From a virus, in the IMG/VR virus record IMGVR_UViG_3300018080_000121, positions 57,293-121,292 of that record: DNA of 64,000 bases; one strand, given 5' to 3'. The position numbers were made by a program, and so were the translations under genes. Of this stretch, positions 1-64,000 are shown in pieces. How positions within the stretch are numbered: position 1 is the first letter of the stretch; every line of letters begins with the position of its first letter. The notes under the pieces are model-generated. The model was given only the letters and a program-made list of their open reading frames with translations. It was not told the origin of the DNA and did no database searches.

Positions 1-16
1 TCAAGGAGACGTATGG

Positions 17-430
17 ATGGATATGGAAAAAGAAATAGCAAATAAAATCATGCTACTTGGTAAGTGGAGCAATCCGAAACCAGGAACCGGAGCTTCTGTT
101 ATGTATCGTGCAGCTTGTGATTGTACCGATCCTGATTGTGATATCACAATAGATATGGAATATGACCCAGATTTTGGTATGATAGATCTCATGTTTTATA
201 AAGATGTTCATACGTTTGACGAAGTATGGGACCCAGAAACTGGAGCAGATCATATTCGCAATATCATAGGACGAATCAAGAAAGCACTAAAATTGATCTT
301 TACTGGGCGATTAAAAATGGAAGAGTCGTTCCATATCCAAGGTGAAGACCAAATTGATGGATGGATAGAAGCTCTACGAAAGGGGAAGGAGTTCATATTA
401 GAGGACTTAAGAAAGATGCAAGAGGAGTAG
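17..430 (+). CDS. hypothetical protein
   Basis: 137-aa ORF with GGAG RBS; no recognisable motif. Confidence 0.6.
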   Translation: MDMEKEIANKIMLLGKWSNPKPGTGASVMYRAACDCTDPDCDITIDMEYDPDFGMIDLMFYKDVHTFDEVWDPETGADHIRNIIGRIKKALKLIFTGRLKMEESFHIQGEDQIDGWIEALRKGKEFILEDLRKMQEE

Positions 431-432
431 AT

Positions 433-2223
433 ATGGCACAATATACTGCGAAAGATATAAGAACGCTTAATCCAATGGAGCAGATACGTCTCTCTCCAGG
501 TATGTGGATTGGTCCTACAGAAGATCCACACCACCTAATTGAAGAGGCGTTGGATAATGCTCTGGATGAAGCTCAAGGAGGACACGTGTCAATAATCGCT
601 GTGAATATTGACACAAAGAATAATGTCTGTGCAGTTATAGATAATGGAAGAGGTATTCCAATATCTGACAATACTCCTGTAAAGATTTCTACTGAGTTAT
701 TCTCAGGAGCAAAATTCCAGGACAAAAAGACTGCATATGAAATAGCGAGTGGTCTTCATGGTGTTGGTCTTGTTGCTGTGAATGCTTTGAGTACAGATTA
801 CGAAGTAGACATTTACAGGAATGGTAAGCATGGATATTTCCTTTTTAAAGATGGGAAGTTGAAAAAGAAGTACATTAAACCATTCAAAAGTGAAAAACCT
901 TTTTCAACGAAGATTCAATTCAAACCAAACCCAAAAACATTTGAAAGTACAATTCCGGATCTAGATCGAATAAGGAGACGGTTGAGTACAGCATCTGCGG
1001 AGATGGGGAAAAAGATTTCTTTTGTATTACAGGTAGATAACAAGAAAGAGGTATTCAAATTATCTCTAACGGATCACTTTGGACAGCATTGTTTAAATAA
1101 TGGAGAAGAGAATACGGGTATAGCTGGATTGAAATCGTCCATAACACCTGAAGCATTTAATGTTCTCTTGTCATATTCTTTGAATGGTAGTATGACTCCA
1201 AAGGTTTTGTCATCTGTAAATCTTCTTCCGGTCGACTCAGGTGGGACACACGTCAATTGTTTTTACGATATTTTGAGAGAGTTCTTCTCTGCGAAAGCAA
1301 AGAAAGCGGGATATCGTTTCCTTCCAAATGATTGTCTGATTGGTCTGAGAGCATATTTAATGCTCAGTCTAAGAGAACCAAAGTTCTCAAGTCAGACAAA
1401 AGAGAAACTTACCAACAGAAAAACTGACATGGAGAAATTGTCAGCTCAACTCAAAACACAAATCGAAACCTACTTTACAAAACACGGGGACAAATTAGAA
1501 CTGCTACTCCAGCGTTTCGCAGACTATCGAGCGCGACTGGAAGCGAAGAAGATCAAAACCGCACCCAACGGAAAGAGAGTAGCTACGAAATTCACAAAGC
1601 TGAGAGACTGTACGTCAAAAATGGGTGAACTGTTTATAGTAGAAGGAGATTCAGCAGGCGGCGGTTTTGTATCTTGTCGTGATCCAAGGAAGCATGCAAT
1701 CTTACCTTTGAGAGGAAAAATTCCTTCAGCTGCAAGTGCGAAAGACATCTTAAAGAATAAGGAAATTGGAGAACTGATTCAGTCGTTAGGAACGGGTGTT
1801 GGACCTACTTTCAATTTGAAGAATTTGAAGTATAATAAGATTATATGTGCTACAGATGCTGACGAGGATGGGTATCATATTCTCTGTCTTGTTACTCTGG
1901 TTTTAGCAGTTCTAGTCCCCGAAGTCATTAAAGCTGGTAAGTATTATTTCGTCCAGACTCCACTGTGGGCTATAAATGAAAGAAAAACATTTACCCCAAT
2001 CTGGACAGATGAAGAACTTACAAAAGCGAGAGAAGCAAATCGACATCTAACTCGACTCAAAGGGTTGGGTGAATTGAATCCTGACCAATTGAAAGTTGTT
2101 ACGATTGACTCAACAAGAAAACTTGTACCGATTCCATACACAAAGAATCTCGGAAAGATCATAAAACTCTTTTCGGACTCAAGTCAAAAACGAAAACTTC
2201 TAGAAGGAAAATGGAAAGTATAG
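433..2223 (+). CDS. type II DNA topoisomerase, ATPase/TOPRIM subunit (GyrB/ParE; T4 gp39+60-like)
   Basis: GHKL motifs EALDNALDE, DNGRGIP, SGLHGVGLVAVNALS; TOPRIM LFIVEGDSAGG, PLRGK, TDADEDG, RLKGLGE. Start moved to ATG 433 behind GAGGAG. Confidence 0.95.
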   Translation: MAQYTAKDIRTLNPMEQIRLSPGMWIGPTEDPHHLIEEALDNALDEAQGGHVSIIAVNIDTKNNVCAVIDNGRGIPISDNTPVKISTELFSGAKFQDKKTAYEIASGLHGVGLVAVNALSTDYEVDIYRNGKHGYFLFKDGKLKKKYIKPFKSEKPFSTKIQFKPNPKTFESTIPDLDRIRRRLSTASAEMGKKISFVLQVDNKKEVFKLSLTDHFGQHCLNNGEENTGIAGLKSSITPEAFNVLLSYSLNGSMTPKVLSSVNLLPVDSGGTHVNCFYDILREFFSAKAKKAGYRFLPNDCLIGLRAYLMLSLREPKFSSQTKEKLTNRKTDMEKLSAQLKTQIETYFTKHGDKLELLLQRFADYRARLEAKKIKTAPNGKRVATKFTKLRDCTSKMGELFIVEGDSAGGGFVSCRDPRKHAILPLRGKIPSAASAKDILKNKEIGELIQSLGTGVGPTFNLKNLKYNKIICATDADEDGYHILCLVTLVLAVLVPEVIKAGKYYFVQTPLWAINERKTFTPIWTDEELTKAREANRHLTRLKGLGELNPDQLKVVTIDSTRKLVPIPYTKNLGKIIKLFSDSSQKRKLLEGKWKV

Positions 2224-2232
2224 GAGGTGTAA

Positions 2233-2394
2233 ATGTCCCAGAAGAGAAAAAATAGCACCCCAGCTAGGACCCGGTATAATGCTGAGAAGAGATGGGAAGT
2301 CAATAAACTGAAAAAACAAGAGAAGCACAAAAAACGTGTGGAGAAGAAGGCTCAAAGGAAAAAGGACCGTGAAAATACTGAATCCATGTCGTAA
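2233..2394 (+). CDS. small highly basic protein (53 aa, not in ORF track)
   Basis: GGAGG RBS; translates MSQKRKNSTPARTRYNAEKRWEVNKLKKQEKHKKRVEKKAQRKKDRENTESMS. Confidence 0.65.
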   Translation: MSQKRKNSTPARTRYNAEKRWEVNKLKKQEKHKKRVEKKAQRKKDRENTESMS

Positions 2395-2539
2395 TTGTGT
2401 GATCAAAATGTGTTGTACATGTCGGTGTCCTGATCGTCGGGATTACTGGGATACGAGAGAAAATTTTTCTTGGTGGATAGCTCACGCTTGTAAGTGGGTT
2501 GCAACGATTAATATCATTTATATATTCTTTGTAAAATGA
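2369..2539 (+). CDS. small Cys-rich protein, PCxxCVIKMCC family
   Basis: NPCRNCVIKMCCTCRC; probable GTG start at 2369; paralog at 6225. Confidence 0.6.
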   Translation: MKILNPCRNCVIKMCCTCRCPDRRDYWDTRENFSWWIAHACKWVATINIIYIFFVK

Positions 2540-2550
2540 GAGGGAGATAA

Positions 2551-3879
2551 ATGGATCAGTTAATACCGCAGTGGTATAGAAGATATGGCGAGTATGTGAA
2601 CTCATTTAGATCCTTCCCGTTAAAAGACGATGGTTTGAAACCTGTTGAAAGAAGACTTTTAATTACCGCTTATTTAGTTGCTCGTGATAAGCGAGTTAAG
2701 TCAGCTAGTGTGGATGGAACTTGTATTGCGAAATACCATCCACATGGTTCATGTTATGGAACTATTGTACAGTTGGTCAAAAATGGTTTTCTTGAAGGTC
2801 AAGGAAATTTTGGAAATAGCTTGGGAGTAGATCCATCACCTCCAGCAGCTATGAGATACACAGAGTGTAAGCTACCAAAGTCCACCCTTGATATGGCTTT
2901 TAAGTACATTAAACATGTTCCATACATCGAAGGTGAACTCAGTAATGAGGAACCTGCATTTCTACCAACAATGTTTCCATTCTGTCTTATGGGAAGGGAG
3001 TACACTCAAGGAATTGGATTTGGTTTTAGAACCTACGTTCCTTGTTACCGTCTTGAAGATCTTCATAAGAGACTTATGTTTCTTTTGAAGGTCAGAAAGA
3101 CCAAACCAACAATTCGACCCATAACCGATTGTCAAATCCTGTCTCCGGATACTGAGTTGGAAACTTTGCTAACGACCGGTAAAGCTACGATAAAGGTTAA
3201 AGGAGTTATCGTAATAACCAAAACACACTGCAAAGCAAGACTCAAATCTTGGCCACCGGGTAGACGATTCGAGTCCATTCTGGGTAAATTCAAAAAAGAA
3301 CTTGAGAACAACGACATTGGTTTTATCGACCAATCGAATGATGAGGTCGGTACAGCAATAGATTTTACAGTCTTGAAGCAAAGAAATCGAGATAAAATCT
3401 TCAGCTCATTTGTGAAGAAACTCGAAGCCGCTGTAACCGGAACTATTTCATTTGAAGCTATTACGGTTGATAGGAATAGTCATGTGAATCTAACCTCAGT
3501 AGATGAAATGCTCCTTGGGACATATGTAAATTTCAAGGAAGTAAATGAAGCCATGCTGAAATATGAAATTCAAAAGAATAACTCCATGATTAAAGAGTTG
3601 CAAGATTTGGAGAAAATTAGAGCTCCATTATCTGCAATTCTAAAACAGACACCTGGTAGACTTACAAAGAAATTACTTGAAAAGTCTATTAAGTTTATCT
3701 CTGATAAGTCTGGAGTTCCCGTAAAGACAGTTAAGGAGTTGATAGCAAAATATCATATTCAAAAACTCTTAACAGTTGATACGGATACAGGTGAATTAAG
3801 ACAAAAAGGAAAGGAACTAACGAGTTCCTTAAAGAATATTGACCAGTTTGTACTGAGTCAATATGACGCGGTAAAATAG
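2551..3879 (+). CDS. type II DNA topoisomerase, breakage-reunion subunit (GyrA/ParC; T4 gp52-like, no CTD)
   Basis: DGLKPVERR, YHPHG, GQGNFG, catalytic AAMRYTE, PTMFP; 442 aa. Confidence 0.95.
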   Translation: MDQLIPQWYRRYGEYVNSFRSFPLKDDGLKPVERRLLITAYLVARDKRVKSASVDGTCIAKYHPHGSCYGTIVQLVKNGFLEGQGNFGNSLGVDPSPPAAMRYTECKLPKSTLDMAFKYIKHVPYIEGELSNEEPAFLPTMFPFCLMGREYTQGIGFGFRTYVPCYRLEDLHKRLMFLLKVRKTKPTIRPITDCQILSPDTELETLLTTGKATIKVKGVIVITKTHCKARLKSWPPGRRFESILGKFKKELENNDIGFIDQSNDEVGTAIDFTVLKQRNRDKIFSSFVKKLEAAVTGTISFEAITVDRNSHVNLTSVDEMLLGTYVNFKEVNEAMLKYEIQKNNSMIKELQDLEKIRAPLSAILKQTPGRLTKKLLEKSIKFISDKSGVPVKTVKELIAKYHIQKLLTVDTDTGELRQKGKELTSSLKNIDQFVLSQYDAVK

Positions 3880-3887
3880 GAGGAGAT

Positions 3888-4481
3888 ATGTATGAGGAAC
3901 TTCAGAAGTGGGTAAATGAAAATGTCCCTGATGATAAACTCATTTGGAAACGAGGACTTGGTGACCAGGTGATGTTTGTCAGGGATAAGATCCCAGCAAT
4001 CTTGGCGAGATCATCCGAAGAGTATCGGGGAATCAAAGAACGAATTATGGTTGTCAGTACTCACCATTCAAAGTCAGTATGTCTTCCAGTGTATCGTCTT
4101 GAATGGTTCGACTATACATTCACGATGCGATACAATTTCTATAATTGGATAGTATCTGTAAGGACACCGTATGGAAAACCATTCTATAACATTGACTGGC
4201 TAGGAATGATTACCTCGGAGGATAAGGATATCAATTCCGTATATTGTGAAGGGTTCTCAAAAGATGATGTCTATGGAGCCTACAAAGATGGAGAGAGAAA
4301 GTTTACAATTTCTCTATACGATAACTATGAACTCTATACATTCTTTAAAGTCATAAAGAATTGGGTAGTAAAGGAGGAAGCTAAACGTGTACAGAATCAG
4401 GCGAATTTATCATGTGACGATGGGTCACAGACTGAGCAAACATCTGGGTCTGTGCCAGAACTTTCACGGGCACAATGTTGA
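3888..4481 (+). CDS. hypothetical protein
   Basis: GGAGGAG RBS, 197 aa. Confidence 0.6.
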   Translation: MYEELQKWVNENVPDDKLIWKRGLGDQVMFVRDKIPAILARSSEEYRGIKERIMVVSTHHSKSVCLPVYRLEWFDYTFTMRYNFYNWIVSVRTPYGKPFYNIDWLGMITSEDKDINSVYCEGFSKDDVYGAYKDGERKFTISLYDNYELYTFFKVIKNWVVKEEAKRVQNQANLSCDDGSQTEQTSGSVPELSRAQC

Positions 4482-4818
4482 ATTTGAAATATCATTGTCA
4501 GCTCCATCATTGAATGATAATGATATGATTATGGACTTTTCAGAATTAAAAGAGATTGGTGAGAACATATTTGAAATGATGGATCACGCCACACTCTTTA
4601 ATCCCACAGATGAAAATCTTAAGTTCTTTCAAGAGCATGGATTCAAGACATTGACATTTCCGACGAAAGCGAATGAGGATCCGACTGCTGAGGTAACATG
4701 TAAGTGGGTGTACAGGATTTTTCGCGCGGGTTTGGACGAGCGAGGTCTTGAAGATGTTACTATTGACTTTGTTCGTATGTGGGAAAACAAGAACTCAATG
4801 GCGGAGTACAGTGAATAA
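4387..4818 (+). CDS. queD: 6-carboxy-5,6,7,8-tetrahydropterin synthase (QueD/PTPS)
   Basis: GHRL...CQNFHGHN, MDFSELK, MDHATL, PTAE, WENKNS; GTG start. Confidence 0.9.
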   Translation: MYRIRRIYHVTMGHRLSKHLGLCQNFHGHNVEFEISLSAPSLNDNDMIMDFSELKEIGENIFEMMDHATLFNPTDENLKFFQEHGFKTLTFPTKANEDPTAEVTCKWVYRIFRAGLDERGLEDVTIDFVRMWENKNSMAEYSE

Positions 4819-6224
4819 TGTTAAAGTTTAAGAGAAGATCAGGGATCATCATTCCACGGGAGTACGAGCAGTATGATTTCTACCAGATGATCCTGAAGCA
4901 TTTAACGAGACGTCAACAAAACTACAACTCACCAGACTTTGTAGTCAACCAATTCTTTTCACAGTCAGATAAGTTTCTGACCATTCCTAGATTCTTCCCA
5001 TTACAAAATTACATAGAGTGCGGGTATGTCGACGCCCAGCATGAAGGACAAGATATTGATATTGAACACAAGATAACTCCAAGAAATGAAACACAAGAAA
5101 AGACAATGGAGTTTATGTGTAACAATGACAATGGGATTATCCAGCTGGGTCCAGGAATGGGAAAGACAGTAATCAGTATTTATATGATTGCGAAAAAGAA
5201 AAAGAAGACTTTTATTCTGGTGCATCGAGATTCTCTCGATAAACAATGGCGCAAACGACTCATCGAGCATTCTTCTCTTAAAGAAAAGGATATTGCTTTA
5301 CTAACAACTGCAAAATTGGAAGAGCATTTGCAATATCCAGTCGTAATTGCTACAACACAAACGTTTACGTCAATACTCAAACGACGTAGAATGGACTTCC
5401 TTATCGAGTTAGATAAAGCAAACATCGGGGTATTTATCGGAGATGAGGTTCATACTACGGTAGGTGCTCCCACATTTAGTCAGTGTTCCATACACATGCC
5501 ATCTAAGGTGACGTTCGGACTTAGCGCCACTCCCTACAGATGGGATGGGAACACTGACATTATCGAGTACCATCTTGGAGATGTCTTTGGAATTGATGAC
5601 GATTCTGATACTATGTCTGCGGATGTAACTATTCTACTCTCTGACTATGGTATTGATTCTCCAAGGAGGTACAAATACTTACATTGGGAAGGTCAGTTTC
5701 AGCGCTCGCGATACCTTAACATTATGAAAAACTCAACGACCTTTATGACTTTGGTAAAAGCAATGATTAGAAGATTACAAGATCGAAATCTTTTGGTCAT
5801 TTGTGAGCGAGTTAAGAAACTGATCGACCCTTTGTATGATTGGTCGAAACATCCAGATAAGAAGAAATTTATAGCTGGTTCGCCATTATCAAATTTGGAA
5901 AGTCAGTTAACATTCTCAACTCCAGGTAAGATACGAGATGGTATTGATGCTCCATGGAAGGATACATTAATTATTACATCACCTGTTAGAAATATTGAAC
6001 AGTTGAGTGGTCGAGTGATTCGAACAAAACCTGGAAAGAAACAACCAGTTATAATTGATATGGTTGATTATGGGTGTCCAGATATGTCTCGTCAAACTTA
6101 TAGTAGAATTAAATACTACAAAAAGAAAGGATGGAAGATAAGGTACATATTTGTCAATCCTGTTAACATGCAAAAACATGAGATGGAGGAAGACGAAGCT
6201 CTTCGAATCATCAAAGGAGAGTAG
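4818..6224 (+). CDS. superfamily 2 DNA/RNA helicase (UvsW/A18-like)
   Basis: GPGMGKT, DEVH, GLSATPYRWDG, EQLSGRVIR. Confidence 0.9.
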   Translation: MLKFKRRSGIIIPREYEQYDFYQMILKHLTRRQQNYNSPDFVVNQFFSQSDKFLTIPRFFPLQNYIECGYVDAQHEGQDIDIEHKITPRNETQEKTMEFMCNNDNGIIQLGPGMGKTVISIYMIAKKKKKTFILVHRDSLDKQWRKRLIEHSSLKEKDIALLTTAKLEEHLQYPVVIATTQTFTSILKRRRMDFLIELDKANIGVFIGDEVHTTVGAPTFSQCSIHMPSKVTFGLSATPYRWDGNTDIIEYHLGDVFGIDDDSDTMSADVTILLSDYGIDSPRRYKYLHWEGQFQRSRYLNIMKNSTTFMTLVKAMIRRLQDRNLLVICERVKKLIDPLYDWSKHPDKKKFIAGSPLSNLESQLTFSTPGKIRDGIDAPWKDTLIITSPVRNIEQLSGRVIRTKPGKKQPVIIDMVDYGCPDMSRQTYSRIKYYKKKGWKIRYIFVNPVNMQKHEMEEDEALRIIKGE

Positions 6225-6419
6225 ATGCGACGACCCAATCCTTATGGTATTGGTCCAGTTCCAATATTTGATCCATGTGAAAAATGTGTGATTAAAATGT
6301 GTTGCTCATATCTTTGTGAAGAGAAGATCAAATATGAAGGAGCAAAAGTACCACCAATAAAAACTAGAGTATACACGAAAGGAAAAAGAATAAAATGCGT
6401 AAAAAAGCGGATTTCGTAA
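6225..6419 (+). CDS. small Cys-rich protein, PCxxCVIKMCC family
   Basis: DPCEKCVIKMCCSYLC; paralog at 2369. Confidence 0.6.
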   Translation: MRRPNPYGIGPVPIFDPCEKCVIKMCCSYLCEEKIKYEGAKVPPIKTRVYTKGKRIKCVKKRIS

Positions 6420-6730
6420 CCAACAGTAGTTCGACGTCATATATCTTGACGGATAAGGAAGGTAGAATTGATCCACAGGGTAAGATGTTGATCGATTTGA
6501 AGAAGCAAGCGGATCTGACTGTGATTACGACAGAGATCTTGGACGAAATTGAGAAAAATGGATTCTATAAAATTGGTCAGTATTCCAGAATTGAACTGGA
6601 TGAAGGTGAACTTGAAAACGCCAGATTTGTGTTGTCGCACGGCGAGAAGGTTTACTGGATTGATGTATATGACGATCCAGCATGGTTTATTCCCAGTGGA
6701 GTAGTTGCTCAATGTGTAAATGATTATTAG
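6395..6730 (+). CDS. FVTNSSS-tag protein 1
   Basis: N-terminus MRKKADFVTNSSSTSYIL. Confidence 0.75.
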   Translation: MRKKADFVTNSSSTSYILTDKEGRIDPQGKMLIDLKKQADLTVITTEILDEIEKNGFYKIGQYSRIELDEGELENARFVLSHGEKVYWIDVYDDPAWFIPSGVVAQCVNDY

Positions 6731-6738
6731 GAGGGGAA

Positions 6739-7095
6739 ATGAGAAAGAAAGCTGATTTTGTAACGAATAGTTCGTCAACATCTTATATTGTGCATATTCC
6801 AGTTGATTTTACCTTGGATGCACATACAGAAGATATCAAGCAGTCGATTCTTGATTGGGATGGAGAAGTGAATGAAAAACGAATTGAGAAAGTAAAAGAT
6901 CAGCTCCATGAGTTGATGAACTTGAGTGGTCGAATGTATGAGTATGATAATCGCATTGAGATGGTAGCGCTGAGGGATCTATTCCATAAACTAGATTTCA
7001 TAATTGATGGAATTGATGTCGGATCTGATATGGGCGTACTTGTAAATATTAACACACTCAAGGCAAGACAAAAGATCGAAAAGATCGGAGCTTAA
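6739..7095 (+). CDS. FVTNSSS-tag protein 2
   Basis: N-terminus MRKKADFVTNSSSTSYIV; GGAGG RBS. Confidence 0.75.
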   Translation: MRKKADFVTNSSSTSYIVHIPVDFTLDAHTEDIKQSILDWDGEVNEKRIEKVKDQLHELMNLSGRMYEYDNRIEMVALRDLFHKLDFIIDGIDVGSDMGVLVNINTLKARQKIEKIGA

Positions 7096-7096
7096 T

Positions 7097-8101
7097 ATGA
7101 AAGCTATTGTAATAGCGGACATCCATTTGAGTATGTACTCAAATGATCCAGTGGTTGAAGGGATCTCCATGAGACTGTTCTATTTGAATAGTGTCTTGAG
7201 AAGAATCGCAGACTATGCGATTAAACATAAAATTGATATCATCATAATTGCTGGTGATATCTATCACACAAAGAGTTCTATCCATGCGGTTGCTCAGGAC
7301 GTTCTTCTTGAATATGTGAGAGACTATCAGGATCTTCTCTTTTATGTAATTGATGGAAACCATGATATGTCTTCCAAGTCTGGTAAGGGAGTGTCTGGGT
7401 TAAAGTGTTTGGACAATGAACCAAATGTGTATATGATGCACGAGCCAACGATGGTCGAGAACATCTTCTTTGTTCCGTGGAATGCGAAAACGATGGTTGA
7501 GACTGTGAAGAATGGACAAGCTGATTATCTGATATCTCATTTCGGATTAAATGAAGCGATGTTGAATAGCGGAATCTCAATTATTTCTGATCTTGGAATG
7601 AAGGATCTGGCGCATTATAAATGGTGTCTTCTTGGACATTATCACATGCCACAAGAGTTAGGGAATGTGATAATTCCAGGATCAATTATCCAGTTGGATT
7701 GGGGCGAGAAGCATGAGGAGAAACGATTTATAATTCTTGACACAGATAAGCATACGTGGAAGTCTGTTCCTACACAGGGTTATGTTGAACACCATGCACT
7801 TGAACTTACAGATGAAAATAAAGAAGATGTTCTCAAACTCGCGCGTAAGTTGAAAGACAAGGGCCATCAAGTTAAGATTAATCGAATGACAGTCGGTGTA
7901 GATATGGCTGAATTGCAGGATGAGTTTGTGGTAGTTGATAAAGTCGAGAAGGATATCACAAATCGTGGTATTGACTCATCCATGTCAATGTCTGATATCT
8001 TCAAGAGATATATGGAGATTGAAGGAATACCAAAAGAGAAGTGGCCTGCATATGAAGCTATGGCGGTGAAAATTGTGAATACAGCAAGGGAGGGTTTATG
8101 A
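7097..8101 (+). CDS. Mre11/SbcD-like metallophosphoesterase nuclease (T4 gp47-like)
   Basis: IADIH, AGDIYH, GNHD, SHFG, LLGHYH, PGS motifs. Confidence 0.92.
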   Translation: MKAIVIADIHLSMYSNDPVVEGISMRLFYLNSVLRRIADYAIKHKIDIIIIAGDIYHTKSSIHAVAQDVLLEYVRDYQDLLFYVIDGNHDMSSKSGKGVSGLKCLDNEPNVYMMHEPTMVENIFFVPWNAKTMVETVKNGQADYLISHFGLNEAMLNSGISIISDLGMKDLAHYKWCLLGHYHMPQELGNVIIPGSIIQLDWGEKHEEKRFIILDTDKHTWKSVPTQGYVEHHALELTDENKEDVLKLARKLKDKGHQVKINRMTVGVDMAELQDEFVVVDKVEKDITNRGIDSSMSMSDIFKRYMEIEGIPKEKWPAYEAMAVKIVNTAREGL

Positions 8102-8613
8102 AATTCCAAGTAAAATTTGAGGCTCCTGGTGACGGAAGATTGACAGAGGAACCTCCTGGAGAGATTGGAATTGACATGGTGGATATGATTAGAGATGAAC
8201 TCAATCGACCAAATCTTGACGTAGATCTGATTAATGGAGAGATTCAATGTCCAAGATATCGTTCATCTTACTATGTCAATGTTACTGAAGCAACAGCGAG
8301 AACCATCTCATTATTCTCGGGAAGAAACAAGGTAACAGTTAAAGTTCCAGATAGCTATCTGTCAAAATATGAGAACTTTATCTTTCGTGAAACCTTCTAT
8401 GATCCGGTGAATAATGTTCTTGAAATGTTTCGGGTATGGGTATTACGGCGACCAAAAAAATTGACTTGTGTATTTCCCCACTATGAACTAAACGAACAGT
8501 GGTTGATTGAGGATTGGAAGGAAGCTGGATGTCCTCTCAAGTGGGGATTCAATGGGGAAAATGGTTCGAACGCAAAGAAGTTAGCGGAGAAGAAGAATGG
8601 GAAAAAAAGTTGA
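8098..8613 (+). CDS. hypothetical protein
   Basis: 171 aa, coupled to the nuclease stop (ATGA overlap). Confidence 0.6.
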   Translation: MKFQVKFEAPGDGRLTEEPPGEIGIDMVDMIRDELNRPNLDVDLINGEIQCPRYRSSYYVNVTEATARTISLFSGRNKVTVKVPDSYLSKYENFIFRETFYDPVNNVLEMFRVWVLRRPKKLTCVFPHYELNEQWLIEDWKEAGCPLKWGFNGENGSNAKKLAEKKNGKKS

Positions 8614-8899
8614 TCTAGGTGGGACAGAAAAAGGAGCGCCACCTCAAAAACAAAAGATGATCTATTTTGGTATACCCACAACCATTGCGATGATGATGGA
8701 CATATACACATACGAACCTGCAAAGAGATATGTTGACGCAATGAAACAAACTCTACTCAGTTCTGTAAGTCTCAAAGAGTTGAGAAAAGAGATTTGTACA
8801 ATGTTTGGTATGAAGAGTATGAGAAAACTCAAAAAGCAACGAGAGAACCAGGCGAAAATCTTAACTGCGATCTTTGGTGATCGTATATGGGGTGAATGA
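8597..8899 (+). CDS. hypothetical protein
   Basis: 100 aa in the same operon. Confidence 0.55.
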   Translation: MGKKVDLGGTEKGAPPQKQKMIYFGIPTTIAMMMDIYTYEPAKRYVDAMKQTLLSSVSLKELRKEICTMFGMKSMRKLKKQRENQAKILTAIFGDRIWGE

Positions 8900-11100
8900 T
8901 GAAAAAAGTTACCTTTCTGAAACAAGGAATGGAGAACTTTTGTAACCATATCGAACCAATGGAATTGGAGTTTGGAGAAGGTCAACTGGTTCTGGTTACA
9001 GGTCCAAATGGAGCAGGAAAGACTTCTCTATTCCAAGCACTTCCATATACGTTATATGGTCAGTGTGAGAAAGGAAGAGGGGATGATGTTCTTAATGACA
9101 AAACTGAAAAGAATTGTCATACATGGACCGAGTTCGATATTGATGGTCAAGGGTATCGAGTAGATAGATATGTTAAGTATACAAGGCTCGGAAATACTGT
9201 AACATTAACAAGGAAAGGAGAAAAACGCCCATACAAGAAAGGTCATAAAGAAGTAGTACCAGAAGTTGAAAGACTTCTAGTTCCATATAAACTCTTTATG
9301 AATACTTTACTATTTTCTCAAAAAGTGAAAACATTCTTTACCGACTTAACTGATTCTCAGCAAAAAGAAATCTTTCGAAAGATCCTCACTCTTGATGATT
9401 ATGTATTATACCATCAGGGCGCCGGAGTTGAAGAAAGAGATATTGAGAATAGAATCATTGAGTTGATAGGAATGACGAGTGTTAATGAACAGTTGTTAGT
9501 TGATGCAGAGCAACAACTTAAACAGACTAACCAAGCAATGATGGATTTCTATCGACAAAAAGGAGAGGAGATTGAAACTCTTACTCGACAAATCGAAGCT
9601 AGAAAGACAATTGTTGCCAATGGATCTGCTCATTGGGAAAGTTTTGTCAAGCAAAACTTGGATGACAAACTTGCTAATGTTAGCAGTCGCATTGGGTTTG
9701 CAAGTCAGAAGTTTAACAATGTTGCGAAAGAGTTGGATGCAATAGTTGAGAAAATTGAATCTCAAGCTGGATGGAAAGAAGCTGAACTTGAGGGCGCGGC
9801 AGCTACAGCTAGAACAAAAGCTGAACAAGAGTTAAGTGAGCAACGTCACAAGATAAATGCAGAGTGGCAACCAAAAGATGAAGAATTTGAGAAGGAGAGA
9901 GAACTACTTATACACAAGAAACATTCAGCGGAGAAGCAACAGGCATCAACTCATACAGAAATGCTATCAACTAAGAAGCTAATTGGAGAATTAGAGGAAA
10001 GTTTAGAAATGGAAGCTCCTGTATGTCCAACGTGTCTTCAGGATATTACAGATGAATCAAAAAAGAAAATCCAAGAGCAAGTGGATTTTACATTTGATCG
10101 GATGGAGAAATTACGAGGGTTCTATGAGCAACTTACTGAAGAAATTTACGAATGGGACTCAAAACTTTCAGATTTAGCTTCTAAAAGAAATGAGTGGAAG
10201 GAGCAAAAAAATAAGAAAATAGAAAAAGCGGTAGATGAGAACACAAAAACTCTAACATCTATTAACGCTAGACTCCAGAATGCAATGGTGAAATTGGAGA
10301 TCGTCGTAAAAGAACAAAAAGAGGCAGCAATCGCTGAAAGCGCTAAAGAGAAAGCAAAATATTCTCTGCAGGTTGACGAACTTCAAATGGAAAAAGATGG
10401 AGTTGTGAAATTGATTGAAGCTAGAGAAGAAGCTCTCAGAACTTTAAATGAGAGTAAGTCGCAATTGTCTTTAGCGGAACAGGCTCTTAAGTCGAAAGAG
10501 GAAGAAGAGTTTGACAAGTCTCTTCTTAAATCCTTAGAAGAAAAAATTAAGGAATGTAAGAAGAATATTGTTGACTATAAAAAGAATCTTGAAGAGTTGA
10601 GAGAGCAAAAGGTTATGGCAGAGTTCTGGAGAAAAGGGTTCTCACCCTCCGGGATTCAAAGTATGTTAATTGATGACGCAATACCATTCATGAATGAGAA
10701 GATTACTCATTATATGGATAAGCTGTCTAATGGTCGATACCAGGTCAAATTTGATACACTGAAACCCACAAAAGATGGAAAGGTCTTTAGAGATAAGATT
10801 TATGTTGAACTCTTTGACACCTTTACTCACTCTGATGCACGGGTAAAATTCTCAGGTGGTCAAGAGAGATTAGTAGATATTGGAACAATCTTAACACTTT
10901 GCGATCTACAAAGTATGATACAAGATGTTGAATTCAATATCCTACTGTTTGACGAAATCTTCGATGCTCTAGATGACAATAACATTGCTCAAGTTGCGAA
11001 TCTTATTAAAAGGGTCTCAATGAATAAGTGGATTGGTGTAATTTCACATCGACATATTGACCAGATAGAAGCAGACGAGGTATTGGAATTCAGGGGGTGA
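8896..11100 (+). CDS. Rad50/SbcC-like SMC ATPase (T4 gp46-like)
   Basis: Walker A GPNGAGKTS, coiled coils with CPTC zinc hook, signature FSGGQ, Walker B/D-loop LLFDEIFDALD, H-loop SHR. Confidence 0.93.
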   Translation: MMKKVTFLKQGMENFCNHIEPMELEFGEGQLVLVTGPNGAGKTSLFQALPYTLYGQCEKGRGDDVLNDKTEKNCHTWTEFDIDGQGYRVDRYVKYTRLGNTVTLTRKGEKRPYKKGHKEVVPEVERLLVPYKLFMNTLLFSQKVKTFFTDLTDSQQKEIFRKILTLDDYVLYHQGAGVEERDIENRIIELIGMTSVNEQLLVDAEQQLKQTNQAMMDFYRQKGEEIETLTRQIEARKTIVANGSAHWESFVKQNLDDKLANVSSRIGFASQKFNNVAKELDAIVEKIESQAGWKEAELEGAAATARTKAEQELSEQRHKINAEWQPKDEEFEKERELLIHKKHSAEKQQASTHTEMLSTKKLIGELEESLEMEAPVCPTCLQDITDESKKKIQEQVDFTFDRMEKLRGFYEQLTEEIYEWDSKLSDLASKRNEWKEQKNKKIEKAVDENTKTLTSINARLQNAMVKLEIVVKEQKEAAIAESAKEKAKYSLQVDELQMEKDGVVKLIEAREEALRTLNESKSQLSLAEQALKSKEEEEFDKSLLKSLEEKIKECKKNIVDYKKNLEELREQKVMAEFWRKGFSPSGIQSMLIDDAIPFMNEKITHYMDKLSNGRYQVKFDTLKPTKDGKVFRDKIYVELFDTFTHSDARVKFSGGQERLVDIGTILTLCDLQSMIQDVEFNILLFDEIFDALDDNNIAQVANLIKRVSMNKWIGVISHRHIDQIEADEVLEFRG

Positions 11101-11107
11101 TTATGTT

Positions 11108-11263
11108 ATGTGGTTTATTAAATCTCCACCCGGACTAGAAGCTGCTGCAGGAATTTTGAACGGGGTTATAGCAACGTTTTATCTACTTGTTATAATCGTT
11201 GGATTTTACTTTATCGGGTTAACATTTTGGGAGGTTCTATGCGTCGTAAGTGCGATTTCGTGA
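11108..11263 (+). CDS. small membrane protein (51 aa, not in ORF track)
   Basis: MWFIKSPPGLEAAAGILNGVIATFYLLVIIVGFYFIGLTFWEVLCVVSAIS; long hydrophobic stretch; fills the gap. Confidence 0.45.
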   Translation: MWFIKSPPGLEAAAGILNGVIATFYLLVIIVGFYFIGLTFWEVLCVVSAIS

Positions 11264-11835
11264 CAAATAGTAGCTCCGTGAGTTTCGTCTTGAAAGGTAA
11301 GGCTTGTGGTAGGGTTCCGACCATAGCTGATGATCTTCCAAAACTTCTTAGAGAAAGATTTCCTAGAAGTGACCATTATCCAGAAGAGGGCGCTGTAGTA
11401 TATGCTAGCTCCTATGCGATAGTGAAGGATGGTGTTCCATCTGAAGATGATGAGGATGCTCCACAGGGTAGTTATGAAATGACCCTTATAAATACCCATG
11501 ATTGGGATGAAGAACATGACGATGTAGTTGGTGTCACGGCGATTACCATTAATGTAGTAAGCCCTCTTATCTATGTTCGAAATCATCCGGTTATTATGGA
11601 TAGGGTGTTGTTTCTTCTAAATCAAATTCTTCCAAAAGATTCTCATGGCGAATTGTACTTCGCTCAAATGCCTACAGAAATGGAAGGTGGGGGATTAGAT
11701 GGTGGTGATCCAATGGGACCGTATGAATGGTCATTTGATATCTTGAGGTGTGAAACTAAATCTGGAAAGATAAAAATTAAAGATGGAAACCCACGGGGTT
11801 ATGTGAAATGGGTGAAATGTAAGGAGGAGCAATGA
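11239..11835 (+). CDS. FVTNSSS-tag protein 3
   Basis: ATG 11239 behind GGAGG; MRRKCDFVTNSSSVSFVL. Confidence 0.75.
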   Translation: MRRKCDFVTNSSSVSFVLKGKACGRVPTIADDLPKLLRERFPRSDHYPEEGAVVYASSYAIVKDGVPSEDDEDAPQGSYEMTLINTHDWDEEHDDVVGVTAITINVVSPLIYVRNHPVIMDRVLFLLNQILPKDSHGELYFAQMPTEMEGGGLDGGDPMGPYEWSFDILRCETKSGKIKIKDGNPRGYVKWVKCKEEQ

Positions 11836-12188
11836 TTAAAAAGAAAACTACCGAAATGACAAGAGTTGCTCCTGATTGGGAAGTGTCAATCAAAAGAGCT
11901 GAGAATGGATTCATTGTTACCAGTTATGAAGAGATGCATGGTTGTGATGATGATAACCAAATCTACAAGAAGGCTCAATATGTAATTGAAGATGGAGCAT
12001 TCTTTGAAGAAATCGAATCGCTTTCTGCAGAGTACCAGAGTCTGATAGATGACCATGATGTAGCAATGTATTTTCTATTACATCATATTGCTGAGCACTT
12101 TGGATGTCACTACAGTAAGCATAAGAAAATTAACTTGTATGTCGACTTCGTAGTGAAGGAGGACGATGATGGGATGGAGAGAAAGTAG
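11832..12188 (+). CDS. hypothetical acidic protein
   Basis: GGAGGAG RBS; 118 aa. Confidence 0.6.
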   Translation: MIKKKTTEMTRVAPDWEVSIKRAENGFIVTSYEEMHGCDDDNQIYKKAQYVIEDGAFFEEIESLSAEYQSLIDDHDVAMYFLLHHIAEHFGCHYSKHKKINLYVDFVVKEDDDGMERK

Positions 12189-12438
12189 ATATGGCTTTCA
12201 CATATCTGAATACAATGGAGTTTGGAAGTGGACAGTAAGGGACCAACATGGCGTAGAACTTGCGATGAGTCCACGACATGGGTTTGCATCTGCTGATGCT
12301 GCAGTCGAAGCAGTGAAAGAACTCATAAATTTTATCATTGACAATGGGTTCAATATCCCTGTAACCGTGTACAAAGAAGGATTGGAGAATGATAGACAAA
12401 ATACAAATAGTGAGTTGGCTACTGACGCGGCGGTGTAA
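12166..12438 (+). CDS. YegP/DUF1508-like small protein
   Basis: WKWTVRDQHGVELAMSPRHGFASADAAVEAV fits the YegP pattern (w.w.l...ng..ia.s..y.s...a...i). Confidence 0.5.
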   Translation: MMGWRESRYGFHISEYNGVWKWTVRDQHGVELAMSPRHGFASADAAVEAVKELINFIIDNGFNIPVTVYKEGLENDRQNTNSELATDAAV

Positions 12439-13423
12439 CCTCAAATGTTCCTATTGTGCGATTACCAGGAACTATAAAGGAAAACCAGATCAGTATCCTG
12501 ATATGAAGCACTACTTGGAAAATGAGATGGACACCAAAACAGTGATTGAAATTCTCAGGAGAATAAAGGCTCATAACCCAGATGCATTCCATATTCTTTA
12601 TGGGGGCGAGCCGCTCTTGAGAAAAGATCTTCCGGAGATTGTGAACTTCTGTAACTCAGAAGATATCCATTACACAATCATAACCAATAACTCTGACGAG
12701 GTCCAACCATTACTGGAAAAACTCTTGGTTGAGACCGACTACGTAACTGGTTTGACATCTTCTGTAGATCCTCTAGTTGAATCTGAGGACCCTGAATCCG
12801 ACCGTTATAAGAAATGTGTCGCAGGGTTTAATCGGTTGGGAGAATACAGAGATGTCATTAAAGATGTCGTTGCTGAAATAACCGTTGATAATAACAACGT
12901 TGGACATCTTTATAATCTTGTTGCTATGCTCACAAAGATGGGAGTTAATAGCGATATAACTTTCATTGATATTGCGAAGAGTCCGTACTATGACTTTTCA
13001 AATGTTACAGATGAAGGACTGTTGGTTCCCCAATCGGATGAGTTGAGTCTACAATTTGATAAGATTATAGATGATAAACTCGACGTACATATGGCGGATA
13101 AACTACTCCCAGAAATCTTTAAAATCTTACCGTCGGATATGGATTGTGGTATTGAAAACAATATCCATAACATGACCATTGACGCAGATGGATCAGTAAG
13201 ATTATGTTTGAGAATTCGAGGAGTACAAACTCCAAAATTTAAAGCAATTGATCAGTTTTCACCCGATGGAAAACTTATGGCTGCATCTCTTAGAAAGTTC
13301 ATAAAGCATGATAAAGACATATACTGTAGGGGTTGTAATTGGACCTGTATGTTGATGTCACGGATGCTTTCAAGGAGAAAAGATACAGTCCAGAATCTAG
13401 TCCATCGGGATAGGAGGAAATGA
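12389..13423 (+). CDS. radical SAM enzyme with C-terminal SPASM/Twitch-type Cys motifs
   Basis: CNLKCSYC, GGEPLL, C...TIDADGSVRLC...CRGCNWTC. Confidence 0.88.
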   Translation: MIDKIQIVSWLLTRRCNLKCSYCAITRNYKGKPDQYPDMKHYLENEMDTKTVIEILRRIKAHNPDAFHILYGGEPLLRKDLPEIVNFCNSEDIHYTIITNNSDEVQPLLEKLLVETDYVTGLTSSVDPLVESEDPESDRYKKCVAGFNRLGEYRDVIKDVVAEITVDNNNVGHLYNLVAMLTKMGVNSDITFIDIAKSPYYDFSNVTDEGLLVPQSDELSLQFDKIIDDKLDVHMADKLLPEIFKILPSDMDCGIENNIHNMTIDADGSVRLCLRIRGVQTPKFKAIDQFSPDGKLMAASLRKFIKHDKDIYCRGCNWTCMLMSRMLSRRKDTVQNLVHRDRRK

Positions 13424-13728
13424 TGGCAGACAGAATAACCACTGCTCTCACTTTTCTAGATAGGATTAGAGAAGAGGGAGAAGTTACAATTAAGTTCCGA
13501 AAGAAGGATGGAGCCGAAAGGATTATGAGATGTACTTTGGATATGGAGAAAGTTCCAGTCGCACAAAGACCACAGTCGGTAAATCTCGCAAAGATCTTAC
13601 GGCTATTGAACACCCATAAGATCCTACATGTTTATGATATGGATGTGGGTGATTGGAGAAGTGTCCCATTCGATAGAACTGAATGGTTAGAGACGACAGA
13701 CCAAAGGAGGTACAAAATTGGCGGATAA
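13420..13728 (+). CDS. WYL_2/SH3-like phage protein
   Basis: VTIKFRKKDGAERIMRCTL...VYDMDVGDWRSVPFD pattern. Confidence 0.65.
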   Translation: MMADRITTALTFLDRIREEGEVTIKFRKKDGAERIMRCTLDMEKVPVAQRPQSVNLAKILRLLNTHKILHVYDMDVGDWRSVPFDRTEWLETTDQRRYKIGG

Positions 13729-13924
13729 AGTAGATGACCTGTCAATAGAAGTATTTACCAATGTTGACATTGTTCCATATCTAAAATACCATGCAGAGAA
13801 CAACCCAAATGTTTTAGATGTGGGTGCATTTGCGATAGCAGTTTTTAAAAATATGAAAGACTTCATAAAGGAGAATTACGGGGAGGTGATAGAGGATGGG
13901 AGTGTACCTGGACGAGATTCTTGA
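13718..13924 (+). CDS. hypothetical protein
   Basis: 68 aa; TTG start behind GGAGG. Confidence 0.5.
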   Translation: MADKVDDLSIEVFTNVDIVPYLKYHAENNPNVLDVGAFAIAVFKNMKDFIKENYGEVIEDGSVPGRDS

Positions 13925-14261
13925 ATCAGTGAAGAAGAATCCAGTGGCGGAACAACTGAGGATTATATGTGACAAGATTTTTGCTGAAGAGATCCATCAT
14001 CCGAAGTTATATAGAGGTCCACAAGGACCAAATATATTTCTATCTCTTCCAGCTGTTAAAGAAGAGACTGGAATGTGTGATACTCATTACGTTTGTCTAG
14101 AACGAGAAGCAATGAATAGGTTCATTGTTAGTCATTGGATCAAGGGAAAGAAATCAGAATCGCCTTTAAAAAGAGTCAAAGTATGGCCTGTTAGAGCAGA
14201 CACGTCAAAAAAGATTCTAAAGGAGTTTGGGGCGAAACTGTTATTTGTGAAAGGAGAATAG
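13896..14261 (+). CDS. hypothetical protein
   Basis: 121 aa behind GAGG. Confidence 0.55.
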   Translation: MGVYLDEILESVKKNPVAEQLRIICDKIFAEEIHHPKLYRGPQGPNIFLSLPAVKEETGMCDTHYVCLEREAMNRFIVSHWIKGKKSESPLKRVKVWPVRADTSKKILKEFGAKLLFVKGE

Positions 14262-14266
14262 AGATT

Positions 14267-16756
14267 ATGGAAGAGATTGTTATGAATCCATACTTTGCCA
14301 GCTTGGTAATCTCTGATGAATCAAGCGACACTTCAGACAAAACTAAAAAAACATTCACTCCATTTAAACGGCTTAAATTGATAGATACGCCGGACTTTTT
14401 TCGTGGAATGAATGGTACCCACATGGAGAGGGAAATTCTTCCGAGGAATTGCAGAATTGTACATGACCTTCCCAATACCAGTGAGAAAATAGTTGTTATT
14501 GAGGAAGAGCCGGGTGTCCGGAATCTGAGATTTGCTGTTGGATTCCAGGGGACTTTAGACTCGCTAAAAAATGCTGGTTATGATGATATGTACCAGTATC
14601 TCAGCGAAAATGTAAAGAGTAGAAATGGAGAATATACCTTGCAGGTGTCAATGCCATTTGTAGTAGTGGTTATGTTTATTCAAAACTACATTGCCACTTC
14701 AGTGCAAGTATTCTTTCGAATGCGACCCCTTACAAGTTATTCTGATTCTCTGTACTATGCAAACCTCCTCAACATTCCAGACAGTCAGTATATATGTCTT
14801 GGTAATCGACCCCCAAGTTATCGTGAACCAGATAATCTCTATGATGCTTGTACTATTGAGCTTGAAAGATTCTGGAACACAGCATATAACATGGATTACT
14901 ACCACAACTACAAGATGTATGAGCGGGATGTTCCGGAAGTCTGTAATCCGCTTGTGTGGCATTATAATACTGTGATTGATCCCATGTTTATCTACACAGT
15001 TCCGTGGATCATCTATCCTAAAACGATAGGTGAAACAATAGATGATATGGCGGGTGGTAGAACACAAGGAATCCCATCATACGACAAACTAAGGGAGATA
15101 TTCTATCGACCAATCAAAGCACAAACAAGACACAAAACCCACTATAAAAATACAGCTCAAGAGTTAGCTATTAAAAATAGTTACCTTTGTGTTGGGGATA
15201 ACATTACAATAGGAAAGAAAGAATACATTGTTGCATCTTTTGTCGGTACTCCTGGTCATAGACCTACGAGGGTAATCCTACAGGGTGCTGATGGGAAAAC
15301 GACAGAAGTATCCATTACACAAAAATTCAAAAATGAAATCCAGAAGCAGAGATCTGCATCGAAAGAAGTCAAGTCGGTTCAGATTGGTGATCAGAAGATC
15401 AGTACCAATGACTTGATTGTGATCAAGTCAAGATATGCTGGAAAGATTTTTAAGAAGGTACATGTAATTCGAGTCGCCAGAGATGGTAAAATAGAAGCAA
15501 GACTTGGTAGTGATTACTATCTTCTTGAGAATTTGGAATTCGATGTTGTGGATATGTCTAACGTTGAAGTTAACGGGATTAAGGTTGACGCAAATAAGAC
15601 CTATGTTATCCTGAAAGCGGATTATGGTCAAGGTCCTACGTTCCAAAAGTATGACGTAAAGCTTGACAGTTTTGATTCCAATGGGGCTAACATGAGAGCC
15701 TTGTTTAAGAATGTTATGACCGGAAGTAGGATTGCAATTGATCTAAATCCAACAGGTACGCCAGTATATAAGTTGTCGGATAGTAAAGACACTTATATAA
15801 CACCTCCTGTATTTAGATATGCCGACTCTCTTGTAACCAACTGGAAAGACGGTGGTGTTGATGGTTATGGTCTCATTCCTGGTGAAGGAATAGTGGCCTA
15901 CGATGGCGGTGGTTATTATAGAGATTATAAAAGGACTACCGCAAAGAGTAATATCCTGAGCGAGGATAAAACTGAGATTCATATTCCTAGCTTCGATGGA
16001 GATATTTACTTCAAAGTTGGGGATGCTGTAGTTCATGCGGACTGGAACAATCCTGAGAACATGTTGAAAGTCTGCACTATTGCTCTGTTTAAAGAGCAAC
16101 TTGGGTCGTTGTATATTGTCATGACGACTCTTGATGGAAAAGAAGTATTTGAAACCGAGTTCATTGATTTTGAACGAGGACGGATCAGACCTGGTACTGT
16201 CCGACACATTGTAGCAAAATGGGATAAATGGAAAGCTGGTGATAAACTTAGAGCAAAAGTTGGTCGTATTCCAGCATTTCCAAAGAAGGATGTCAACACA
16301 ATCGTTGGGTTCTTACCTGATACAGGTAGAGATATCCCTCAAATTTTGATGTCAAACGGGTGTACCCTCTGGATGGACGAAGAGACGATGAACAACTTTG
16401 AAGTCCTTCGTAGGGGAACAGCTGCTTGTGCAAAGCAGAAAAATGCTCCAATGCAACTGGACAAAATTAAGTGGCAACCGGGCGATCTGGTGGTAAGGGA
16501 TGGTTCGATTGGAATGATTAACCGGCATGAAGGAAGACGGTCCTTGAGAGTGACTGTTACTGAAAGGAGGGCAGGCTTTACGTACAATTATCCAACAAGG
16601 AAAAACTTAGTCAGGTATGGTTTCCTGATACCAAGACGGACGCAACAACATCAATACATGGGAACTGGATTTCCTGTATTTCCTAACTTCCATGGTTGGT
16701 ATACTGTTGCGGAAAGGAGTCCAATGCATGTATCGGAGGACGTGAACAATGTTTAA
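14267..16756 (+). CDS. prokaryotic E2 family D (PRTRC protein B-like) domain fused to a long beta-rich C-terminal region
   Basis: LPRNCR...VVIEEEPGVRNL...SMPFVVVVMF...VFFRMRPL...LYYANLLNIPDSQYICLGN with candidate catalytic Cys; adjacent to JAB/ThiF/Ubl. Confidence 0.65.
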   Translation: MEEIVMNPYFASLVISDESSDTSDKTKKTFTPFKRLKLIDTPDFFRGMNGTHMEREILPRNCRIVHDLPNTSEKIVVIEEEPGVRNLRFAVGFQGTLDSLKNAGYDDMYQYLSENVKSRNGEYTLQVSMPFVVVVMFIQNYIATSVQVFFRMRPLTSYSDSLYYANLLNIPDSQYICLGNRPPSYREPDNLYDACTIELERFWNTAYNMDYYHNYKMYERDVPEVCNPLVWHYNTVIDPMFIYTVPWIIYPKTIGETIDDMAGGRTQGIPSYDKLREIFYRPIKAQTRHKTHYKNTAQELAIKNSYLCVGDNITIGKKEYIVASFVGTPGHRPTRVILQGADGKTTEVSITQKFKNEIQKQRSASKEVKSVQIGDQKISTNDLIVIKSRYAGKIFKKVHVIRVARDGKIEARLGSDYYLLENLEFDVVDMSNVEVNGIKVDANKTYVILKADYGQGPTFQKYDVKLDSFDSNGANMRALFKNVMTGSRIAIDLNPTGTPVYKLSDSKDTYITPPVFRYADSLVTNWKDGGVDGYGLIPGEGIVAYDGGGYYRDYKRTTAKSNILSEDKTEIHIPSFDGDIYFKVGDAVVHADWNNPENMLKVCTIALFKEQLGSLYIVMTTLDGKEVFETEFIDFERGRIRPGTVRHIVAKWDKWKAGDKLRAKVGRIPAFPKKDVNTIVGFLPDTGRDIPQILMSNGCTLWMDEETMNNFEVLRRGTAACAKQKNAPMQLDKIKWQPGDLVVRDGSIGMINRHEGRRSLRVTVTERRAGFTYNYPTRKNLVRYGFLIPRRTQQHQYMGTGFPVFPNFHGWYTVAERSPMHVSEDVNNV

Positions 16757-17927
16757 TGTATGGATCAACGACGGTACAACTGAAATGCCTACTGACGATA
16801 TTCTATATATCGTAGCGAAAGATGGGATATTCTTAAAGAAGAAATTAGGTTTCTTTGAGAGTATTGCGAAAGTGGACCAAATGTCTATTTTGAAAGATGT
16901 AGATCCTTATGCGACGATGGACATTAAACCAATACCAAGAAAGAAATTTGCTCAAATCATTTCATTCTATCGTGAAGTGGCTAAGCAATTTTCTGGTGAG
17001 GCGATGACCATTTTACATTATAACCCGAAACGAAAAAGGTTTAGAATTGAAATCCCTGACCAGGAAGTTTCGGGTGGTGGTGTTGGATGGGAAAGTTTGG
17101 AAAGCTACAAGGGTTATGTTCGAATCGGTTCAATTCATAGCCACAATCATATGTCCGCTTTCCACTCAGGAACGGATGATAACGACGAATTCAATTGGGA
17201 TGGAATTCATATCACGATTGGAAAAGTCGGGAATCCAAATGTTGACATTTCAGCGTCATTAGTGTTTAACGGAACCAGGTTCATGATTGACCCATGTGAT
17301 TATGTAGAAGACTTGGAAATGGTAGAATCCGAGGCTTCATATGTAGGTCCAAAGACCTATAAATGGGAAGGTAATAAGCTGGTACCAGCAAACGACGCTG
17401 CTAAGAAAACAGTTACATTAGGATATCGAATCAAAAATGAAAGGGCTAAGGAAAGGAAATTCCCTTCTACCTGGTTGAAGAATGTGAGTAAATGGATGCC
17501 GAGAACTCAACCAAATCAGGGAATTTATTCAGGTGGTGTCAATGGTATTGTTGGACCGGCTCGACAACCATGGCAGCATAATCCACATGGAAATCCTTAT
17601 TGGGGAAGGTTCCATCAAGGTCGTCATAATGGTCGACAAGCTCTCTTGAGACGACAATTTAATACAGGAAATAATCATGATCAGGTCGCTGCTCAGGAAG
17701 GAGTCAGTTTTGACACAGCTTATGAACCCGGGGATCCAATGGATTGGGATCCATGTGAAAACTGTCCGTATTGCAACTATAAATCCAACCAGTTGCTTAT
17801 GGATCTTATTAACCAGTTGGATTTGGATGAGGACCAGTTAGCACAGCTTGGGCTTACTGAAGAAGAAGATGACAATCCATTAGCGGGTGAATACGATGGA
17901 GGTGAAGTGTATGTTGGGGGACCGTAG
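16749..17927 (+). CDS. JAB/JAMM metallo-isopeptidase (PRTRC protein A-like)
   Basis: EAM...QEVSGGGV...IGSIHSHNHMSAFHSGTDDNDE (E, HxH, S, D). Confidence 0.88.
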   Translation: MFNVWINDGTTEMPTDDILYIVAKDGIFLKKKLGFFESIAKVDQMSILKDVDPYATMDIKPIPRKKFAQIISFYREVAKQFSGEAMTILHYNPKRKRFRIEIPDQEVSGGGVGWESLESYKGYVRIGSIHSHNHMSAFHSGTDDNDEFNWDGIHITIGKVGNPNVDISASLVFNGTRFMIDPCDYVEDLEMVESEASYVGPKTYKWEGNKLVPANDAAKKTVTLGYRIKNERAKERKFPSTWLKNVSKWMPRTQPNQGIYSGGVNGIVGPARQPWQHNPHGNPYWGRFHQGRHNGRQALLRRQFNTGNNHDQVAAQEGVSFDTAYEPGDPMDWDPCENCPYCNYKSNQLLMDLINQLDLDEDQLAQLGLTEEEDDNPLAGEYDGGEVYVGGP

Positions 17928-18606
17928 AATCAAAATTGTTGGATTGGGCGGAATCGGTTCTGCATTATGTGATAACCTATGCAGATTTCTAAACCATCAA
18001 CCCACCCGCTGTAGACTTGTACTAATTGATGGTGATGACTACGAGATTAAAAATAAAGCTCGCCAGTCATTTAATCAGTTGGGAAACAAGGCGAGGGTAA
18101 AATGTACAGAAATGAGATTGTCCCATGAGAATATCTCGTTTGACGATGTTGCTGAATATCTAACACCGTCAAATATTGGGGAGTACATTCAAGAAGATGA
18201 CGTTGTGTTTCTGTGTGTAGATAACCATAAAACGAGAAAAGTGGTTTCTGATCATGCAAAGACACTTGAAAACGTTATTGTGATTTCTGGTGGTAATGAA
18301 TACACAGACGGAAATGTGCAAATCTTTATTAGAGAAGGAGGTGAAAATAAAACACCGTCGTTGTCAGATTACCATCCGGAGATCGCCCACCCTGGTGATA
18401 AGTCACCAGATGAAATGAGCTGTGAAGAGTTGGCGAACTCTGAGCCACAATTGTTATTTGCAAATCTTTCTGTGGCTACAATTATGTGTTGGACTTTCTA
18501 CAATATTCTTGAAGGAAAGTTGGCGCAGAACAGCTCAGAAGTATATTTCGACATGTTGAAAATGAATACGCTAGCAAAACAACGAAAACCTAGAGCTCAA
18601 AAGTAA
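17911..18606 (+). CDS. ThiF/E1-like activating enzyme
   Basis: IVGLGGIG, LIDGD.YEIKNKARQ, FLCVDNHKTR, ISGGN, candidate catalytic MSCEE; ATG 17911 behind GGAGG. Confidence 0.9.
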   Translation: MLGDRRIKIVGLGGIGSALCDNLCRFLNHQPTRCRLVLIDGDDYEIKNKARQSFNQLGNKARVKCTEMRLSHENISFDDVAEYLTPSNIGEYIQEDDVVFLCVDNHKTRKVVSDHAKTLENVIVISGGNEYTDGNVQIFIREGGENKTPSLSDYHPEIAHPGDKSPDEMSCEELANSEPQLLFANLSVATIMCWTFYNILEGKLAQNSSEVYFDMLKMNTLAKQRKPRAQK

Positions 18607-18612
18607 GGAGGA

Positions 18613-19104
18613 TTGAAACAAATGGGTACATTTAAAAGAGAGACATTGGAAGCTAAGACGGTTGTGGAACTCAGGGACATTCTTCGCAAGAAACAAATTA
18701 AAGGGATGATGAAGAAACCCAAGAGACAAATTATCAATGCGATCATGGATTCCCAGAAGGGTGCGGTTCCTGCAGCTGCAGTGGCGAAACCTTCCAAAGC
18801 TTCTCCCAAGTCCACTGGACCGGTTACCAAAATGTCTCTGACAATGGACAGTGAATTGACGAAGCCTGGTGCTCGATTCGGTAACAGAACCAAGACGACC
18901 GTCCGTGTTTCCTGTGGTGCTTCTTCTGGTGACTTTCCGGTTTGCGGTAAGAGCGTCGGCGCTGTTGCGAACTTCCTGCGCGAAGTCCTCAATGTCGATA
19001 AGCTCGCTGAGGGTCTTGTCAACGGTGAAAAAGTCTCTGAGGACTATGTTCTCCGTGAAGGGGATACCCTCGAATACATCAAACCTGCTGGCCGCAAGGG
19101 CTAG
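18613..19104 (+). CDS. ubiquitin-like (beta-grasp) protein with N-terminal Rho_N/HeH-like helical domain; C-terminus GRKG
   Basis: VRVSCG...SVGAVANFLREVLNV...LVNGEKVSEDYVLREGDTLEYIKPAGRKG-stop; N-terminal KTVVELRDILRKKQIKG...KRQIINAI. Confidence 0.85.
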   Translation: MKQMGTFKRETLEAKTVVELRDILRKKQIKGMMKKPKRQIINAIMDSQKGAVPAAAVAKPSKASPKSTGPVTKMSLTMDSELTKPGARFGNRTKTTVRVSCGASSGDFPVCGKSVGAVANFLREVLNVDKLAEGLVNGEKVSEDYVLREGDTLEYIKPAGRKG

Positions 19105-19114
19105 AGCGTAGTTA

Positions 19115-19140
19115 GTGGGGGTGGGGAAACTCACCCCCAC
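19115..19140 (+). terminator. GC-rich stem-loop directly after the Ubl gene (terminator or transcript stabiliser)
   Basis: GTGGGGGTGGG-GAAA-CTCACCCCCAC: 11-bp stem with one G-U and a GNRA loop; no U-tract. Confidence 0.5.
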
Positions 19141-19157
19141 ATCCCGGAGGTGAAAAC

Positions 19158-19697
19158 ATGGAAGAAGAAGTTCGAGTGGTCGAGGAAACTGATGAGCACT
19201 ATTTAATTGAGAAGTTAGATGGATCAATGGTGAAGGCTTATAAGATTGACCAGCGAGATATTGTTGCGGCTCATATAGCTGGAGTTAATAAAATCGCAAA
19301 AGCTTTAGAACCAAGAGATGTAATGCATCTCGTTCATCTTATTGAAAATATTCTGAATTTTGAACCGACGATTTCAGAGTATTTGGATATGGCTACGAAT
19401 CTTGGTAATGTTATTGGTGACCTCTACGATAGAGTTGGAAATCCAAATCTTTTACATCATCCACATAAAAACATACACCCGGAATGTTATGGAACTGCAC
19501 AGACTCTTAGAGATGAATGTGTCAAGCTGCTAAAGTTATTGTGGGAGGTGTTAGAAGAGCAAGAGAGAGGAAATCGTATTGGCGACGTGAGATATAGTGT
19601 AGCTGAAATGACCAGGATAGTACTTTATGTTGCTAACCATCAAATTAAGTTCTCAAGACAAAGAGAGTGTACATATACGACAACAAAAATCTCTTGA
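19158..19697 (+). CDS. hypothetical protein inside the Ubl cassette
   Basis: GGAGG RBS; 179 aa, helical. Confidence 0.65.
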   Translation: MEEEVRVVEETDEHYLIEKLDGSMVKAYKIDQRDIVAAHIAGVNKIAKALEPRDVMHLVHLIENILNFEPTISEYLDMATNLGNVIGDLYDRVGNPNLLHHPHKNIHPECYGTAQTLRDECVKLLKLLWEVLEEQERGNRIGDVRYSVAEMTRIVLYVANHQIKFSRQRECTYTTTKIS

Positions 19698-19737
19698 TTT
19701 ATGAACCCGTTTATTATAGAAAGGGGTATTATGTGAA

Positions 19738-20628
19738 ATGGCGAATAGTATCGTTGTAATCGGGTTAGGCTCGCTGGGAGGTTTCTTTGCAGAAAATATC
19801 TCAAAGCTTGACGGGGTGAAACGCCTCATTCTTGTTGACCCGGATATTGTCGAGAAGAAAAATCTGAAAAATTCTATTTACAGAAAGAGAGATGTTGGAA
19901 AAGGAAAGGTTGATGCGCTTGCTGATATTCTAGAATTCAGTCTAGATGGGAGCATCGAAATCATAAAAATCTTTAAGGAGTTTAAGGAGGGAGAGACACA
20001 ACTACCAGAAGCAGATTTGGTGTTTGATTGTAGGGATGTTCTATGTAGCAGGGGTGGTTACATAGATGTGAAGATGTACATTTCTTTCCGAACGTTAGTC
20101 GTCGACTGTCAAAAACATGTTAATATTCCAAACACACGACGTGGAAGATATGTAGACCATGTTACCAAGAATGATATTCGAAATGCAGCATTTAACGCAT
20201 TTCTTCTAGTGTATAGTAAGAAGATTTATGATTTGATGCGACAACAGACAGTACATACAATCCAGTTGGACGATTATCGAGAAGGTGTAAACCAAAGTCT
20301 TGAGTTGGTACAGAGTAAAAATGACTTGGTATATGAAAGTCAGAATGGAGAAGAGAAATTAGTAAATCTCCATGAGAATCTAGTACCAATTCTTGAAGCC
20401 AATAAAAAACAGGATCTGAATGTGATTATTGGTGAAAAGCAAAATGTTTCACAAAAGTTAATGAAAATTCCATGTTCTGAGATGAGGGACCAATTCGACG
20501 TGATTAGGGTTTTCTCTGAGTTAGCAAGGAACATTCCATTGTCGTATGATAGGTATCTAATTCGAGTATTATATCTAAAGAAGGAAGGTATATATATCGA
20601 ATTGCTACCCAGCACAGGAGCTGCATAA
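19738..20628 (+). CDS. second ThiF/E1-like protein with C-terminal extension
   Basis: IVVIGLGSLGG, LVDPDIVEKKNLKNSIY, DVGKGKVDAL, VFDCRD. Confidence 0.8.
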   Translation: MANSIVVIGLGSLGGFFAENISKLDGVKRLILVDPDIVEKKNLKNSIYRKRDVGKGKVDALADILEFSLDGSIEIIKIFKEFKEGETQLPEADLVFDCRDVLCSRGGYIDVKMYISFRTLVVDCQKHVNIPNTRRGRYVDHVTKNDIRNAAFNAFLLVYSKKIYDLMRQQTVHTIQLDDYREGVNQSLELVQSKNDLVYESQNGEEKLVNLHENLVPILEANKKQDLNVIIGEKQNVSQKLMKIPCSEMRDQFDVIRVFSELARNIPLSYDRYLIRVLYLKKEGIYIELLPSTGAA

Positions 20629-20629
20629 A

Positions 20630-21043
20630 ATGGGAGAACAATTCACAGTTGAGGTGAATAGTCCGATAGTCCCTGTTTCACTTATCTGGAATCAACAACT
20701 TTATGAGATTGTCGGCGTTCACCCAAGTTATGTGATGAATAAATATACAGTACACGTCGACGACTCTAGAAACATTACGGAATTGTACATCTGGAACTCG
20801 TTCCACCCAAACGCAGGCAATGCAACCAATGAACAAGTTCCTATTTCACAACCGCCGAGAATGAGTAAGTTCTGTTTACCACCAGAGTTAATAGGAACTC
20901 ATTTTGAGCTTCCTGATACTACTTACTTTTTAGAGCAATTTGTTCTAAATCGGTGGTACCTTGATAATCCACATCACTATCCAAATCCTATCCATTACAA
21001 AACTGAACCAGACATAGGAGGGCAACATGTTGGGAGAATTTGA
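20630..21043 (+). CDS. putative E2/UBC-fold protein
   Basis: FHPNA...SKFCLP resembles the UBC HPN...C signature; directly follows the E1-like gene. Confidence 0.45.
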   Translation: MGEQFTVEVNSPIVPVSLIWNQQLYEIVGVHPSYVMNKYTVHVDDSRNITELYIWNSFHPNAGNATNEQVPISQPPRMSKFCLPPELIGTHFELPDTTYFLEQFVLNRWYLDNPHHYPNPIHYKTEPDIGGQHVGRI

Positions 21044-21320
21044 AAAAGCTCTTGAGCAAAGAGTTGAGAGCTTGGTGGACAAGCGAATTGAAGAACTAGA
21101 CCTTGCGACAAAATCAAATGTCGAAGAAGAAATTGTTGCTCGGATTGAGGAAGCGGAAGATGAATCTCTTAAAAAGATCAGGAGAACTGTAAGAGAAACA
21201 ATTACTCAAGTAATTGCTTCGGAGATCAAGAGACACTTGATTTTCTTAGCAGAGAAATTGGACTCAATGCCTTTGGGTCCAAGAATTTCAAAAATCTTCA
21301 AAGAGTTGAAGGAGGAGTAA
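21027..21320 (+). CDS. coiled-coil hypothetical protein upstream of RNAP
   Basis: 97 aa, heptad-rich; GGAGG RBS. Confidence 0.55.
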   Translation: MLGEFEKALEQRVESLVDKRIEELDLATKSNVEEEIVARIEEAEDESLKKIRRTVRETITQVIASEIKRHLIFLAEKLDSMPLGPRISKIFKELKEE

Positions 21321-21321
21321 T

Positions 21322-24033
21322 ATGCCATCTTTGTTAAACTATAACCAGTTCTGTGAAGAACTAAAAGAAGTTACAACAACAAAGATTATTGACAAGAAGA
21401 AGTTCCATGCTGAAGGTCTGTTCTCTGAACAGATCTTTGGTCCTGTTAAGAACTATACTTGTCAATGTGGGACATATTATGGAATCTCTGGAGCAGGTGG
21501 TACGTGTAAAGATTGTGGGGTCGACGTTGTAAATAGTAATGAACGACGTCGAAGATTTGCTAAAATTGTATTACCAATACCAGTGGTCAATCCAGTCTTT
21601 TATGATCTGTTGATTGACCTTGGTGGTAATATGATTAAAGATGCGATCACCCAATTGCTTAGAGATGAAAAAAGTGTCCTATATTGGCATGAGGATGAAG
21701 AAGAATTTAGGATCACAGATGAGGAAAATATAGAAGCTGGTACCGAGATTTTTAGAGGTACCGCTGCTGTCAAAGAAATGATCCAAGTTCTTGCAGATAA
21801 ACTTGCGGAAGAAGACGCTGAGGGATGGGATATAGTTCTCGATAATATCGATCAATTGGTTATAGAATATGTCATTGTATTACCTCCGGACCTAAGACCT
21901 GCATCTAGAGGTGTTACACAAAATGACCAAGTGGTTGATAAAATCAATAGATTCTATACTCAGATCCTAACAAAGAAAGAAGCTATGAGGGATACAATTT
22001 TGGATGTCAGACGAGATCCAACTTTGTATTACAGCTATGCAAAACAACTCCAGAAGGATGTCAATGAGTTATACACGCATATTCTTGATAAGTTGTCAAA
22101 AAAGGAAGGGTTGATTCGCGGAAATATTCTTGGGAAGAGAATAGATTTCTCGGGTCGAGCTGTCATTGTGCCATCACCGACACTCAATTTTGATGAGTGC
22201 TCACTTCCGTATGCTATGTTTCTAGAATTATTCAAACTGAGAATTGCTAAAAAGTTAATTCAGTTGGAAAAATTCAAACTTCTGAATGACGCCATTGACT
22301 TTGTAGATGAATGTATAGAGCTGAAAATTCCGGTTCTATTTAAGATCTGTGAAGAGATGGCGGAAGGTGAAGTATGTTTGTTAAATAGACAACCCTCGCT
22401 CCACAAATTAAGCATGTTGGGATACTACATTAAAGTATCTTTGGATAATGTAATTAAGATACACCCATTGTCATGTCCACCATTCAATGCTGACTTTGAT
22501 GGTGACCAGATGGCGGTATACATCCCAATCACACCGGAGTCAAAACAAGAAGTAATTGATAAACTCCTGGTTACTAGAAATTTAAGTAACCCATCAAATG
22601 GAAGTTTGTCAACTGTTCCAAGCCAAGATATGGTTCTTGGAGTTTACTCATTAACAACTGGATACTTCAAAGAATTTAGTGCCTTGATAGATTGTAAAGG
22701 AGAGCAAATAACTGAAGGTATGAAACTTTTCAACGATTGCTTACCTGAAGATTATCCTCTTGTAAATGAGTCTGTTGGTGGAAAACGTTTGGTAGAAATA
22801 CTGAACGATATAAACACAAGATACGAACCTGAAGAAGTAATACGAGTCCTTGATAACATTAAATTTCTTGGGTTTAAGTACTCAACATTATTTGGTGCAA
22901 CTCTTTCTCTGAACCATTGTTATATGGAAGAGGCGGTGAACATCAGGGAAGGGTTATATGAGAGTGACTCGATTGTTGAACAGGTGAGTAAAGTATCAGG
23001 CGATGAAACAACTCAATTACTGAAAGACAACTTCCATTATTCTTATATGATTGAGTCTGGAGCAAGAGGTAGTTGGGATCAGGTTCGACAAATAGTCTTA
23101 ACCAGAGGGTTTATCTCAAACTTTAATGGCGAGATTATTACAGAACCTATCAAGAATAGTTTCATCAGAGGATTAACCCAAAAAGAGTTCTTCAACTCTA
23201 CGTATGGTAGTAGAAAAGGTCTCCTTGACGTTGCGTTGAACACTGGAACTTCAGGTTACCTTTCTAGAAAATTAATCTTCGCTTGCGCAAATCTCCAGAT
23301 AGATCAAAGTTTGGATGATTGCGGAACCCAAGACTTTCTTGATGTGTATGTTGATACACCAAAGAAAGCAAAAATGTTGGTTGGTAAATGGATGAAGACT
23401 GATGGTGGACTCATGTTAATTACCGAAGACAATTGTATGACTTTGGTCAGCGAGTTGATCCAAGTTAGGAGTCCAATCTTATGTCAATCGGAAAGATTAT
23501 GTTGTAAATGTTACGGTGAGTTGTATAAGACTCTTGATACAAGATTTGTAGGAGTTATAGCAGCGCAATCCCTTGGAGAATGTAATACTCAGTTAGTATT
23601 GAGAACATTCCATACGAGTGGTGTAGCACAGCTAAATAAGGACAACGATGCAGAAGATATGAAGCAACAAGATATTGTTAGTGATCTATCAACTGTATCC
23701 AGACTCCTACACCAGTTCAATAAGAGTACAAAATATGATGAGTTGACTCATAATCTTTTCACAAATTACAACCATCGACGTACAATACATCATACACATT
23801 TTGAGTGTGTTGTGTCACAGCTTATGTGGAGTGGAGTTCAAAAGTGGAGATTGGTAAAAGATCGAGACAAAGCAAAGCTTGAATTCCACAGTGTCCAGAC
23901 AGTTCCATCTTATGAATCGTGGTTGATGGGACTGGCGTTTTCAAATCCAAAGAAACACATCATTAAAGGTATCTTACATTCTGGTTTGTATAAGGGTGTA
24001 ATGGACAAGATCTTATGTGGTGAAAGCGTATAA
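21322..24033 (+). CDS. rpoC: phage multisubunit RNA polymerase beta'-like subunit
   Basis: EGLFSEQIFGP, Zn-finger CQCG..CKDC, GKRIDFSGRAVIVP, LNRQPSLH, catalytic NADFDGDQM, PSQDMVLG, SGARGS, NTGTSGYLSRKL, trigger loop TQLVLRTFHTSG. Confidence 0.96.
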   Translation: MPSLLNYNQFCEELKEVTTTKIIDKKKFHAEGLFSEQIFGPVKNYTCQCGTYYGISGAGGTCKDCGVDVVNSNERRRRFAKIVLPIPVVNPVFYDLLIDLGGNMIKDAITQLLRDEKSVLYWHEDEEEFRITDEENIEAGTEIFRGTAAVKEMIQVLADKLAEEDAEGWDIVLDNIDQLVIEYVIVLPPDLRPASRGVTQNDQVVDKINRFYTQILTKKEAMRDTILDVRRDPTLYYSYAKQLQKDVNELYTHILDKLSKKEGLIRGNILGKRIDFSGRAVIVPSPTLNFDECSLPYAMFLELFKLRIAKKLIQLEKFKLLNDAIDFVDECIELKIPVLFKICEEMAEGEVCLLNRQPSLHKLSMLGYYIKVSLDNVIKIHPLSCPPFNADFDGDQMAVYIPITPESKQEVIDKLLVTRNLSNPSNGSLSTVPSQDMVLGVYSLTTGYFKEFSALIDCKGEQITEGMKLFNDCLPEDYPLVNESVGGKRLVEILNDINTRYEPEEVIRVLDNIKFLGFKYSTLFGATLSLNHCYMEEAVNIREGLYESDSIVEQVSKVSGDETTQLLKDNFHYSYMIESGARGSWDQVRQIVLTRGFISNFNGEIITEPIKNSFIRGLTQKEFFNSTYGSRKGLLDVALNTGTSGYLSRKLIFACANLQIDQSLDDCGTQDFLDVYVDTPKKAKMLVGKWMKTDGGLMLITEDNCMTLVSELIQVRSPILCQSERLCCKCYGELYKTLDTRFVGVIAAQSLGECNTQLVLRTFHTSGVAQLNKDNDAEDMKQQDIVSDLSTVSRLLHQFNKSTKYDELTHNLFTNYNHRRTIHHTHFECVVSQLMWSGVQKWRLVKDRDKAKLEFHSVQTVPSYESWLMGLAFSNPKKHIIKGILHSGLYKGVMDKILCGESV

Positions 24034-24049
24034 CGAAGGAGGTTGGATC

Positions 24050-27000
24050 TTGAACATCATTAATCCGCACTACAAATTGCGTGAACAGAACATTTTCTCC
24101 ATAAGAGACCAAGAATATGCAGCGCTCCTAGAGACAGTAAGACAAATTCTAATCCCGGCTGAAGAGCTGGGATTTGAACTTACTGACTGTAGGATAAAAG
24201 ATTCGAGGTTCTCAACTGGAGAGATTTCTAGAACTTTAAAACAGAACCTAGTCATTCGATTACAAAAGGGAGCGTCAAAGATTGACCTCTCAATGCAAAT
24301 TCCAAAGCTCGTTGATGGGAATTATATCATCATAAACGGGAGGAAGAAAATTCCCCAATTTCAATTGTTTGATATTCCAGTTGTTACAAGGGGAAAGAGT
24401 ATCAAAATCAGGACTAATGTAGCGACAATTATGATCATTGAGCAGAAGGAAGCTCCCTTTACATACATCAGTATTCTTGGGAGAAAAGTCCCGTTGTTTC
24501 TGGTTATCTTTGGTTACTATGGAATTGAGCCTGTTGCGCAGAGGTTTAATCTTCCAACACTTCAAGTAAGCGATACCAACCTGGACACAATGTATGACCG
24601 ACTGCTTTATGACATGAAAATGTTCTATGATAGTTCTCGGGGTACTACACAAGATGATATCATCAAAGAAATTGGTAGATATTACTCAAAGTACAATGCT
24701 AGAGTTAAGGGTGAAGATTTGATGTATGCTCTTGACTTAATCCTTGATACAGATGTAATGTCTGCTTGCTTCTTTAGGACCGGGTCCATTCTAGAAGAGA
24801 TTCTAGATGTAATGCAAAACGGTCCATTGGATGATACGTTAATTACAAACAAGAGGATTCGATGTTTTGAGTATGTCATCCTCGCAAAGGTCTCTAAAGC
24901 TGTATTTGATCTCTGTATGTCAAATCGTACAGCTAGACAACCGAAATTCAATGTAAACTCAACTGCGATTTTATCTGAGTGTAATGTATCGGATATAGTC
25001 CAGTTTGACTTTTCTATTAATCCAATCGACGAGCTGACCAAACTAAGTAGAACTAGTCTTGTAGGTCCTGGTGGTTTTAACAGACAAAATGTACCAGAGC
25101 ATCTAAGAGATATTATGCCTACAATGTTTGGACGGTTATGTCCAGTTGACACACCTGACCGAGATAATTGTGGAGTTCTCCAGAACTTAGTTCCAAATGC
25201 AATTTTAGATGACAATTTAAAGTTTTCTGAAGAGTATTTGGAGAAACAACCAATCTCAATAGCGGTGTCAATGGTTCCATTTCTTGAGCACGATGACCAA
25301 ACTCGACTCCAGATGTCAGCTTCACAGATGCGTCAAAGTATTATGTTAAAGAACTTCGACCAACCAATGATCCAGTCTGGTTGTGAAGGGTTGTATACAG
25401 ACAAGACACAATTTGTAAAGGTAGCAAAGAAAAATGGAGAAGTCGTACATCTCGATCACAACTATCTCATCTTGCTTTATGATGACAAGACCGTAGATAT
25501 ATTCGATATCTCATATCGAAAGATTTACATCTCAAACCTTGATGTATACAAAGTTTATGTACAACAAGGGGATAAAGTCAAAGCAGGAGATATTCTGGCT
25601 GAGAGTTATTTTACAGATAATGGAAAGATTAACATTGGTAAAAACCTGTTAACTGCTGTTGCGGAATACTATGGGTATAACTATGAGGATGGAATTGTCC
25701 TATCTGATAGAGTTGTAAAAGAGGGAATGTTCACATCTGTACATTTCATAGATTTATCCTTTACCCTTCCGCCAAATAAAGTTCTCCTAAGTCTTTCACA
25801 AGATGAGTATAAACCCCTTCCAGGTGTAAGGGAAAGGGTTTCTAAAGGAGAACCATATATGATTACCAAGGAAATGCCTTCTATACAGATGGATTACAAA
25901 AGCATTTTTAAGAAGGAACGTCCGGTATTAGCTAAATCGGATATGATTATCACCGAGGTAAACATGTTTGCAAACTCATGGAATAAAGAAATACCACAGT
26001 TTGATAAATGGATGGAAAAGAAGTTAACGCAACAGCAAAAGCAAGAAGAGAAAATTGCTAACATCGTTGGGGAATATCTTTCCAAAGAAGATACAACTAG
26101 ATTCGTAAGGGATCATGATCTTGCGAAATATGGAAATATTGGAAAGTATAAATTCAAAGGTGAATACATTAACGGTGTCCGAGTAGAGATGTTTGGAATC
26201 TTCTTCCGACCAATCCAAATCGGTGACAAAATTGGAAATCGTCATGGGAATAAGGGAGTTGTATCTACTATTGTACCACAAGAGAAAATGCCACAACTAC
26301 CTGATGGGCGACACGTAGATATTTGTATTAATCCGCTTGGTATTATAAGCCGGATGAATATTGGGCAAGTTTATGAACTCCATTTAGGCATGGCTCTATA
26401 TGACTTGAGGGAAACTCTGAAAGCAATTCTTGATGGACGGGAAAAGAATTCAGCAGAATTAGATGACGCAAAACGTCAAGAACTTGCAAAAAGATTTCTC
26501 CTTGGATTTATTGAGTTGGTTGATAAAACTGACGAACATTGGTATTATGACCAATATGTAGAACATCTTCCAGAAACTATCGACGAGAAGTTTATTGATA
26601 ACATTGTTCTCCTACAACCTCCATTTGAGTCGATGAATATGTCTGAGATGAAGGAAGCATTGGAGTACACAGGCACAAAGTTTGAGTACCCACTATTTGA
26701 ACCGATGGCTGGACAGAACATTCAGAATGAGATTGCTGTGGGTTATTTGTACTTCTTTAAGATGGTACACATTGCTGAGACTCGTCTTGCTGCAAGAGGA
26801 ATTGGATCCTACACAAGGAAGACACTTCAACCTTTAGCAGGAAGAAAGAATCGAGGCGGTCAGAGAATGGGTGAAATGGAAACAGGGTGTCTCATTGGAC
26901 ATGACGCTCCAGTTAACTTAGCAGAATGTCTGACAACCAAGTCAGATTGTACTGATAAGAAGAACCAATATATCCGAGATGAAATTGACACGGGTATGAA

Positions 27001-27082
27001 ACTGGAAGAGGAAGGTGACAATGTAGCAGAATCTGTCAAACTTCTGAAAGCGTATCTTACGACAATAGGAGTAAGGATGTGA
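24050..27082 (+). CDS. rpoB: phage multisubunit RNA polymerase beta-like subunit
   Basis: [80 protein letters not shown]; TTG start at 24050 behind GGAGG. Confidence 0.96.
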
Positions 27083-27540
27083 ACAATTTGAGAAATTGTC
27101 CGGACTGTGGAGTAAAACCTGGCCAGATTCATAAAGACAATTGTGACGTCGAAAGATGCTCTGTCTGTGGGGGTCAAACTCTTACTTGTGGTGGATGTGG
27201 TGGCCATGATATGGAGTTTGCAAAATGGACAGGGATCTGGCCAGGCGCAGCTGAAAGTGAATTTTTAGGAATTAATCTAAACGAATTTTACGAAAGAGGA
27301 TATCATAAAATCTTCTTTGTGAAAGCTGAAGTTCAATATTATGAGGGGAAGGGTTTTCGAGAACAGCATTTCGATTACCCTCTAAATATTGAACAACGAC
27401 TGAAGGGAGGTTGTGAAACTAATGAGAAGAGCCATCTATGCAGGGAGCTTCGATCCAGCAACGATGGGTCACATATGGATGATCAAGGAGGGTGCTCGGT
27501 TGTTCGACGAACTGATAGTAGTGATCGGGGACAATCCTGA
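27079..27540 (+). CDS. Cys-rich zinc-binding protein
   Basis: CPDCG...[18 protein letters not shown]...WTGIWPG. Confidence 0.6.
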
Positions 27541-27910
27541 GAAAACGTATATGTTCTCAGAAGAAGAGAGGCTCCATATCTTACAAGTGTGCACTGAAAG
27601 TATACCAAACGTATCTATTAAGTTCTTAAGGAAGAAGTATCTAGCAGATTTTGCGAAGTACGAAGCAGCATATTATCTATTGCGGGGTATAAGATCCTCA
27701 AGTGATTATGCTTATGAGAAAATCATGAGATATATCAATGAGGATCTGCACCCAGCATTAGTGACTGTATTTCTCATCCCTCCAAAAGAATATGTTGAAG
27801 TAAGCTCCAGTCTGATTAAGGGATTGGTTGGTCCTGAGGGATGGGAGAGTGTTACAGCTAGGTATCTTCCTGCAGTTGCACATACGATGTTAAAGGAGAA
27901 GGTGAAATGA
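27422..27910 (+). CDS. coaD: phosphopantetheine adenylyltransferase (CoaD)
   Basis: [47 protein letters not shown]. Confidence 0.9.
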
Positions 27911-28287
27911 TTGAAATGTTTCAGCATACAACAGAACAGCTTGAACGTGATTATGACTCTGTTAAGACAGCAATAGTTCTTGCGTTGGTTAACGAGGGTT
28001 ATATGACACAAGATGAGGCCGACGAATGGTGCACAACACATACAATCATTCTTCGAAAGAAAAGCATCTTTCGTACCTTTACAAATAGGTTTAAGAAAAA
28101 GAAGGGTGTAGAAAAAGGACAATATATGCTAGTTGTAAAACTAGTAGAACCAAAGGAGGAAAAGGATGCAGAAAGACATAACGGAGGGAACGATGAAGCT
28201 TCCGGACATACAAACCTCAAAACCAAAGATTCAAAGACCTCTTCGTCAAGTGGGAGTGGAGAGTGTTGTGGTACCATTTTCCCTTGA
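27907..28287 (+). CDS. hypothetical protein
   Basis: 126 aa; GTGAAATGA coupling to coaD. Confidence 0.55.
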   Translation: MIEMFQHTTEQLERDYDSVKTAIVLALVNEGYMTQDEADEWCTTHTIILRKKSIFRTFTNRFKKKKGVEKGQYMLVVKLVEPKEEKDAERHNGGNDEASGHTNLKTKDSKTSSSSGSGECCGTIFP

Positions 28288-29059
28288 ACTGAAATCTGGG
28301 GGATTTAGATCGATGGCGGCGAATGTTTCTATGAGAACAAACCTTGACTCTGACGTCAAAGGAATCTCAATGTCGAGGTTGATTCGGACTCTTCGTAAAT
28401 ATTTAGATCTGCCCTTGAAGAAAAAATTGATAAGACAGATCTTATCAGACTTAAATAGGAATGTGGGTACAACGAAAAGTTATATGAGATTTGATTTTGA
28501 ACTTCCACTTCCTAGAAAGTCGGCGAAGTCAGATTACCAATTCCCAATCTTTCATAAGTGTATGTTTGAAGGTCATTTAGTTCCGGACGTGGATAGCTTT
28601 GATGGAGATAAGTTCCGATTCTTTCAAGGTGTAACAGTCCAATATGCGAGTTACTGTCCATGTTCTGCTGAGTTATGTGCAGATTTAAACTCAAGGGGAA
28701 GAGTAGGTTTTCCACATGCTCAGAGGTCCTTCGCTCATATCGTTACTGAGAAAGAGATGAATGGTGATCACTACGTTTGGTTGGAGGATATAATTGATTG
28801 CGTAACTAAAGCGATCCCGACGATTCCATACCCAATAATCAAACGTGAAGATGAACAAGAAATAGCAAGGATCGCAGGTGCAAATCCGATCTTCGTGGAA
28901 GATGCTATCCGAGCAATAAGTGAGCAATTAGACGCTCTGCCGGGTGTTCGCGACTGGATAGTTAAGTGTATTCATGAGGAAAGTATTCACACCAGCGAAG
29001 CAATTGCGGTTAATTGGAAAGGTATAGACGGTGGGTTTAATTACCGATCCTTTCTTTAG
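28166..29059 (+). CDS. folE2: GTP cyclohydrolase IB (FolE2)
   Basis: PDIQ...QVGV, KGISMSRL, SYCPCS, HAQRS, KREDE, NPIFVEDAIR, HEESIH. Confidence 0.92.
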   Translation: MQKDITEGTMKLPDIQTSKPKIQRPLRQVGVESVVVPFSLELKSGGFRSMAANVSMRTNLDSDVKGISMSRLIRTLRKYLDLPLKKKLIRQILSDLNRNVGTTKSYMRFDFELPLPRKSAKSDYQFPIFHKCMFEGHLVPDVDSFDGDKFRFFQGVTVQYASYCPCSAELCADLNSRGRVGFPHAQRSFAHIVTEKEMNGDHYVWLEDIIDCVTKAIPTIPYPIIKREDEQEIARIAGANPIFVEDAIRAISEQLDALPGVRDWIVKCIHEESIHTSEAIAVNWKGIDGGFNYRSFL

Positions 29060-29067
29060 GAGATGAA

Positions 29068-29730
29068 ATGATGATAGGGGAATATAGTTTAGGGTCTTTA
29101 ATAGATCCGAGTAAAATCAAAGAAAAAGAACTGATTCTGATTTTGAAAGAACTTGAGAATCGGAATTGTTGGATTTGTACAGACCCGGTTACCTCTTTGA
29201 AGAACCCTAAATGTGGAGATGATTGTTGGTTCACGTCAAAGAGTAATTGTTATCCAGACAAACCATTTACGAAAGGAAATAGAATTGGTTGTCGAAGTAA
29301 ATTTGCTGAACTCCTTGGAATTGATAAACTCGTCCAGGAAGTGGGAAGATCACAATTAGTATATCTTTTCAAGCATCTGGAGCTTGGATGGAGAATGCCT
29401 CAAAAACCGCAAATTGATATATTCGGCAACGAATGTGATCCAGATAAACCTTGGATACTCCATCATTATATACATCGATTTGATGATCTACATCAAGTGA
29501 GATGTACCTGGAGAGAACATAAAACGTTAGATGCAATGTGCAGACGAGGCGACTTAACTCTGATAAACATATTGCTCAAGACGAGAGAACGTAGTCCGGA
29601 TTTAGAACCAGGAGTAATCCTATCAAAATCACAACGAGAAGAGTATTACAGGTGTTGGAAACAAAATGGCAACGGCGTCTGGGGTTTGAAGGAAAACAAA
29701 GTTGATGTATTCCAGAATCTCTGGAAATAA
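29068..29730 (+). CDS. possible HNH-type endonuclease
   Basis: WILHHYIHRFDDLHQVRCTWREHKTLD is loosely beta-beta-alpha-metal like; free-standing position after folE2. Confidence 0.35.
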   Translation: MMIGEYSLGSLIDPSKIKEKELILILKELENRNCWICTDPVTSLKNPKCGDDCWFTSKSNCYPDKPFTKGNRIGCRSKFAELLGIDKLVQEVGRSQLVYLFKHLELGWRMPQKPQIDIFGNECDPDKPWILHHYIHRFDDLHQVRCTWREHKTLDAMCRRGDLTLINILLKTRERSPDLEPGVILSKSQREEYYRCWKQNGNGVWGLKENKVDVFQNLWK

Positions 29731-29742
29731 GAAGAGGGTGAA

Positions 29743-29997
29743 ATGATAAAACTATGGGGAGTTATACTTATAGTCAATGCATTCTCTCTTGGTCTGTTTG
29801 CGTCAGTAAATAACTGGGGTAGATGGAGCGGAATCTGCGCTGGTCTCCTTGTAGGTGTGGGTGTAAATATAATCCTCATGGATATTGGAGTATGGAAGTC
29901 ACTTGAGAGAAAAATTTTCAAATGGTTGGACAAGATCCAATTTGAAAAGAGAATGAAGTTTTACTGGTTGGTCGCAAAAGAATTTTTCAAACCATAG
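29743..29997 (+). CDS. small two-TM membrane protein
   Basis: two hydrophobic segments followed by a basic tail. Confidence 0.6.
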   Translation: MIKLWGVILIVNAFSLGLFASVNNWGRWSGICAGLLVGVGVNIILMDIGVWKSLERKIFKWLDKIQFEKRMKFYWLVAKEFFKP

Positions 29998-30000
29998 GAG

Positions 30001-30291
30001 GTGGAAATGGACATTGTAGATAAACTGTCAAAGGGAACCATCAAAACGTGGGAATGGTCTTGGAGAACTGTAGGTAACATATGGAATGGGTGGCCGCAAC
30101 ACAAAAAAGTTGGTGCTATAATCATCGTAACGGGCATAGTACTTGGGGTTCTGGTCTCAATACTTTTGGTCAATCGAGTGATTGGATCTTTCCTTGCAGG
30201 TATTGTAGCTGGACTGGGCATCCAAATGTTTATGGGGGATCAGAAAAATGAACAAAAAGATGCGCTTGGGTCTGATATTGATGCTTGTTAG
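30001..30291 (+). CDS. small two-TM membrane protein
   Basis: GAIIIVTGIVLGVLVSILLV / IGSFLAGIVAGLGIQMF. Confidence 0.6.
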   Translation: MEMDIVDKLSKGTIKTWEWSWRTVGNIWNGWPQHKKVGAIIIVTGIVLGVLVSILLVNRVIGSFLAGIVAGLGIQMFMGDQKNEQKDALGSDIDAC

Positions 30292-30403
30292 TATTCCAAC
30301 TGGGACATATGGTATGTTGGAGATAGATCCAATTTATTTAGTTTCGGGACTTCTCTTTGGAGTTGGCGCCTATCTCTTATATAAGGGAGGTGGTAATCGG
30401 TGA
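30248..30403 (+). CDS. small two-TM membrane protein (51 aa, not in ORF track)
   Basis: MNKKMRLGLILMLVSIPTGTYGMLEIDPILLVSGLLFGVGAYLLYKGGGNR; its stop overlaps the next start. Confidence 0.55.
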   Translation: MNKKMRLGLILMLVSIPTGTYGMLEIDPIYLVSGLLFGVGAYLLYKGGGNR

Positions 30404-30723
30404 TGTTGACTGGAAGACCAACATATAACACTTTCTTGGACAAAATCACCAAAGCTGATCTACTCATTGAGATTACAGATGGTGAAGCAAGAATTATTAA
30501 AAATCGTCGGGGTCACACTGAAAAATTCAACACAAATGACATTGTAGAGTTGATTATGCATGTGTTTAGTATTGACTTGGGAATTGACTTCTTTACGGAT
30601 GCTTTTAAAGTTGATCTTGGAGAAACATTCACAGAGTTGATGGTCAGACATATGCCTGAAGGGAGTGGTCGAGATAAAAAATGTACTGCGATTAGAAAAT
30701 TATGGAATCCCAATAGGGTCTGA
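30400..30723 (+). CDS. hypothetical protein
   Basis: GGAGG RBS. Confidence 0.5.
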   Translation: MMLTGRPTYNTFLDKITKADLLIEITDGEARIIKNRRGHTEKFNTNDIVELIMHVFSIDLGIDFFTDAFKVDLGETFTELMVRHMPEGSGRDKKCTAIRKLWNPNRV

Positions 30724-31063
30724 TCAATGGGATGTTTGTCAACCTTATGGAAATAGGATGTTAAAATGGAATCCAGAACCGTACGAGTATAGATTTCAAT
30801 ACAAATGGGTTGAACCAAATTCACATCCTAATCTAAATATCCAGCAAGGTGATATCATTAAAATATCTAGACATTTGGATAAACCACGATACGCACAGGG
30901 ACAATATGGTGTGATCATTGATAGATACGTACGAGAGAAATACAAAGGTACTACTTATCGAGATCACTGTTTTGTAATCATGTTGATTTCAGGTCCTAAC
31001 AAGGGACACGCATTCAGATTTCCTGCTAGCAAAGGTGGGAAAATTGAGAAGACTGTCTTCTAG
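30665..31063 (+). CDS. hypothetical protein (SH3/KOW-like C-terminus)
   Basis: IQQGDIIKI...GQYGVIID. Confidence 0.5.
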   Translation: MVEIKNVLRLENYGIPIGSDQWDVCQPYGNRMLKWNPEPYEYRFQYKWVEPNSHPNLNIQQGDIIKISRHLDKPRYAQGQYGVIIDRYVREKYKGTTYRDHCFVIMLISGPNKGHAFRFPASKGGKIEKTVF

Positions 31064-31073
31064 GAGGAATTGA

Positions 31074-31565
31074 ATGGAAGTCAAAAAAATCTACTTGGGT
31101 TATCCTCAGTATTACTCTATGTTATTTGAGTTTCTGAGGAGAAAATATGAAAAGGAAGTTACAGCGTGGGGGGTTTATCCGAAACCAAAATTCGTCCACG
31201 GTATACCAAGAGGTGGAGTTGCTATCGCTCTTCATCTATCCCATGCTCTTGGTCTTGAGTATGTAGAAAAGTTTGCAGATATTCTATATACGCATAGAGA
31301 TGGTGTTATTTATACTCTTACAGAAGAGGATAAGAAATACCTCCTTGTTGTGGATGATGTATCTGACACCGGTAAGACATTTCTTGAGTTCTTTGAATGT
31401 ATGAACCACAAAAGATTTCTTACCTTTACTTTATACGTGAAACCCCACACGAAATACTTTCCAACGATGTACTGTGAAGAAACAAGTGATTGGATTGTAT
31501 TTCCTTGGGAAAAAGTTGATGAAAAACCTAATAGGGAAATGTATGAGCACTTAGGAGGAGAATGA
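31074..31565 (+). CDS. type I phosphoribosyltransferase (xanthine/hypoxanthine-guanine PRT-like)
   Basis: GIPRGG, PRPP loop LVVDDVSDTGKT, YVKP, DWIVFPWE. Confidence 0.88.
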   Translation: MEVKKIYLGYPQYYSMLFEFLRRKYEKEVTAWGVYPKPKFVHGIPRGGVAIALHLSHALGLEYVEKFADILYTHRDGVIYTLTEEDKKYLLVVDDVSDTGKTFLEFFECMNHKRFLTFTLYVKPHTKYFPTMYCEETSDWIVFPWEKVDEKPNREMYEHLGGE

Positions 31566-32719
31566 AAATGACGGAAAGAAAGCATGTAGCAAAGACGTTG
31601 AAGGAAGTTTTAGATCACCCAGTTATGAAAATGGTATTGGACAAGACAGTCCCTCCATTTGAGATTGTGAAGGCAGTGGAAGGTTGGTGGAGTTTTGATA
31701 TGTACTCAAGGAAACCCGGACCAGCAATAGTAGATGGGATTTTCAAAGGTACCGATCTGGATCTCGCATGTTTCCTGATGACGATTGCGGAACGAGGCGC
31801 TGTGATCAATATCCCTACGTATAAGTCGATGCGTCCAAAGACGATTAAGGAAGGTCAGAGAGTTTCGTCTTCTACCAATCGTCATGGTCCGATTGTGAAT
31901 CTGACGTCCAACAAAGACGTTTTCTCATTTGGAATCAGGATCAAGGACGCCAATGTTATGACAACTGACAGTGTAGGAGATTATAGAACCTACTCACTTA
32001 CCGATCCGTCAGGGACATGGTATAGTGGATGGAACCGGATTGAGTGGGATCCTTCTGCAGAAGAAAACAAATTCCTGTTCGAGAATTCATTGTGGACAGG
32101 AAACCGCGTTGTCTTTAAGAACTTTGTGCATCCCAACAGATGGACAAGTCTTTACGGTAAGCATTATTTTATTACTAAAGCTCTCATTGAGAGGCTTACC
32201 GATCAAGCGAAGGATTATTTCGCTCAGATGAAGAGAATGCAAAAGGCAGGAATCCAATTCCCAGAAACTGGTGATGGTGCGCCGACCAAGTGGCCAAAGC
32301 AAGATCGGGAACAAGGTAAGTCAGTTAAGTTTCGATCTCTACAAGTCGAGGTTGACATCCCGCCGTACGAGGGAGAATATCCAGTGTTTAAGGATACCCA
32401 GGAAGATTTGGTCAGGTTAGATGGATGGAGAAGACTTCTCAATAACTCCATTATTCCTAATCTCAGGTTTGCAACCAGGGCGACAGAGTTGGCTTTCTTC
32501 CTCCATGGTATACAAGACGGTGTTGAAAGAAAACCCGCATGGATCGCTGGAGGAACAAAGTGGGAGAAGGATTATGTACCAAAAGGCAAAAGAACCAAGT
32601 GGGATCGACTTGTACTGCTCCAACCTAGTGTTGGTGAAAGAGCAGTCGCGATCCGGAAACGGATTCGTGAAAAGTCAGAAATTATGGCTATGGATTACCA
32701 AGGGGGAATCAATGGATAA
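31562..32719 (+). CDS. hypothetical protein
   Basis: 385 aa; GGAGG RBS. Confidence 0.7.
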   Translation: MKMTERKHVAKTLKEVLDHPVMKMVLDKTVPPFEIVKAVEGWWSFDMYSRKPGPAIVDGIFKGTDLDLACFLMTIAERGAVINIPTYKSMRPKTIKEGQRVSSSTNRHGPIVNLTSNKDVFSFGIRIKDANVMTTDSVGDYRTYSLTDPSGTWYSGWNRIEWDPSAEENKFLFENSLWTGNRVVFKNFVHPNRWTSLYGKHYFITKALIERLTDQAKDYFAQMKRMQKAGIQFPETGDGAPTKWPKQDREQGKSVKFRSLQVEVDIPPYEGEYPVFKDTQEDLVRLDGWRRLLNNSIIPNLRFATRATELAFFLHGIQDGVERKPAWIAGGTKWEKDYVPKGKRTKWDRLVLLQPSVGERAVAIRKRIREKSEIMAMDYQGGING

Positions 32720-33074
32720 ACAGACGTTGATCCAGTTGTATCTAAAAGAGAGGGAGTATGAGAAAAGAGTGTTTGGATCGTATGAGGACAATCCAAACCT
32801 CAACGTAGCAAGTTTCCTTCAGTTCATTGAAGAGACATTAGAGAAAGCAAAGTCGTCATACGCGAACAAATGGGAAAATAGTCTCCCTCCGTGGTTAATC
32901 GGGTGTAGAGAAGCAAAAAATAATACGGCTGCACCTGTCCTCACATATGAATATCTCATAAAAATTATGGCTTTAGCAGGCGCTGCTCTTGAAGCATATG
33001 CAGTAGTGAATGTTGATGAGTGGCGCCGTTTATTCGAAGTTAATCCAAAGTGGCAAGAGGAGGATATTACATGA
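32712..33074 (+). CDS. possible MazG-like all-helical NTP pyrophosphatase
   Basis: ATG 32712; EREYE...FIEETLEKA...EYLIKIMALAGAALE. Confidence 0.35.
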   Translation: MDKQTLIQLYLKEREYEKRVFGSYEDNPNLNVASFLQFIEETLEKAKSSYANKWENSLPPWLIGCREAKNNTAAPVLTYEYLIKIMALAGAALEAYAVVNVDEWRRLFEVNPKWQEEDIT

Positions 33075-33373
33075 TCAAGGACCAAGACGGGAATGAAGTT
33101 CCCGAAGAAGTAGTAGAACAAATCAAGAGTTCTATTGAAGTGCCAAGACTCACAGGTGAAGGTGATCTTACTGTTGAGAATAGCAACAGTGTAGACCTAG
33201 GGTCTGATGCGAAGAAAGTTGAGGAACCCGAACCAGAGGAGAAGGAGAAACAAGAAACTCCGCTACCTTCTATTGGTGACAAATTCATGCTGAACGGTCA
33301 CGAGTATAAGGTGGTATATATTAATGAGGGTAAGCGAAGATTCTCTTGCGTACCTTGCAAGGGGGTGTACTAG
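33071..33373 (+). CDS. hypothetical protein
   Basis: ATG 33071 behind GAGGAGG. Confidence 0.55.
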   Translation: MIKDQDGNEVPEEVVEQIKSSIEVPRLTGEGDLTVENSNSVDLGSDAKKVEEPEPEEKEKQETPLPSIGDKFMLNGHEYKVVYINEGKRRFSCVPCKGVY

Positions 33374-33391
33374 AAGGAGGGAATAGAAGAA

Positions 33392-34132
33392 ATGAACGAT
33401 AATTTGGCTCAAATGATCGACGAGACCGACGTTCCTGTGCAAGAAGAAACAGCTCTTGATTTAGAGGATACAACTCCCTCTGAGCAGGATACTGAGGAAG
33501 AAGAAGATCGACATGAGATTAGCACGGTCCCGTTGTCTGAATGGTTTTCTAAAAATCATCAGAACTTTCCGAATGTGAATCCGGTAAAGGTTTCAATTCG
33601 AGATGTTGATCCAGATGCCACTTTGATATTCTCTGTGGAGAATACAAAAGATATAAAGAATGATGAGGGTCGTCTGGTGAGAGAGATTGAAATCTTTAAG
33701 AAGGCGAAGACATTTCCTGTACTGAATCTTCCAGGTCATACAATGAATGTCTTCAATAACGGGTTCGTAATTGTGTATGATTGCGGTCAGGGAAGATTCT
33801 TGAAGTGTTATGGCGTCAAGACAGGTTTGATTACACAGTATTGTATCAGTGTTGATGGAAGTTTGATTCCGTATTCCAAGACAAAATTGAAAAAGAAAGA
33901 TACTGGTCTTGATATGGTCGAACCAGATATGACTGCTATTCAAGAGAGTCTTGGAAACGAACTGGATGCAGAAGGTTTGCAAATCCAGTATAAGCAAGTA
34001 CAAAAGTCAATTGATGACATTACCACAAAGGCGGATGCAATTAAATGGATGACTGACAAAGCGAAGGAAGTCACTGATATTAACCATTTGATGCAGATCG
34101 ACGATGTGTTGATGTGGTTGGCGTCATCCTAG
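33392..34132 (+). CDS. hypothetical acidic protein
   Basis: 246 aa; AAGGAGG RBS. Confidence 0.7.
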   Translation: MNDNLAQMIDETDVPVQEETALDLEDTTPSEQDTEEEEDRHEISTVPLSEWFSKNHQNFPNVNPVKVSIRDVDPDATLIFSVENTKDIKNDEGRLVREIEIFKKAKTFPVLNLPGHTMNVFNNGFVIVYDCGQGRFLKCYGVKTGLITQYCISVDGSLIPYSKTKLKKKDTGLDMVEPDMTAIQESLGNELDAEGLQIQYKQVQKSIDDITTKADAIKWMTDKAKEVTDINHLMQIDDVLMWLASS

Positions 34133-34154
34133 ACGTCGACACCTCCTCCCATAA

Positions 34155-34183
34155 GGGCGGGTAGACTAGTCACCTACCCGCCC
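34155..34183 (+). terminator. GC-rich inverted repeat (terminator or stabiliser)
   Basis: GGGCGGGTAG-N9-CTACCCGCCC, perfect 10-bp stem; no U-tract. Confidence 0.45.
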
Positions 34184-34201
34184 GACTCCAAAAGGTGAAA
34201 T

Positions 34202-34924
34202 ATGGACATAAACAAATCATGTCGCCTCGTCCTTCGGAATGTGTACTCATATGATATATCTTCTTGTCATTATGTAATTATGGAGAGGCTAGGATTTGAT
34301 ATGTCACAAATTCCAAAGGATGATAAGCAAGAAAGAAACACACAAATTGGAAAGTTAATGAGAGACAATCCTAGGTTGACCGCAGCTCTTAGGAACACGA
34401 CAGAGTCAACGATTAGTTCGTATCTTACATTGAATGGGATTAGTGAGGACGATCTAATATTGCGAGCATATGATGGGTTTGTTTCTAGTAAACTGTTGGA
34501 AAAAACAACTTCACAATATATCCCACTAGAGTTACGTCATGTATTTGAGTACATGGTTATAGCATCTAATCGCCAGAAGTTTATAGCATGGGGAGGTGAA
34601 TCTATCATCAAAGGGGTTCCCCATAGATATGAGGCGATGGATAAGATGTTTACAAAACTCCTACTTCTTAGAAACACGGACAAAGAAGCAACATTTACAA
34701 GACTTCAAAAGATCAAAGACGAAGTCGTAATTGGAGATGATAAAGCTCTATTTTGCATTCCAATAAAAAATAAGAAGTTTATCATCTTCTTAAAGGGTTA
34801 TGGGGAAACTGAGATCTCAGAGTCATTAGTCAATTTAATTGACATATCTGATATTGACAAACAACGATATTATGACTTCTATCTTCGACCATTTTGTGAG
34901 TCGATTGTATTAGAGGAAGCGTGA
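34202..34924 (+). CDS. truncated or split DNA polymerase palm-like protein
   Basis: motif A-like YSYDISSCHY, motif B-like ERNTQIGKLMR, motif C-like LRAYDGF; only 240 aa. Confidence 0.45.
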   Translation: MDINKSCRLVLRNVYSYDISSCHYVIMERLGFDMSQIPKDDKQERNTQIGKLMRDNPRLTAALRNTTESTISSYLTLNGISEDDLILRAYDGFVSSKLLEKTTSQYIPLELRHVFEYMVIASNRQKFIAWGGESIIKGVPHRYEAMDKMFTKLLLLRNTDKEATFTRLQKIKDEVVIGDDKALFCIPIKNKKFIIFLKGYGETEISESLVNLIDISDIDKQRYYDFYLRPFCESIVLEEA

Positions 34925-34936
34925 AAGGAGGTTAAG

Positions 34937-35680
34937 ATGTGGTCATGTTTGAAGGACCAACTTCTAGCTATTCTCTGTGTAGTTCTATTTAGTTTCATGT
35001 GTGCTGCTTGCGATTCATACTCTGAGGGTGATGAGCTAGCAAACAAAGCATTTGAAAAAATGACTGAACAGGAGAAAACATACTACAGTAAAGTTCAAGA
35101 CGCGTGGGGAGAGAAGTATCTCACATTTATAAGGGCTGCTATTCGAAAGAGAATGTACAAACCAGATGAGTCATCTATTCCGTTTGGAGATATTCCTAAA
35201 CTTATAGTATCTACAAATGATGTGACAATGACAATTGAAGAATCATGGACAGGAGACACAAGAAAGAGACGAGGCGCAAATAAGTTTAGTGAAATTGATG
35301 GTAGGTGGTATGACAAGATTCGAACTCTTGCTACAGGCGGCGAGAAGGAAGACTCTTGGAAGAAACAATCTTACAAACCTGCTAAACAAGAACCGCCGCC
35401 AGTTTCAGAACCAATGTATGTTGACTCGTTTGTAGTATCTTCACCGCCACCAAGGGTAGAGGAATTCGAAGAGGGTGTTCAATATGATATGGACGATCTT
35501 CTTCCTGATGATGAATATCTGGATTTAAAACTACAGATTTCTAAATGTCCTTTGGCGAAGGCTTATCTGTCAAAGGTAGTGAGGAGTGGTCGACCGATTA
35601 CCCTGAAGGATAGGGATGTAATGGTTGAAAAAGCTCTATATTGCAAGAGTGTTGCGTTGAACAATTCATTTGCGGAATAG
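34937..35680 (+). CDS. exported protein, possible lipoprotein
   Basis: hydrophobic signal ending in lipobox-like CAAC-DS. Confidence 0.5.
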   Translation: MWSCLKDQLLAILCVVLFSFMCAACDSYSEGDELANKAFEKMTEQEKTYYSKVQDAWGEKYLTFIRAAIRKRMYKPDESSIPFGDIPKLIVSTNDVTMTIEESWTGDTRKRRGANKFSEIDGRWYDKIRTLATGGEKEDSWKKQSYKPAKQEPPPVSEPMYVDSFVVSSPPPRVEEFEEGVQYDMDDLLPDDEYLDLKLQISKCPLAKAYLSKVVRSGRPITLKDRDVMVEKALYCKSVALNNSFAE

Positions 35681-35692
35681 AAAGGATAAGGT

Positions 35693-36688
35693 ATGATTAA
35701 GGAAATCAAAACAAGTAAATATAGGATTTCATTTAACACAGAAACCGGGGAAGAAGAATTGGAAGGGATTAATGGAAACGACGATCCCTTTTCTCTGGAA
35801 TTTCCGAGTATGCTGGACATTGGAATTATGGGTAGCTGTCCGAATAAATGTAAGATGTGTTACCAAGGAGATAAGGTGGAGCCACATATGACTCTGGATC
35901 TGTTCAAACAAATCATTGACGAAGCAAAAGATGGTACATGTCAATGTGCGTTGGGTGGTCGTGGAGATCCAAATCTTCATCCGCAATTCGAGGAGATCAT
36001 TAAATACGCATGTGAAAATGGTGTGATTCCAAACTACACTACCAGCGGTAATGGTCTTACAGATGAACAAATAGAATCATCCAAAAAGTATTGCGGAGCT
36101 GTTGCTGTTAGCGACTATGGAAAGGAGTTCACATTCTCAGCTTTAAACAGACTGATGGATGCAGAAGTCAAAACAAATATTCATCTAGTCTTTTCTGCGC
36201 CAAACTTCATGAAGTCGATAGCCATTTTAGATGGTCAAGATGCATGGAGTGGTCGTGTCAATATAGAGAAGTTAAATGCTGTGATATTTCTCTTGTTTAA
36301 GCCACAAGGTCGTGGTAGAGATTTGGAGAAATGGATTCCAACTGATCTCATGCTGGAATTATTCAGCTATGGAATTGCACTTCCAAAAACGAAATTTAAA
36401 GTTGGGATGGATAGCTGCTTAGTAAACCATATCATGAGGTTTAGAAAACTCAACAAGTTGGAACAGGAGTACGTTGACACTTGTGAGGGTGCAAGGATGA
36501 GTTGTTACATTACACCAGATGGGAGACTTGTTCCTTGTTCATTTGGAAACCATGATGAATATGGAAGTGATATTAAACATCACGGAATAAGGAGAGTATG
36601 GAATGACGGACTTGCATTCAAAGGATTCAGAAAGACTCTTAGATCAAGACCAAATCAATGCCCTTTTGAAACGGACGGTTGGCGTTAG
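35693..36688 (+). CDS. radical SAM enzyme with SPASM/Twitch-type C-terminus
   Basis: CPNKCKMC, ALGGRGDP, TCEGARMSCYITPDGRLVPCSF...NQCP. Confidence 0.9.
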   Translation: MIKEIKTSKYRISFNTETGEEELEGINGNDDPFSLEFPSMLDIGIMGSCPNKCKMCYQGDKVEPHMTLDLFKQIIDEAKDGTCQCALGGRGDPNLHPQFEEIIKYACENGVIPNYTTSGNGLTDEQIESSKKYCGAVAVSDYGKEFTFSALNRLMDAEVKTNIHLVFSAPNFMKSIAILDGQDAWSGRVNIEKLNAVIFLLFKPQGRGRDLEKWIPTDLMLELFSYGIALPKTKFKVGMDSCLVNHIMRFRKLNKLEQEYVDTCEGARMSCYITPDGRLVPCSFGNHDEYGSDIKHHGIRRVWNDGLAFKGFRKTLRSRPNQCPFETDGWR

Positions 36689-36875
36689 AGCAATTGGTCA
36701 TGGGTTGATTGGTCTTGGAAAAGGATTAGCTTCCCTTGGTATTTGCGCAGTAGCACTATATGTCATCAAATATCATTATGAAGATATAAGTCTATTTTGG
36801 ACAGCGGTGATGGGAGGTGGTCTTATCGCGGGCATTTGGAAGTTTGATTGGGATTGGAATGGAGGGATATTTTAA
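36603..36875 (+). CDS. small membrane protein
   Basis: two Gly-rich hydrophobic segments; the true start may be internal. Confidence 0.5.
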   Translation: MTDLHSKDSERLLDQDQINALLKRTVGVRAIGHGLIGLGKGLASLGICAVALYVIKYHYEDISLFWTAVMGGGLIAGIWKFDWDWNGGIF

Positions 36876-36887
36876 AAGGAAAGAAAA

Positions 36888-37166
36888 ATGAAGAAAAAAC
36901 TAGACTTTGTTACCAACAGTTCGTCATCCAGTTTCGTAATAAGTTTATGTGATCTATCTCCAGTCCAGCAATTTGCTATCATGAATTATAAAGATTTTTG
37001 TGAATGTTTGGGTTGGGATGATTTCTATATGGCTGGCGACGACAACTGGAACATCGTATCTGGCGTATCCGAAATAAAGGGTACTACTTTCATGGACAAT
37101 TTTGATATGTACCAGTTCTTCGAGAGACTTGGAATTGACATGGAGAAAGTGAGGTGGAGTTCATGA
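36888..37166 (+). CDS. FVTNSSS-tag protein 4
   Basis: MKKKLDFVTNSSSSSFVI. Confidence 0.75.
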   Translation: MKKKLDFVTNSSSSSFVISLCDLSPVQQFAIMNYKDFCECLGWDDFYMAGDDNWNIVSGVSEIKGTTFMDNFDMYQFFERLGIDMEKVRWSS

Positions 37167-37531
37167 GAAAGAGATTAGACTTTGTTACCAACAGCTCAAC
37201 TTGTAGTTTTCTAATCGTTGGATGGGAGTTGCATAAAAGTCAACTTCCGGACAAATATAAAGACGAAGATGGTTACTTCGATTGGGAACGGACAATGGAT
37301 GACCAGGAGAGATTACATATTGAGGTTATGTTAGGTCGTGAGATGGGCGCCAAAGATGACGACCATATGATTGTTGGTGTTGACTGGGGTGGTGGAGATA
37401 TTGAAGATGATACCAAAGAAATCGCTATGAAAGATCTCCTTGAAGTCCAAAACAATGGTGAAATCAGAGAACTTTTTGGGATTCCAAACGGCGTAGATGC
37501 GTCTGTATTTTTCGGAATAAGGATGTGTTAA
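37163..37531 (+). CDS. FVTNSSS-tag protein 5
   Basis: ATG 37163; MRKRLDFVTNSSTCSFLI. Confidence 0.75.
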   Translation: MRKRLDFVTNSSTCSFLIVGWELHKSQLPDKYKDEDGYFDWERTMDDQERLHIEVMLGREMGAKDDDHMIVGVDWGGGDIEDDTKEIAMKDLLEVQNNGEIRELFGIPNGVDASVFFGIRMC

Positions 37532-37532
37532 C

Positions 37533-38084
37533 ATGAAACGAAAAGCCGATTTCGTAACTAATAGTTCGAGTACATCATTTACATTTATATTCAAAGGAAC
37601 TGATAAGAAACATCTCTTTGATCTTCTCCTAGCCAGAAAACAACTATTTGATCTACATTACGAGTCTGAGTGGGATGATGAAGGAACAGTTCATGAATGC
37701 ACCGTAGAGGATGTGATTGCTGCACTTGACAAGTTCTTGAGTGGCAGACTCTCCAGTCTGGACTTTAGTGGAAAGGTTGAATATATCAATGACCTTCTAG
37801 CTAGGAGGACTGCAGATATTCGATCTTGGGAAGAAATGTATGAGGATGATGTGGAGGATTGGGAGCAGAAGTGGATTACTGATAGTATCTCTGAGATAAA
37901 ACAAATCATCGGATTAATTAAGGGCGCTAAAGATCGAGGTCTTCTCTCAGTCGTTCAAATGGGTTTTGGAGATAACCACGGCGAAGTTTGGGGCGATGGA
38001 CTCGGAGTCGTAATGGATTATAAAGGAAGGAGGATATTTGTGAATGACGACGATCTCGTCATATTTACAGAACAAAATAGGTGA
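37533..38084 (+). CDS. FVTNSSS-tag protein 6
   Basis: MKRKADFVTNSSSTSFTF. Confidence 0.75.
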   Translation: MKRKADFVTNSSSTSFTFIFKGTDKKHLFDLLLARKQLFDLHYESEWDDEGTVHECTVEDVIAALDKFLSGRLSSLDFSGKVEYINDLLARRTADIRSWEEMYEDDVEDWEQKWITDSISEIKQIIGLIKGAKDRGLLSVVQMGFGDNHGEVWGDGLGVVMDYKGRRIFVNDDDLVIFTEQNR

Positions 38085-38087
38085 TTC

Positions 38088-38453
38088 ATGAAAAAGAAAG
38101 CAGATTTCGTAACTAATAGTTCCTCAGCGTCATTTGTGATGATCTTGCAAGCTACAAATGAGAATATTGATGTTGAGGACTTTCGAAAGAACTTTAACGA
38201 GTACTTAGAACACTATATGAAAGAAACTACGTACTCAAGAGAAGGTAAGAACAACATGCACTTTTGGGAAGCACTCCAGGTTCATGCTGGAGCCGTTCCA
38301 GGTGTTTTCAAGGTGTTAGATGGTACGTCAATGTACAATTGTCAAGATGACATTCCAAGGTACATGAGAGATATGTTAGTGAGACATCACATTGGCGGAT
38401 TTTTGGATTACGGGTTTAAACTAATTGACTTTTCAGTCGAACGAGACAGTTAA
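38088..38453 (+). CDS. FVTNSSS-tag protein 7
   Basis: MKKKADFVTNSSSASFVM. Confidence 0.75.
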   Translation: MKKKADFVTNSSSASFVMILQATNENIDVEDFRKNFNEYLEHYMKETTYSREGKNNMHFWEALQVHAGAVPGVFKVLDGTSMYNCQDDIPRYMRDMLVRHHIGGFLDYGFKLIDFSVERDS

Positions 38454-38464
38454 AGGAGGAGAAA

Positions 38465-39226
38465 ATGGCGAACAAAAAACCCGCGCTACATGAAGTACTG
38501 GCTGTTGTTGGTGACCTCAAGGGAGCCAAGGATAAAATTAAGATTGAAACTGAGAACACATTCAGAAAGAATGTTTCTCTTTTCCAAGGATCTTCCAGAC
38601 GACTCGAAATGTTCGAGGACTCCAGAAAACAGGAGGAAATGTCTGAGTCCAAATCTCTTACCACTACGGTAATGGAGAAGCTGACTTACATGAAGAAATC
38701 CTTCATTAAGTTCTGGGACGCCAAGGTCCAGAAAGAAGGAACTGCACAGTTGGCGCAAGCTGACATTGTTGTTGATGGGGAAACCCTAGCAACAAATATT
38801 CCTGTGTATTTTCTTTTGGAACTCGAGACGGAGTTGAAAGAACTGAGACGAGTTCTTGATGCTATTCCTACTCTGGCTCAGGGACCTACCTGGATCGAGG
38901 ATCCTACGGAACGAGCTGGGGTTTATAAAGCTCAGGATTCTACCATCACAATGAAGACTGAAAAGAGATATCAGCACAATGTGATGGTACCTGCTACCGA
39001 ACATCACCCTGCTCAGGTCCGCGAATGGACTGAGGATGTTCCTGTTGGTCGTTATGTGGCTGACCAGTGGAGTGGAATGATGTCTTCTGCTGAGAAATCT
39101 GCATTGATCGCAAGACTTGACAAACTATACCGCGCTGTTAAGAAAGCGAGACAGCGAGCAAATACCCAAGAAGTTGTCAAGGGGAACATTGGAGCAGTCT
39201 TGTTCAAATACATTCTGGGTGAATAG
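38465..39226 (+). CDS. conserved helical hypothetical protein
   Basis: 253 aa; AAAGGAGG RBS; motifs IPVYFLLELE, IPTL, ATEHHPAQV, DVPVG...WSG, LYRAVKKARQRAN. Confidence 0.7.
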   Translation: MANKKPALHEVLAVVGDLKGAKDKIKIETENTFRKNVSLFQGSSRRLEMFEDSRKQEEMSESKSLTTTVMEKLTYMKKSFIKFWDAKVQKEGTAQLAQADIVVDGETLATNIPVYFLLELETELKELRRVLDAIPTLAQGPTWIEDPTERAGVYKAQDSTITMKTEKRYQHNVMVPATEHHPAQVREWTEDVPVGRYVADQWSGMMSSAEKSALIARLDKLYRAVKKARQRANTQEVVKGNIGAVLFKYILGE

Positions 39227-39240
39227 AAAGGAGATAGAAC

Positions 39241-39375
39241 ATGGGATTCTTTGAAGCGATTTGGTGGATCATCAAGAGCTTTGTAACATTCAATACGGAT
39301 CTTTATTCCGACGAGCTCATTCGTCGAGCCAACATCAGGTTTGAGAAAGAGCAGAGAATGAAGGGTTACAGATAA
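39241..39375 (+). CDS. small protein (44 aa, not in ORF track)
   Basis: AAAGGAG RBS; MGFFEAIWWIIKSFVTFNTDLYSDELIRRANIRFEKEQRMKGYR. Confidence 0.5.
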   Translation: MGFFEAIWWIIKSFVTFNTDLYSDELIRRANIRFEKEQRMKGYR

Positions 39376-39639
39376 AGTCGTGAAACCATTTTTACAGGTT
39401 AGAACATATTATAAATGGAAGAGTTTATAATCGACTAACCTGTAGAGGAGAACACTTATGAAATAACAGTTTAACATTGCTGGTTAAGCTTATACTTATA
39501 CTTATCATCTACGCGGCATGAGGCTCACATTAAATATGATAAATACTCAGAGAAGGGGGTTATAAAAATTAGATGAAACCCCCGGAGAGTTTATAAACGG
39601 GCCCTTGAGCAGCCGCTTATACTTATCTTATTGCACCAG

Positions 39640-39836
39640 CCAAACTTATCACGCATTCAACTGTTGACACATGGTGCTGTGACTCAAACAATTTACCTCG
39701 GTTGTCGGTTCAAGTCCGACCTGGGCGGCCATAATAGTATCAAAATGTTGGTATTATTATGAACGCCCAGTACCTCAATGGAAGAGGAGAGGTCAGTGTC
39801 CTACTGAAGTCCAGTATTCATAGATGCGATAGTTGG
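39640..39836 (+). ncRNA. circularly permuted tRNA-like RNA (YrlA-like or permuted tRNA)
   Basis: T-arm GTCGG-TTCAAGT-CCGAC 39704-20; acceptor 3' CTGGGCG+G+CCA 39721-31; acceptor 5' CGCCCAG 39764-70; D-arm CCTC-AATGGAA-GAGG 39773-87; anticodon stem ACCTC 39695-99 / GAGGT 39789-93. Confidence 0.75.
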
Positions 39837-39926
39837 GTGGATATTCGGGTGTTCGCACCCACTTGCATTATATGCTTGAAACATATAAATGGATGATGAA
39901 TATAAACGACAGGGGGAGTAGAGAAG

Positions 39927-40340
39927 GTGATCTCTACTCCCCCATTTTCCGTCGGAGGGAATCTTATGGAAGAAGAATACCACCATATCATTGGTGTTAG
40001 AACTGTACGCGCTGATAGCGGAAGACCAAAGTTATCATGCGACTTTGTAATCACAATTACGCCAGACCAAATTACTAAATCCCGCCTTGCTGAATCAATG
40101 TACAAAAACAAGTTATGGAAAACCACTTACCGAGAAGCGATTGAAGCGGTGGGTTTACAAGAGTTGGATGCTGCACTTTGGGCTTCCAAAATCAGAGCCA
40201 GTTCAAATATGATGACAATTCACAAATTTGTAACAAACTTTGAAATGACTAGAGAGGATTTTGATATCTTTGTACAAGCTGCGAATGTGTCAGATGGAAC
40301 TCTTAAGAAACTCATGGATGGAAAGATTGGAGGTGGTTAA
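39927..40340 (+). CDS. hypothetical protein
   Basis: likely ATG start near 39966 behind GGAGG. Confidence 0.55.
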   Translation: MISTPPFSVGGNLMEEEYHHIIGVRTVRADSGRPKLSCDFVITITPDQITKSRLAESMYKNKLWKTTYREAIEAVGLQELDAALWASKIRASSNMMTIHKFVTNFEMTREDFDIFVQAANVSDGTLKKLMDGKIGGG

Positions 40341-40342
40341 AG

Positions 40343-40597
40343 ATGTGGGGTAGAATAACAACTGAATGTCCTGAATGTAGCGAGGAAGCTTCAGATATCT
40401 ATAGAGTGGGTGATTGTAAATATATTGTATGTACTCATTGTGGCTTAGTGATATATGCTGAGGAAACATACATAGTTCGTAATGCCTTACATCTCGATAG
40501 ACTAAAAGGACTTACACCAGATAACATTACACTTAACGACTTTGAGACAGTTTCTGAAGGAACAAGTGGATCAATCTTTATCGGACAAGAATGTTAG
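40343..40597 (+). CDS. zinc-ribbon protein
   Basis: CPEC...YIVCTHCG. Confidence 0.6.
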   Translation: MWGRITTECPECSEEASDIYRVGDCKYIVCTHCGLVIYAEETYIVRNALHLDRLKGLTPDNITLNDFETVSEGTSGSIFIGQEC

Positions 40598-40608
40598 GGG
40601 AGGGAAGG

Positions 40609-41016
40609 ATGAAAAGGAAAGCTGATTTTGTTACAAACTCAAGTAGTACTTCTTTTATTGCGATGGGGGTTGAATTTAATATCCCTGACGAAATGAAACA
40701 AACTGCGTTTGACAGAGCAGTTGCGTGGCATAAAGAAAAGGGATATAGCTTTGACTATAAGTCTGTAGATGAACTCTTTGAATCTGATTACGAAGGAATT
40801 GAAGCAGTTAGGTCGATGCTCGAAGAGTTGGGTCTTGAATGTGATTCCGACCCGTATGGTGATAGGGAATTGTTCGTAGGAATGCACCCGCAAAAAATGA
40901 ATGATGACGAAACACTACGTGAATTCAAACAACGAATTCTTGATCTTCTTAACCAGTTTGGAAAATTTACAATGGAGGACATTGGTTGGTTGGAAGATTG
41001 TAGATGGGATGGATAA
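40609..41016 (+). CDS. FVTNSSS-tag protein 8
   Basis: ATG 40609; MKRKADFVTNSSSTSFIA. Confidence 0.75.
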   Translation: MKRKADFVTNSSSTSFIAMGVEFNIPDEMKQTAFDRAVAWHKEKGYSFDYKSVDELFESDYEGIEAVRSMLEELGLECDSDPYGDRELFVGMHPQKMNDDETLREFKQRILDLLNQFGKFTMEDIGWLEDCRWDG

Positions 41017-41028
41017 AAGGAGAATAGC

Positions 41029-41640
41029 ATGGAACCAGTAGTATTAAATATCGCAGCTGGAAAAATGGACCCGTTGGGATTGAAGTCGCCCCCAGCCCAC
41101 TATGTGGTAAATCTTGACACGATGTATTATAGAGCATCTTCTCCAGAAGATGTTGAAAGTATCTACAGTTTATGGATACGTCAAGTTCCACATATTGACA
41201 GGAAAAAGATAGTACATTGTAATGAGGATGCGTTCAGGTTTATGGAACGAACTAAACTTCAATTTGACGTCATTACTTGCTATCGATTTCTTGAACATGT
41301 GAGTTTTACACAAGTTCCATATTTCATCTATCTTATGTCGACATGTCTTAAGATAGGCGGAATTGTGGACATCATTGTTCCGAATTATACAACGTTGGCG
41401 AGAATGGTTATTAATGAGGTACCTGGTGGTCCGAATTTTGAAGCGGACAACATATTACTGACTACCGAGTTACTCAATGAGCCCGGATGTCCTCATGCGT
41501 CAATATGGACAGCCCTTCGAGCAAAATATTTCTTCCATCTCGAGGGGAGATTTGAAGTAATCAATGAGACAATTACAGAGAGTTTCGAATATGATGGACG
41601 AGATATCTATCTCAGATTTCAAGCGAGGAGGATTCGATAA
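41029..41640 (+). CDS. class I SAM-dependent methyltransferase
   Basis: VLNIAAG, NLD, FDVITCYRFLEHV, LKIGGIVDIIVPN. Confidence 0.8.
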   Translation: MEPVVLNIAAGKMDPLGLKSPPAHYVVNLDTMYYRASSPEDVESIYSLWIRQVPHIDRKKIVHCNEDAFRFMERTKLQFDVITCYRFLEHVSFTQVPYFIYLMSTCLKIGGIVDIIVPNYTTLARMVINEVPGGPNFEADNILLTTELLNEPGCPHASIWTALRAKYFFHLEGRFEVINETITESFEYDGRDIYLRFQARRIR

Positions 41641-41840
41641 TGGAACAATCACATTGGATTATCGATCCCACTTGCAGTAGATGTAATGGAATGGCGGAAC
41701 GAGTATATGTAAGTCCAACGAAAAGAACAATTACCTGCTTCGACTGTGGGTTAGTTAGAGTTGAAGAATTGCGGACGTGGGAATGCACATTAGAATACTT
41801 TCCTGAAGGGAGTTCAAATGGCGAAAAAGAAGCAGCCTAA
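41640..41840 (+). CDS. zinc-ribbon protein
   Basis: CSRC...ITCFDCG. Confidence 0.6.
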   Translation: MEQSHWIIDPTCSRCNGMAERVYVSPTKRTITCFDCGLVRVEELRTWECTLEYFPEGSSNGEKEAA

Positions 41841-42144
41841 GAAGCAAGGCGTTTGTAAACGTTGTGGAGCAGATATACGAAACACAAATCGACTGGTATT
41901 CTGTTCAGATAGATGCTCCCAAATTTGGTTTCGTGACAACCACAAAAAGGAAAGAAATAAATACAAAAAGAAAAACTATATGGACTTTAAAAATGGGAAA
42001 TCATGGGTTGCATGCAAATGTCCCAAGTGTGAAAAGATTCATAAGGTTAAAATGAAGTGGATCGGAAATGGAATGCCGAGAAAATTCTGTAAGAAGTGCA
42101 TTACACATCTTGGTCAGATTTACAGCGGAGCGATTGCTGCATAG
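41818..42144 (+). CDS. double zinc-finger basic protein
   Basis: CKRC...FCSDRC and CPKC...FCKKC. Confidence 0.6.
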   Translation: MAKKKQPKKQGVCKRCGADIRNTNRLVFCSDRCSQIWFRDNHKKERNKYKKKNYMDFKNGKSWVACKCPKCEKIHKVKMKWIGNGMPRKFCKKCITHLGQIYSGAIAA

Positions 42145-42149
42145 GTTAG

Positions 42150-42326
42150 CTGGGATCCTACCTGTACACGGCCTCTGCAGGTAGGTTGCATGGGGGTTTC
42201 ATGCCACGTCTGCTAGCTATGCGTGAGTCACAGATAGTCCCGTGCGTAAAGTTGTTTTGCTACTGTGACGTCCTTTGGGAAAGATGCTCGGGGGTCTAAT
42301 CCTTTAACAATAGCTAGTAACCCCCA
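42150..42326 (+). ncRNA. candidate structured RNA
   Basis: intergenic, GC-richer than its flanks, at least five helices (see findings). Confidence 0.45.
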
Positions 42327-42349
42327 ACTTCTTATGAAAAGGAGTGAAT

Positions 42350-42496
42350 ATGTTTAAATGGTTAAAGAAATTGTTTAAGAAAAAACCATCTATATATGAT
42401 TCGCCAATGATGTGTCCAGATTGTGGTTGTGATATGTTGATGGTTGCAGATCCAGAAGTTCACTGGAAATGTATTGGTTGTAAGAGAGGATGGTAG
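42350..42496 (+). CDS. small zinc-ribbon protein with amphipathic basic N-terminus (48 aa, not in ORF track)
   Basis: AAGGAG RBS; MFKWLKKLFKKK...CPDCG...WKCIGCKRGW. Confidence 0.6.
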   Translation: MFKWLKKLFKKKPSIYDSPMMCPDCGCDMLMVADPEVHWKCIGCKRGW

Positions 42497-42497
42497 A

Positions 42498-42992
42498 ATG
42501 AATGAAATCGACTGGGATGATCCCATAGTTCTAGCAGAACAATCAGAAGAGTTGCGGCTGTCTCACGCAATAGCGATCGCAGCTGAAGCTCATAAGTATA
42601 CACTTGATAAAGGAGGACGCCCATATATACTCCACCCACTTACAGTTATGTTTCGATTTACTGATCCTATTGATCAAATGGCAGCTGTACTACACGATCT
42701 CATAGAAGATACATCCTATACTCTTGATGATTTATGGAGATTTGGTTTTGGAATACAGGTCGTAAATACGGTAGATGCGTTGACAAGACGAGAAGGTGAA
42801 ACTGTAAGGGAGTATTATGATAGATTGAAAGGAGATGAAAGAGCAGTAAGAATTAAGATGGAAGATCTAAGTCACAATATGGAGGTGATAAGATTTAAAA
42901 GAATGTTAGAAAAGAAGGACATTAACCGACTCAAAATGTACCATAAGATGTGGTTAGAACTATGGACATTCAAGGAAGGAGTGATAGCTTGA
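42498..42992 (+). CDS. HD-domain hydrolase, RelA/SpoT hydrolase-only type
   Basis: AAEAH...DKGGRPYILHP, AAVLHDLIEDT, ALTR, IKMEDLSHN. Confidence 0.85.
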   Translation: MNEIDWDDPIVLAEQSEELRLSHAIAIAAEAHKYTLDKGGRPYILHPLTVMFRFTDPIDQMAAVLHDLIEDTSYTLDDLWRFGFGIQVVNTVDALTRREGETVREYYDRLKGDERAVRIKMEDLSHNMEVIRFKRMLEKKDINRLKMYHKMWLELWTFKEGVIA

Positions 42993-43357
42993 AAAAGAAA
43001 CTTGATTTCGTAACCAACTCATCATCTACATCTTTTATCATTGGAGATATGAGAGGTGACATTGATGACGCAATTGGGAAGGTGACCATTACAGTAAATC
43101 TCCGAGACTTCCTGGAGAAATCAATCGAAACAAGAGAGGAACTCCACGACTTTTGGGAATACTGGTATGGGGATTTTGAAACTCGAACAGAGGACTACGA
43201 AAAGTGTTGTAAGATTATTGACGATGGCGGTGTAATCCACGTCCTCAACGTCAGTAATGAGGGAGAGGTAATAGAGGCAGTCATTCAAGATGAAGGATTG
43301 AATGACATGGATTTGCCAGATCATATTATTGTGATTCAAGGAGAAGGAGGTTATTAG
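42989..43357 (+). CDS. FVTNSSS-tag protein 9
   Basis: TTG 42989 behind AAGGAG; (M)KKKLDFVTNSSSTSFII. Confidence 0.75.
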   Translation: MKKKLDFVTNSSSTSFIIGDMRGDIDDAIGKVTITVNLRDFLEKSIETREELHDFWEYWYGDFETRTEDYEKCCKIIDDGGVIHVLNVSNEGEVIEAVIQDEGLNDMDLPDHIIVIQGEGGY

Positions 43358-43358
43358 A

Positions 43359-44792
43359 ATGTCGAAGATACCTGGAATGGACGACATGGATCCAATGGAA
43401 GCAGTAAAGAAAGCAAAGGAAATCAAGGACGAGGCTATTGGAAGAGTGAAAAAGAAAGGGAAGAGATGGTTGGTGATCACAGGTTGTGTCATCATAGCGC
43501 TGTTTGTAGCACCATTCATTTGTACAACGGTTGAAAGAGGTACTTACCACATCAAACAGACAGCGATCTTTGGTACAATGTACGCAAAGACTAGTCCTGG
43601 TATCTGGTTGCAACTATGGGGTGATATCGATGTGTGGCCTAAAGCTTTCACATTCTTCTTTACCCATGACAAGGATACCGACTCTGATACCCACGGAGAC
43701 CTTTCTATGGAAGTTCGATTTGTAGATGGGTCGAAGTGTAAGATCTCAGGGACCGCTCGTGTTGTGATGCCAACAGATGAAGATACCGCCTTGACGTTGG
43801 TTACAGAACACAACTATAAAACCTGGAAACAGGTAAGAGATCTCTTAATCCGACCGACAATTCGTAATGCTCTCAGAATGACCGCAAATATGATGACAGC
43901 TCAAGAGAGTTATTCATCCAAACGAATTAACTACAACGAGTGGGCTAGAGACCAAATTGAGAACGGGTTGTACCAGACAATGGATGAAAGTCGTCTCGTC
44001 GAGGATCTGGTTTCAGGAGATAAGGTTATGAAGACGTTTAAGGTAATTAAACGTGAACCTGCGATTGATGAGAAAACTGGAAAACAAATGGTAGATAATG
44101 AGGGAAATCTCATGTGGGGTGTACCTCTTTATCAAAAGAACCCGTTGGAAGGGACTGGCATTCATCTTGAAAACTTTGAGGTAAAATCCTTTGAGTATGC
44201 TGATAAGGTGAAAGATCAGATTGCTACACAACAGGAAGCCTTTATGGCGGTTGCTACTGCTAAAGCAAAGAAGCAAGAAGCGGAACAGCGTAAGCTCCAA
44301 ATTGAGGCTGAAGGTAAAACAGAAGTAGCGAAAGCTAAATACGAGGAAGAACAAATCAAGGTTCGTGCTGTGGTTGTAGCTGAAAGGGAGAAAGAAGTTC
44401 GTGAGTTGAACGCAGCGAGGGATAAGAACGTAGCAGTGATTGCTGGTAAACAAAGGAAAGAAGTTGCTGCTCTGGACAAAGCTGCTGCTGAGCTGAACAA
44501 GAAAAAGAATATCCTTGACGGTGAGGGTATCGCAAAGAAGAAACAACTGATCCTCGATGCTGACGGCGCACTCCAACAGAAGCTGGATACCTATCAAACG
44601 GTCATGGCTAAGTGGGCAGATGCTTTCGAAAACAGAAAAGTGCCAGCTTATATGATGATTAGTGGTGGAGCGGGCGGAACAGGTGGCAATCATCCTGACG
44701 CCCAGACCGCCCAGTTTATGGCGAATCTCAACGCGCTAACCCTTCAGTCGTTGGGATTGAATATTGACATTAAGAAGGGGCGTCAGAAATAG
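43359..44792 (+). CDS. SPFH/Band-7 (flotillin-like) membrane protein
   Basis: N-terminal TM (WLVITGCVIIALFVAPFIC), SPFH core (VRFVDG...IRNALRMTA), Ala/Glu-rich flotillin coiled coil. Confidence 0.75.
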   Translation: MSKIPGMDDMDPMEAVKKAKEIKDEAIGRVKKKGKRWLVITGCVIIALFVAPFICTTVERGTYHIKQTAIFGTMYAKTSPGIWLQLWGDIDVWPKAFTFFFTHDKDTDSDTHGDLSMEVRFVDGSKCKISGTARVVMPTDEDTALTLVTEHNYKTWKQVRDLLIRPTIRNALRMTANMMTAQESYSSKRINYNEWARDQIENGLYQTMDESRLVEDLVSGDKVMKTFKVIKREPAIDEKTGKQMVDNEGNLMWGVPLYQKNPLEGTGIHLENFEVKSFEYADKVKDQIATQQEAFMAVATAKAKKQEAEQRKLQIEAEGKTEVAKAKYEEEQIKVRAVVVAEREKEVRELNAARDKNVAVIAGKQRKEVAALDKAAAELNKKKNILDGEGIAKKKQLILDADGALQQKLDTYQTVMAKWADAFENRKVPAYMMISGGAGGTGGNHPDAQTAQFMANLNALTLQSLGLNIDIKKGRQK

Positions 44793-44801
44793 GAGGATTC
44801 T

Positions 44802-45083
44802 ATGTATGCAGGTTTCCTCATTCAAATAGCATGTGTTGCTATAGTAGCGTGGTTAATCTGGAAGAAGTTTGGTGACAAAATAATGTTATTCTTTGGAGGT
44901 GAATCGCCGGAGGAGGTGAAGACGCGACTCCAAGAGAGGATTGAGCAATTGAAGATCGCTCAAGAACAACTGAAAGCAATGAGGCAAGAGGTAGAGGTCA
45001 CAAAAGAGCTTAGAGCAGTTACAACTGAGCTTGAGAAAGAAATGAAAGCATTATCAAAAGTCAATAAAAAACTGGGTGTATAG
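44802..45083 (+). CDS. single-TM coiled-coil protein
   Basis: N-terminal TM, then heptad repeats; AGGAGG RBS. Confidence 0.6.
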   Translation: MYAGFLIQIACVAIVAWLIWKKFGDKIMLFFGGESPEEVKTRLQERIEQLKIAQEQLKAMRQEVEVTKELRAVTTELEKEMKALSKVNKKLGV

Positions 45084-45110
45084 AATACCCAACATGAAAG
45101 GAGATTTAAA

Positions 45111-46181
45111 ATGGCAGACGCAGCACAAGAAGTTGTAGAGAACACGGAAGAGTTGGAAGCAACAACCGAGGAGAACGAAGTGGAAGCTTCCGGAGATCTG
45201 GAGAATCACGGTTTTCCTGTTGGTGATGATGACGAGATTGAAACGGTTGAGGAAGAAGATGAAGTCGTAAATCGTCGTCAGACCTTCGCAGATCGTATTG
45301 AGGATATGGGGTTGACCGAAATGGGAGACGGGTGCTACCACTACGCTGACGAGCATTGTGAGGTGGCTTACAGGTCTCTTTATACCGGAGGTGGTGCAGA
45401 GATTATGGACAATGTCGCTGTTCCGCATTTGTCCCTGTTCACCAAGGGTCTTGAGGAAGATGATGACTGGAAGAGAGCTGGTTTGGTTTCCGACGCCTAC
45501 AGGTTTACTGGAAATGGTGCTCTCATTGAGGCGATCAAGGCCTCCATCGTCGACGCCGGTTCTCCCATCTTCAGGGAAGCTTCCTACCTTACCGCAAACA
45601 AAACCCAGATTCGTCATGAGATCATTGTCCAGAACGAGACTAATATTCCCTCCGTGGGTGATGTGTATCCGTTGATCGTCATCAAGAATAGCTACGATGG
45701 GACGATGGCAGCAAACATCAGTTTCGGGTTGTTCTTCAATGACTCCGACGATCTGGATGTTATGTTCGGTTCCAAGCAAAACTGGGGAAACATTCGCCAG
45801 GTTCATCTTGAGGGAGCACAAGCAGATCTAAGCGGTCCTCTTGGTGGATACGTCACTGCGTTTAGCGAGAACATCGCCGACTTGGTTCAGACGAATTTGG
45901 ATAATGAACTGACCGAACAAGAGATGCTCGCTACGCTGGATGTGATTGAACGGTCTGCTGGTAAGAAAAGGCGGGAAGCTTTGTCCGCAATCCTCGAAGA
46001 GATGCACGACGGGGAAGAGGGTGATACGCCCATGACAAGCTGGAAAATGTTCCATGCGATTACCCGGTTTAGCACGATGGAGAAAAACCTCAACGCCAAG
46101 CTCCTTCTGGAGAATATGGCTGAGAGAGTTCTGGTAGTTCCTCCACAAATGTTGGAGGTTCTGTCCGAACTCCAAGGGTAG
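45111..46181 (+). CDS. DUF932-like protein with acidic N-terminus
   Basis: PLIVIKNSYDGT...FGLF; TSWKMFHAITRF. Confidence 0.45.
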   Translation: MADAAQEVVENTEELEATTEENEVEASGDLENHGFPVGDDDEIETVEEEDEVVNRRQTFADRIEDMGLTEMGDGCYHYADEHCEVAYRSLYTGGGAEIMDNVAVPHLSLFTKGLEEDDDWKRAGLVSDAYRFTGNGALIEAIKASIVDAGSPIFREASYLTANKTQIRHEIIVQNETNIPSVGDVYPLIVIKNSYDGTMAANISFGLFFNDSDDLDVMFGSKQNWGNIRQVHLEGAQADLSGPLGGYVTAFSENIADLVQTNLDNELTEQEMLATLDVIERSAGKKRREALSAILEEMHDGEEGDTPMTSWKMFHAITRFSTMEKNLNAKLLLENMAERVLVVPPQMLEVLSELQG

Positions 46182-46188
46182 GTGAAAC

Positions 46189-46329
46189 ATGAAATGGTTG
46201 ATTGGAATTGGTATACTGTGCGCGATCGTATGGTATGTCAATAAAAGAGTCAAAGAAAGAACAGGTCGGTCAATACTCGACGCGATAGGTGATATCGCTG
46301 ATGATGTTAGCGACTTCGATGACGATTAG
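46189..46329 (+). CDS. small membrane protein (46 aa, not in ORF track)
   Basis: MKWLIGIGILCAIVWYVNKRVKERTGRSILDAIGDIADDVSDFDDD. Confidence 0.55.
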   Translation: MKWLIGIGILCAIVWYVNKRVKERTGRSILDAIGDIADDVSDFDDD

Positions 46330-46335
46330 GAAATT

Positions 46336-46371
46336 GGACCCCTCGGAATATATCTGAGGGGTCCATTTTTT
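46336..46371 (+). terminator. rho-independent terminator ending the early/middle block
   Basis: GGACCCCTCGG-N7-CTGAGGGGTCC followed by ATTTTTT. Confidence 0.8.
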
Positions 46372-46417
46372 GTTGTTATATTTTTTGAACAAAAAATAAA
46401 GTCAAAGGAGATCTAAG

Positions 46418-47719
46418 TTGCCTGAAAAAATTTCTAGTGAAGCTCAAGGAGTTATAAACCAACCCGCTGTAAATTTCTTTCTTGATCTTCGAATTAAGGA
46501 TTTAACATATACAAATGATTTGGCGGGAGTTAGAATTGCTTCCTCTCTTGCGTCAGCATATCCGAACATAGAGATCATTTTAAATATCGCAGCAAAAGAT
46601 GCAATCATCCCATCTCTATCTGGTGAAGATCCAATCAAATTAAAGATAGAACTTCTCCAACAAAATACTGCTTCAGAGCCTGTGAGATCTCAACCGCAGG
46701 ATACGTTAGAATTTGATTTGATGTTAATTTCAGTTGAATTTGAGATGCCTGTCACGGATGCAATGGCTGCACCAGGTCTTGAACATACTCTTGATAGAAC
46801 TACAGTAAGATTACTAACCGTACCAAGAAAACCATACATATCAATGACTACAACTGTAAATGAAGTATTTGGTGTTGTAGAAGATCCAAAAACTCCAAAA
46901 GAGGTTATTGAGAGTCTGGTGTCTGAGTTTTCTTCTAATACAACAATTAAATATGATTCTGCAAATCAAAACAAAAATAAGGTACCACAGTTGTGTGTGC
47001 CACCAACTACATTATATAGCGCTATTAATTACCTAGATGATACCTATGGATTATTTGATGGAGCATGTGCTGTGTTTTGTAAACATGATAATGAATTACA
47101 AGTAATGAACTTATCCTATCGAATTAAAAGTTCAAAAGACAGACTAACAATCTATCATTTGTCCACAAGTGCAAACCCAGAAGATGCTATTTTTAAGAGT
47201 CTAAAAGATCGAACTTATTATACATATGATAACCTCCAAACAACCTACGTAGGTAACACAAAATTTGCTGTAATAGGAAATGATATCAATCATATTGTTT
47301 TGCCAAGCGACTCACTATATGCGGTTGTTCAACAAGATCTCACAAATATTTGTGGAAGATTCGGGATTATAGATCAACGAAAAGACATACCGGTTGGAGC
47401 AGAAATAGATCATAGAAAAAAATATTACATCTTACATGGCGGTGTTGAAACACAAGATACTTTCGCAAATGCGATGGTGGCTAAGAAGATATTTGATTTG
47501 TCAAGAATAAGCTTTCAACTAGATCGAAATATTAAATTAACATACTTAATGAATATCGGTCGCCCAGTTAAGCTGAAAACTACAACATTAGAACATAAGG
47601 GATTAAGTGGAAATTATATATTATTCTCGACTGATGTTGTTCTAATTCGAGATGGTGGAATTTGGACGTCGACCGCAAGACTACAGCTTGCAAGAACTAA
47701 TCGAACAATCGGACAATAA
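46418..47719 (+). CDS. putative baseplate hub/tail protein
   Basis: 433 aa, beta-rich; C-terminal IGRPVKL...LSGNYILFS resembles gp27-type hub ends; first gene after the terminator. Confidence 0.4.
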   Translation: MPEKISSEAQGVINQPAVNFFLDLRIKDLTYTNDLAGVRIASSLASAYPNIEIILNIAAKDAIIPSLSGEDPIKLKIELLQQNTASEPVRSQPQDTLEFDLMLISVEFEMPVTDAMAAPGLEHTLDRTTVRLLTVPRKPYISMTTTVNEVFGVVEDPKTPKEVIESLVSEFSSNTTIKYDSANQNKNKVPQLCVPPTTLYSAINYLDDTYGLFDGACAVFCKHDNELQVMNLSYRIKSSKDRLTIYHLSTSANPEDAIFKSLKDRTYYTYDNLQTTYVGNTKFAVIGNDINHIVLPSDSLYAVVQQDLTNICGRFGIIDQRKDIPVGAEIDHRKKYYILHGGVETQDTFANAMVAKKIFDLSRISFQLDRNIKLTYLMNIGRPVKLKTTTLEHKGLSGNYILFSTDVVLIRDGGIWTSTARLQLARTNRTIGQ

Positions 47720-47720
47720 A

Positions 47721-47773
47721 GGACTGTCCCCTTTCGGGGACAATCCCACCTTTTTCTATAAAAAGATGGGGGT
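47721..47773. terminator. tandem hairpins, probable bidirectional terminator
   Basis: TGTCCCC-TTTC-GGGGACA then CCCACC-TTTTT-CTAT-AAAAA-GATGGG; lies between converging ORFs. Confidence 0.6.
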
Positions 47774-47784
47774 GGTACAATAGA

Positions 47785-47919
47785 CTACGTAAGGGTTAGA
47801 GTCCGGTAGATTTTAGCCTCTTGTAAATAAATCATGGTACCTCCTTTCAAATCAAATTTTTGGTGAATGTTCAATTGTCCTCCATCATGACCTTTGTTAA
47901 CAATTTCTCGTTTGTACAT
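47785..47919 (-). CDS. small minus-strand peptide (44 aa, or 16 aa from internal ATG 47835)
   Basis: MYKREIVNKGHDGGQLNIHQKFDLKGGT-MIYLQEAKIYRTLTLT; the internal ATG has AAAGGAGG. Confidence 0.35.
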   Translation of the reverse strand: MYKREIVNKGHDGGQLNIHQKFDLKGGTMIYLQEAKIYRTLTLT

Positions 47920-48115
47920 CACATTTCCTTCCTCTGCGCAGTTTAGGTTAGTAATACTCCTCCTTGCGACAAACGAGGCGTGCCTAAGCCAACCGAAACC
48001 TCCTTTAGTTATAGGTCAGCAGAAGAGAAAACAATATGTTTTCTCAGTTATTAATATATATAAATCTATCTTCTATATATGATCCTGTTGAGAACAAATA
48101 AAAAAGGGGGTTCGT

Positions 48116-49753
48116 ATGATAGAAGAGCAAATTGTTAAGTTAAGGAAAGATGCAGAAGAATATGTTGCGGAGTTCATACGTTGTAAATCTTCCTTCGACT
48201 ATTTTTGTAGTAGATATATTTTAATTGAAATGCCTGGCGGAGACGTTCTTCTCCATCCTTACAAACCCCAATCTAAACTAATTCGACTGATAAACAATAA
48301 ACATTACGTACTAGTTCTTAAATCTAGACAGATTGGAATCTCTACAATTACACAGGCTTATATTGTTTGGTTGTGTTGTTTCTTTGATAATGCAGTGGTA
48401 GGTATTATTTCAAAAGATGGAAAGGAAGCAACAGATTTTGCTCGTGCAATTCGAGCTATGATGGAGAAACTTCCAAAGTGGATGGGTGCTAACTTTGATA
48501 AGAAGACGGAACAATCTTTTATTCTTACAAATGGTGCAAAAGTATACGCATCTCCAGTAAACCCAAATGCTCCAGAAAAAACTCTTCGTGGTAAAGCTAT
48601 TACATTTTTGGTAATTGACGAAGCTGCATTTATCAAGTTTCTTGATGAGGCTTGGACAAGTATGGTATCTGCGTTATCAACTAATCAGATGCATGCGAAA
48701 AAGCAAAACGTTCCCTATGGTACGATTATATTATCCACGCCAAATAAAACCGTAGGTCCTGGAAAATGGTTCTTTGAGAGATATCAAAATGCTGTATCCG
48801 GGGATGATATCTTTCATCCTTTTGTTATCCATTGGCGTGACGTAGAAGAATTAGCTGATGATGAGGGTTGGTATGACACACAATGTAAATTGTTTGATAA
48901 TGATCCTCGTAAAATTCAACAGGAGTTGGAGTTAAAATTCTTATCATCTATTGGATCATTTTTTGACGAATCTGTAACACAACAACTTCAAGAGATCAAG
49001 ATTAATCCAATAGAAAAACTCAAGTTATTTGGTGGGGAAGCTTGGCGATTTAAAGAACCAGAACCAAAAACTCATTATATAAGTGGAATTGATACGGCGC
49101 CAGAACATGGTGCTGATAAGTCTGCTATTACTGTATGGAACAACCAGACCCTAGAACAAGTATTTGAGTATCAGGGAAAGTGTAAGGTACTTGATTTTGT
49201 TAAAGTTGTTAAGGTTGTAGCTGCACAATATCCTGGTACATTAGTTATAGAATCGAACTCGTACGGAAACCAAGTTGTTGAAGAGATGAACAACAGTGAA
49301 TACATGACGATGGTTTATAGTGAGTCCAGAGGTAACAAAAAATTACCAGGATTACAAACGACAGGTAAGTCAAGACCATTAATGATAGATGCTTTATATT
49401 CTACAGTTACTGAGTTTCCAGAGTGCATTCAATCTACTAGACTCGCCTTAGAACTCGTCGGATTAATCACGAAACCTAGTGGTCGTGTTGAAGCTGATAC
49501 GGGGTGTCACGACGACTTAGCACTCGCTACAGCGTTAGCATTTTATGTGAGGAAATATGATCCACCTTATGTTGACTATGCAAATCCTGTAAATTCCGCG
49601 CTGTTGAAAAATGTGCTTGGGATGAATGATATACATGTAGGAAAACCATCAAATGCTTCAATCATTCATGACATTAAGAACAACTTAGGAAAAGATAAAT
49701 ATCGAGGTAATATAAATACATTTGACTTTTTAGTTGGGGTTGATAGAGATTAA
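48116..49753 (+). CDS. terL: terminase large subunit (T4 gp17-like)
   Basis: LKSRQIGIST, LRG, IDEAAF, LSTPN, nuclease SGIDTA, IESNSYG, HDDLALA. Confidence 0.93.
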   Translation: MIEEQIVKLRKDAEEYVAEFIRCKSSFDYFCSRYILIEMPGGDVLLHPYKPQSKLIRLINNKHYVLVLKSRQIGISTITQAYIVWLCCFFDNAVVGIISKDGKEATDFARAIRAMMEKLPKWMGANFDKKTEQSFILTNGAKVYASPVNPNAPEKTLRGKAITFLVIDEAAFIKFLDEAWTSMVSALSTNQMHAKKQNVPYGTIILSTPNKTVGPGKWFFERYQNAVSGDDIFHPFVIHWRDVEELADDEGWYDTQCKLFDNDPRKIQQELELKFLSSIGSFFDESVTQQLQEIKINPIEKLKLFGGEAWRFKEPEPKTHYISGIDTAPEHGADKSAITVWNNQTLEQVFEYQGKCKVLDFVKVVKVVAAQYPGTLVIESNSYGNQVVEEMNNSEYMTMVYSESRGNKKLPGLQTTGKSRPLMIDALYSTVTEFPECIQSTRLALELVGLITKPSGRVEADTGCHDDLALATALAFYVRKYDPPYVDYANPVNSALLKNVLGMNDIHVGKPSNASIIHDIKNNLGKDKYRGNINTFDFLVGVDRD

Positions 49754-50708
49754 GGAGCTACCAATGTTTGAAGACGCATTATTTCCAGGAGATGTTCCTC
49801 CAGAATATATTGAAGAGTGCAATCAGCAGCTACAACAGGAGATTTTTGCTCTTCCATTTAATACATACCTTGTAGCTAATTTAGATGGGTGGAAGTTATA
49901 TTCATCGGATGCTCTAAAGAGAAGATATAAAGAGTCAATGTATAAAATGTCCCGTACAAAAAATATAGCTGATGATATTGGCAGAATGGTGGATGACAAA
50001 AAAATCATACCATGTTGGATCAATAAGGGAATTTTTCGACTCATAACATTTAAAATTTTCGCTCCTAGAGGTGCACAAAGTATAGCTGGATTCTTTACAA
50101 ATAGAGAGAACCAAATTTATCTTCTAATTGATAATAACATGTCATTTGGTTTTGCATCGAATAATCTACTAGCAAGTCTTACAGTTCATGAATCCATGCA
50201 CATGGCTTGTAGTAATCAAAGAGGATCATTTGTGTCTCTATTTCGAGAAGAATTAATAACATATTATAATACAATGTTTGAATTTATATTCCAGACAAAA
50301 GGGGATATATCTAAAGCGAGCCAAAAAATTATTTCGTTTCTTTTTAAATCATTTGAATTTCCTGTGAATCCATCGCCTGCGCCGCTAATTAAAAAGTATT
50401 TAAGATTGATGGATGAAGAGTTAAGACCTTTTTCTACATTATCTATGGAGAAATTTGACCAATCTCTAAAAGATTATATTGATTATATTCGATTATATTT
50501 TTTCCATGGAGAGAGATTCTATAAGTCAATAAGAGACTATGCCCATATTTATCAAGGATTAAGAAAAGGATATGAAAGAGGACTAGGTGTGAAGGGAAAT
50601 ACAAGTCTGATGGTCCAAGAGATGTTTTATCCTTCAGAGATTATTTGCATTTACGCTGAGCTTACACAAAGAATGTCCAAAGTTTATAGAGCATTTCATA
50701 AAATATAA
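49734..50708 (+). CDS. protein with HExxH zinc-metallopeptidase motif
   Basis: LTVHESMHMA. Confidence 0.5.
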   Translation: MGLIEIKELPMFEDALFPGDVPPEYIEECNQQLQQEIFALPFNTYLVANLDGWKLYSSDALKRRYKESMYKMSRTKNIADDIGRMVDDKKIIPCWINKGIFRLITFKIFAPRGAQSIAGFFTNRENQIYLLIDNNMSFGFASNNLLASLTVHESMHMACSNQRGSFVSLFREELITYYNTMFEFIFQTKGDISKASQKIISFLFKSFEFPVNPSPAPLIKKYLRLMDEELRPFSTLSMEKFDQSLKDYIDYIRLYFFHGERFYKSIRDYAHIYQGLRKGYERGLGVKGNTSLMVQEMFYPSEIICIYAELTQRMSKVYRAFHKI

Positions 50709-50720
50709 GAGGATTTCGAG

Positions 50721-53700
50721 ATGGTTGATGAAAACAAAAAAAGGCAAGACGCCTTAGAAAGGGAAGCTGACAAACGGATACAAAATATAAGTAATGTTAC
50801 GTCGTCCGTTGCTGCAAGAGCAGAAGCAGCCGCAAAACGTGCCCAGGATTTAGAAGTCCAAGAGAGGTACGGTACGGCGAAAGGTGCTCGACAAGCAGTA
50901 TCATCAATCGACCGTGTACTTAAAAATTTAGGAAGTGCCACCGAAGCCTTAGCAATAGGTGTTAAAAACATAACAGCTGAAACCGCAAGAGGTGTTAAAC
51001 AAATCTCAGTAGGAGCAGCTGGCGCTGTTGGAGAATATGCAAAAGCTGTTGGTGAAGACATCAACTGGAATAAGGGCGCATTTGTAACCACTACCCTTGG
51101 AAGAATTACTCCCCTCCTTGGTTATGCTGTGGCTAAAATGATGGAAACCACAGTATTCAGAAATATGATCGCAAAAATGAAAGCTGGTATTAACAAGGCT
51201 CTTGGCGCGGTCGCATTCAAATTTAAGCAAATTGCGATGGTTGGTTGGGAAAAAGGAAAGGAGTTTGTAGCGGGAATTCGTGATCTCTTTTCTCGAAAGA
51301 GGGGAGCAGCGCGTGTAACTGAAGCGGCAAAGCGAGAAAAAGAAGCAATAGAAAAAGCCAAACGTGCAGCTCCTAAGATGCAAAGGGGTGGGTACGTCAA
51401 AAAAGGCGGACTCGCAGAAATTCATTCTGGAGAAGTGGTGCAGAGTAAGCAGGACGTTGCTGGTTTTAAACGGCTGGCAACTGTTATCGCTTCTGGATTT
51501 AAAATCTTCCAGAAAAAGTCGCTTGATATTGAGCAAAAGTTGGCGATGCAACCACATGTCCAAAAGAATATTCTTGGAGATGCTGTCAAAGACGCGCTCG
51601 CAGAAAAACAAGGACGAGGAGCTCCGTTAGAGCGAATTGCTGAAGCCACTGCTCGTATCGCTACTATTGTAAATCCATTCCGTCTTATCTCTACAATTTG
51701 GCAGAACTTCTTAGCAAGAAGTCCGTTCATTCGAGCATTTAATAGAATTGGAGTTGCTGCATTAAAGGTCGTAGCACTTCCAATAACTGCTCTTTTTAAA
51801 CGAAGAACGTCAGGATTACGGCTAACGGGAAATCCATTTGTTGATATGGGTTCTCTGCTGGGCGCAATTCATGGAATTTTATACACTGAATTAGACACTC
51901 AAACTCGCCATCTAAATGACATTGCTGAAGCAACAACAGCAATGGCTCAGAAAGAAGGAATTAAAATTGAAAGAACTCAAGCTAGAAAAGCTTCGGCTAC
52001 TTATACATGGGCGGGCAAGGGAATAAAGTGGTTAGGTAAACAGATTGGTTCAGGTCTCGGTTGGATGTTTGGTGAAGATTCACCGTTTGTAAAATTTATG
52101 ACCAAAGAAAGATCTGTTGGTGGCGGCGCTAAATGGATGGGAAGAAAAGCTGGTGAAGCAGTGAAATGGGGTGGTAGAAGAACAGAAGAGAAATTAAGAG
52201 AAAAATATGGTGACAAAGCATGGGTTGATTATATTTCAAAACAACGAACTGTAAAAGGTGGACTTGAAGGTACTAGAGATTGGTTAAAAGAGAAGACTTG
52301 GGGGAGAGTTGGTAAATGGTGGGACGAACGAAAGAAAAGAAAGAAAAATGTAAGAACACTTGAAAAACAATTATATGAATTTGAAGACTTGCATAAGACT
52401 CAAAAACGAAGTTTAAATCTTCAAAAAGATCAATACTTAAGACAAAGAAAGCAACTTAGAGTTGCCAGAGCATCATCTAAAAAATTAGGATCTGTTGCAA
52501 CCAGATTAAAAAGCGGAAAAGATTGGTTCATGAACCTGTTTACAAAAATTGGAATGGGTATTATGGGCATCCCAAAATTGTTAGGTAAATTTTGGGGAAT
52601 CGCAAAGGGTCTTAAAAGTATGACAAGTTTCTTTAATCTTGTTAGTAAAGTTGGACCTTTGAAAGCTATCCTTGGAGTTGGTGGTGGAATTGCAGCGGCT
52701 GGTGCAGCAGGATATGGTGTTGGGACTCTCCTAAATAAACTGATTATCGAACCATACATTGTCAAGCCACTTGTCAAGGGTTCGGAAGAGAGGGCTAAGC
52801 GAAGTACTAAACAGCATGTGACAGGTATTAGGGAAGCACAAGATCTTATTTCACGATACCAACTTGGAGAAGAAGTCGACAAAGAGAAAGTTATAAAAGC
52901 CAGAACAATGATTTCTGCATCAGCTCAGATGCAAGGAATGAAAGCTAAAAGACGAAAAGACTTTGGTTCTCTTACAAGAAGTACATTGTTTGATGAAATT
53001 GAATCTGCTCAAGATGCTTACTTCGTAGAAAATTTTGACCGATATGCTGGTTATGGTTCTGCTCAGTTAACTAGACTTCGTGCAGAGTGGTTAGAAAAAG
53101 GTGGGTTTGGTGGTAAAGGTTGGACTGAAAATGCAACTGAGTATGGTAGACGAAGAGAAGAAGCTTTCTTAAAATATGTTGAATCAAAAGGCAAAAAATT
53201 ATCAAAAGAAAAATTAGAGACTCAAGCCAGAGGAGCATTGACAGGGGAGAAATACTTACTTTCTAGAGGTACAGCAGCAAAAACTAGAAAGTTCCAAAAA
53301 GGTCTTGCTGATTACTTACCAATCATTTCTCAATTTGCAGGAAGTACTATTTTAGGCGTTGGTTCACAAGCAGCCGCAAAATATCTTGAGAATAACCCAG
53401 AAGCTCTAGTTAAAGTAGCTGATTCTATTTTGAAAATGAAAAGGGATCAAATAGACCCAAATATTATAGCCGCTGCTGAGTTCATTAAATCAAATCCTGA
53501 TGCGTTAGGTGCTCTAGAAAAAGGAGATGCCATTGTTCAACAAGCAAAGGCAACCGTCACTGAAAAAGTAGAAGGTGCGAAACAAAAGGTGAAAGCAGAG
53601 ACAACAAAGAGATATGTTGCGGTACAGGCTTGGGCAACATTAAAAGAAAATGGACAGCAACTTATAGGATACGGTGGCGCAATGGGCATTGGACATCGTG

Positions 53701-54566
53701 GATACGTCCAGGCTCTTAAAATAGCTAAAGCCCACGCCAGAAAACAAGTTCTAGAACAAGCTAAAGGTAGTAAAATCGGTGCAGTAAATTATACAGTTGT
53801 TGAAGATGAAGCGTTTGCAAAAGAATTGATAGCAGAAAGACGAAAGCCAACCGGTACTGCTATGGATACAGCTATAGAAACCGCTGGGGAAGGAACTCTT
53901 GTAGCTGCTGCAGAATTTGGAAAATCAGCTAGAAAAGCAACAGATAAAGCAGTTGCAACTGTAAAAGAATCTGCAATAAAAGCGAAAGATTTTGCAGCTG
54001 ATGCTGTTAAAAATCCAACTGTATATTATAGAATGTTAAAAGAACGAGTATTTGATGGCATTGATGTACTGAAAGGATATGTAGCAAATATTAGCGATAG
54101 AATGACTGGAGTATGGGAAATTGCTAAAGCAAGATATGAACATGAAATTGGACAACTTCCAAAAGAAGTAGTCGCTCATAGAGGCTTCAAAGGAATGGCT
54201 ACAAAAGGTACGCCACTCATAAGAACGGAAGCTGGTGAGTTCATTGAGATTACTCCAGCAGGGGAAGTTAATGAAGCTCTTAGAAGACAAGGTGTTTCGA
54301 GAGATCAAGTTGCCGCACTTGGCGCTGGAAGAGATATAATGAGAGCCAATATGACTTCAGATATGATTAGCGGTATAAATGGAATACGTGGCGCTGTGGA
54401 ATCAGGAACTAAGTCACAAGCTGCTATGATGTCATCGTTTATAGATAACTCTACACAGTCTACACAAGTTACTAATGTAAATGGCGGTGGAGGAGCTTCT
54501 GGTCCAGGAGGAGCTGTATTTTATGGCAATGAATTAAATGCAGTACTTTCTGGGAACTTAACGTAA
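50721..54566 (+). CDS. tape measure-like protein
   Basis: 1281 aa, Ala/Gly/Lys-rich helical; GGYV...AEIHSGEVV motif typical of tape measures; C-terminal Gly/Ser/Asn-rich tail. Confidence 0.75.
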   Translation: MVDENKKRQDALEREADKRIQNISNVTSSVAARAEAAAKRAQDLEVQERYGTAKGARQAVSSIDRVLKNLGSATEALAIGVKNITAETARGVKQISVGAAGAVGEYAKAVGEDINWNKGAFVTTTLGRITPLLGYAVAKMMETTVFRNMIAKMKAGINKALGAVAFKFKQIAMVGWEKGKEFVAGIRDLFSRKRGAARVTEAAKREKEAIEKAKRAAPKMQRGGYVKKGGLAEIHSGEVVQSKQDVAGFKRLATVIASGFKIFQKKSLDIEQKLAMQPHVQKNILGDAVKDALAEKQGRGAPLERIAEATARIATIVNPFRLISTIWQNFLARSPFIRAFNRIGVAALKVVALPITALFKRRTSGLRLTGNPFVDMGSLLGAIHGILYTELDTQTRHLNDIAEATTAMAQKEGIKIERTQARKASATYTWAGKGIKWLGKQIGSGLGWMFGEDSPFVKFMTKERSVGGGAKWMGRKAGEAVKWGGRRTEEKLREKYGDKAWVDYISKQRTVKGGLEGTRDWLKEKTWGRVGKWWDERKKRKKNVRTLEKQLYEFEDLHKTQKRSLNLQKDQYLRQRKQLRVARASSKKLGSVATRLKSGKDWFMNLFTKIGMGIMGIPKLLGKFWGIAKGLKSMTSFFNLVSKVGPLKAILGVGGGIAAAGAAGYGVGTLLNKLIIEPYIVKPLVKGSEERAKRSTKQHVTGIREAQDLISRYQLGEEVDKEKVIKARTMISASAQMQGMKAKRRKDFGSLTRSTLFDEIESAQDAYFVENFDRYAGYGSAQLTRLRAEWLEKGGFGGKGWTENATEYGRRREEAFLKYVESKGKKLSKEKLETQARGALTGEKYLLSRGTAAKTRKFQKGLADYLPIISQFAGSTILGVGSQAAAKYLENNPEALVKVADSILKMKRDQIDPNIIAAAEFIKSNPDALGALEKGDAIVQQAKATVTEKVEGAKQKVKAETTKRYVAVQAWATLKENGQQLIGYGGAMGIGHRGYVQALKIAKAHARKQVLEQAKGSKIGAVNYTVVEDEAFAKELIAERRKPTGTAMDTAIETAGEGTLVAAAEFGKSARKATDKAVATVKESAIKAKDFAADAVKNPTVYYRMLKERVFDGIDVLKGYVANISDRMTGVWEIAKARYEHEIGQLPKEVVAHRGFKGMATKGTPLIRTEAGEFIEITPAGEVNEALRRQGVSRDQVAALGAGRDIMRANMTSDMISGINGIRGAVESGTKSQAAMMSSFIDNSTQSTQVTNVNGGGGASGPGGAVFYGNELNAVLSGNLT

Positions 54567-54576
54567 GGAGATTGAG

Positions 54577-55842
54577 ATGGCTAAAGAAACAGGAAATTTA
54601 ACTGACATTGAGTTTACATATGGTTTGCCACCTACGACAGAGACTACAGCACCCATTATACATAACACAATGCCACAAGCTACTATTACACCTTGTGTTC
54701 CCAAGTTTGAACAAGGGCATTCACTATTTAGATTGGAAGAAGAACCGCCATCTTATTTAAAGTTGTTAGAAGATCATGGTTTTACAAAAAAGAGCGGTGA
54801 TATTCAAGTTGCATTTTTAGCGGATTCCTTTCCAACGGATACGTTTACAAATGAGTTTGGTGAAACCTTTCTAGATAGATTTGCGAAGGTAGCCTCAGGT
54901 GGAGTTTCTGATGTTATGCAAATTCTTGGAACACGCAGTGCAGGTGAAACAGCTGATGTGATGCAGGAGATTGCTGGAGAAGGAAAGTTCGCAGATCTTA
55001 TAGGTTGGGTACAGGGAAAAGCTGGAGCCGCAGAAACTGCCCTGACGAAAAAAGCTGGAGAAATAAAAGGAAGTAGAGCTAAACAAGTTGCTCAGAATAT
55101 ATTGAATGTAACAAAAGCAGTAGCAACAGGTGGTCGTTTTGACTTTCCTCAAGTATGGAAGAATAGTACATTTTCTCCGTCTTATACAATGACAATTAGA
55201 TTATGGAACCCATCACCAGGAAATGCAGAGTCCACGAGAAAATTTATTGTAGGTCCGATAGCATCTCTACTACTTCTTACACTACCTCAATCAGATAAGG
55301 ACGTTGGATCTGCATACAAGTGGCCTTATCTATGTAAAGTAAGAGCACCCGGAATATTTCATTTGAGCGCTGCTTACGTAAGTAGTGTAGCTGTGATAAA
55401 AGGTGGCGACCAACAAAGTATTGCATGGAATCAAAATCTTGGTGTAGTTGATGTAAGAATAGACTTTGGAAGTCTTTTTAACAGTGTCTTGACAGAAACT
55501 ACAGGAAGTGTACTCAAAGATAGTCGTCCGACTCTTCGAAATTATCTTGAAGGAATTGGCGGTCCTGGTCTCCCTAATCGACAAGGGAAGGGTTTATACA
55601 ATCCTTTTATAGCAACTCAGGAATCATTGTTTGGGGAGGAAGGAATAAGAAAGTCCCTAGAAGAGATTCTTTGGGAATCGAGAGAATATAATCATGGTAA
55701 AGCAATACCAACAAAGACAAATCAGAAAACAGTCAACTCTGTAAATACCCAGAATAAACAAACTGAAACTGCAAGTGATCCGACTTCAACAAGGGTTACA
55801 CAAGAACAGAAGGATGCTGAAAATAATTTTGTGTGGCCCTAA
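54577..55842 (+). CDS. putative tail tube-initiator/baseplate protein
   Basis: follows tape measure; WKNSTFSPSYTMTIRL...WPYLCKVRAPG...VDVRIDF tube-like fold pattern. Confidence 0.4.
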   Translation: MAKETGNLTDIEFTYGLPPTTETTAPIIHNTMPQATITPCVPKFEQGHSLFRLEEEPPSYLKLLEDHGFTKKSGDIQVAFLADSFPTDTFTNEFGETFLDRFAKVASGGVSDVMQILGTRSAGETADVMQEIAGEGKFADLIGWVQGKAGAAETALTKKAGEIKGSRAKQVAQNILNVTKAVATGGRFDFPQVWKNSTFSPSYTMTIRLWNPSPGNAESTRKFIVGPIASLLLLTLPQSDKDVGSAYKWPYLCKVRAPGIFHLSAAYVSSVAVIKGGDQQSIAWNQNLGVVDVRIDFGSLFNSVLTETTGSVLKDSRPTLRNYLEGIGGPGLPNRQGKGLYNPFIATQESLFGEEGIRKSLEEILWESREYNHGKAIPTKTNQKTVNSVNTQNKQTETASDPTSTRVTQEQKDAENNFVWP

Positions 55843-56945
55843 CATGCAGTATTTCTAAAGATCATTGTGATATAATAGGCGAGATATTTATTGATTAGAG
55901 CTTGGGTTTGCTTTGTTAAATCATCGTACTGCTTTTGGTAATTCAAAGTTTTGATAACTTGATTTAAAAGTAAAGTAACTTGTTGTTTAAAGTAGACCCT
56001 GGCTTTAGTCCTCTTTACAGCCATCAACCCACTGACATATCCGTAATAAGACTTTCCGCAAATCGAGTCAACCGAAGTTACACCTTTCAAAAACAATTCT
56101 AAGATTGTTCTTATATTGTCTGCGTATTTCACGTCGCGGATATTATTTGAAATCAGTGTTGCTAATGATATTCTAATTTTTGTCAACGCCCTAGCTTCAT
56201 CAACAGCTTTACGATCTGTAATTTTGTAGACCGTTATCTTTTTAACAACATCAGTAACAACTCTTGAAGTTCTCTCTAATTGTTGATATTGTTGTTCATC
56301 ACCCTCTTCACCTTCATATGGTTCTCTAATCGCAAGCCCTTCCTTCGAAGCTCTATAATATAGTTCTGCAAAACTCTTAATACTTTGAGATACTCTTGTT
56401 CTAGCTTCTCTAATGAATGTAACATTTCCATCTACAGTTGGGGAAATAAAATTTTTTCTGTGTTTTTTATCCATTTCCCTTGTCATAAAAAGAAGCGCAT
56501 TCGCGATAGTTTTTTCTCTGACAAAAAGATGAGTCTTTGCAAGATTCTCTAGAGTATACTTAAATACATCTTTGTTACAATACTGAATTTGCTTGTATAT
56601 TAAGTTTGTAAATACTCTCGTGATATACAAAGTAAGGGTTGACGTATAAGCACTCACCTCACGACGTTTTAACATTGCGTACATTATGAATAGATAGAAA
56701 TTTGAGATTGGGTCTGTTTCTAACTTCCATTTTGCGGCAGGAGTGCCCTTGTAAAACCTTTTCACAAACTCACGTATATCTTTTTCTTTTAACTTGCACA
56801 AATGGAGTAAAATGAAATAGTACTTTTTAAGGGAAGGGTAGTAGCAAGGTTCTGACAAACTAGATAGTTCAAACGCAGCAATTTGATGAATTTTCTTTTT
56901 TAATGCTGGATAATCTATATTTGATTGTTCAAGTAATATATCCAT
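55839..56945 (-). CDS. hypothetical helical basic protein
   Basis: 368 aa; its stop overlaps the converging gene. Confidence 0.65.
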   Translation of the reverse strand: MDILLEQSNIDYPALKKKIHQIAAFELSSLSEPCYYPSLKKYYFILLHLCKLKEKDIREFVKRFYKGTPAAKWKLETDPISNFYLFIMYAMLKRREVSAYTSTLTLYITRVFTNLIYKQIQYCNKDVFKYTLENLAKTHLFVREKTIANALLFMTREMDKKHRKNFISPTVDGNVTFIREARTRVSQSIKSFAELYYRASKEGLAIREPYEGEEGDEQQYQQLERTSRVVTDVVKKITVYKITDRKAVDEARALTKIRISLATLISNNIRDVKYADNIRTILELFLKGVTSVDSICGKSYYGYVSGLMAVKRTKARVYFKQQVTLLLNQVIKTLNYQKQYDDLTKQTQALINKYLAYYITMIFRNTAC

Positions 56946-56947
56946 TT

Positions 56948-59479
56948 TTATTCTTGTGTAAGAATCCTTACAACAATATCATCTTCTGTGAAATATACCC
57001 ACTCAGGACCATATTCTAGAAGCTCTTGTTGTGAGAAGTCTGATATATTGAAATTAAAGAAAATGCTACTCTCAGGTTTTATTAACCTACAGTGTGATAC
57101 GCCAGTAACTCCTTGTACTACATCAATCATTTCTGTTCTATAAATGGCAATGTTAGGACCAAACCTGTCACTAAACGCCGATACTAATGCAGTTTTTATA
57201 TCTGCTGAGAGACCTGCATCTGATGTATCAGCGGTCGGATCTCTAAACACTTCTAGTTCAATTTGTAATGGGATGTCATATATTGGCGGCGCCCATCCAT
57301 ACTGCGTATAAATGTACTTATAAGGTTTAGAATCAATATTAACAATGTCATTTGCAGTCGGTTCGATATAGGTCCATGTGATACTTGTTGAATCTGTGCA
57401 TAAAGCAATCTGATCTCTTTTTCCTTCCCACTCTCCTCCTTCATTACCACTGATAATGTACCTATCAGAGATACTTGGCGACGTAGGAATGGATGTCAAA
57501 CCAATGTCTTTCACGTCGGGTCTTGTAACGTCGTTTCTTAGCATATTAGTCATAATCCCTGTCGCATTACAAAACTTAACATTGGTGAAGTCTGTCAACA
57601 TTCTATAGCTCTTTAAATCCATTGATGAGAGTAATGCTTGAAGAACTTGTAGTTCAAAATCTTGTTTCGTAACCCCATCATAATAACTCTTCTTAATTAC
57701 AGGAATATCATAAATTACTGTAGTTGTTCCGTCGTCGGATGTATTTGACATCATATAATCTGAAAGGTCATCTCGAAACGTGAATGCAACGGAATATTGG
57801 CTTATAAGCTGCTCATGAACTAAGTTGGGATTACTAAATGTAAAATAGTAAGTTTGCTCCCCTTCTGGAATTGTCATATAATTTGGGAACGTATATCTAA
57901 ATGTTCCAGCTTGTGCACCAGGAACATTTGTCATTGTATAAGTTGCGCTATTTGACAATATTTGCATCTCACATTCAACATCTGCAAAATCCAGTTCATT
58001 AGAATAGTATGTGAGTTCAAAAGTTGCTTCGTTTGTGGAGTCACTAACACTTACGGTTAATTCATTCGCATGGAAATGGTATGGGTCTTGTAAGTCATGC
58101 CCCCAACTTTGAATCAACAATGGAGTCAACTGAAGCTCATACATAATATAATGATAGTATGCTGCTTCGTTCATGCTATCCAATGTCATTTCAAATAGGG
58201 TAACATAATTTATACCATTTACAGATATAATTGTTCCTCGTGGTATATATGTAATTACTGAAGGTAATGTATACTTTGCATTTCTAGTAGGAACAATTTC
58301 ATCACCAAATAGAAGTACTGTAAAGAGTTGGATTTCATTTACTTTTAAATCAGATCTCTTTAAAACTGGAATGGAATTTTGTGCAACAGGAGCGTCATCC
58401 ACAATAGCTGCAATTCCTTCATAGTCACCCTCGGTAACAAGACGATTTAGAGCTGTAAGATTTGTTATGGAGTTTGACCGAATATCTTCTAATGATTCCT
58501 CATCTGCTCCACCTGTAGCTGGTGAAGGATTGGTTACAGTATAGTCGACTATAGTTGTGATGCCACTCTGTTGACTATATATTCTATCACCAGTTACAAT
58601 AGATCCAGCAATAACATTACCATCAGCACCTTCAGTTTCGTCTATACTTACAATAACCGTAGATCCTGGAAGTGGTTGTTGACCAATCAAACCATTTCCA
58701 AAATATAATCGCTTACCTTCGGAGGATGTTCTAACAACGTACCCGTAGTCGTCACTCCCCATCAAATATAAACTTGTAAATTCAGTATACAACCTACCAG
58801 TCGCACCACCACCTTCATCAGGATCTCTTACATATACTGTAATGTTAGCTACTTTTCCTTCAATTGGGACGTCAACTGTTGTAAACTGAAAGGGTTGTAG
58901 GTCTTCGTCAATTTGGAATTCTTGTTCAGTTGGTTTATACTGTCTAACTGGGAGTACAAATGTGAAAGTTTGATCTTCAGATGTTGTATCAATTCCAACT
59001 GGAACGTTGTATACACGACCGTCCTGATCTGCAGAAATACTTACACCTGTGTTATTTGTGATGGCAACTGTAGTTTCATAGTAAGTAATAAAAGTAATTC
59101 CATCGCTTGTGGAAAACTCGAACTCATCAGGAATTGTAAAAGTTGTATTCGGATCTGTAAATGGAAGAGGGACTGTCATTAGGACATTTGCTGTTGCGTA
59201 AGTTGCTTCTGAAGGTCTGTACCCAAGGAACGAACTTAGATTATGAATAGATTCTGGGAGTTGTGCTTTTGTTAAGAAGAACTCACGATATACATTGTCC
59301 TGATAGAACATCAAGTTTGATGTTAGAGCAGAAATTACGTCTATGACGTATGATAGGAATGATGACTGAGTAAGATCAACATTATCGAGCTCCATATACT
59401 GCTTAGTGTACTCAATAATCTGATTTCTTATCGAGTCTCTAGATGCATATACTTGTGAAGAAATAGGTGTATCAGCCAT
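56948..59479 (-). CDS. baseplate wedge protein (T4 gp6/baseplate J-like)
   Basis: EFFLTKAQLPESI..L...LGY.P..AT.A; LYFGNGLIGQQP; ATGGADEESLEDIR...LNRLVTEGDY. Confidence 0.85.
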   Translation of the reverse strand: MADTPISSQVYASRDSIRNQIIEYTKQYMELDNVDLTQSSFLSYVIDVISALTSNLMFYQDNVYREFFLTKAQLPESIHNLSSFLGYRPSEATYATANVLMTVPLPFTDPNTTFTIPDEFEFSTSDGITFITYYETTVAITNNTGVSISADQDGRVYNVPVGIDTTSEDQTFTFVLPVRQYKPTEQEFQIDEDLQPFQFTTVDVPIEGKVANITVYVRDPDEGGGATGRLYTEFTSLYLMGSDDYGYVVRTSSEGKRLYFGNGLIGQQPLPGSTVIVSIDETEGADGNVIAGSIVTGDRIYSQQSGITTIVDYTVTNPSPATGGADEESLEDIRSNSITNLTALNRLVTEGDYEGIAAIVDDAPVAQNSIPVLKRSDLKVNEIQLFTVLLFGDEIVPTRNAKYTLPSVITYIPRGTIISVNGINYVTLFEMTLDSMNEAAYYHYIMYELQLTPLLIQSWGHDLQDPYHFHANELTVSVSDSTNEATFELTYYSNELDFADVECEMQILSNSATYTMTNVPGAQAGTFRYTFPNYMTIPEGEQTYYFTFSNPNLVHEQLISQYSVAFTFRDDLSDYMMSNTSDDGTTTVIYDIPVIKKSYYDGVTKQDFELQVLQALLSSMDLKSYRMLTDFTNVKFCNATGIMTNMLRNDVTRPDVKDIGLTSIPTSPSISDRYIISGNEGGEWEGKRDQIALCTDSTSITWTYIEPTANDIVNIDSKPYKYIYTQYGWAPPIYDIPLQIELEVFRDPTADTSDAGLSADIKTALVSAFSDRFGPNIAIYRTEMIDVVQGVTGVSHCRLIKPESSIFFNFNISDFSQQELLEYGPEWVYFTEDDIVVRILTQE

Positions 59480-59488
59480 AAGTCCCTC

Positions 59489-60133
59489 TTAAACAGTGTA
59501 GAAGCCAGTATTTTCATCCCACATATTTTTTAATCGACCCTTTAATGATTCATTTTTGGACAACATTCTTGCTAACGTTGTTGCATCCTCCAAGGTATGT
59601 ACTTTCTTATCGTAATCAAAGAATACATATTGGTCTATTACTTGGTCATCTACATCTGCTAAATTTTTACTTTGATAAACTTTGATTTTCATTCTCCAAA
59701 AACGTCTATCTGTATTTGGATGAATTTCTACTCCCTTTACCATAAAAAGCGGATATACATTATTTGTAGGTCTTAAAAATTGTTGCTCTAGTTTTACAAT
59801 ATCTCCTGCGTATGGTGTTATCCCATAAGTGGAGGGAAATACCATTGTTGTTTCTTGTTCTTTTATATGTCCGATTTCTGAACCATCAAACCCTGTATTG
59901 ATCTCTTCTGTGAAATAAACGGGAAGAAGCAAGTATTTGTCGAATTTAATTCCTGTAAGTGATCCTGTTCTTTCATATGCGCCACCAAACATTTGGGTGT
60001 CATCCCAAATTGTTTCGTCCTTATTTAAGTTATAATAAGTTGTTAGAAATGCAACACCAACTTTACTATAATACTCGTATACGAGATTTTGGTATTCATG
60101 AATGTAGTGGTACAACCTTGTCCAATTTTGCAT
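59489..60133 (-). CDS. virion structural protein (putative)
   Basis: lies in the baseplate operon; 214 aa. Confidence 0.5.
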   Translation of the reverse strand: MQNWTRLYHYIHEYQNLVYEYYSKVGVAFLTTYYNLNKDETIWDDTQMFGGAYERTGSLTGIKFDKYLLLPVYFTEEINTGFDGSEIGHIKEQETTMVFPSTYGITPYAGDIVKLEQQFLRPTNNVYPLFMVKGVEIHPNTDRRFWRMKIKVYQSKNLADVDDQVIDQYVFFDYDKKVHTLEDATTLARMLSKNESLKGRLKNMWDENTGFYTV

Positions 60134-60137
60134 AATT

Positions 60138-60644
60138 CTACCTCATGAATTTTGAAAGAAATTTACTTAAAATACCATCTGTGTAAGCTTTATGTCTTTG
60201 AGCTGACATTTTTAAATGAGTCGGATTATCAAGGTATTCATCTTGATTAAAATCAAACTTTCCATCAATCATGTAAATCTTTACATTGCCTGTGCTATAA
60301 TTTGGATCAAAAGAAATGTCCAGGTTAGACTTTATATGTCTCCCTGGTTTCTTTAATTCCACTTTGTAATCGTTAATTGACGTCTGTCTAGCTACACAAG
60401 GAAGTGTTTCAACTGGTATAAATTTTTCCACCTTACTATAATGCTGAAGAAAAGATGGAAGCATTTCAATACCCATTCGAAGAATGAGTTGTGATGCAGA
60501 TCTACCATCCTTCATAGAGCCGATTAAATTTAGTACCATAAATGTCTTCGACAAAGGAACAACCAGAATTTGCTCATTACCAATATGCGTCTTTTTTAAT
60601 AATCCTTTGTACGTCTTTAGAACGCCATAAGTCAGAGTCTGCAT
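60138..60644 (-). CDS. hypothetical protein
   Basis: AAGGA RBS; 168 aa. Confidence 0.55.
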   Translation of the reverse strand: MQTLTYGVLKTYKGLLKKTHIGNEQILVVPLSKTFMVLNLIGSMKDGRSASQLILRMGIEMLPSFLQHYSKVEKFIPVETLPCVARQTSINDYKVELKKPGRHIKSNLDISFDPNYSTGNVKIYMIDGKFDFNQDEYLDNPTHLKMSAQRHKAYTDGILSKFLSKFMR

Positions 60645-60774
60645 GGTTTTTCCTTATGAAGTTATGTTCAGAACTAAAAAAATTCAAGTTCTAAGATATT
60701 GATTTTATTATTTTTTAAATATCCAAAAAATCGCGTTCTTTGTATATACAAGGACACAATTTTCTGTTTGTTTC

Positions 60775-61200
60775 TTAGAGAACGTTAAGGTACTTATTTT
60801 CATCAATTGCAATCGAAAGAGTACCTGTTTTGTCTTCATATTCTACTTCAATGTCTACAACAAATCCGTGTCGATCATGCATAAATTTTACATTAATGGA
60901 TGTAATTGTAGCTCGATCATCATATTTAGATATTCTATTCAAAACCTCAGCTTGGATTCTTTGAACAGTCCTGTCATCTGCAGGTTCAAATACATACTTA
61001 TATAATTCGCTTCCGTAAGCAGGATTATACAGATATGTTCTAAGAGGAGTCAAAAGAATATTATTCCATGATGACAAAATAACCTCAAGATCATTTACTC
61101 TAGCAAAATCACCACTAGATGAGATCACAGGAAGATAGTCAGCAATCTTTCCTTGAGAGCCAACTACGTTCTTTTGAAATCTTTCTAGTAGAGATGACAT
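60775..61200 (-). CDS. baseplate gp25/GPW-like protein
   Basis: NILLTPLRTYLYNPAYGSELYKYVFEP...ISKYDDRATI. Confidence 0.85.
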   Translation of the reverse strand: MSSLLERFQKNVVGSQGKIADYLPVISSSGDFARVNDLEVILSSWNNILLTPLRTYLYNPAYGSELYKYVFEPADDRTVQRIQAEVLNRISKYDDRATITSINVKFMHDRHGFVVDIEVEYEDKTGTLSIAIDENKYLNVL

Positions 61201-61415
61201 TATTTTTTCCTCTTCTCATCTATTAGTTTAAGTCTTTGTTCTTCTAAGTCAGACTTCCACTTCAGAAGATCATAGAACTTTTGTACAGGCATCATCATGA
61301 CACTGTAATATTGTTGTTTCAACATCTCTATACAAGCAAAGATACTCTCGTTTAGGGTTTTTCTATATTCCTCAACAGTATTAGGCTGAGTATACCATGC
61401 GAAAAAATTGGCCGA
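61200..61415 (-). CDS. gp51-like or chaperone-extension ORF lacking an early start codon
   Basis: ...EEYRKTLNESIFACIEMLKQQYYSVMMMPVQKFYDLLKWKSDLEEQRLKLIDEKRKK; TAATG overlap with the gp25-like start. Confidence 0.6.
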   Translation of the reverse strand, partial: SANFFAWYTQPNTVEEYRKTLNESIFACIEMLKQQYYSVMMMPVQKFYDLLKWKSDLEEQRLKLIDEKRKK

Positions 61416-62172
61416 CTAAATCAATGTCGACCACCTCCTCGAACCCGCAATGGATGCAGAAGGTCCTCATCTTTAAGTCAACACCATATTGACCCAGCTC
61501 TTCTTGATATTTTTTATGTATTGCTCGTTTATCTCTTGCTGGTAGAGATAGATACGCATCAAGTATGTCCACACTTTGAGTGTATTTCATTGGTTCTTTT
61601 GAATCTTTTTGATCTTGTTGAAACTCATCAATAATTAAAGTTTCAGAAACAACATCTACAGAAGATCCCGGTCTTCCACCAAGACTAGTAAGAGCATTAT
61701 ATTCATCTTCTAAAGATGGTTGTTTTACAATAGCCACAACACCCTTAGACATTGGAAGCTCAACTGGAATTCTTACTTTTAAGATGTCTTTCTTTGGATA
61801 ATTATTGAAATTGAATGTACTTGATGCTTGTACCGTAACTGGATAATCTTTTCTGCAAGAGGAACAAGTTACATCATAATTACGTATTTCCTCATACGTG
61901 ATGTGGTACAAACCATAGAGGAGGGCATCTCTGTCTTTGAGGGTACAATTTTTTAAGAACCCTTTGAAGTCCTTGATAGTTGCGGGTTTCTTAACAATTG
62001 CTTCGAAGATACACTTGTTTAAGTGCTCTGTTATCTTCGTCGGAGAAATCAAGCTACCTTTTAATCTCTCTTCTTCTTGAACACTTAAACTCCTTACACT
62101 GAACGACAAATTGGTTTGTGGTGTCTTAACCTCGTACTCAGGGTACTTGAGGTTGAATCCTGTAAATGGCAT
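61381..62172 (-). CDS. baseplate hub assembly or tail chaperone protein (T4 gp26-like)
   Basis: PEYEVKTP...VRSLSVQEE...TLKDRDALLYGL...CSSC...CIHCG...FFR. Confidence 0.7.
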   Translation of the reverse strand: MPFTGFNLKYPEYEVKTPQTNLSFSVRSLSVQEEERLKGSLISPTKITEHLNKCIFEAIVKKPATIKDFKGFLKNCTLKDRDALLYGLYHITYEEIRNYDVTCSSCRKDYPVTVQASSTFNFNNYPKKDILKVRIPVELPMSKGVVAIVKQPSLEDEYNALTSLGGRPGSSVDVVSETLIIDEFQQDQKDSKEPMKYTQSVDILDAYLSLPARDKRAIHKKYQEELGQYGVDLKMRTFCIHCGFEEVVDIDLVGQFFRMVYSA

Positions 62173-62186
62173 TTGAATCTCCTTTC

Positions 62187-62651
62187 TTATTCTTTATCTA
62201 GCCGTTTTTCTAGCTTCTTTAGCTTTTTCTTAATCTCTTTTTTTCTCGCTTTCAAGTTTTTAATAATTGTTTTACCAGCTTCTTTACACTTATCTGGATC
62301 TTTTTTGTCTTTGCAATCTTTTTGTCTTTTCTGAATAAATTTTAATCTTTTTTCTGTATCTTTTAATTTGGCTTTTTGAATGCAGATATCTCTTTTATCA
62401 GATATCTCAAGAGTTCCACATTTTTTATGAGCTTTGTCTGTTAATGATTTAATTGCCCTCCATAACAACCACACATTTTGTCCAACTAAAAATATTGCAA
62501 TATGATTCCAGATCGCATTAGCCTCATCAATAACTTGTTTATTGATGGCAGTACCAACTTTTTCCATATGTTGGTCAACTAAGGCTCTTACACGATCTTC
62601 ATGTCTCATATTGTCCTCAAAAAAACGCTGCTGGTGCACCATAAGATACAC
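62187..62651 (-). CDS. basic protein with four-Cys C-terminal domain
   Basis: KKCG...ICIQK...KDCKDKKDPDKCK. Confidence 0.6.
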   Translation of the reverse strand: MYLMVHQQRFFEDNMRHEDRVRALVDQHMEKVGTAINKQVIDEANAIWNHIAIFLVGQNVWLLWRAIKSLTDKAHKKCGTLEISDKRDICIQKAKLKDTEKRLKFIQKRQKDCKDKKDPDKCKEAGKTIIKNLKARKKEIKKKLKKLEKRLDKE

Positions 62652-62678
62652 CAGCAGCTATATTGTATGTTGAAGGAA

Positions 62679-63887
62679 CTAGATTCCTTTTGCTACTTCT
62701 TTGTCAATTTTTCGTTGCACGGTTGCTTTACATTGATAATTCTTACACTTACCAAGTCCCGCCTTCAATTTCGCAATTTTCGCAGATCTTGCGTCAGCCT
62801 TAAATTTAGCCATACAAGCGGTTTTATCATCACTTCCTTTGCACGCTTTAGCAGCTTTACTAAAATGTTTTTGATAAATCTTATTAGCAGCAATACCAAT
62901 AAGAGCTGCTGCGCCAATAGCCGCTGTTGCTTTTGCAGCACCTTTAGCTTGAGGAGTTAGTTTATTCCATCTACTTGTAATAGCGTCCTTTACTGCTTTT
63001 GTTACAGGAGTTCTCTTAGTGTCCTTGTCTTTCTTTTTAGATGAATCCTCTCCTCCAGAAGCTTGAGTTACAGTCCCACCTTCTGGAGTTTTTTCAGACT
63101 TGGCGACCGTGGGTTCTGGTTTCTCTGGTTTCGCCAATCCCTTCTTTGAAGGCATTGGTGGTTCTGGTGTCTTAGCCGCCACTACCTTGTCAGGAATTTT
63201 AGGATCTTTCTTGACAGGTTTTGTTTCTTTTGGTGCTTCGATCTTTTTCCTAACAACTTGAGTTTTTTTAGTAGGTTCTATTTTCTTATCTGAAGTTTCT
63301 TCTTTTTCACCCTTCTTGGACACATACCCTTTTAACTTCTTCCATTGAGTCTTAGCCCATTTAGCAACGGGATCATCTTTTCCCTTTTTTGCTTCGTATT
63401 CTTTTTGACGTCTTGCTAATTCTTCTTTGGAAGGAGGTTTTGGGAGTTTATTTTTTAGAACATGTTTTCCACCACTACTTGGATCAAATCCAATTTTTTC
63501 TTGGTGTATAGTTCTATGAATATGTCCAGATTGAATGTGAAACTCAAGGATAGGAGTTGCAGAGGACAAACCAAATTCATGGACCGGTCCCATCTCGAAG
63601 AGAAACGATTGAACAAGGTCATCATCTAGAGCCTCTAAGAGGCCCTCATTCTCCATTATTATGGATTGTCTGAGGGCCTCCCAAAGCATTTGCTCTCTTA
63701 CAGGATCATAATCAGTTGAAAGTTTTCCAGTAACCATCAATTCCATAATCTGATAGTCAGTGGCATCATTCTTGATAAATCTCCTGACATCGCTAAGACG
63801 ATCAACTTCAAGTGTTTCGTAATACTCACAAAGAGTACTTCTAGCAACCGTGAGGAATAGTAACGAATCCAGTACTGGATTGTTCAT
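62679..63887 (-). CDS. virion-type protein with acidic N-terminus, K/P/E-rich linker and four-Cys basic C-terminal domain
   Basis: AAKACKG...TACMAKFK...LGKCKNYQCK. Confidence 0.65.
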   Translation of the reverse strand: MNNPVLDSLLFLTVARSTLCEYYETLEVDRLSDVRRFIKNDATDYQIMELMVTGKLSTDYDPVREQMLWEALRQSIIMENEGLLEALDDDLVQSFLFEMGPVHEFGLSSATPILEFHIQSGHIHRTIHQEKIGFDPSSGGKHVLKNKLPKPPSKEELARRQKEYEAKKGKDDPVAKWAKTQWKKLKGYVSKKGEKEETSDKKIEPTKKTQVVRKKIEAPKETKPVKKDPKIPDKVVAAKTPEPPMPSKKGLAKPEKPEPTVAKSEKTPEGGTVTQASGGEDSSKKKDKDTKRTPVTKAVKDAITSRWNKLTPQAKGAAKATAAIGAAALIGIAANKIYQKHFSKAAKACKGSDDKTACMAKFKADARSAKIAKLKAGLGKCKNYQCKATVQRKIDKEVAKGI

Positions 63888-63908
63888 TGTAAAACCTCCG
63901 GTTCATTA

Positions 63909-64000
63909 TTATGCAAGTTTACCTTGAAGTTTCGAGATCTTTGCGTTGATGATAGATTTACATTTTGCAGGATTGTTGGTCTTTGCACAACCACCAATAC
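63909..64000 (-). CDS. partial gene (3' end), four-Cys basic-domain family
   Basis: ...IGGCAKTNNPAKCKSIINAKISKLQGKLA-stop. Confidence 0.6.
   Translation of the reverse strand, partial: IGGCAKTNNPAKCKSIINAKISKLQGKLA

Follow-up and report, generated by a model that had tools for sequence, protein, structure and literature searches.

The question raised by this viral locus is why a radical SAM gene stands directly before a row of genes whose products all begin with the same short sequence, and whether the enzyme acts upon that sequence. The first-pass annotation of the window (the whole stretch of 64,000 nucleotides analyzed here) had described a radical SAM gene with a single small membrane ORF behind it and then four tagged genes in a row. 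This anatomy is directly visible and agrees with the ORF list, in which the four tagged genes are closely spaced. The relevant features of the window are:

6395-6730, plus strand: tagged client, 111 aa (six-frame scan)
6739-7095, plus strand: tagged client, 118 aa, zero cysteines (six-frame scan)
11239-11835, plus strand: tagged client, 198 aa, referred to as tagged gene 3 (six-frame scan)
12389-13423: second radical SAM gene (ORF list)
35693-36688, plus strand: radical SAM enzyme, 331 aa (ORF list, Pfam, AF2 model)
36603-36875, plus strand: 90-aa ORF separating the enzyme from the operon's first client (ORF list, hydropathy profile)
36888-37166, plus strand: tagged client, 92 aa, pI 4.3 (ORF list, scan)
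37163-37531, plus strand: tagged client, 122 aa, NSST variant of the tag (ORF list, scan)
37533-38084, plus strand: tagged client, 183 aa (ORF list, scan)
38088-38453, plus strand: tagged client, 121 aa (ORF list, scan)
40609-41016, plus strand: tagged client, 135 aa (ORF list, scan)
42989-43357, plus strand: tagged client, 122 aa, TTG start, GEGGY end (scan, AF2 model)

The enzyme and its operon

The product of 35693-36688 carries the motifs C49-x3-C53-x2-C56 and C264...PDGRLVPC282. It is placed in the radical SAM superfamily by its Pfam match (PF04055, Radical_SAM; 3.8e-9, 37.4 bits with a cut-off of 29.5) and also matches Pfam SPASM (1.4e-5, 25.7 bits, cut-off 21.5). A GG-x-G-[DEN]-P motif is conserved. 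Strands and helices alternate in the AF2 model (pLDDT 86.9, pTM 0.88), and the N-terminus, about 40 residues ahead of the cluster motif, is predicted to form a conserved three-strand sheet devoid of helices. The full SPASM seven-Cys motif for two auxiliary clusters (CX9-15GX4C ... CX2CX5CX3C ... C) is not present in the window enzyme. Its first half (C264...G-x4-C282) occurs there and in 76/76 assessable viral relatives, and all of these proteins have a single Cys after this half (after PCSF) and end before CX2CX5CX3C. Cellular relatives retain the full motif, whereas the second auxiliary-cluster motif is absent from the phage enzymes. Full-SPASM enzymes paired with the tag occur, for example, among the pAt genes of Agrobacterium tumefaciens Ach5 and in Clostridium kluyveri. 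Judged by these motifs, the phage enzyme is best called twitch-like, with a shortened SPASM tail.

The 90-aa ORF downstream of the enzyme gene contains two hydrophobic segments (residues ~31-55 and ~61-79), which correspond to one or two helices in the hydropathy profile. Homologues were found only in two near-identical contigs (L127 and L128), and the small hydrophobic ORFs that occupy the same place in other phage loci are unrelated to it. Membership of this ORF in the system is uncertain.

All four tagged proteins of the operon start with M-[KR]-x-[KR]-x-DFVTNSS[ST]-x-S-[FY], and the ATG of 37163-37531 overlaps the stop codon of the preceding gene (ATGA). In a six-frame scan, DFVTNSS was detected nine times in the window, always on the plus strand and directly after a start codon, with five of the tagged genes lying outside the enzyme operon; the remaining 57 kb of the record contained no copy. 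By our own estimate, about 1e-4 occurrences of a given 7-residue peptide are expected by chance in 128,000 codon positions. At tag positions 6-13, different codons are used in 180 of the 280 same-residue codon pairs (64%). The tag is therefore conserved as a peptide, and a DNA repeat or recent duplication was ruled out as the origin of the common start.

Searches with Pfam, NCBIfam and PHROGs found no family for the tagged proteins of the window. A C-terminal MDNFDMY motif characterises the subfamily of client 36888-37166, which has bacterial members too. In the AF2 model of client 42989-43357, residues 1-9 have a pLDDT below 50 and no regular secondary structure is predicted through residue 24; a fold search with one client model yielded no PDB match.

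The tag heads otherwise unrelated proteins

Portability of the tag was observed directly. It occurs in 10,270 representative protein clusters, and in 141 of the best 150 it begins at residue 1. The N-terminal position is not absolute, because a few proteins have a second, internal copy. In the logo built from enzyme-selected viral loci, T9, N10, S11, S12 and F/Y16 reach 100% and F7 97%. The tagged proteins range from 41 to 1814 aa, and their bodies include LRR_5, TIR_2, HIRAN and BRCT domains, membrane or lipoprotein-like segments and small acidic proteins. When the nine phage bodies were compared without the tag, with each other and with two cellular subfamilies, no similarity was detected (blastp best E 0.43; hhalign probability ≤6%). 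This zero similarity after tag removal ruled out that the phage clients are decoys of tagged subfamilies linked to Avs2. A PADLOC search with one cellular tagged protein gave no match, a literature search on the motif string returned no description of the tag, and public databases annotate the tagged proteins as hypothetical.

The tag had initially been read as a leader. Cleavage is unsupported, and among the recurrent neighbours of cellular tag loci there is no conserved protease, exporter, peptidase or virion gene.

Tag and enzyme are near-obligate neighbours in cellular genomes

As a co-occurrence test, 120 bacterial and archaeal loci from GTDB were selected by the tag DNA pattern alone and analyzed with their 8-kb surroundings. 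A homologue of the window enzyme was present inside 8 kb at 92 of these loci, with 27-42% identity and E-values of 1e-37 to 1e-73 for near full-length copies. Every tag gene with an enzyme neighbour lies on the strand of the enzyme (119/119), typically separated from it by -3 to +20 nt, and either gene order is seen. Among ten of the tag loci with no enzyme in the 8-kb piece, five belong to genomes that encode it elsewhere (E <1e-100), and one has a broken enzyme copy adjoining the tag.

The same coupling was observed in a census of 300 genomes of one class (Clostridia). The enzyme family is present in ten of them and adjoins a tag gene in 10/10. Five of these tags fit the strict pattern and five escape it, three with a D6G exchange and two most likely with CGN Arg codons. 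The strict pattern was found in 0/290 of the enzyme-less genomes. Tag and enzyme subfamily are thereby seen directly to be near-obligate neighbours in cellular genomes. The earlier suggestion of a phage maturase for tagged clients holds with respect to this coupling but not with respect to restriction to phages, since bacteria, archaea and plasmids have the module.

Viral relatives with and without the tag

Relatives of the window enzyme are encoded on 205 viral stretches, 80 of which were combined with two near-identical contigs into a set of 82 loci. The strict tag is present in 52 of the 82, mostly directly after the enzyme, and about six more have variants. A complete 312-kb phage has ten tags, nine of them in the roughly 11 kb that follow the enzyme, and related giant phages have one enzyme and 5-10 tagged genes each. 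Many clients to a single enzyme would be expected of a multi-substrate maturase. About 24 of the 82 loci are without any tag, so the enzyme clade is able to exist without this tag; five tagless enzyme records of 38-65 kb contain zero tags along their whole length, and roughly 11-14 tagless loci have a neighbour of about 200 aa with a GNMNxDDPxDHRD motif instead. Cultured Klebsiella and Vibrio phages encode distant relatives (28% identity) that also have the N-terminal sheet, and tags are absent there.

The second radical SAM gene

The gene 12389-13423 had also been named as a candidate for co-expression with tagged proteins. Its position, given as about 550 bp past tagged gene 3, was measured as 554 nt after 11239-11835. 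This closeness would fit a second tag maturase serving the subfamily of about 200 aa typified by 11239-11835, as would a 2.4-kb contig (L093) in which a 54%-identical homologue immediately follows a 231-aa tagged gene. We nevertheless regard such a role as improbable. The gene belongs to a different family, which matches Radical_SAM but not SPASM and gives weak viperin-like matches. Five other phage contigs encode relatives with 56-64% identity, and in none of them does a tag lie within 6 kb; a relative occurs in just one of the 120 tag-selected loci. By these comparisons, 12389 is not generally linked to the tag.

Association with antiviral operons

An Avs2-like STAND NTPase is present in the operon at about a fifth of the cellular tag loci (~25/120). 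Three of them (L057, L064 and L097) have the three-gene form tagged protein, enzyme, Avs2-like NTPase (PADLOC Avs2 up to 5.5e-82). In the phage window, no STAND gene adjoins the enzyme-tag module.

The KpAvs2 operon (IMG scaffold 2701097382) consists of the Avs2 STAND protein, the radical SAM protein Avap1 and the small protein Avap2, which binds KpAvs2 and was placed in DUF6375 by HHpred (Bechon et al., Nat Commun 2024, PMC11564622). For Avap1, which has no known product, no viperin-type products were found and a role was seen solely against T2; AF2 analysis revealed no NTP pocket in it (PMC11564622). The two systems resemble each other in that a STAND Avs2 is joined by a radical SAM enzyme and a small protein in one three-gene operon. 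The tag goes unmentioned in PMC11564622, and the likeness is one of operon layout. No DUF6375 (PF19902) was detected in tagged proteins by HMMER, nor by Pfam with E allowed up to 5. Five genomes searched with PF19902 and a look-up in the Atlas likewise gave no match, and there was no Klebsiella member among the homologues listed. The literature on SPASM proteins combined with defence or STAND terms yielded analogues only.

A putative protein-modification module

On the strength of these genomic patterns, enzyme and 16-residue tag probably constitute a two-part protein-modification module with the tag as substrate. Enzyme and tag stand side by side in numerous bacteria, archaea and phages, and antiviral operons are a frequent setting; the pair is thus most likely a system not described before, for the N-terminal modification of whole proteins. 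The tag, M-K-x-K-x-D-F-V-T-N-S-S-S-x-S-F, would be a portable exposed peptide at the head of otherwise unrelated proteins. The enzyme would bind it, and the 5'-deoxyadenosyl radical would alter at least one invariant residue (F7, T9, N10, S11, S12, S13, F/Y16), likely giving an intramolecular cross-link, a side-chain oxidation or an epimerisation. With the tag altered in place, the full-length protein would bear a modified N-terminus. In the window phage, a giant phage, one enzyme would serve nine clients, four of them encoded in its own operon. The original idea of a single maturase acting on the common Ser-rich tag of many clients gains support from the coupling; the modification itself we infer, and with it the tag as substrate, the residue altered and the biological role.

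Two accounts in which the enzyme has no part in the function of the tag appear very improbable. If the tag were the conserved first strand of a single fast-evolving paralogous family beside an unrelated enzyme, the hydrophobic, strand-like residues after it (SF-I-I-x) would be explained, as would the few acidic columns with weak conservation in the nine-way alignment. The bodies minus tag are, however, devoid of detectable similarity, unrelated Pfam domains and lengths of 41-1814 aa stand behind it, the tag is the lowest-confidence part of the AF2 model and the enzyme coupling is near-obligate. Slighter still is the probability of a sorting signal, for secretion or for capsid targeting, with an incidental enzyme. 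The internal proteins of phage T4, an example of such capsid targeting, likewise have no known common feature beyond a short N-terminal sequence, and in some tagged proteins of cells a hydrophobic, lipoprotein-like segment comes immediately past the tag. The same tag occurs together with the enzyme across archaea and bacteria of many phyla, and neither protease nor exporter nor virion gene is a conserved neighbour. A common sorting machine for these hosts is implausible.

A more serious competitor, though in our view still unlikely, is that the tag serves as a docking peptide which tethers the enzyme to diverse adaptors (LRR, TIR, HIRAN, BRCT, small acidic proteins) while the enzyme acts on a nucleotide, a nucleic acid, a lipid or a third protein. 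Adjacency and co-orientation suit a stable complex equally well as an enzyme-substrate pair, the conserved N-terminal three-strand sheet could accept the tag as an added strand, and the radical SAM accessory protein of KpAvs2 is without known product (PMC11564622). However, the phage ratio of one enzyme to 5-10 tagged proteins suits substrates better than stoichiometric partners, and the invariant residues (T-N-S-S-S) are polar and reactive instead of following a purely hydrophobic strand pattern. In addition, the nearest solved relatives are peptide modifiers, and the published AF2 analysis of Avap1 revealed no NTP pocket.

Returning to the tag as substrate, the position of the module in or beside Avs2-like STAND operons and the occurrence of the tag on TIR, LRR, HIRAN and BRCT proteins suggest that a modification would most likely arm, stabilise or regulate proteins of phage-host conflict. 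We offer its most general form only tentatively: the enzyme would cap or cross-link a universal N-terminal handle of 16 residues, immune proteins, the unexplained accessory proteins of Avs2 operons among them, would need this mark for their activity, their stability or the recognition of partners, and giant phages would use their own copy of the pair to arm 5-10 counter-defence proteins.

Significance

More than 10,000 tag-headed protein clusters are distributed across bacteria, archaea and phages, all of them annotated as hypothetical. If the enzyme modifies the tag, radical SAM modification at the protein level would gain a large new class, a concrete and testable role would be at hand for the so far unexplained radical SAM gene that accompanies Avs2-type antiviral operons, and the 5-10 tagged proteins of each giant phage would form a functionally linked group, likely in infection or counter-defence. 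If the conflict proteins are indeed armed in this way, RiPP-type chemistry on whole proteins would be a regulatory layer of immunity in bacteria, archaea and viruses. A short portable tag could also serve as a handle for enzymatic protein modification.

Comparison with known radical SAM systems

The window enzyme has a PADLOC match to pVip, the prokaryotic viperin (1.8e-7), which covers residues 45-140 only, i.e. the shared cluster region. With 20.6 bits against a cut-off of 180 for the NCBIfam viperin model, it does not classify as a pVip.

FxSxx-COOH proteins and FxsB resemble the present system in that a SPASM enzyme is paired with small fast-diverging proteins having one short motif, and they reside in STAND-NTPase (AP-ATPase/TIR) conflict loci (Haft; Kaur et al., eLife 2020, PMC7159879). 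The FxSxx motif is, however, C-terminal, released by a metallopeptidase and actinobacterial, whereas the tag is N-terminal and has no recurrent peptidase neighbour. FxsB (TIGR04269-type) was not among the NCBIfam matches of the window enzyme at E up to 0.1.

Like the enzyme proposed here, anSME/AtsB and CrpC, which acts on CrpA (PMC13692751), are SPASM enzymes acting on full-length proteins. The anSME enzymes, which form formylglycine, require C/S-x-P/A-x-R inside sulfatases, a motif missing from the tag; the window enzyme gave a weak PDB profile match to anSME (5e-6), and the anSME model was not among its NCBIfam matches. CrpC forms Cys thioethers in a Cys-rich protein, whereas the tag has no conserved Cys. 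For this reason, and with client 6739-7095 being Cys-free, Cys-thioether chemistry of the sactipeptide or ranthipeptide type was rejected as the general reaction.

The nearest solved structures to the window enzyme are SuiB, PqqE, CteB and SkfB, with SuiB matching at 1.5e-14 in the profile search and at 1.3e-12 with a TM of 0.65 in Foldseek. The window enzyme shares fold and cluster motifs with these RiPP maturases (SuiB-SuiA for streptide, SkfB-SkfA, CteB, PqqE-PqqA), in which the enzyme gene likewise adjoins genes sharing a short N-terminal sequence and several precursors per enzyme are possible. An RRE or PqqD-like domain (winged helix plus three-strand sheet) is absent from the window enzyme, which has no PqqD-type Pfam match. 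The module also differs in lacking a protease or exporter, and loss of the second auxiliary cluster sets the phage clade apart. While RiPP maturases act on short peptides, the clients here are entire proteins that measure 41-1814 aa and have folded domains. The conserved segment, instead of being a discarded leader, lies at the very N-terminus and is probably itself where the chemistry takes place.

The enzyme gene and tagged genes of the window

The window covers the 3' half of an IMG/VR virus record of 121 kb; with a completeness of 39% (CheckV), the record implies a giant phage with a genome of ~300 kb. The first-pass annotation had described a radical SAM gene (the enzyme) followed by a small membrane ORF and four consecutive tagged genes, a layout that agrees with the ORF list, from which the following features are taken (enzyme also from Pfam):

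35693-36688, + strand: enzyme gene, 331 aa
36603-36875, + strand: hydrophobic ORF, 90 aa
36888-37166, 37163-37531, 37533-38084 and 38088-38453, + strand: four close-packed tagged genes

No convincing terminator was found in 35693-39226. A full-length DUF7873 protein (7.8e-71) is encoded directly after the four tagged genes, at 38465-39226; among the loci compared, its gene recurs only in two near-identical contigs. A perfect 13-bp GC-rich hairpin (GGGGGAGTAGAGA...TCTCTACTCCCCC) at 39912-39943, terminator-like on both strands, sits just 3' of a tRNA-like region.

The tag, an N-terminal start of the form M-[KR]-x-[KR]-x-DFVTNSS[ST]-x-S-[FY], is carried by nine ORFs of the window and is absent from the remainder of the 121-kb record. 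Shine-Dalgarno-like sequences lie 5' of all nine (9/9), the encoded proteins (clients) are acidic with pI values of 4.2-5.7, and the codons used for the tag vary freely from copy to copy.

Tag and enzyme in other viruses

Relatives of the enzyme are encoded on 205 IMG/VR stretches, and 82 viral loci were analysed. The strict tag was present in 52 of the 82, usually beginning no more than tens of bases 3' of the enzyme, and about six further loci had a variant tag in which position 6 is G or S. In a complete 312-kb phage the tag occurs ten times; nine of the copies fall in the ~11 kb 3' of the enzyme and share its strand. Two further giant phages carry five or six copies. In a logo drawn with a relaxed pattern from enzyme-selected viral loci, T9, N10, S11, S12 and F/Y16 were each conserved at 100%, F7 at 97%, S13 at 96%, K2 and K4 at 93-94% and D6 at 80%.

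The tag was missing at about 24 of the 82 viral enzyme loci, including five records of 38-65 kb that are entirely tag-free, and these loci count against a strict coupling of tag and enzyme. At ~11-14 of them the enzyme instead has a neighbour of ~200 aa that bears a GNMNxDDPxDHRD motif (L155, L157, L158, L159, L164, L173, L174, L180 and L204-L206 among the viral loci), and such proteins may be an alternative client family. The motif, in full GNMNxDDPxDHRDLN, lies near residue 30, and the protein, followed by a ~160-aa signal-peptide protein, is encoded just 3' of the enzyme. Cultured Klebsiella (Slopekvirus) and Vibrio phages contained only a 28%-identical enzyme relative and zero tags.

Co-occurrence in cellular genomes

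A degenerate DNA pattern of the tag, run on GTDB contigs with one genome per species, returned at least 120 loci, taken as 8-kb pieces. Among the matches listed, tag loci span Bacillota, Bacteroidota, Actinomycetota, Pseudomonadota, Planctomycetota, Patescibacteria, Methanoculleus and Thermoplasmatales, and 92 of 120 pieces encode a homologue of the window enzyme (27-42% identity). Tag genes with an enzyme neighbour were on the same strand in 119/119 cases, typically separated by -3 to +20 nt, and either gene can come first. The other 28 of the 120 listed loci had no enzyme in the piece, many with the tag at the piece edge; full-genome searches for ten of these found the enzyme in five (E <1e-100) and a broken copy beside the tag in one.

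As a control, 300 evenly sampled genomes of a single class (Clostridia) were searched. The enzyme family occurred in ten, five of which had the strict tag pattern adjoining the enzyme. The remaining five had a variant tag beside the enzyme that the strict pattern missed; three of these variants are D6G, and in two the arginines are most likely encoded by CGN. The strict pattern was absent from all 290 genomes without the enzyme. With the seed genome excluded, the hypergeometric chance that four strict hits all fall within nine enzyme-positive genomes is ~4e-7. Co-occurrence, put forward in the first-pass annotation as a check, was borne out by both the listed loci and the control, and the genomic coupling of tag and enzyme is about the strongest that comparative genomics can give.

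The enzyme family

Both Pfam matches of the enzyme, Radical_SAM (3.8e-9) and SPASM (1.4e-5), exceed their cut-offs; every NCBIfam match was far under its cut-off, and the top PHROG is an unnamed family. A 30-sequence profile searched against solved structures matched SuiB (1.5e-14), SkfB, PqqE, BtrN and anSME. The AF2 model (pLDDT 86.9, pTM 0.88) has three N-terminal strands ahead of the radical SAM barrel and no RRE, and Foldseek ranked SuiB, PqqE, CteB and SkfB at the top.

Cellular relatives retain the complete SPASM cysteine set. The window enzyme (C-terminus 36640-36688) and all 76 assessable viral relatives (L127-L208) end after one Cys beyond PCSF and lack CX2CX5CX3C, so the viral enzymes can hold at most one auxiliary cluster; the phage clade has lost the second cluster that cellular relatives keep. 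In 47 of 73 cellular members (L030, L110, L120 and 44 others) CX7CX6C replaces CX3CX2C, a spacing that is unusual in the cluster loop of radical SAM enzymes, with the middle cysteine borne by an 8-residue G-x-x-G-L-C insert (alignment columns 98-112).

The second radical SAM gene, 12389-13423, which the first-pass annotation had also linked to the tag, is not generally tag-associated. It belongs to a different family without SPASM, and its viperin-like matches are weak (PADLOC pVip 6.7e-13). In the 2.4-kb contig L093 a tagged gene is immediately followed by a 54%-identical homologue; no tags were found near five other viral relatives.

The tag as a portable module and possible substrate

Stripped of their first 17 residues, the nine client bodies showed no pairwise similarity (blastp, best E 0.43) and no resemblance to two cellular tagged subfamilies or a profile of client 42989 orthologues (hhalign probability <=6%). 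Elsewhere the tag stands at the start of BspA-type LRR proteins (up to 1814 aa), one TIR protein, one HIRAN protein and BRCT proteins, and in some proteins a transmembrane or lipoprotein-like segment lies directly behind it. Client 42989, modelled with 16 orthologues in the alignment (mean pLDDT 82.9), scored <50 at residues 1-9, showed no regular secondary structure ahead of residue 24 and matched no solved fold. A 32-column tag profile (E up to 1e-3) matched 10,270 representative clusters in 1.84 billion proteins, and in 141 of the best 150 of these the tag was exactly N-terminal. A few database proteins (P0108, P0109, P0110 and P0111) have two copies; the second copy in P0109 is internal and lacks the Met-Lys lead-in, so an N-terminal position is not a strict rule for the motif.

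An exposed, portable tag with polar invariant residues and a single enzyme alongside many tagged proteins together favour an enzyme-substrate relation, which we regard as probable, over a tag that serves docking only, which we consider unlikely. As to the chemistry of such a modification, a general Cys-thioether reaction is excluded, since the tag has no conserved Cys and client 6739-7095 has none at all. Candidate reactions that remain are a cyclophane or ether-type cross-link at F7, T9, N10, S11-13 or F16, Ser oxidation and epimerisation.

Operon context and comparison with known systems

Clustering of neighbouring genes at the cellular loci gave only two other recurrent partners. The first is an Avs2-like STAND/NACHT NTPase (25 loci), which matches PADLOC Avs2 at up to 5.5e-82 and has a trypsin-like, TIR-like or other effector domain at its N-terminus; the second is a ~135-aa protein (21 loci). 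No protease or exporter recurred. The typical order is NTPase, 135-aa protein, tagged 138-aa protein and enzyme, as in Sporomusa and on the pAt plasmid of Agrobacterium tumefaciens Ach5, a cultured and tractable organism. There, the four-gene operon (L220; NZ_CP011248.1, 20854-25306) encodes an 889-aa 'SMEK domain' STAND-like protein, a 122-aa protein, a 132-aa tagged protein with the variant DFVSNSSS and a 345-aa radical SAM enzyme. At three loci (L057, L064 and L097) the tagged protein comes first, then the enzyme, then the NTPase. Five Avs2-linked operons also encode, 3' of the enzyme, a protein of ~310 aa that contains an M1E1E6-like integron-cassette domain (e.g. L029:3313-4278).

In public databases the tagged proteins are annotated as 'hypothetical' and the enzyme as a 'radical SAM/SPASM domain-containing protein'. 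No description of the tag was found in curated families or in the searchable literature, where the tag-enzyme pairing is undescribed. The architecture of the tag-enzyme-NTPase loci matches, in gene arrangement only, that of the KpAvs2 operon, in which the radical SAM protein Avap1 is required only against T2 and yields no viperin-type product, and the small protein Avap2 binds KpAvs2 (PMC11564622). Among described concepts, the FxSxx-COOH/FxsB module for peptide processing in STAND conflict systems (PMC7159879) comes closest; it differs from the tag system in the position of its motif, in having a peptidase and in its enzyme family.

What the first reader, a model, noticed from the sequence alone, without database searches (positions are those of the whole stretch)
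39640..39836. Circularly permuted tRNA-like RNA with closed acceptor stem and no normal anticodon loop
Seen, in order: anticodon-stem 3' strand ACCTC, variable GGTT, perfect T-arm (GTCGG TTCAAGT CCGAC), acceptor 3' strand CTGGGCG-G-CCA, a 14-bp hairpin (39730-43/39748-61, two G-U), acceptor 5' strand CGCCCAG, TA, D-arm (CCTC AATGGAA GAGG), A, GAGGT. Beyond the anticodon stem the flanks can pair further (GACAC 39666-70/GTGTC 39796-800; CGCAT 39652-56/ATGCG 39824-28; CCAA/TTGG). Established: this topology matches bacterial YrlA Y RNAs and permuted tRNA genes. An encoded CCA would let RNase P and 3' trimming yield a two-piece, chargeable RNA. No Ro60/TROVE gene is visible in the window. Inference: a tRNA mimic, possibly a decoy for anticodon nucleases or for tRNA-sensing defences.
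Basis: partly seen in the sequence, partly recalled or inferred. Interest (0 to 1): 0.85.

Follow-up and report, generated by a model that had tools for sequence, protein, structure and literature searches.

The report
Phage tRNA-mimic RNA beside DUF7873 gene
The flagged stretch is a real "back-to-front" tRNA look-alike, the core of a roughly 470-base RNA that follows one unstudied gene (DUF7873) in hundreds of phages and bacteria that mostly lack Ro60, the usual partner of such RNAs; it probably marks an undescribed RNA-protein pair.

Summary
Observation confirmed. Window 39695-39793 (+) folds into a circularly permuted tRNA cloverleaf (z = -6.8): anticodon-stem 3' strand, variable loop, T arm, acceptor 3' strand plus G-CCA, 14-bp insert hairpin, acceptor 5' strand, U8-A9, D arm, anticodon-stem 5' strand. 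Flanking helices replace the anticodon loop.

It is not an isolated oddity. The upstream gene (38465-39226) is a DUF7873 protein. The same permuted module lies just downstream, on the same strand, in essentially all 80 related viral loci, in seven cultured phages (phiRSL1, Klebsiella FBKp24, Rhizobium RHph_Y65 and others) and in 30 of 32 bacterial chromosomal loci. Every stem shows compensatory changes, and so does the 15:48 tertiary pair.

The conserved RNA is larger than flagged, about 39480-39950. It adds leader repeats, a closing helix and a terminal 13-bp hairpin with an AGGNNA loop.

It resembles YrlA Y RNAs but fails YrlA membership: 28.9 bits against a cut-off of 69, no CGAA motif, and no Ro60 in this record or in 8 of 8 near-complete relatives.

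N-CCA is kept in 54 of 58 phage relatives but not in bacterial ones, so RNase P opening is plausible here and unproven. Function is unknown. DUF7873 has no recognisable fold.

This scan has already reported the same pair on other DNA (at least 145 genomes).

The parts
38465..39226 (+). DUF7873 (PF25283) gene, 253 aa; the conserved genetic partner of the RNA
   Evidence: Pfam E = 7.8e-71. AF2 model pLDDT 90.8 with no convincing PDB or BFVD fold match. Homologues in 348 viral contigs and at least 570 bacterial species genomes.
39480..39509 (+). Leader block with 6-nt-period repeats (GCTTATACTTATACTTAT); likely 5' part of the RNA
   Evidence: Block shared with L008 and L013. The 12-mer occurs 3 times in the window, only in this locus, against 0.36 expected, and nowhere else in the 121-kb record. 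Lag-6 identity is 0.40 here. Family leaders average 0.334 against 0.282 for controls, and 10 of 58 exceed the controls' 95th percentile.
39555..39583 (+). Leader hairpin GGGGG / CCCCC
   Evidence: Present in the full-length MFE fold. L008 has CCGG/CCGG at the aligned place, a compensatory change.
39615..39650 (+). Second repeat block (GCTTATACTTATCTTATTGCACCAGCCAAACTTATCA); counterpart of the family motif TTGaCC..CAGCTTCA
39647..39694 (+). 5' strand of the long closing helix, then an A-rich internal-loop strand (CAAACAATTT)
   Evidence: MFE helices. Compensatory changes against L008. An A-rich 5' loop strand recurs across relatives.
39695..39703 (+). Anticodon-stem 3' strand ACCTC plus variable loop GGTT (T48 pairs with A15)
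   Evidence: Levitt pair 15:48 across relatives: G:C 44, A:T 11, A:C 3.
39704..39720 (+). T arm (5-bp stem, loop TTCAAGT)
   Evidence: 100% paired in 58 relatives; 4 of 5 pairs carry double changes.
39721..39731 (+). Acceptor 3' strand CTGGGCG, discriminator G, CCA
   Evidence: Acceptor stem 99.8% paired, and all 7 pairs covary. CCA in 54 of 58.
39730..39761 (+). Insert: 14-bp A/U-rich hairpin capping the acceptor stem; a variable and probably dispensable segment
   Evidence: Insert length is 9-95 nt in relatives, with no sequence conservation.
39764..39793 (+). Acceptor 5' strand CGCCCAG, U8-A9, D arm (CCTC AATGGAA GAGG), A26, anticodon-stem 5' strand GAGGT
   Evidence: 'TA' at positions 8-9 in 48 of 58.
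39794..39843 (+). 3' strand of the closing helix, with the conserved CTGAAG (39804-09)
   Evidence: A YUGAR motif sits 10-15 nt after the core in most relatives.
39848..39893 (+). UUCG-tetraloop hairpin (39848-61) and an anticodon-arm-like hairpin (39866-91, 7-nt loop CUUGAAA). They occupy the place where 26 of 57 relatives carry a CCA-less tRNA-like second module
   Evidence: Fold. Second module in relatives.
39912..39950 (+). Terminal 13-bp G/C-rich hairpin with hexaloop AGGTGA, followed by ATTTTCC; conserved end hairpin and probable terminator
   Evidence: Terminator-like scan. In relatives: 11-14-bp stems with unrelated sequences, and an AGG-containing loop in 37 of 58 automatically picked hairpins.

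Best explanation
The flagged element is the tRNA-shaped core of a non-coding RNA of about 470 nt (about 39480-39950, + strand). This RNA is the conserved companion of the DUF7873 gene just upstream.

Shown:
- The RNA family is real and structurally constrained, with a cloverleaf in permuted order, a tRNA-like elbow and the 15:48 tertiary pair.
- It sits just downstream of DUF7873 on the same strand in phages and bacteria.
- It lacks an anticodon loop, a Ro60 gene and the Ro60-binding CGAA motif.

Inferred:
- The RNA is transcribed after, or together with, DUF7873.
- Its flanks zip into a long helix in place of the anticodon loop, and the T and D loops form a tRNA elbow.
- The 7-bp acceptor stem stacked on the T arm, followed by an encoded N-CCA and a freely varying insert, is recognised by host RNase P and 3' trimming enzymes. 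The acceptor cap is then removed. This leaves a nicked, two-piece RNA with a free CCA end, held together by the closing helix, as shown experimentally for Mycobacterium smegmatis YrlA.
- DUF7873 binds the RNA. Candidate sites are the conserved terminal AGGNNA hairpin and the internal-loop motifs. The result would be a Ro60-independent particle that presents a tRNA-shaped head to a tRNA-recognising host factor, acting as adapter or decoy. This would support the phage's tRNA and translation economy, since relatives place the module inside tRNA gene clusters.
For: Structure: MFE cloverleaf, z = -6.8. Whole-region fold, z = -5.3.

Conservation and covariation: in 58 non-redundant cores the T stem is 100% paired, the acceptor 99.8% and the D stem 94.8%. 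Twenty of 21 pairs show double changes. The covariation score is 0.816 against 0.218 for shuffles, and at most 0.196 for slid registers. The 15:48 pair covaries.

Linkage to DUF7873:
- The strict scan hits 69 of 80 viral loci at the same place and strand, with 2 hits elsewhere.
- Model R2 recovers nearly all the rest, plus seven cultured phages.
- In whole-record scans of 16 phage genomes, all 14 hits of 58 bits or more lie next to DUF7873, and the best hit does so in 15 of 16.
- 30 of 32 bacterial loci have it downstream of the gene.
- No other neighbouring gene is conserved.
- The own record has a single copy.

No Ro60: no TROVE in the 121-kb record, and none in 8 of 8 relatives that are at least 90% complete. 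No CGAA motif anywhere in 39470-39960.

Processing signals: 7-bp acceptor stem throughout. N-CCA in 54 of 58, T at -1 in 30 of 58, insert of 9-95 nt. [quoted passage not shown]
Against: - No transcript, binding or cleavage data exist. RNA-protein binding is inferred from synteny alone.
- Part of the covariation statistic is circular, because the aligned cores were picked by a scan that required pairing.
- CCA is not universal. Bacterial relatives and some phage relatives have CTC, CTT or CTG after the discriminator and short closed loops, so processing to a CCA end cannot be the family-wide mechanism.
- In this window, C-A of the CCA is paired inside the insert hairpin.
- DUF7873 has no recognisable RNA-binding or enzymatic fold and no fused forms.
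- Here the gene and the RNA are separated by about 250 nt, including a 44-aa ORF.
- A later check recorded in this scan's notes priced the protein-binds-RNA reading at only 22 in 100.
Confidence: 0.5

Rival explanations
1. It is an ordinary YrlA-type Y RNA. It works with Ro60/Rsr encoded either in the missing ~60% of this phage genome or by the host, tethering Ro60 to PNPase.
For: YrlA is the best Rfam match: 28.9 bits, E = 5.6e-4, model positions 21-89. The T/acceptor/D order is the same. One relative (G013) carries a TROVE gene. Phage Ro60-Yrl systems are known (PMC12135203).
Against: The score is far below the gathering score of 69, and only the tRNA-like part of the model matches. None of 20 relatives reaches it. 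There is no CGAA / GNCGAAN0-1G motif in 39470-39960. There is no TROVE in the 121 kb, and none in 8 of 8 near-complete relatives. In G013 a separate, full-length YrlA-like match (41.9 bits) lies elsewhere in the locus, so the two RNAs coexist there as distinct elements. The conserved neighbour is DUF7873, not Ro60.
Confidence: 0.08
2. It is a cis-acting element, not a trans-acting RNP. It would be a structured 3' UTR or processing and stability signal for the DUF7873 message or for tRNA-cluster transcripts, for example an RNase P entry site plus a terminator.
For: It always lies downstream on the same strand as the gene. It is often embedded in tRNA arrays. The terminal hairpin is followed by a U-tract.
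Against: A simple processing signal would not need a full tRNA elbow with a covarying 15:48 pair, a long closing helix, leader repeats and a conserved hexaloop. The pair also occurs in bacterial chromosomes away from tRNA clusters. Here a separate ORF and about 250 nt lie between the gene and the RNA.
Confidence: 0.17
3. It is a free tRNA decoy or sponge for host tRNA-directed defence or processing enzymes (acceptor-end-modifying toxins, RNase P, the CCA-adding enzyme), acting without DUF7873.
For: tRNA shape with an N-CCA in the phage clade. Location among phage tRNA genes, which are thought to offset host attacks on tRNAs (PMC7824862).
Against: It has no anticodon loop, so it cannot bait anticodon nucleases. 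The tight linkage to DUF7873, and its presence in hundreds of bacterial chromosomes, argue for a two-part, not purely anti-defence, system. CCA is lost in many relatives.
Confidence: 0.12
4. It is a permuted or split tRNA gene, or a two-piece tmRNA-like RNA, that is charged and acts on the ribosome.
For: The gene order matches permuted tRNA and two-piece tmRNA genes: T arm, acceptor 3' strand, CCA, spacer, acceptor 5' strand. The stem has 7 bp and the CCA is encoded.
Against: ARAGORN finds no tRNA or tmRNA here. No tmRNA family matches even at E <= 10. G3:U70 occurs in 1 of 58, the discriminator is T 25, G 20, A 9, C 4, and the acceptor pairs vary freely, so no aminoacyl-tRNA synthetase identity set is conserved. 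There is no 7-nt anticodon loop closing the anticodon stem.
Confidence: 0.04
5. It is a chance juxtaposition, or a decayed remnant of two tandem tRNA genes.
For: Tandem tRNAs do give weak matches to the same models, at 18-31 bits. Chen et al. noted the same effect.
Against: The two acceptor strands are perfectly complementary to each other. The module scores 74.7 bits. It is conserved with compensatory changes across phages and bacteria.
Confidence: 0.01

Closest known systems
YrlA (Y RNA-like A, Rfam RF02553) with Ro60/Rsr; especially Mycobacterium smegmatis YrlA (Chen et al. 2014, PMC4201824)
   Same: A permuted tRNA-like domain (T arm, capped acceptor stem, D arm) whose anticodon side is closed by the RNA's own flanks. 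tRNA tertiary signatures are present, including the covarying 15:48 pair. M. smegmatis YrlA also has a 7-bp acceptor stem, is cut by RNase P and receives CCA in vivo. Tandem or multiple modules occur in relatives.
   Different: No Ro60 partner and no CGAA Ro-binding motif. It scores 28.9 bits against a cut-off of 69. The conserved neighbour is DUF7873. The RNA is much longer (about 300-470 nt against about 110), with leader repeats, a conserved terminal AGGNNA hairpin and, in many relatives, an extra CCA-less tRNA-like module. The CCA is encoded, not added.
Two-piece tmRNA from circularly permuted ssrA genes (alpha-proteobacteria, cyanobacteria); from my own knowledge
   Same: The gene order is the same: T arm, acceptor 3' strand, CCA, excised spacer, acceptor 5' strand. 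A long helix replaces the anticodon arm. A dedicated small protein partner exists (SmpB there).
   Different: No G3:U70. It has a true 4-bp D stem. No tag reading frame or pseudoknots were detected. ARAGORN and the Rfam tmRNA models are negative. DUF7873 is not SmpB-like.
Phage Ro60-Yrl particles (Thermus phage phiLo; PMC12135203) and mycobacteriophage Y RNAs
   Same: Phage-encoded small structured RNAs paired with a phage protein, proposed to hijack a host RNA enzyme (PNPase).
   Different: Those RNAs are defined by the CGAA stem-bulge and by binding Ro60. Neither feature is present here.
Stable RNAs of unknown role inside phage tRNA clusters (T4 species 1 and 2 RNAs) and large phage ncRNAs found near tRNA genes (GOLLD, ROOL); from my own knowledge
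   Same: Non-coding RNAs that travel with phage tRNA genes and are likely matured by the tRNA-processing machinery.
   Different: No sequence or Rfam relationship was found: no GOLLD or ROOL match at gathering score. Those RNAs have no dedicated conserved protein neighbour.

Membership tests
YrlA (Rfam RF02553) | Permuted tRNA-like domain: T stem-loop, acceptor-like stem-loop and D stem-loop in that order | tested here: met
   MFE fold. The YrlA model aligns at positions 21-89.
YrlA (Rfam RF02553) | Score at or above the curated gathering score (69 bits) | tested here: not met
   28.9 bits in the window. None of 20 related loci reports YrlA at gathering score.
YrlA (Rfam RF02553) | GNCGAAN0-1G / CGAA Ro60-binding motif near the 5' end (PMC4201824; PMC12135203) | tested here: not met
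   No CGAA anywhere in 39470-39960. Relatives carry an RYGAAAG motif, but on the 3' side of the core.
YrlA (Rfam RF02553) | Encoded within about 4 kb of a Ro60/TROVE gene on the same strand | tested here: not met
   No TROVE match in the 121-kb record, which is 39% complete. Zero of 8 relatives that are at least 90% complete have one, and 1 of 16 overall.
Two-piece tmRNA | G3:U70 alanine identity pair in the acceptor stem | tested here: not met
   The window has C3:G70. G3:U70 occurs in 1 of 58 relatives.
Two-piece tmRNA | Recognised by tmRNA detectors or models, including permuted forms | tested here: not met
   ARAGORN finds 0 genes. No tmRNA-clan match even at E <= 10. The same tools find true tmRNAs in L022 and L043.
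Permuted or split tRNA gene giving a decoding tRNA | After processing, a 7-nt anticodon loop closes a 5-bp anticodon stem | tested here: not met
   The anticodon stem opens into a long irregular helix made by the flanks.
Permuted or split tRNA gene giving a decoding tRNA | Conserved aminoacylation identity elements | tested here: not met
   Discriminator T 25, G 20, A 9, C 4. All 7 acceptor pairs vary.
DUF7873-linked tRNA-mimic RNA (provisional family, defined in this scan only) | Permuted tRNA-like module within a few hundred nt downstream of a DUF7873 gene on the same strand | tested here: met
   The gene ends at 39226 and the module starts at 39695. R2 scores 74.7 bits, the only hit in the 121-kb record.
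DUF7873-linked tRNA-mimic RNA (provisional family, defined in this scan only) | Terminal 11-14-bp G/C-rich hairpin with an AGGNNA-type loop | tested here: met
   39912-39943, 13 bp, loop AGGTGA.
DUF7873-linked tRNA-mimic RNA (provisional family, defined in this scan only) | Physical binding of the DUF7873 protein to the RNA | not testable with these tools
   There is only genomic linkage. No co-fold or binding assay is available.

The most novel reading that the evidence does not exclude
DUF7873 and this RNA form a new, Ro60-independent class of tRNA-mimic ribonucleoprotein shared by large phages and many bacteria. In the phage clade, RNase P opens the capped acceptor stem to expose an encoded CCA end. 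The particle then engages a component of the tRNA or translation machinery (RNase P, the CCA-adding enzyme, the ribosome or an acceptor-end-directed toxin) to benefit phage protein synthesis.
Probability: 0.3. Interest if true: 0.85.

Novelty: new variant of a known kind. Interest (0 to 1): 0.72.

Why it matters
tRNA-shaped Y RNAs have so far been understood only as partners of Ro60. Here the same RNA design is tied instead to an uncharacterised protein family. That family occurs in at least 348 viral contigs and at least 570 bacterial species genomes, including cultured, tractable phages (phiRSL1, RHph_Y65, Gordonia and Arthrobacter phages, Klebsiella FBKp24).

If the pair is a particle, it is a widespread, unstudied RNP built on tRNA mimicry. 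It would assign a function to a DUF and explain unannotated gaps in phage tRNA regions. It would also correct apparent mis-annotations, such as a short "hypothetical protein" CDS and a "suppressor tRNA" laid over the RNA.

The encoded CCA and the variable insert make a clear, cheap prediction: RNase P cleavage to a two-piece RNA.

Tried and rejected
- ARAGORN on the window and the whole record found no tRNA or tmRNA. At a lowered threshold it gave only two weak calls elsewhere in the record.
- Rfam at gathering score found nothing in the window.
- blastn of the region against 50,697 phage records found no match.
- An exact-motif scan and a single-protein locus search returned only identical contigs.
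- DUF7873 fold searches against PDB (Foldseek), BFVD and 48,161 chains (VIA-align) gave only generic helical matches, with best Z = 8.1 to a designed protein. A profile search against PDB sequences found nothing. The Atlas returned only DUF7873 clusters. No longer fused forms were found, which is weak evidence. The PADLOC call failed on a coordinate slip and was not repeated.
- RtcB: none in the record.
- Sigma-70 promoter scan: uninformative, with one hit inside the RNA. The phage has its own multisubunit RNA polymerase.
- The GCTTATACTTAT repeat as a general phage promoter: rejected, because it occurs only in this locus.
- Conserved neighbours other than DUF7873: none. The analysis of bacterial neighbours was unreliable because of spurious ORFs in high-GC DNA.
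- Box C/D or K-turn reading of CUGA plus UGAUGA: considered and not pursued, because the order is reversed and only a 15-bit snoRNA match supports it.
- Literature: no paper mentions DUF7873, and none describes a permuted tRNA-like RNA in phages outside Ro60 systems. Burroughs and Aravind 2016 and the 2020 Ro60 review are not held.

Full report
**Context.** The window is the last 64 kb of a 121-kb IMG/VR phage record that CheckV estimates to be 39% complete. It encodes multisubunit RNA polymerase pieces, a terminase, baseplate proteins and a topoisomerase, so it is a large or jumbo phage. It has 39% G+C and no canonical tRNA genes.

**1. The observation.**
The one correction is that the anticodon-stem 5' strand GAGGT lies at 39789-39793.
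- Folding 39690-39800 without constraints returns exactly the proposed four-way junction at -47.6 kcal/mol. Shuffles average -25.2 +/- 3.3 (z = -6.8), and none of 200 folds as well.
- With the flanks included, the anticodon stem is extended by a long irregular helix, 39647-84 with 39808-43.
- The closest distinct relative (L008) supports GACU/AGUC at 39681-84/39808-11 through three compensatory changes.
- The 14-bp insert hairpin with two G-U pairs is as described.

**2. What it is: an RNA family linked to DUF7873.**
- The gene immediately upstream (38465-39226) is a full-length DUF7873 protein, Pfam E = 7.8e-71.
- Using an alignment of 30 homologues, I fetched 80 viral loci out of 348 positives.
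- A strict pattern scan required a 5-bp T stem with a TTCRANN loop, a 7-nt acceptor strand, a 4-140 nt gap, a perfectly pairing 7-nt partner and a 4-bp D stem. It found the permuted module in 69 of the 80 loci, always about 100-300 nt downstream of DUF7873 on the same strand. There were only two hits anywhere else in about 1.1 Mb.
- A single-sequence covariance model found the same places.
- A model built from 58 non-redundant cores (R2) recovered almost all loci that the pattern scan missed. L034 scored only 25 bits, and L063 is cut 119 nt after the gene.
- R2 also hit seven cultured phages: Ralstonia phiRSL1, Klebsiella FBKp24, Rhizobium RHph_Y65, Vibrio D517, Gordonia Fryberger, Arthrobacter Mimi and, weakly, Pseudanabaena PA-SR01.
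- In whole-record scans of 16 large phage genomes, all 14 hits of 58 bits or more lie beside DUF7873, and the best hit does so in 15 of 16.
- DUF7873 also occurs in at least 570 bacterial species genomes, among them actinomycetes, cyanobacteria, myxobacteria and planctomycetes. Thirty of 32 tested loci carry the RNA downstream, usually as two tandem permuted modules. The two without it are contigs that end just after the gene.
- No other neighbouring gene is conserved. The bacterial neighbour analysis was unreliable.

**3. Covariation.**
- On the 58-sequence alignment, the T stem is 100% paired, the acceptor stem 99.8% and the D stem 94.8%.
- Twenty of 21 pairs show changes on both sides. The covariation score is 0.816, against 0.218 +/- 0.012 for shuffles and at most 0.196 when partners are slid.
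- These sequences were chosen by a scan that demanded pairing, so the percentages are inflated. The consistent genomic position and the independent covariance-model hits are not affected by that.
- tRNA tertiary signatures are kept: U8-A9 in 48 of 58, GG in the D loop and TTC in the T loop.
- The Levitt pair 15:48 covaries (G:C 44, A:T 11, A:C 3). The window has the A15:T48 version. This argues for a genuine L-shaped elbow.

**4. The RNA is larger than the flagged stretch.** Comparison of the flanks shows:
- Leader tracts with a 6-nt period. The window has GCTTATACTTAT three times, and only in this locus of the whole record. The family-wide lag-6 signal is modest: 0.334 against 0.282, with 10 of 58 above the controls' 95th percentile.
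- A small leader hairpin.
- An A-rich 5' internal-loop strand opposite a conserved YUGAR (CTGAAG at 39804).
- An RYGAAAG motif further 3' in many relatives, which is absent from the window.
- In 26 of 57 relatives, a normal-order tRNA-like module 49-86 nt after the core. It never ends in CCA and has a weak acceptor top. The window has a UUCG hairpin and an anticodon-arm-like hairpin with loop CUUGAAA at that place instead.
- A terminal hairpin of 11-14 bp whose stem sequence differs everywhere, but whose loop is AGGNNA-like in 37 of 58 automatically picked cases. The window's copy is 39912-39943 with loop AGGTGA, followed by ATTTTCC.

The whole 39470-39960 region folds with z = -5.3. I therefore place the RNA at about 39480-39950. 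The next gene starts at ATG 39966, behind a GGAGGG ribosome-binding site.

**5. Comparison with known families.**
- *YrlA.* It is the best Rfam match, but only for the tRNA-like part of the model (positions 21-89), at 28.9 bits against a gathering score of 69. None of 20 relatives reaches that score.
  - The Ro60-binding CGAA/GNCGAAN0-1G motif is described near the 5' end of YrlA RNAs (PMC4201824) and shown to matter for a phage Ro60 (PMC12135203). It is absent from the entire region.
  - No TROVE gene is in the 121-kb record, in any of 8 relatives that are at least 90% complete, or in 15 of the 16 large relatives searched overall.
  - The one relative with TROVE (G013) has an additional, separate full-length YrlA-like match of 41.9 bits about 1.1 kb from its DUF7873 RNA. 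That suggests two distinct systems.
- *Two-piece tmRNA.* It shares the gene order, but G3:U70 occurs in 1 of 58 and all detectors are negative.
- *Decoding permuted tRNA.* Excluded by the missing anticodon loop and the lack of any conserved identity set.

**6. Mechanism.**
- *Shown:* a conserved, tRNA-shaped, anticodon-less RNA genetically coupled to DUF7873 and not to Ro60.
- *Inferred:* RNase P processing and an RNP.
- In the phage clade nearest the window, the four bases after the acceptor 3' strand are N-CCA in 54 of 58. The discriminator varies, the following insert ranges from 9 to 95 nt with no conservation, and the base before the 5' strand is T in 30 of 58. The ordinary tRNA genes of these phages also encode CCA.
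- A conserved CCA next to an unconstrained spacer is most simply explained by removal of the spacer by RNase P and 3' trimming. Chen et al. demonstrated this for M. smegmatis YrlA, the one YrlA with a 7-bp stem.
- Against generalising: bacterial relatives and some phage relatives have CTC, CTT or CTG in short closed loops. An open CCA end is therefore at most a clade-specific elaboration.
- Charging is unlikely, because no identity elements are conserved.
- DUF7873 gives a confident model (pLDDT 90.8) of four long helices plus a long beta-hairpin. It has no informative structural neighbour, no PDB sequence relative and no fused forms. Its invariant basic helix (K-K-A-R-Q-R-A-N) is compatible with RNA binding, but that is only an inference.

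**7. Earlier notes of this scan.** After forming my reading, I found that the scan has reported this DUF7873-RNA pair many times on other DNA: 246 notes in at least 145 genomes. Those notes include the CCA, the hexamer tracts and the end hairpin. One later check priced the "protein binds RNA, Ro60-independent unit" claim at 22 in 100. My results agree with those notes on what is seen. I tested linkage, covariation, Ro60 absence and Rfam absence independently here. Compared with many of those cases, this window has a reduced, single-module version.

**Verdict.** This is a new variant of the tRNA-mimic (Y-RNA-like) kind, with a different and uncharacterised protein partner. I found it neither in Rfam 15 nor in the searchable literature. 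Function and mechanism remain inferred.

Noticed in passing
window 39241-39375 (+): A 44-codon ORF with a strong ribosome-binding site (AAGGAG, 7 nt, ATG) and a hydrophobic N-terminus sits between the DUF7873 gene and the RNA. The nearest relative, L008, has no room for it, so it looks like a lineage-specific insertion.
   Followed up: partly
L076 5089-5193 and G013:C1:84817-85548: One related phage carries a TROVE/Ro60 gene and a separate full-length YrlA-like match (41.9 bits), in addition to its DUF7873-linked RNA (L076 3887-4002). The two kinds of tRNA-mimic RNA coexist in one genome.
   Followed up: partly
L089 3509-3588 (Klebsiella phage FBKp24, MW394391.1): The record annotates a 'tRNA-Sup-TTA' that ends exactly at the CCA of the permuted module (T arm 3561-77, acceptor strand 3578-84, ACCA 3585-88). 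This is probably a mis-call that borrows the mimic's T arm. A second, weaker permuted module lies at 3347-3431.
   Followed up: partly
L091 2428-2523 (Vibrio phage D517, OZ196640.1): An annotated 96-nt 'hypothetical protein' CDS overlaps the RNA module (R2 hit at 2452-2551, 58.8 bits). It is likely a spurious gene call.
   Followed up: no
L022 6300-6688; L043 5511-5901: Phage-encoded tmRNA genes lie 2-3 kb from the DUF7873-RNA module in two relatives. Many relatives embed the module in tRNA arrays of up to 13 genes.
   Followed up: no
G009:C1:159401-159484: A second strong copy of the permuted module (56.9 bits) lies about 30 kb from the DUF7873-linked copy in a complete 209-kb phage. Its neighbours were not examined.
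   Followed up: no
window 35693-36688 (+): A radical SAM / SPASM-domain protein gene lies 2 kb upstream, among small unknown ORFs. It is conserved only in L013.
   Followed up: no
L093 2302-2381 and 2456-2557 (Arthrobacter phage Mimi); bacterial loci such as L152 4776-4863 and 4947-5028: Actinophage and bacterial versions carry two tandem permuted modules. The window and its closest viral relatives carry one, often followed by a normal-order CCA-less tRNA-like module. The family's architecture is modular.
   Followed up: partly
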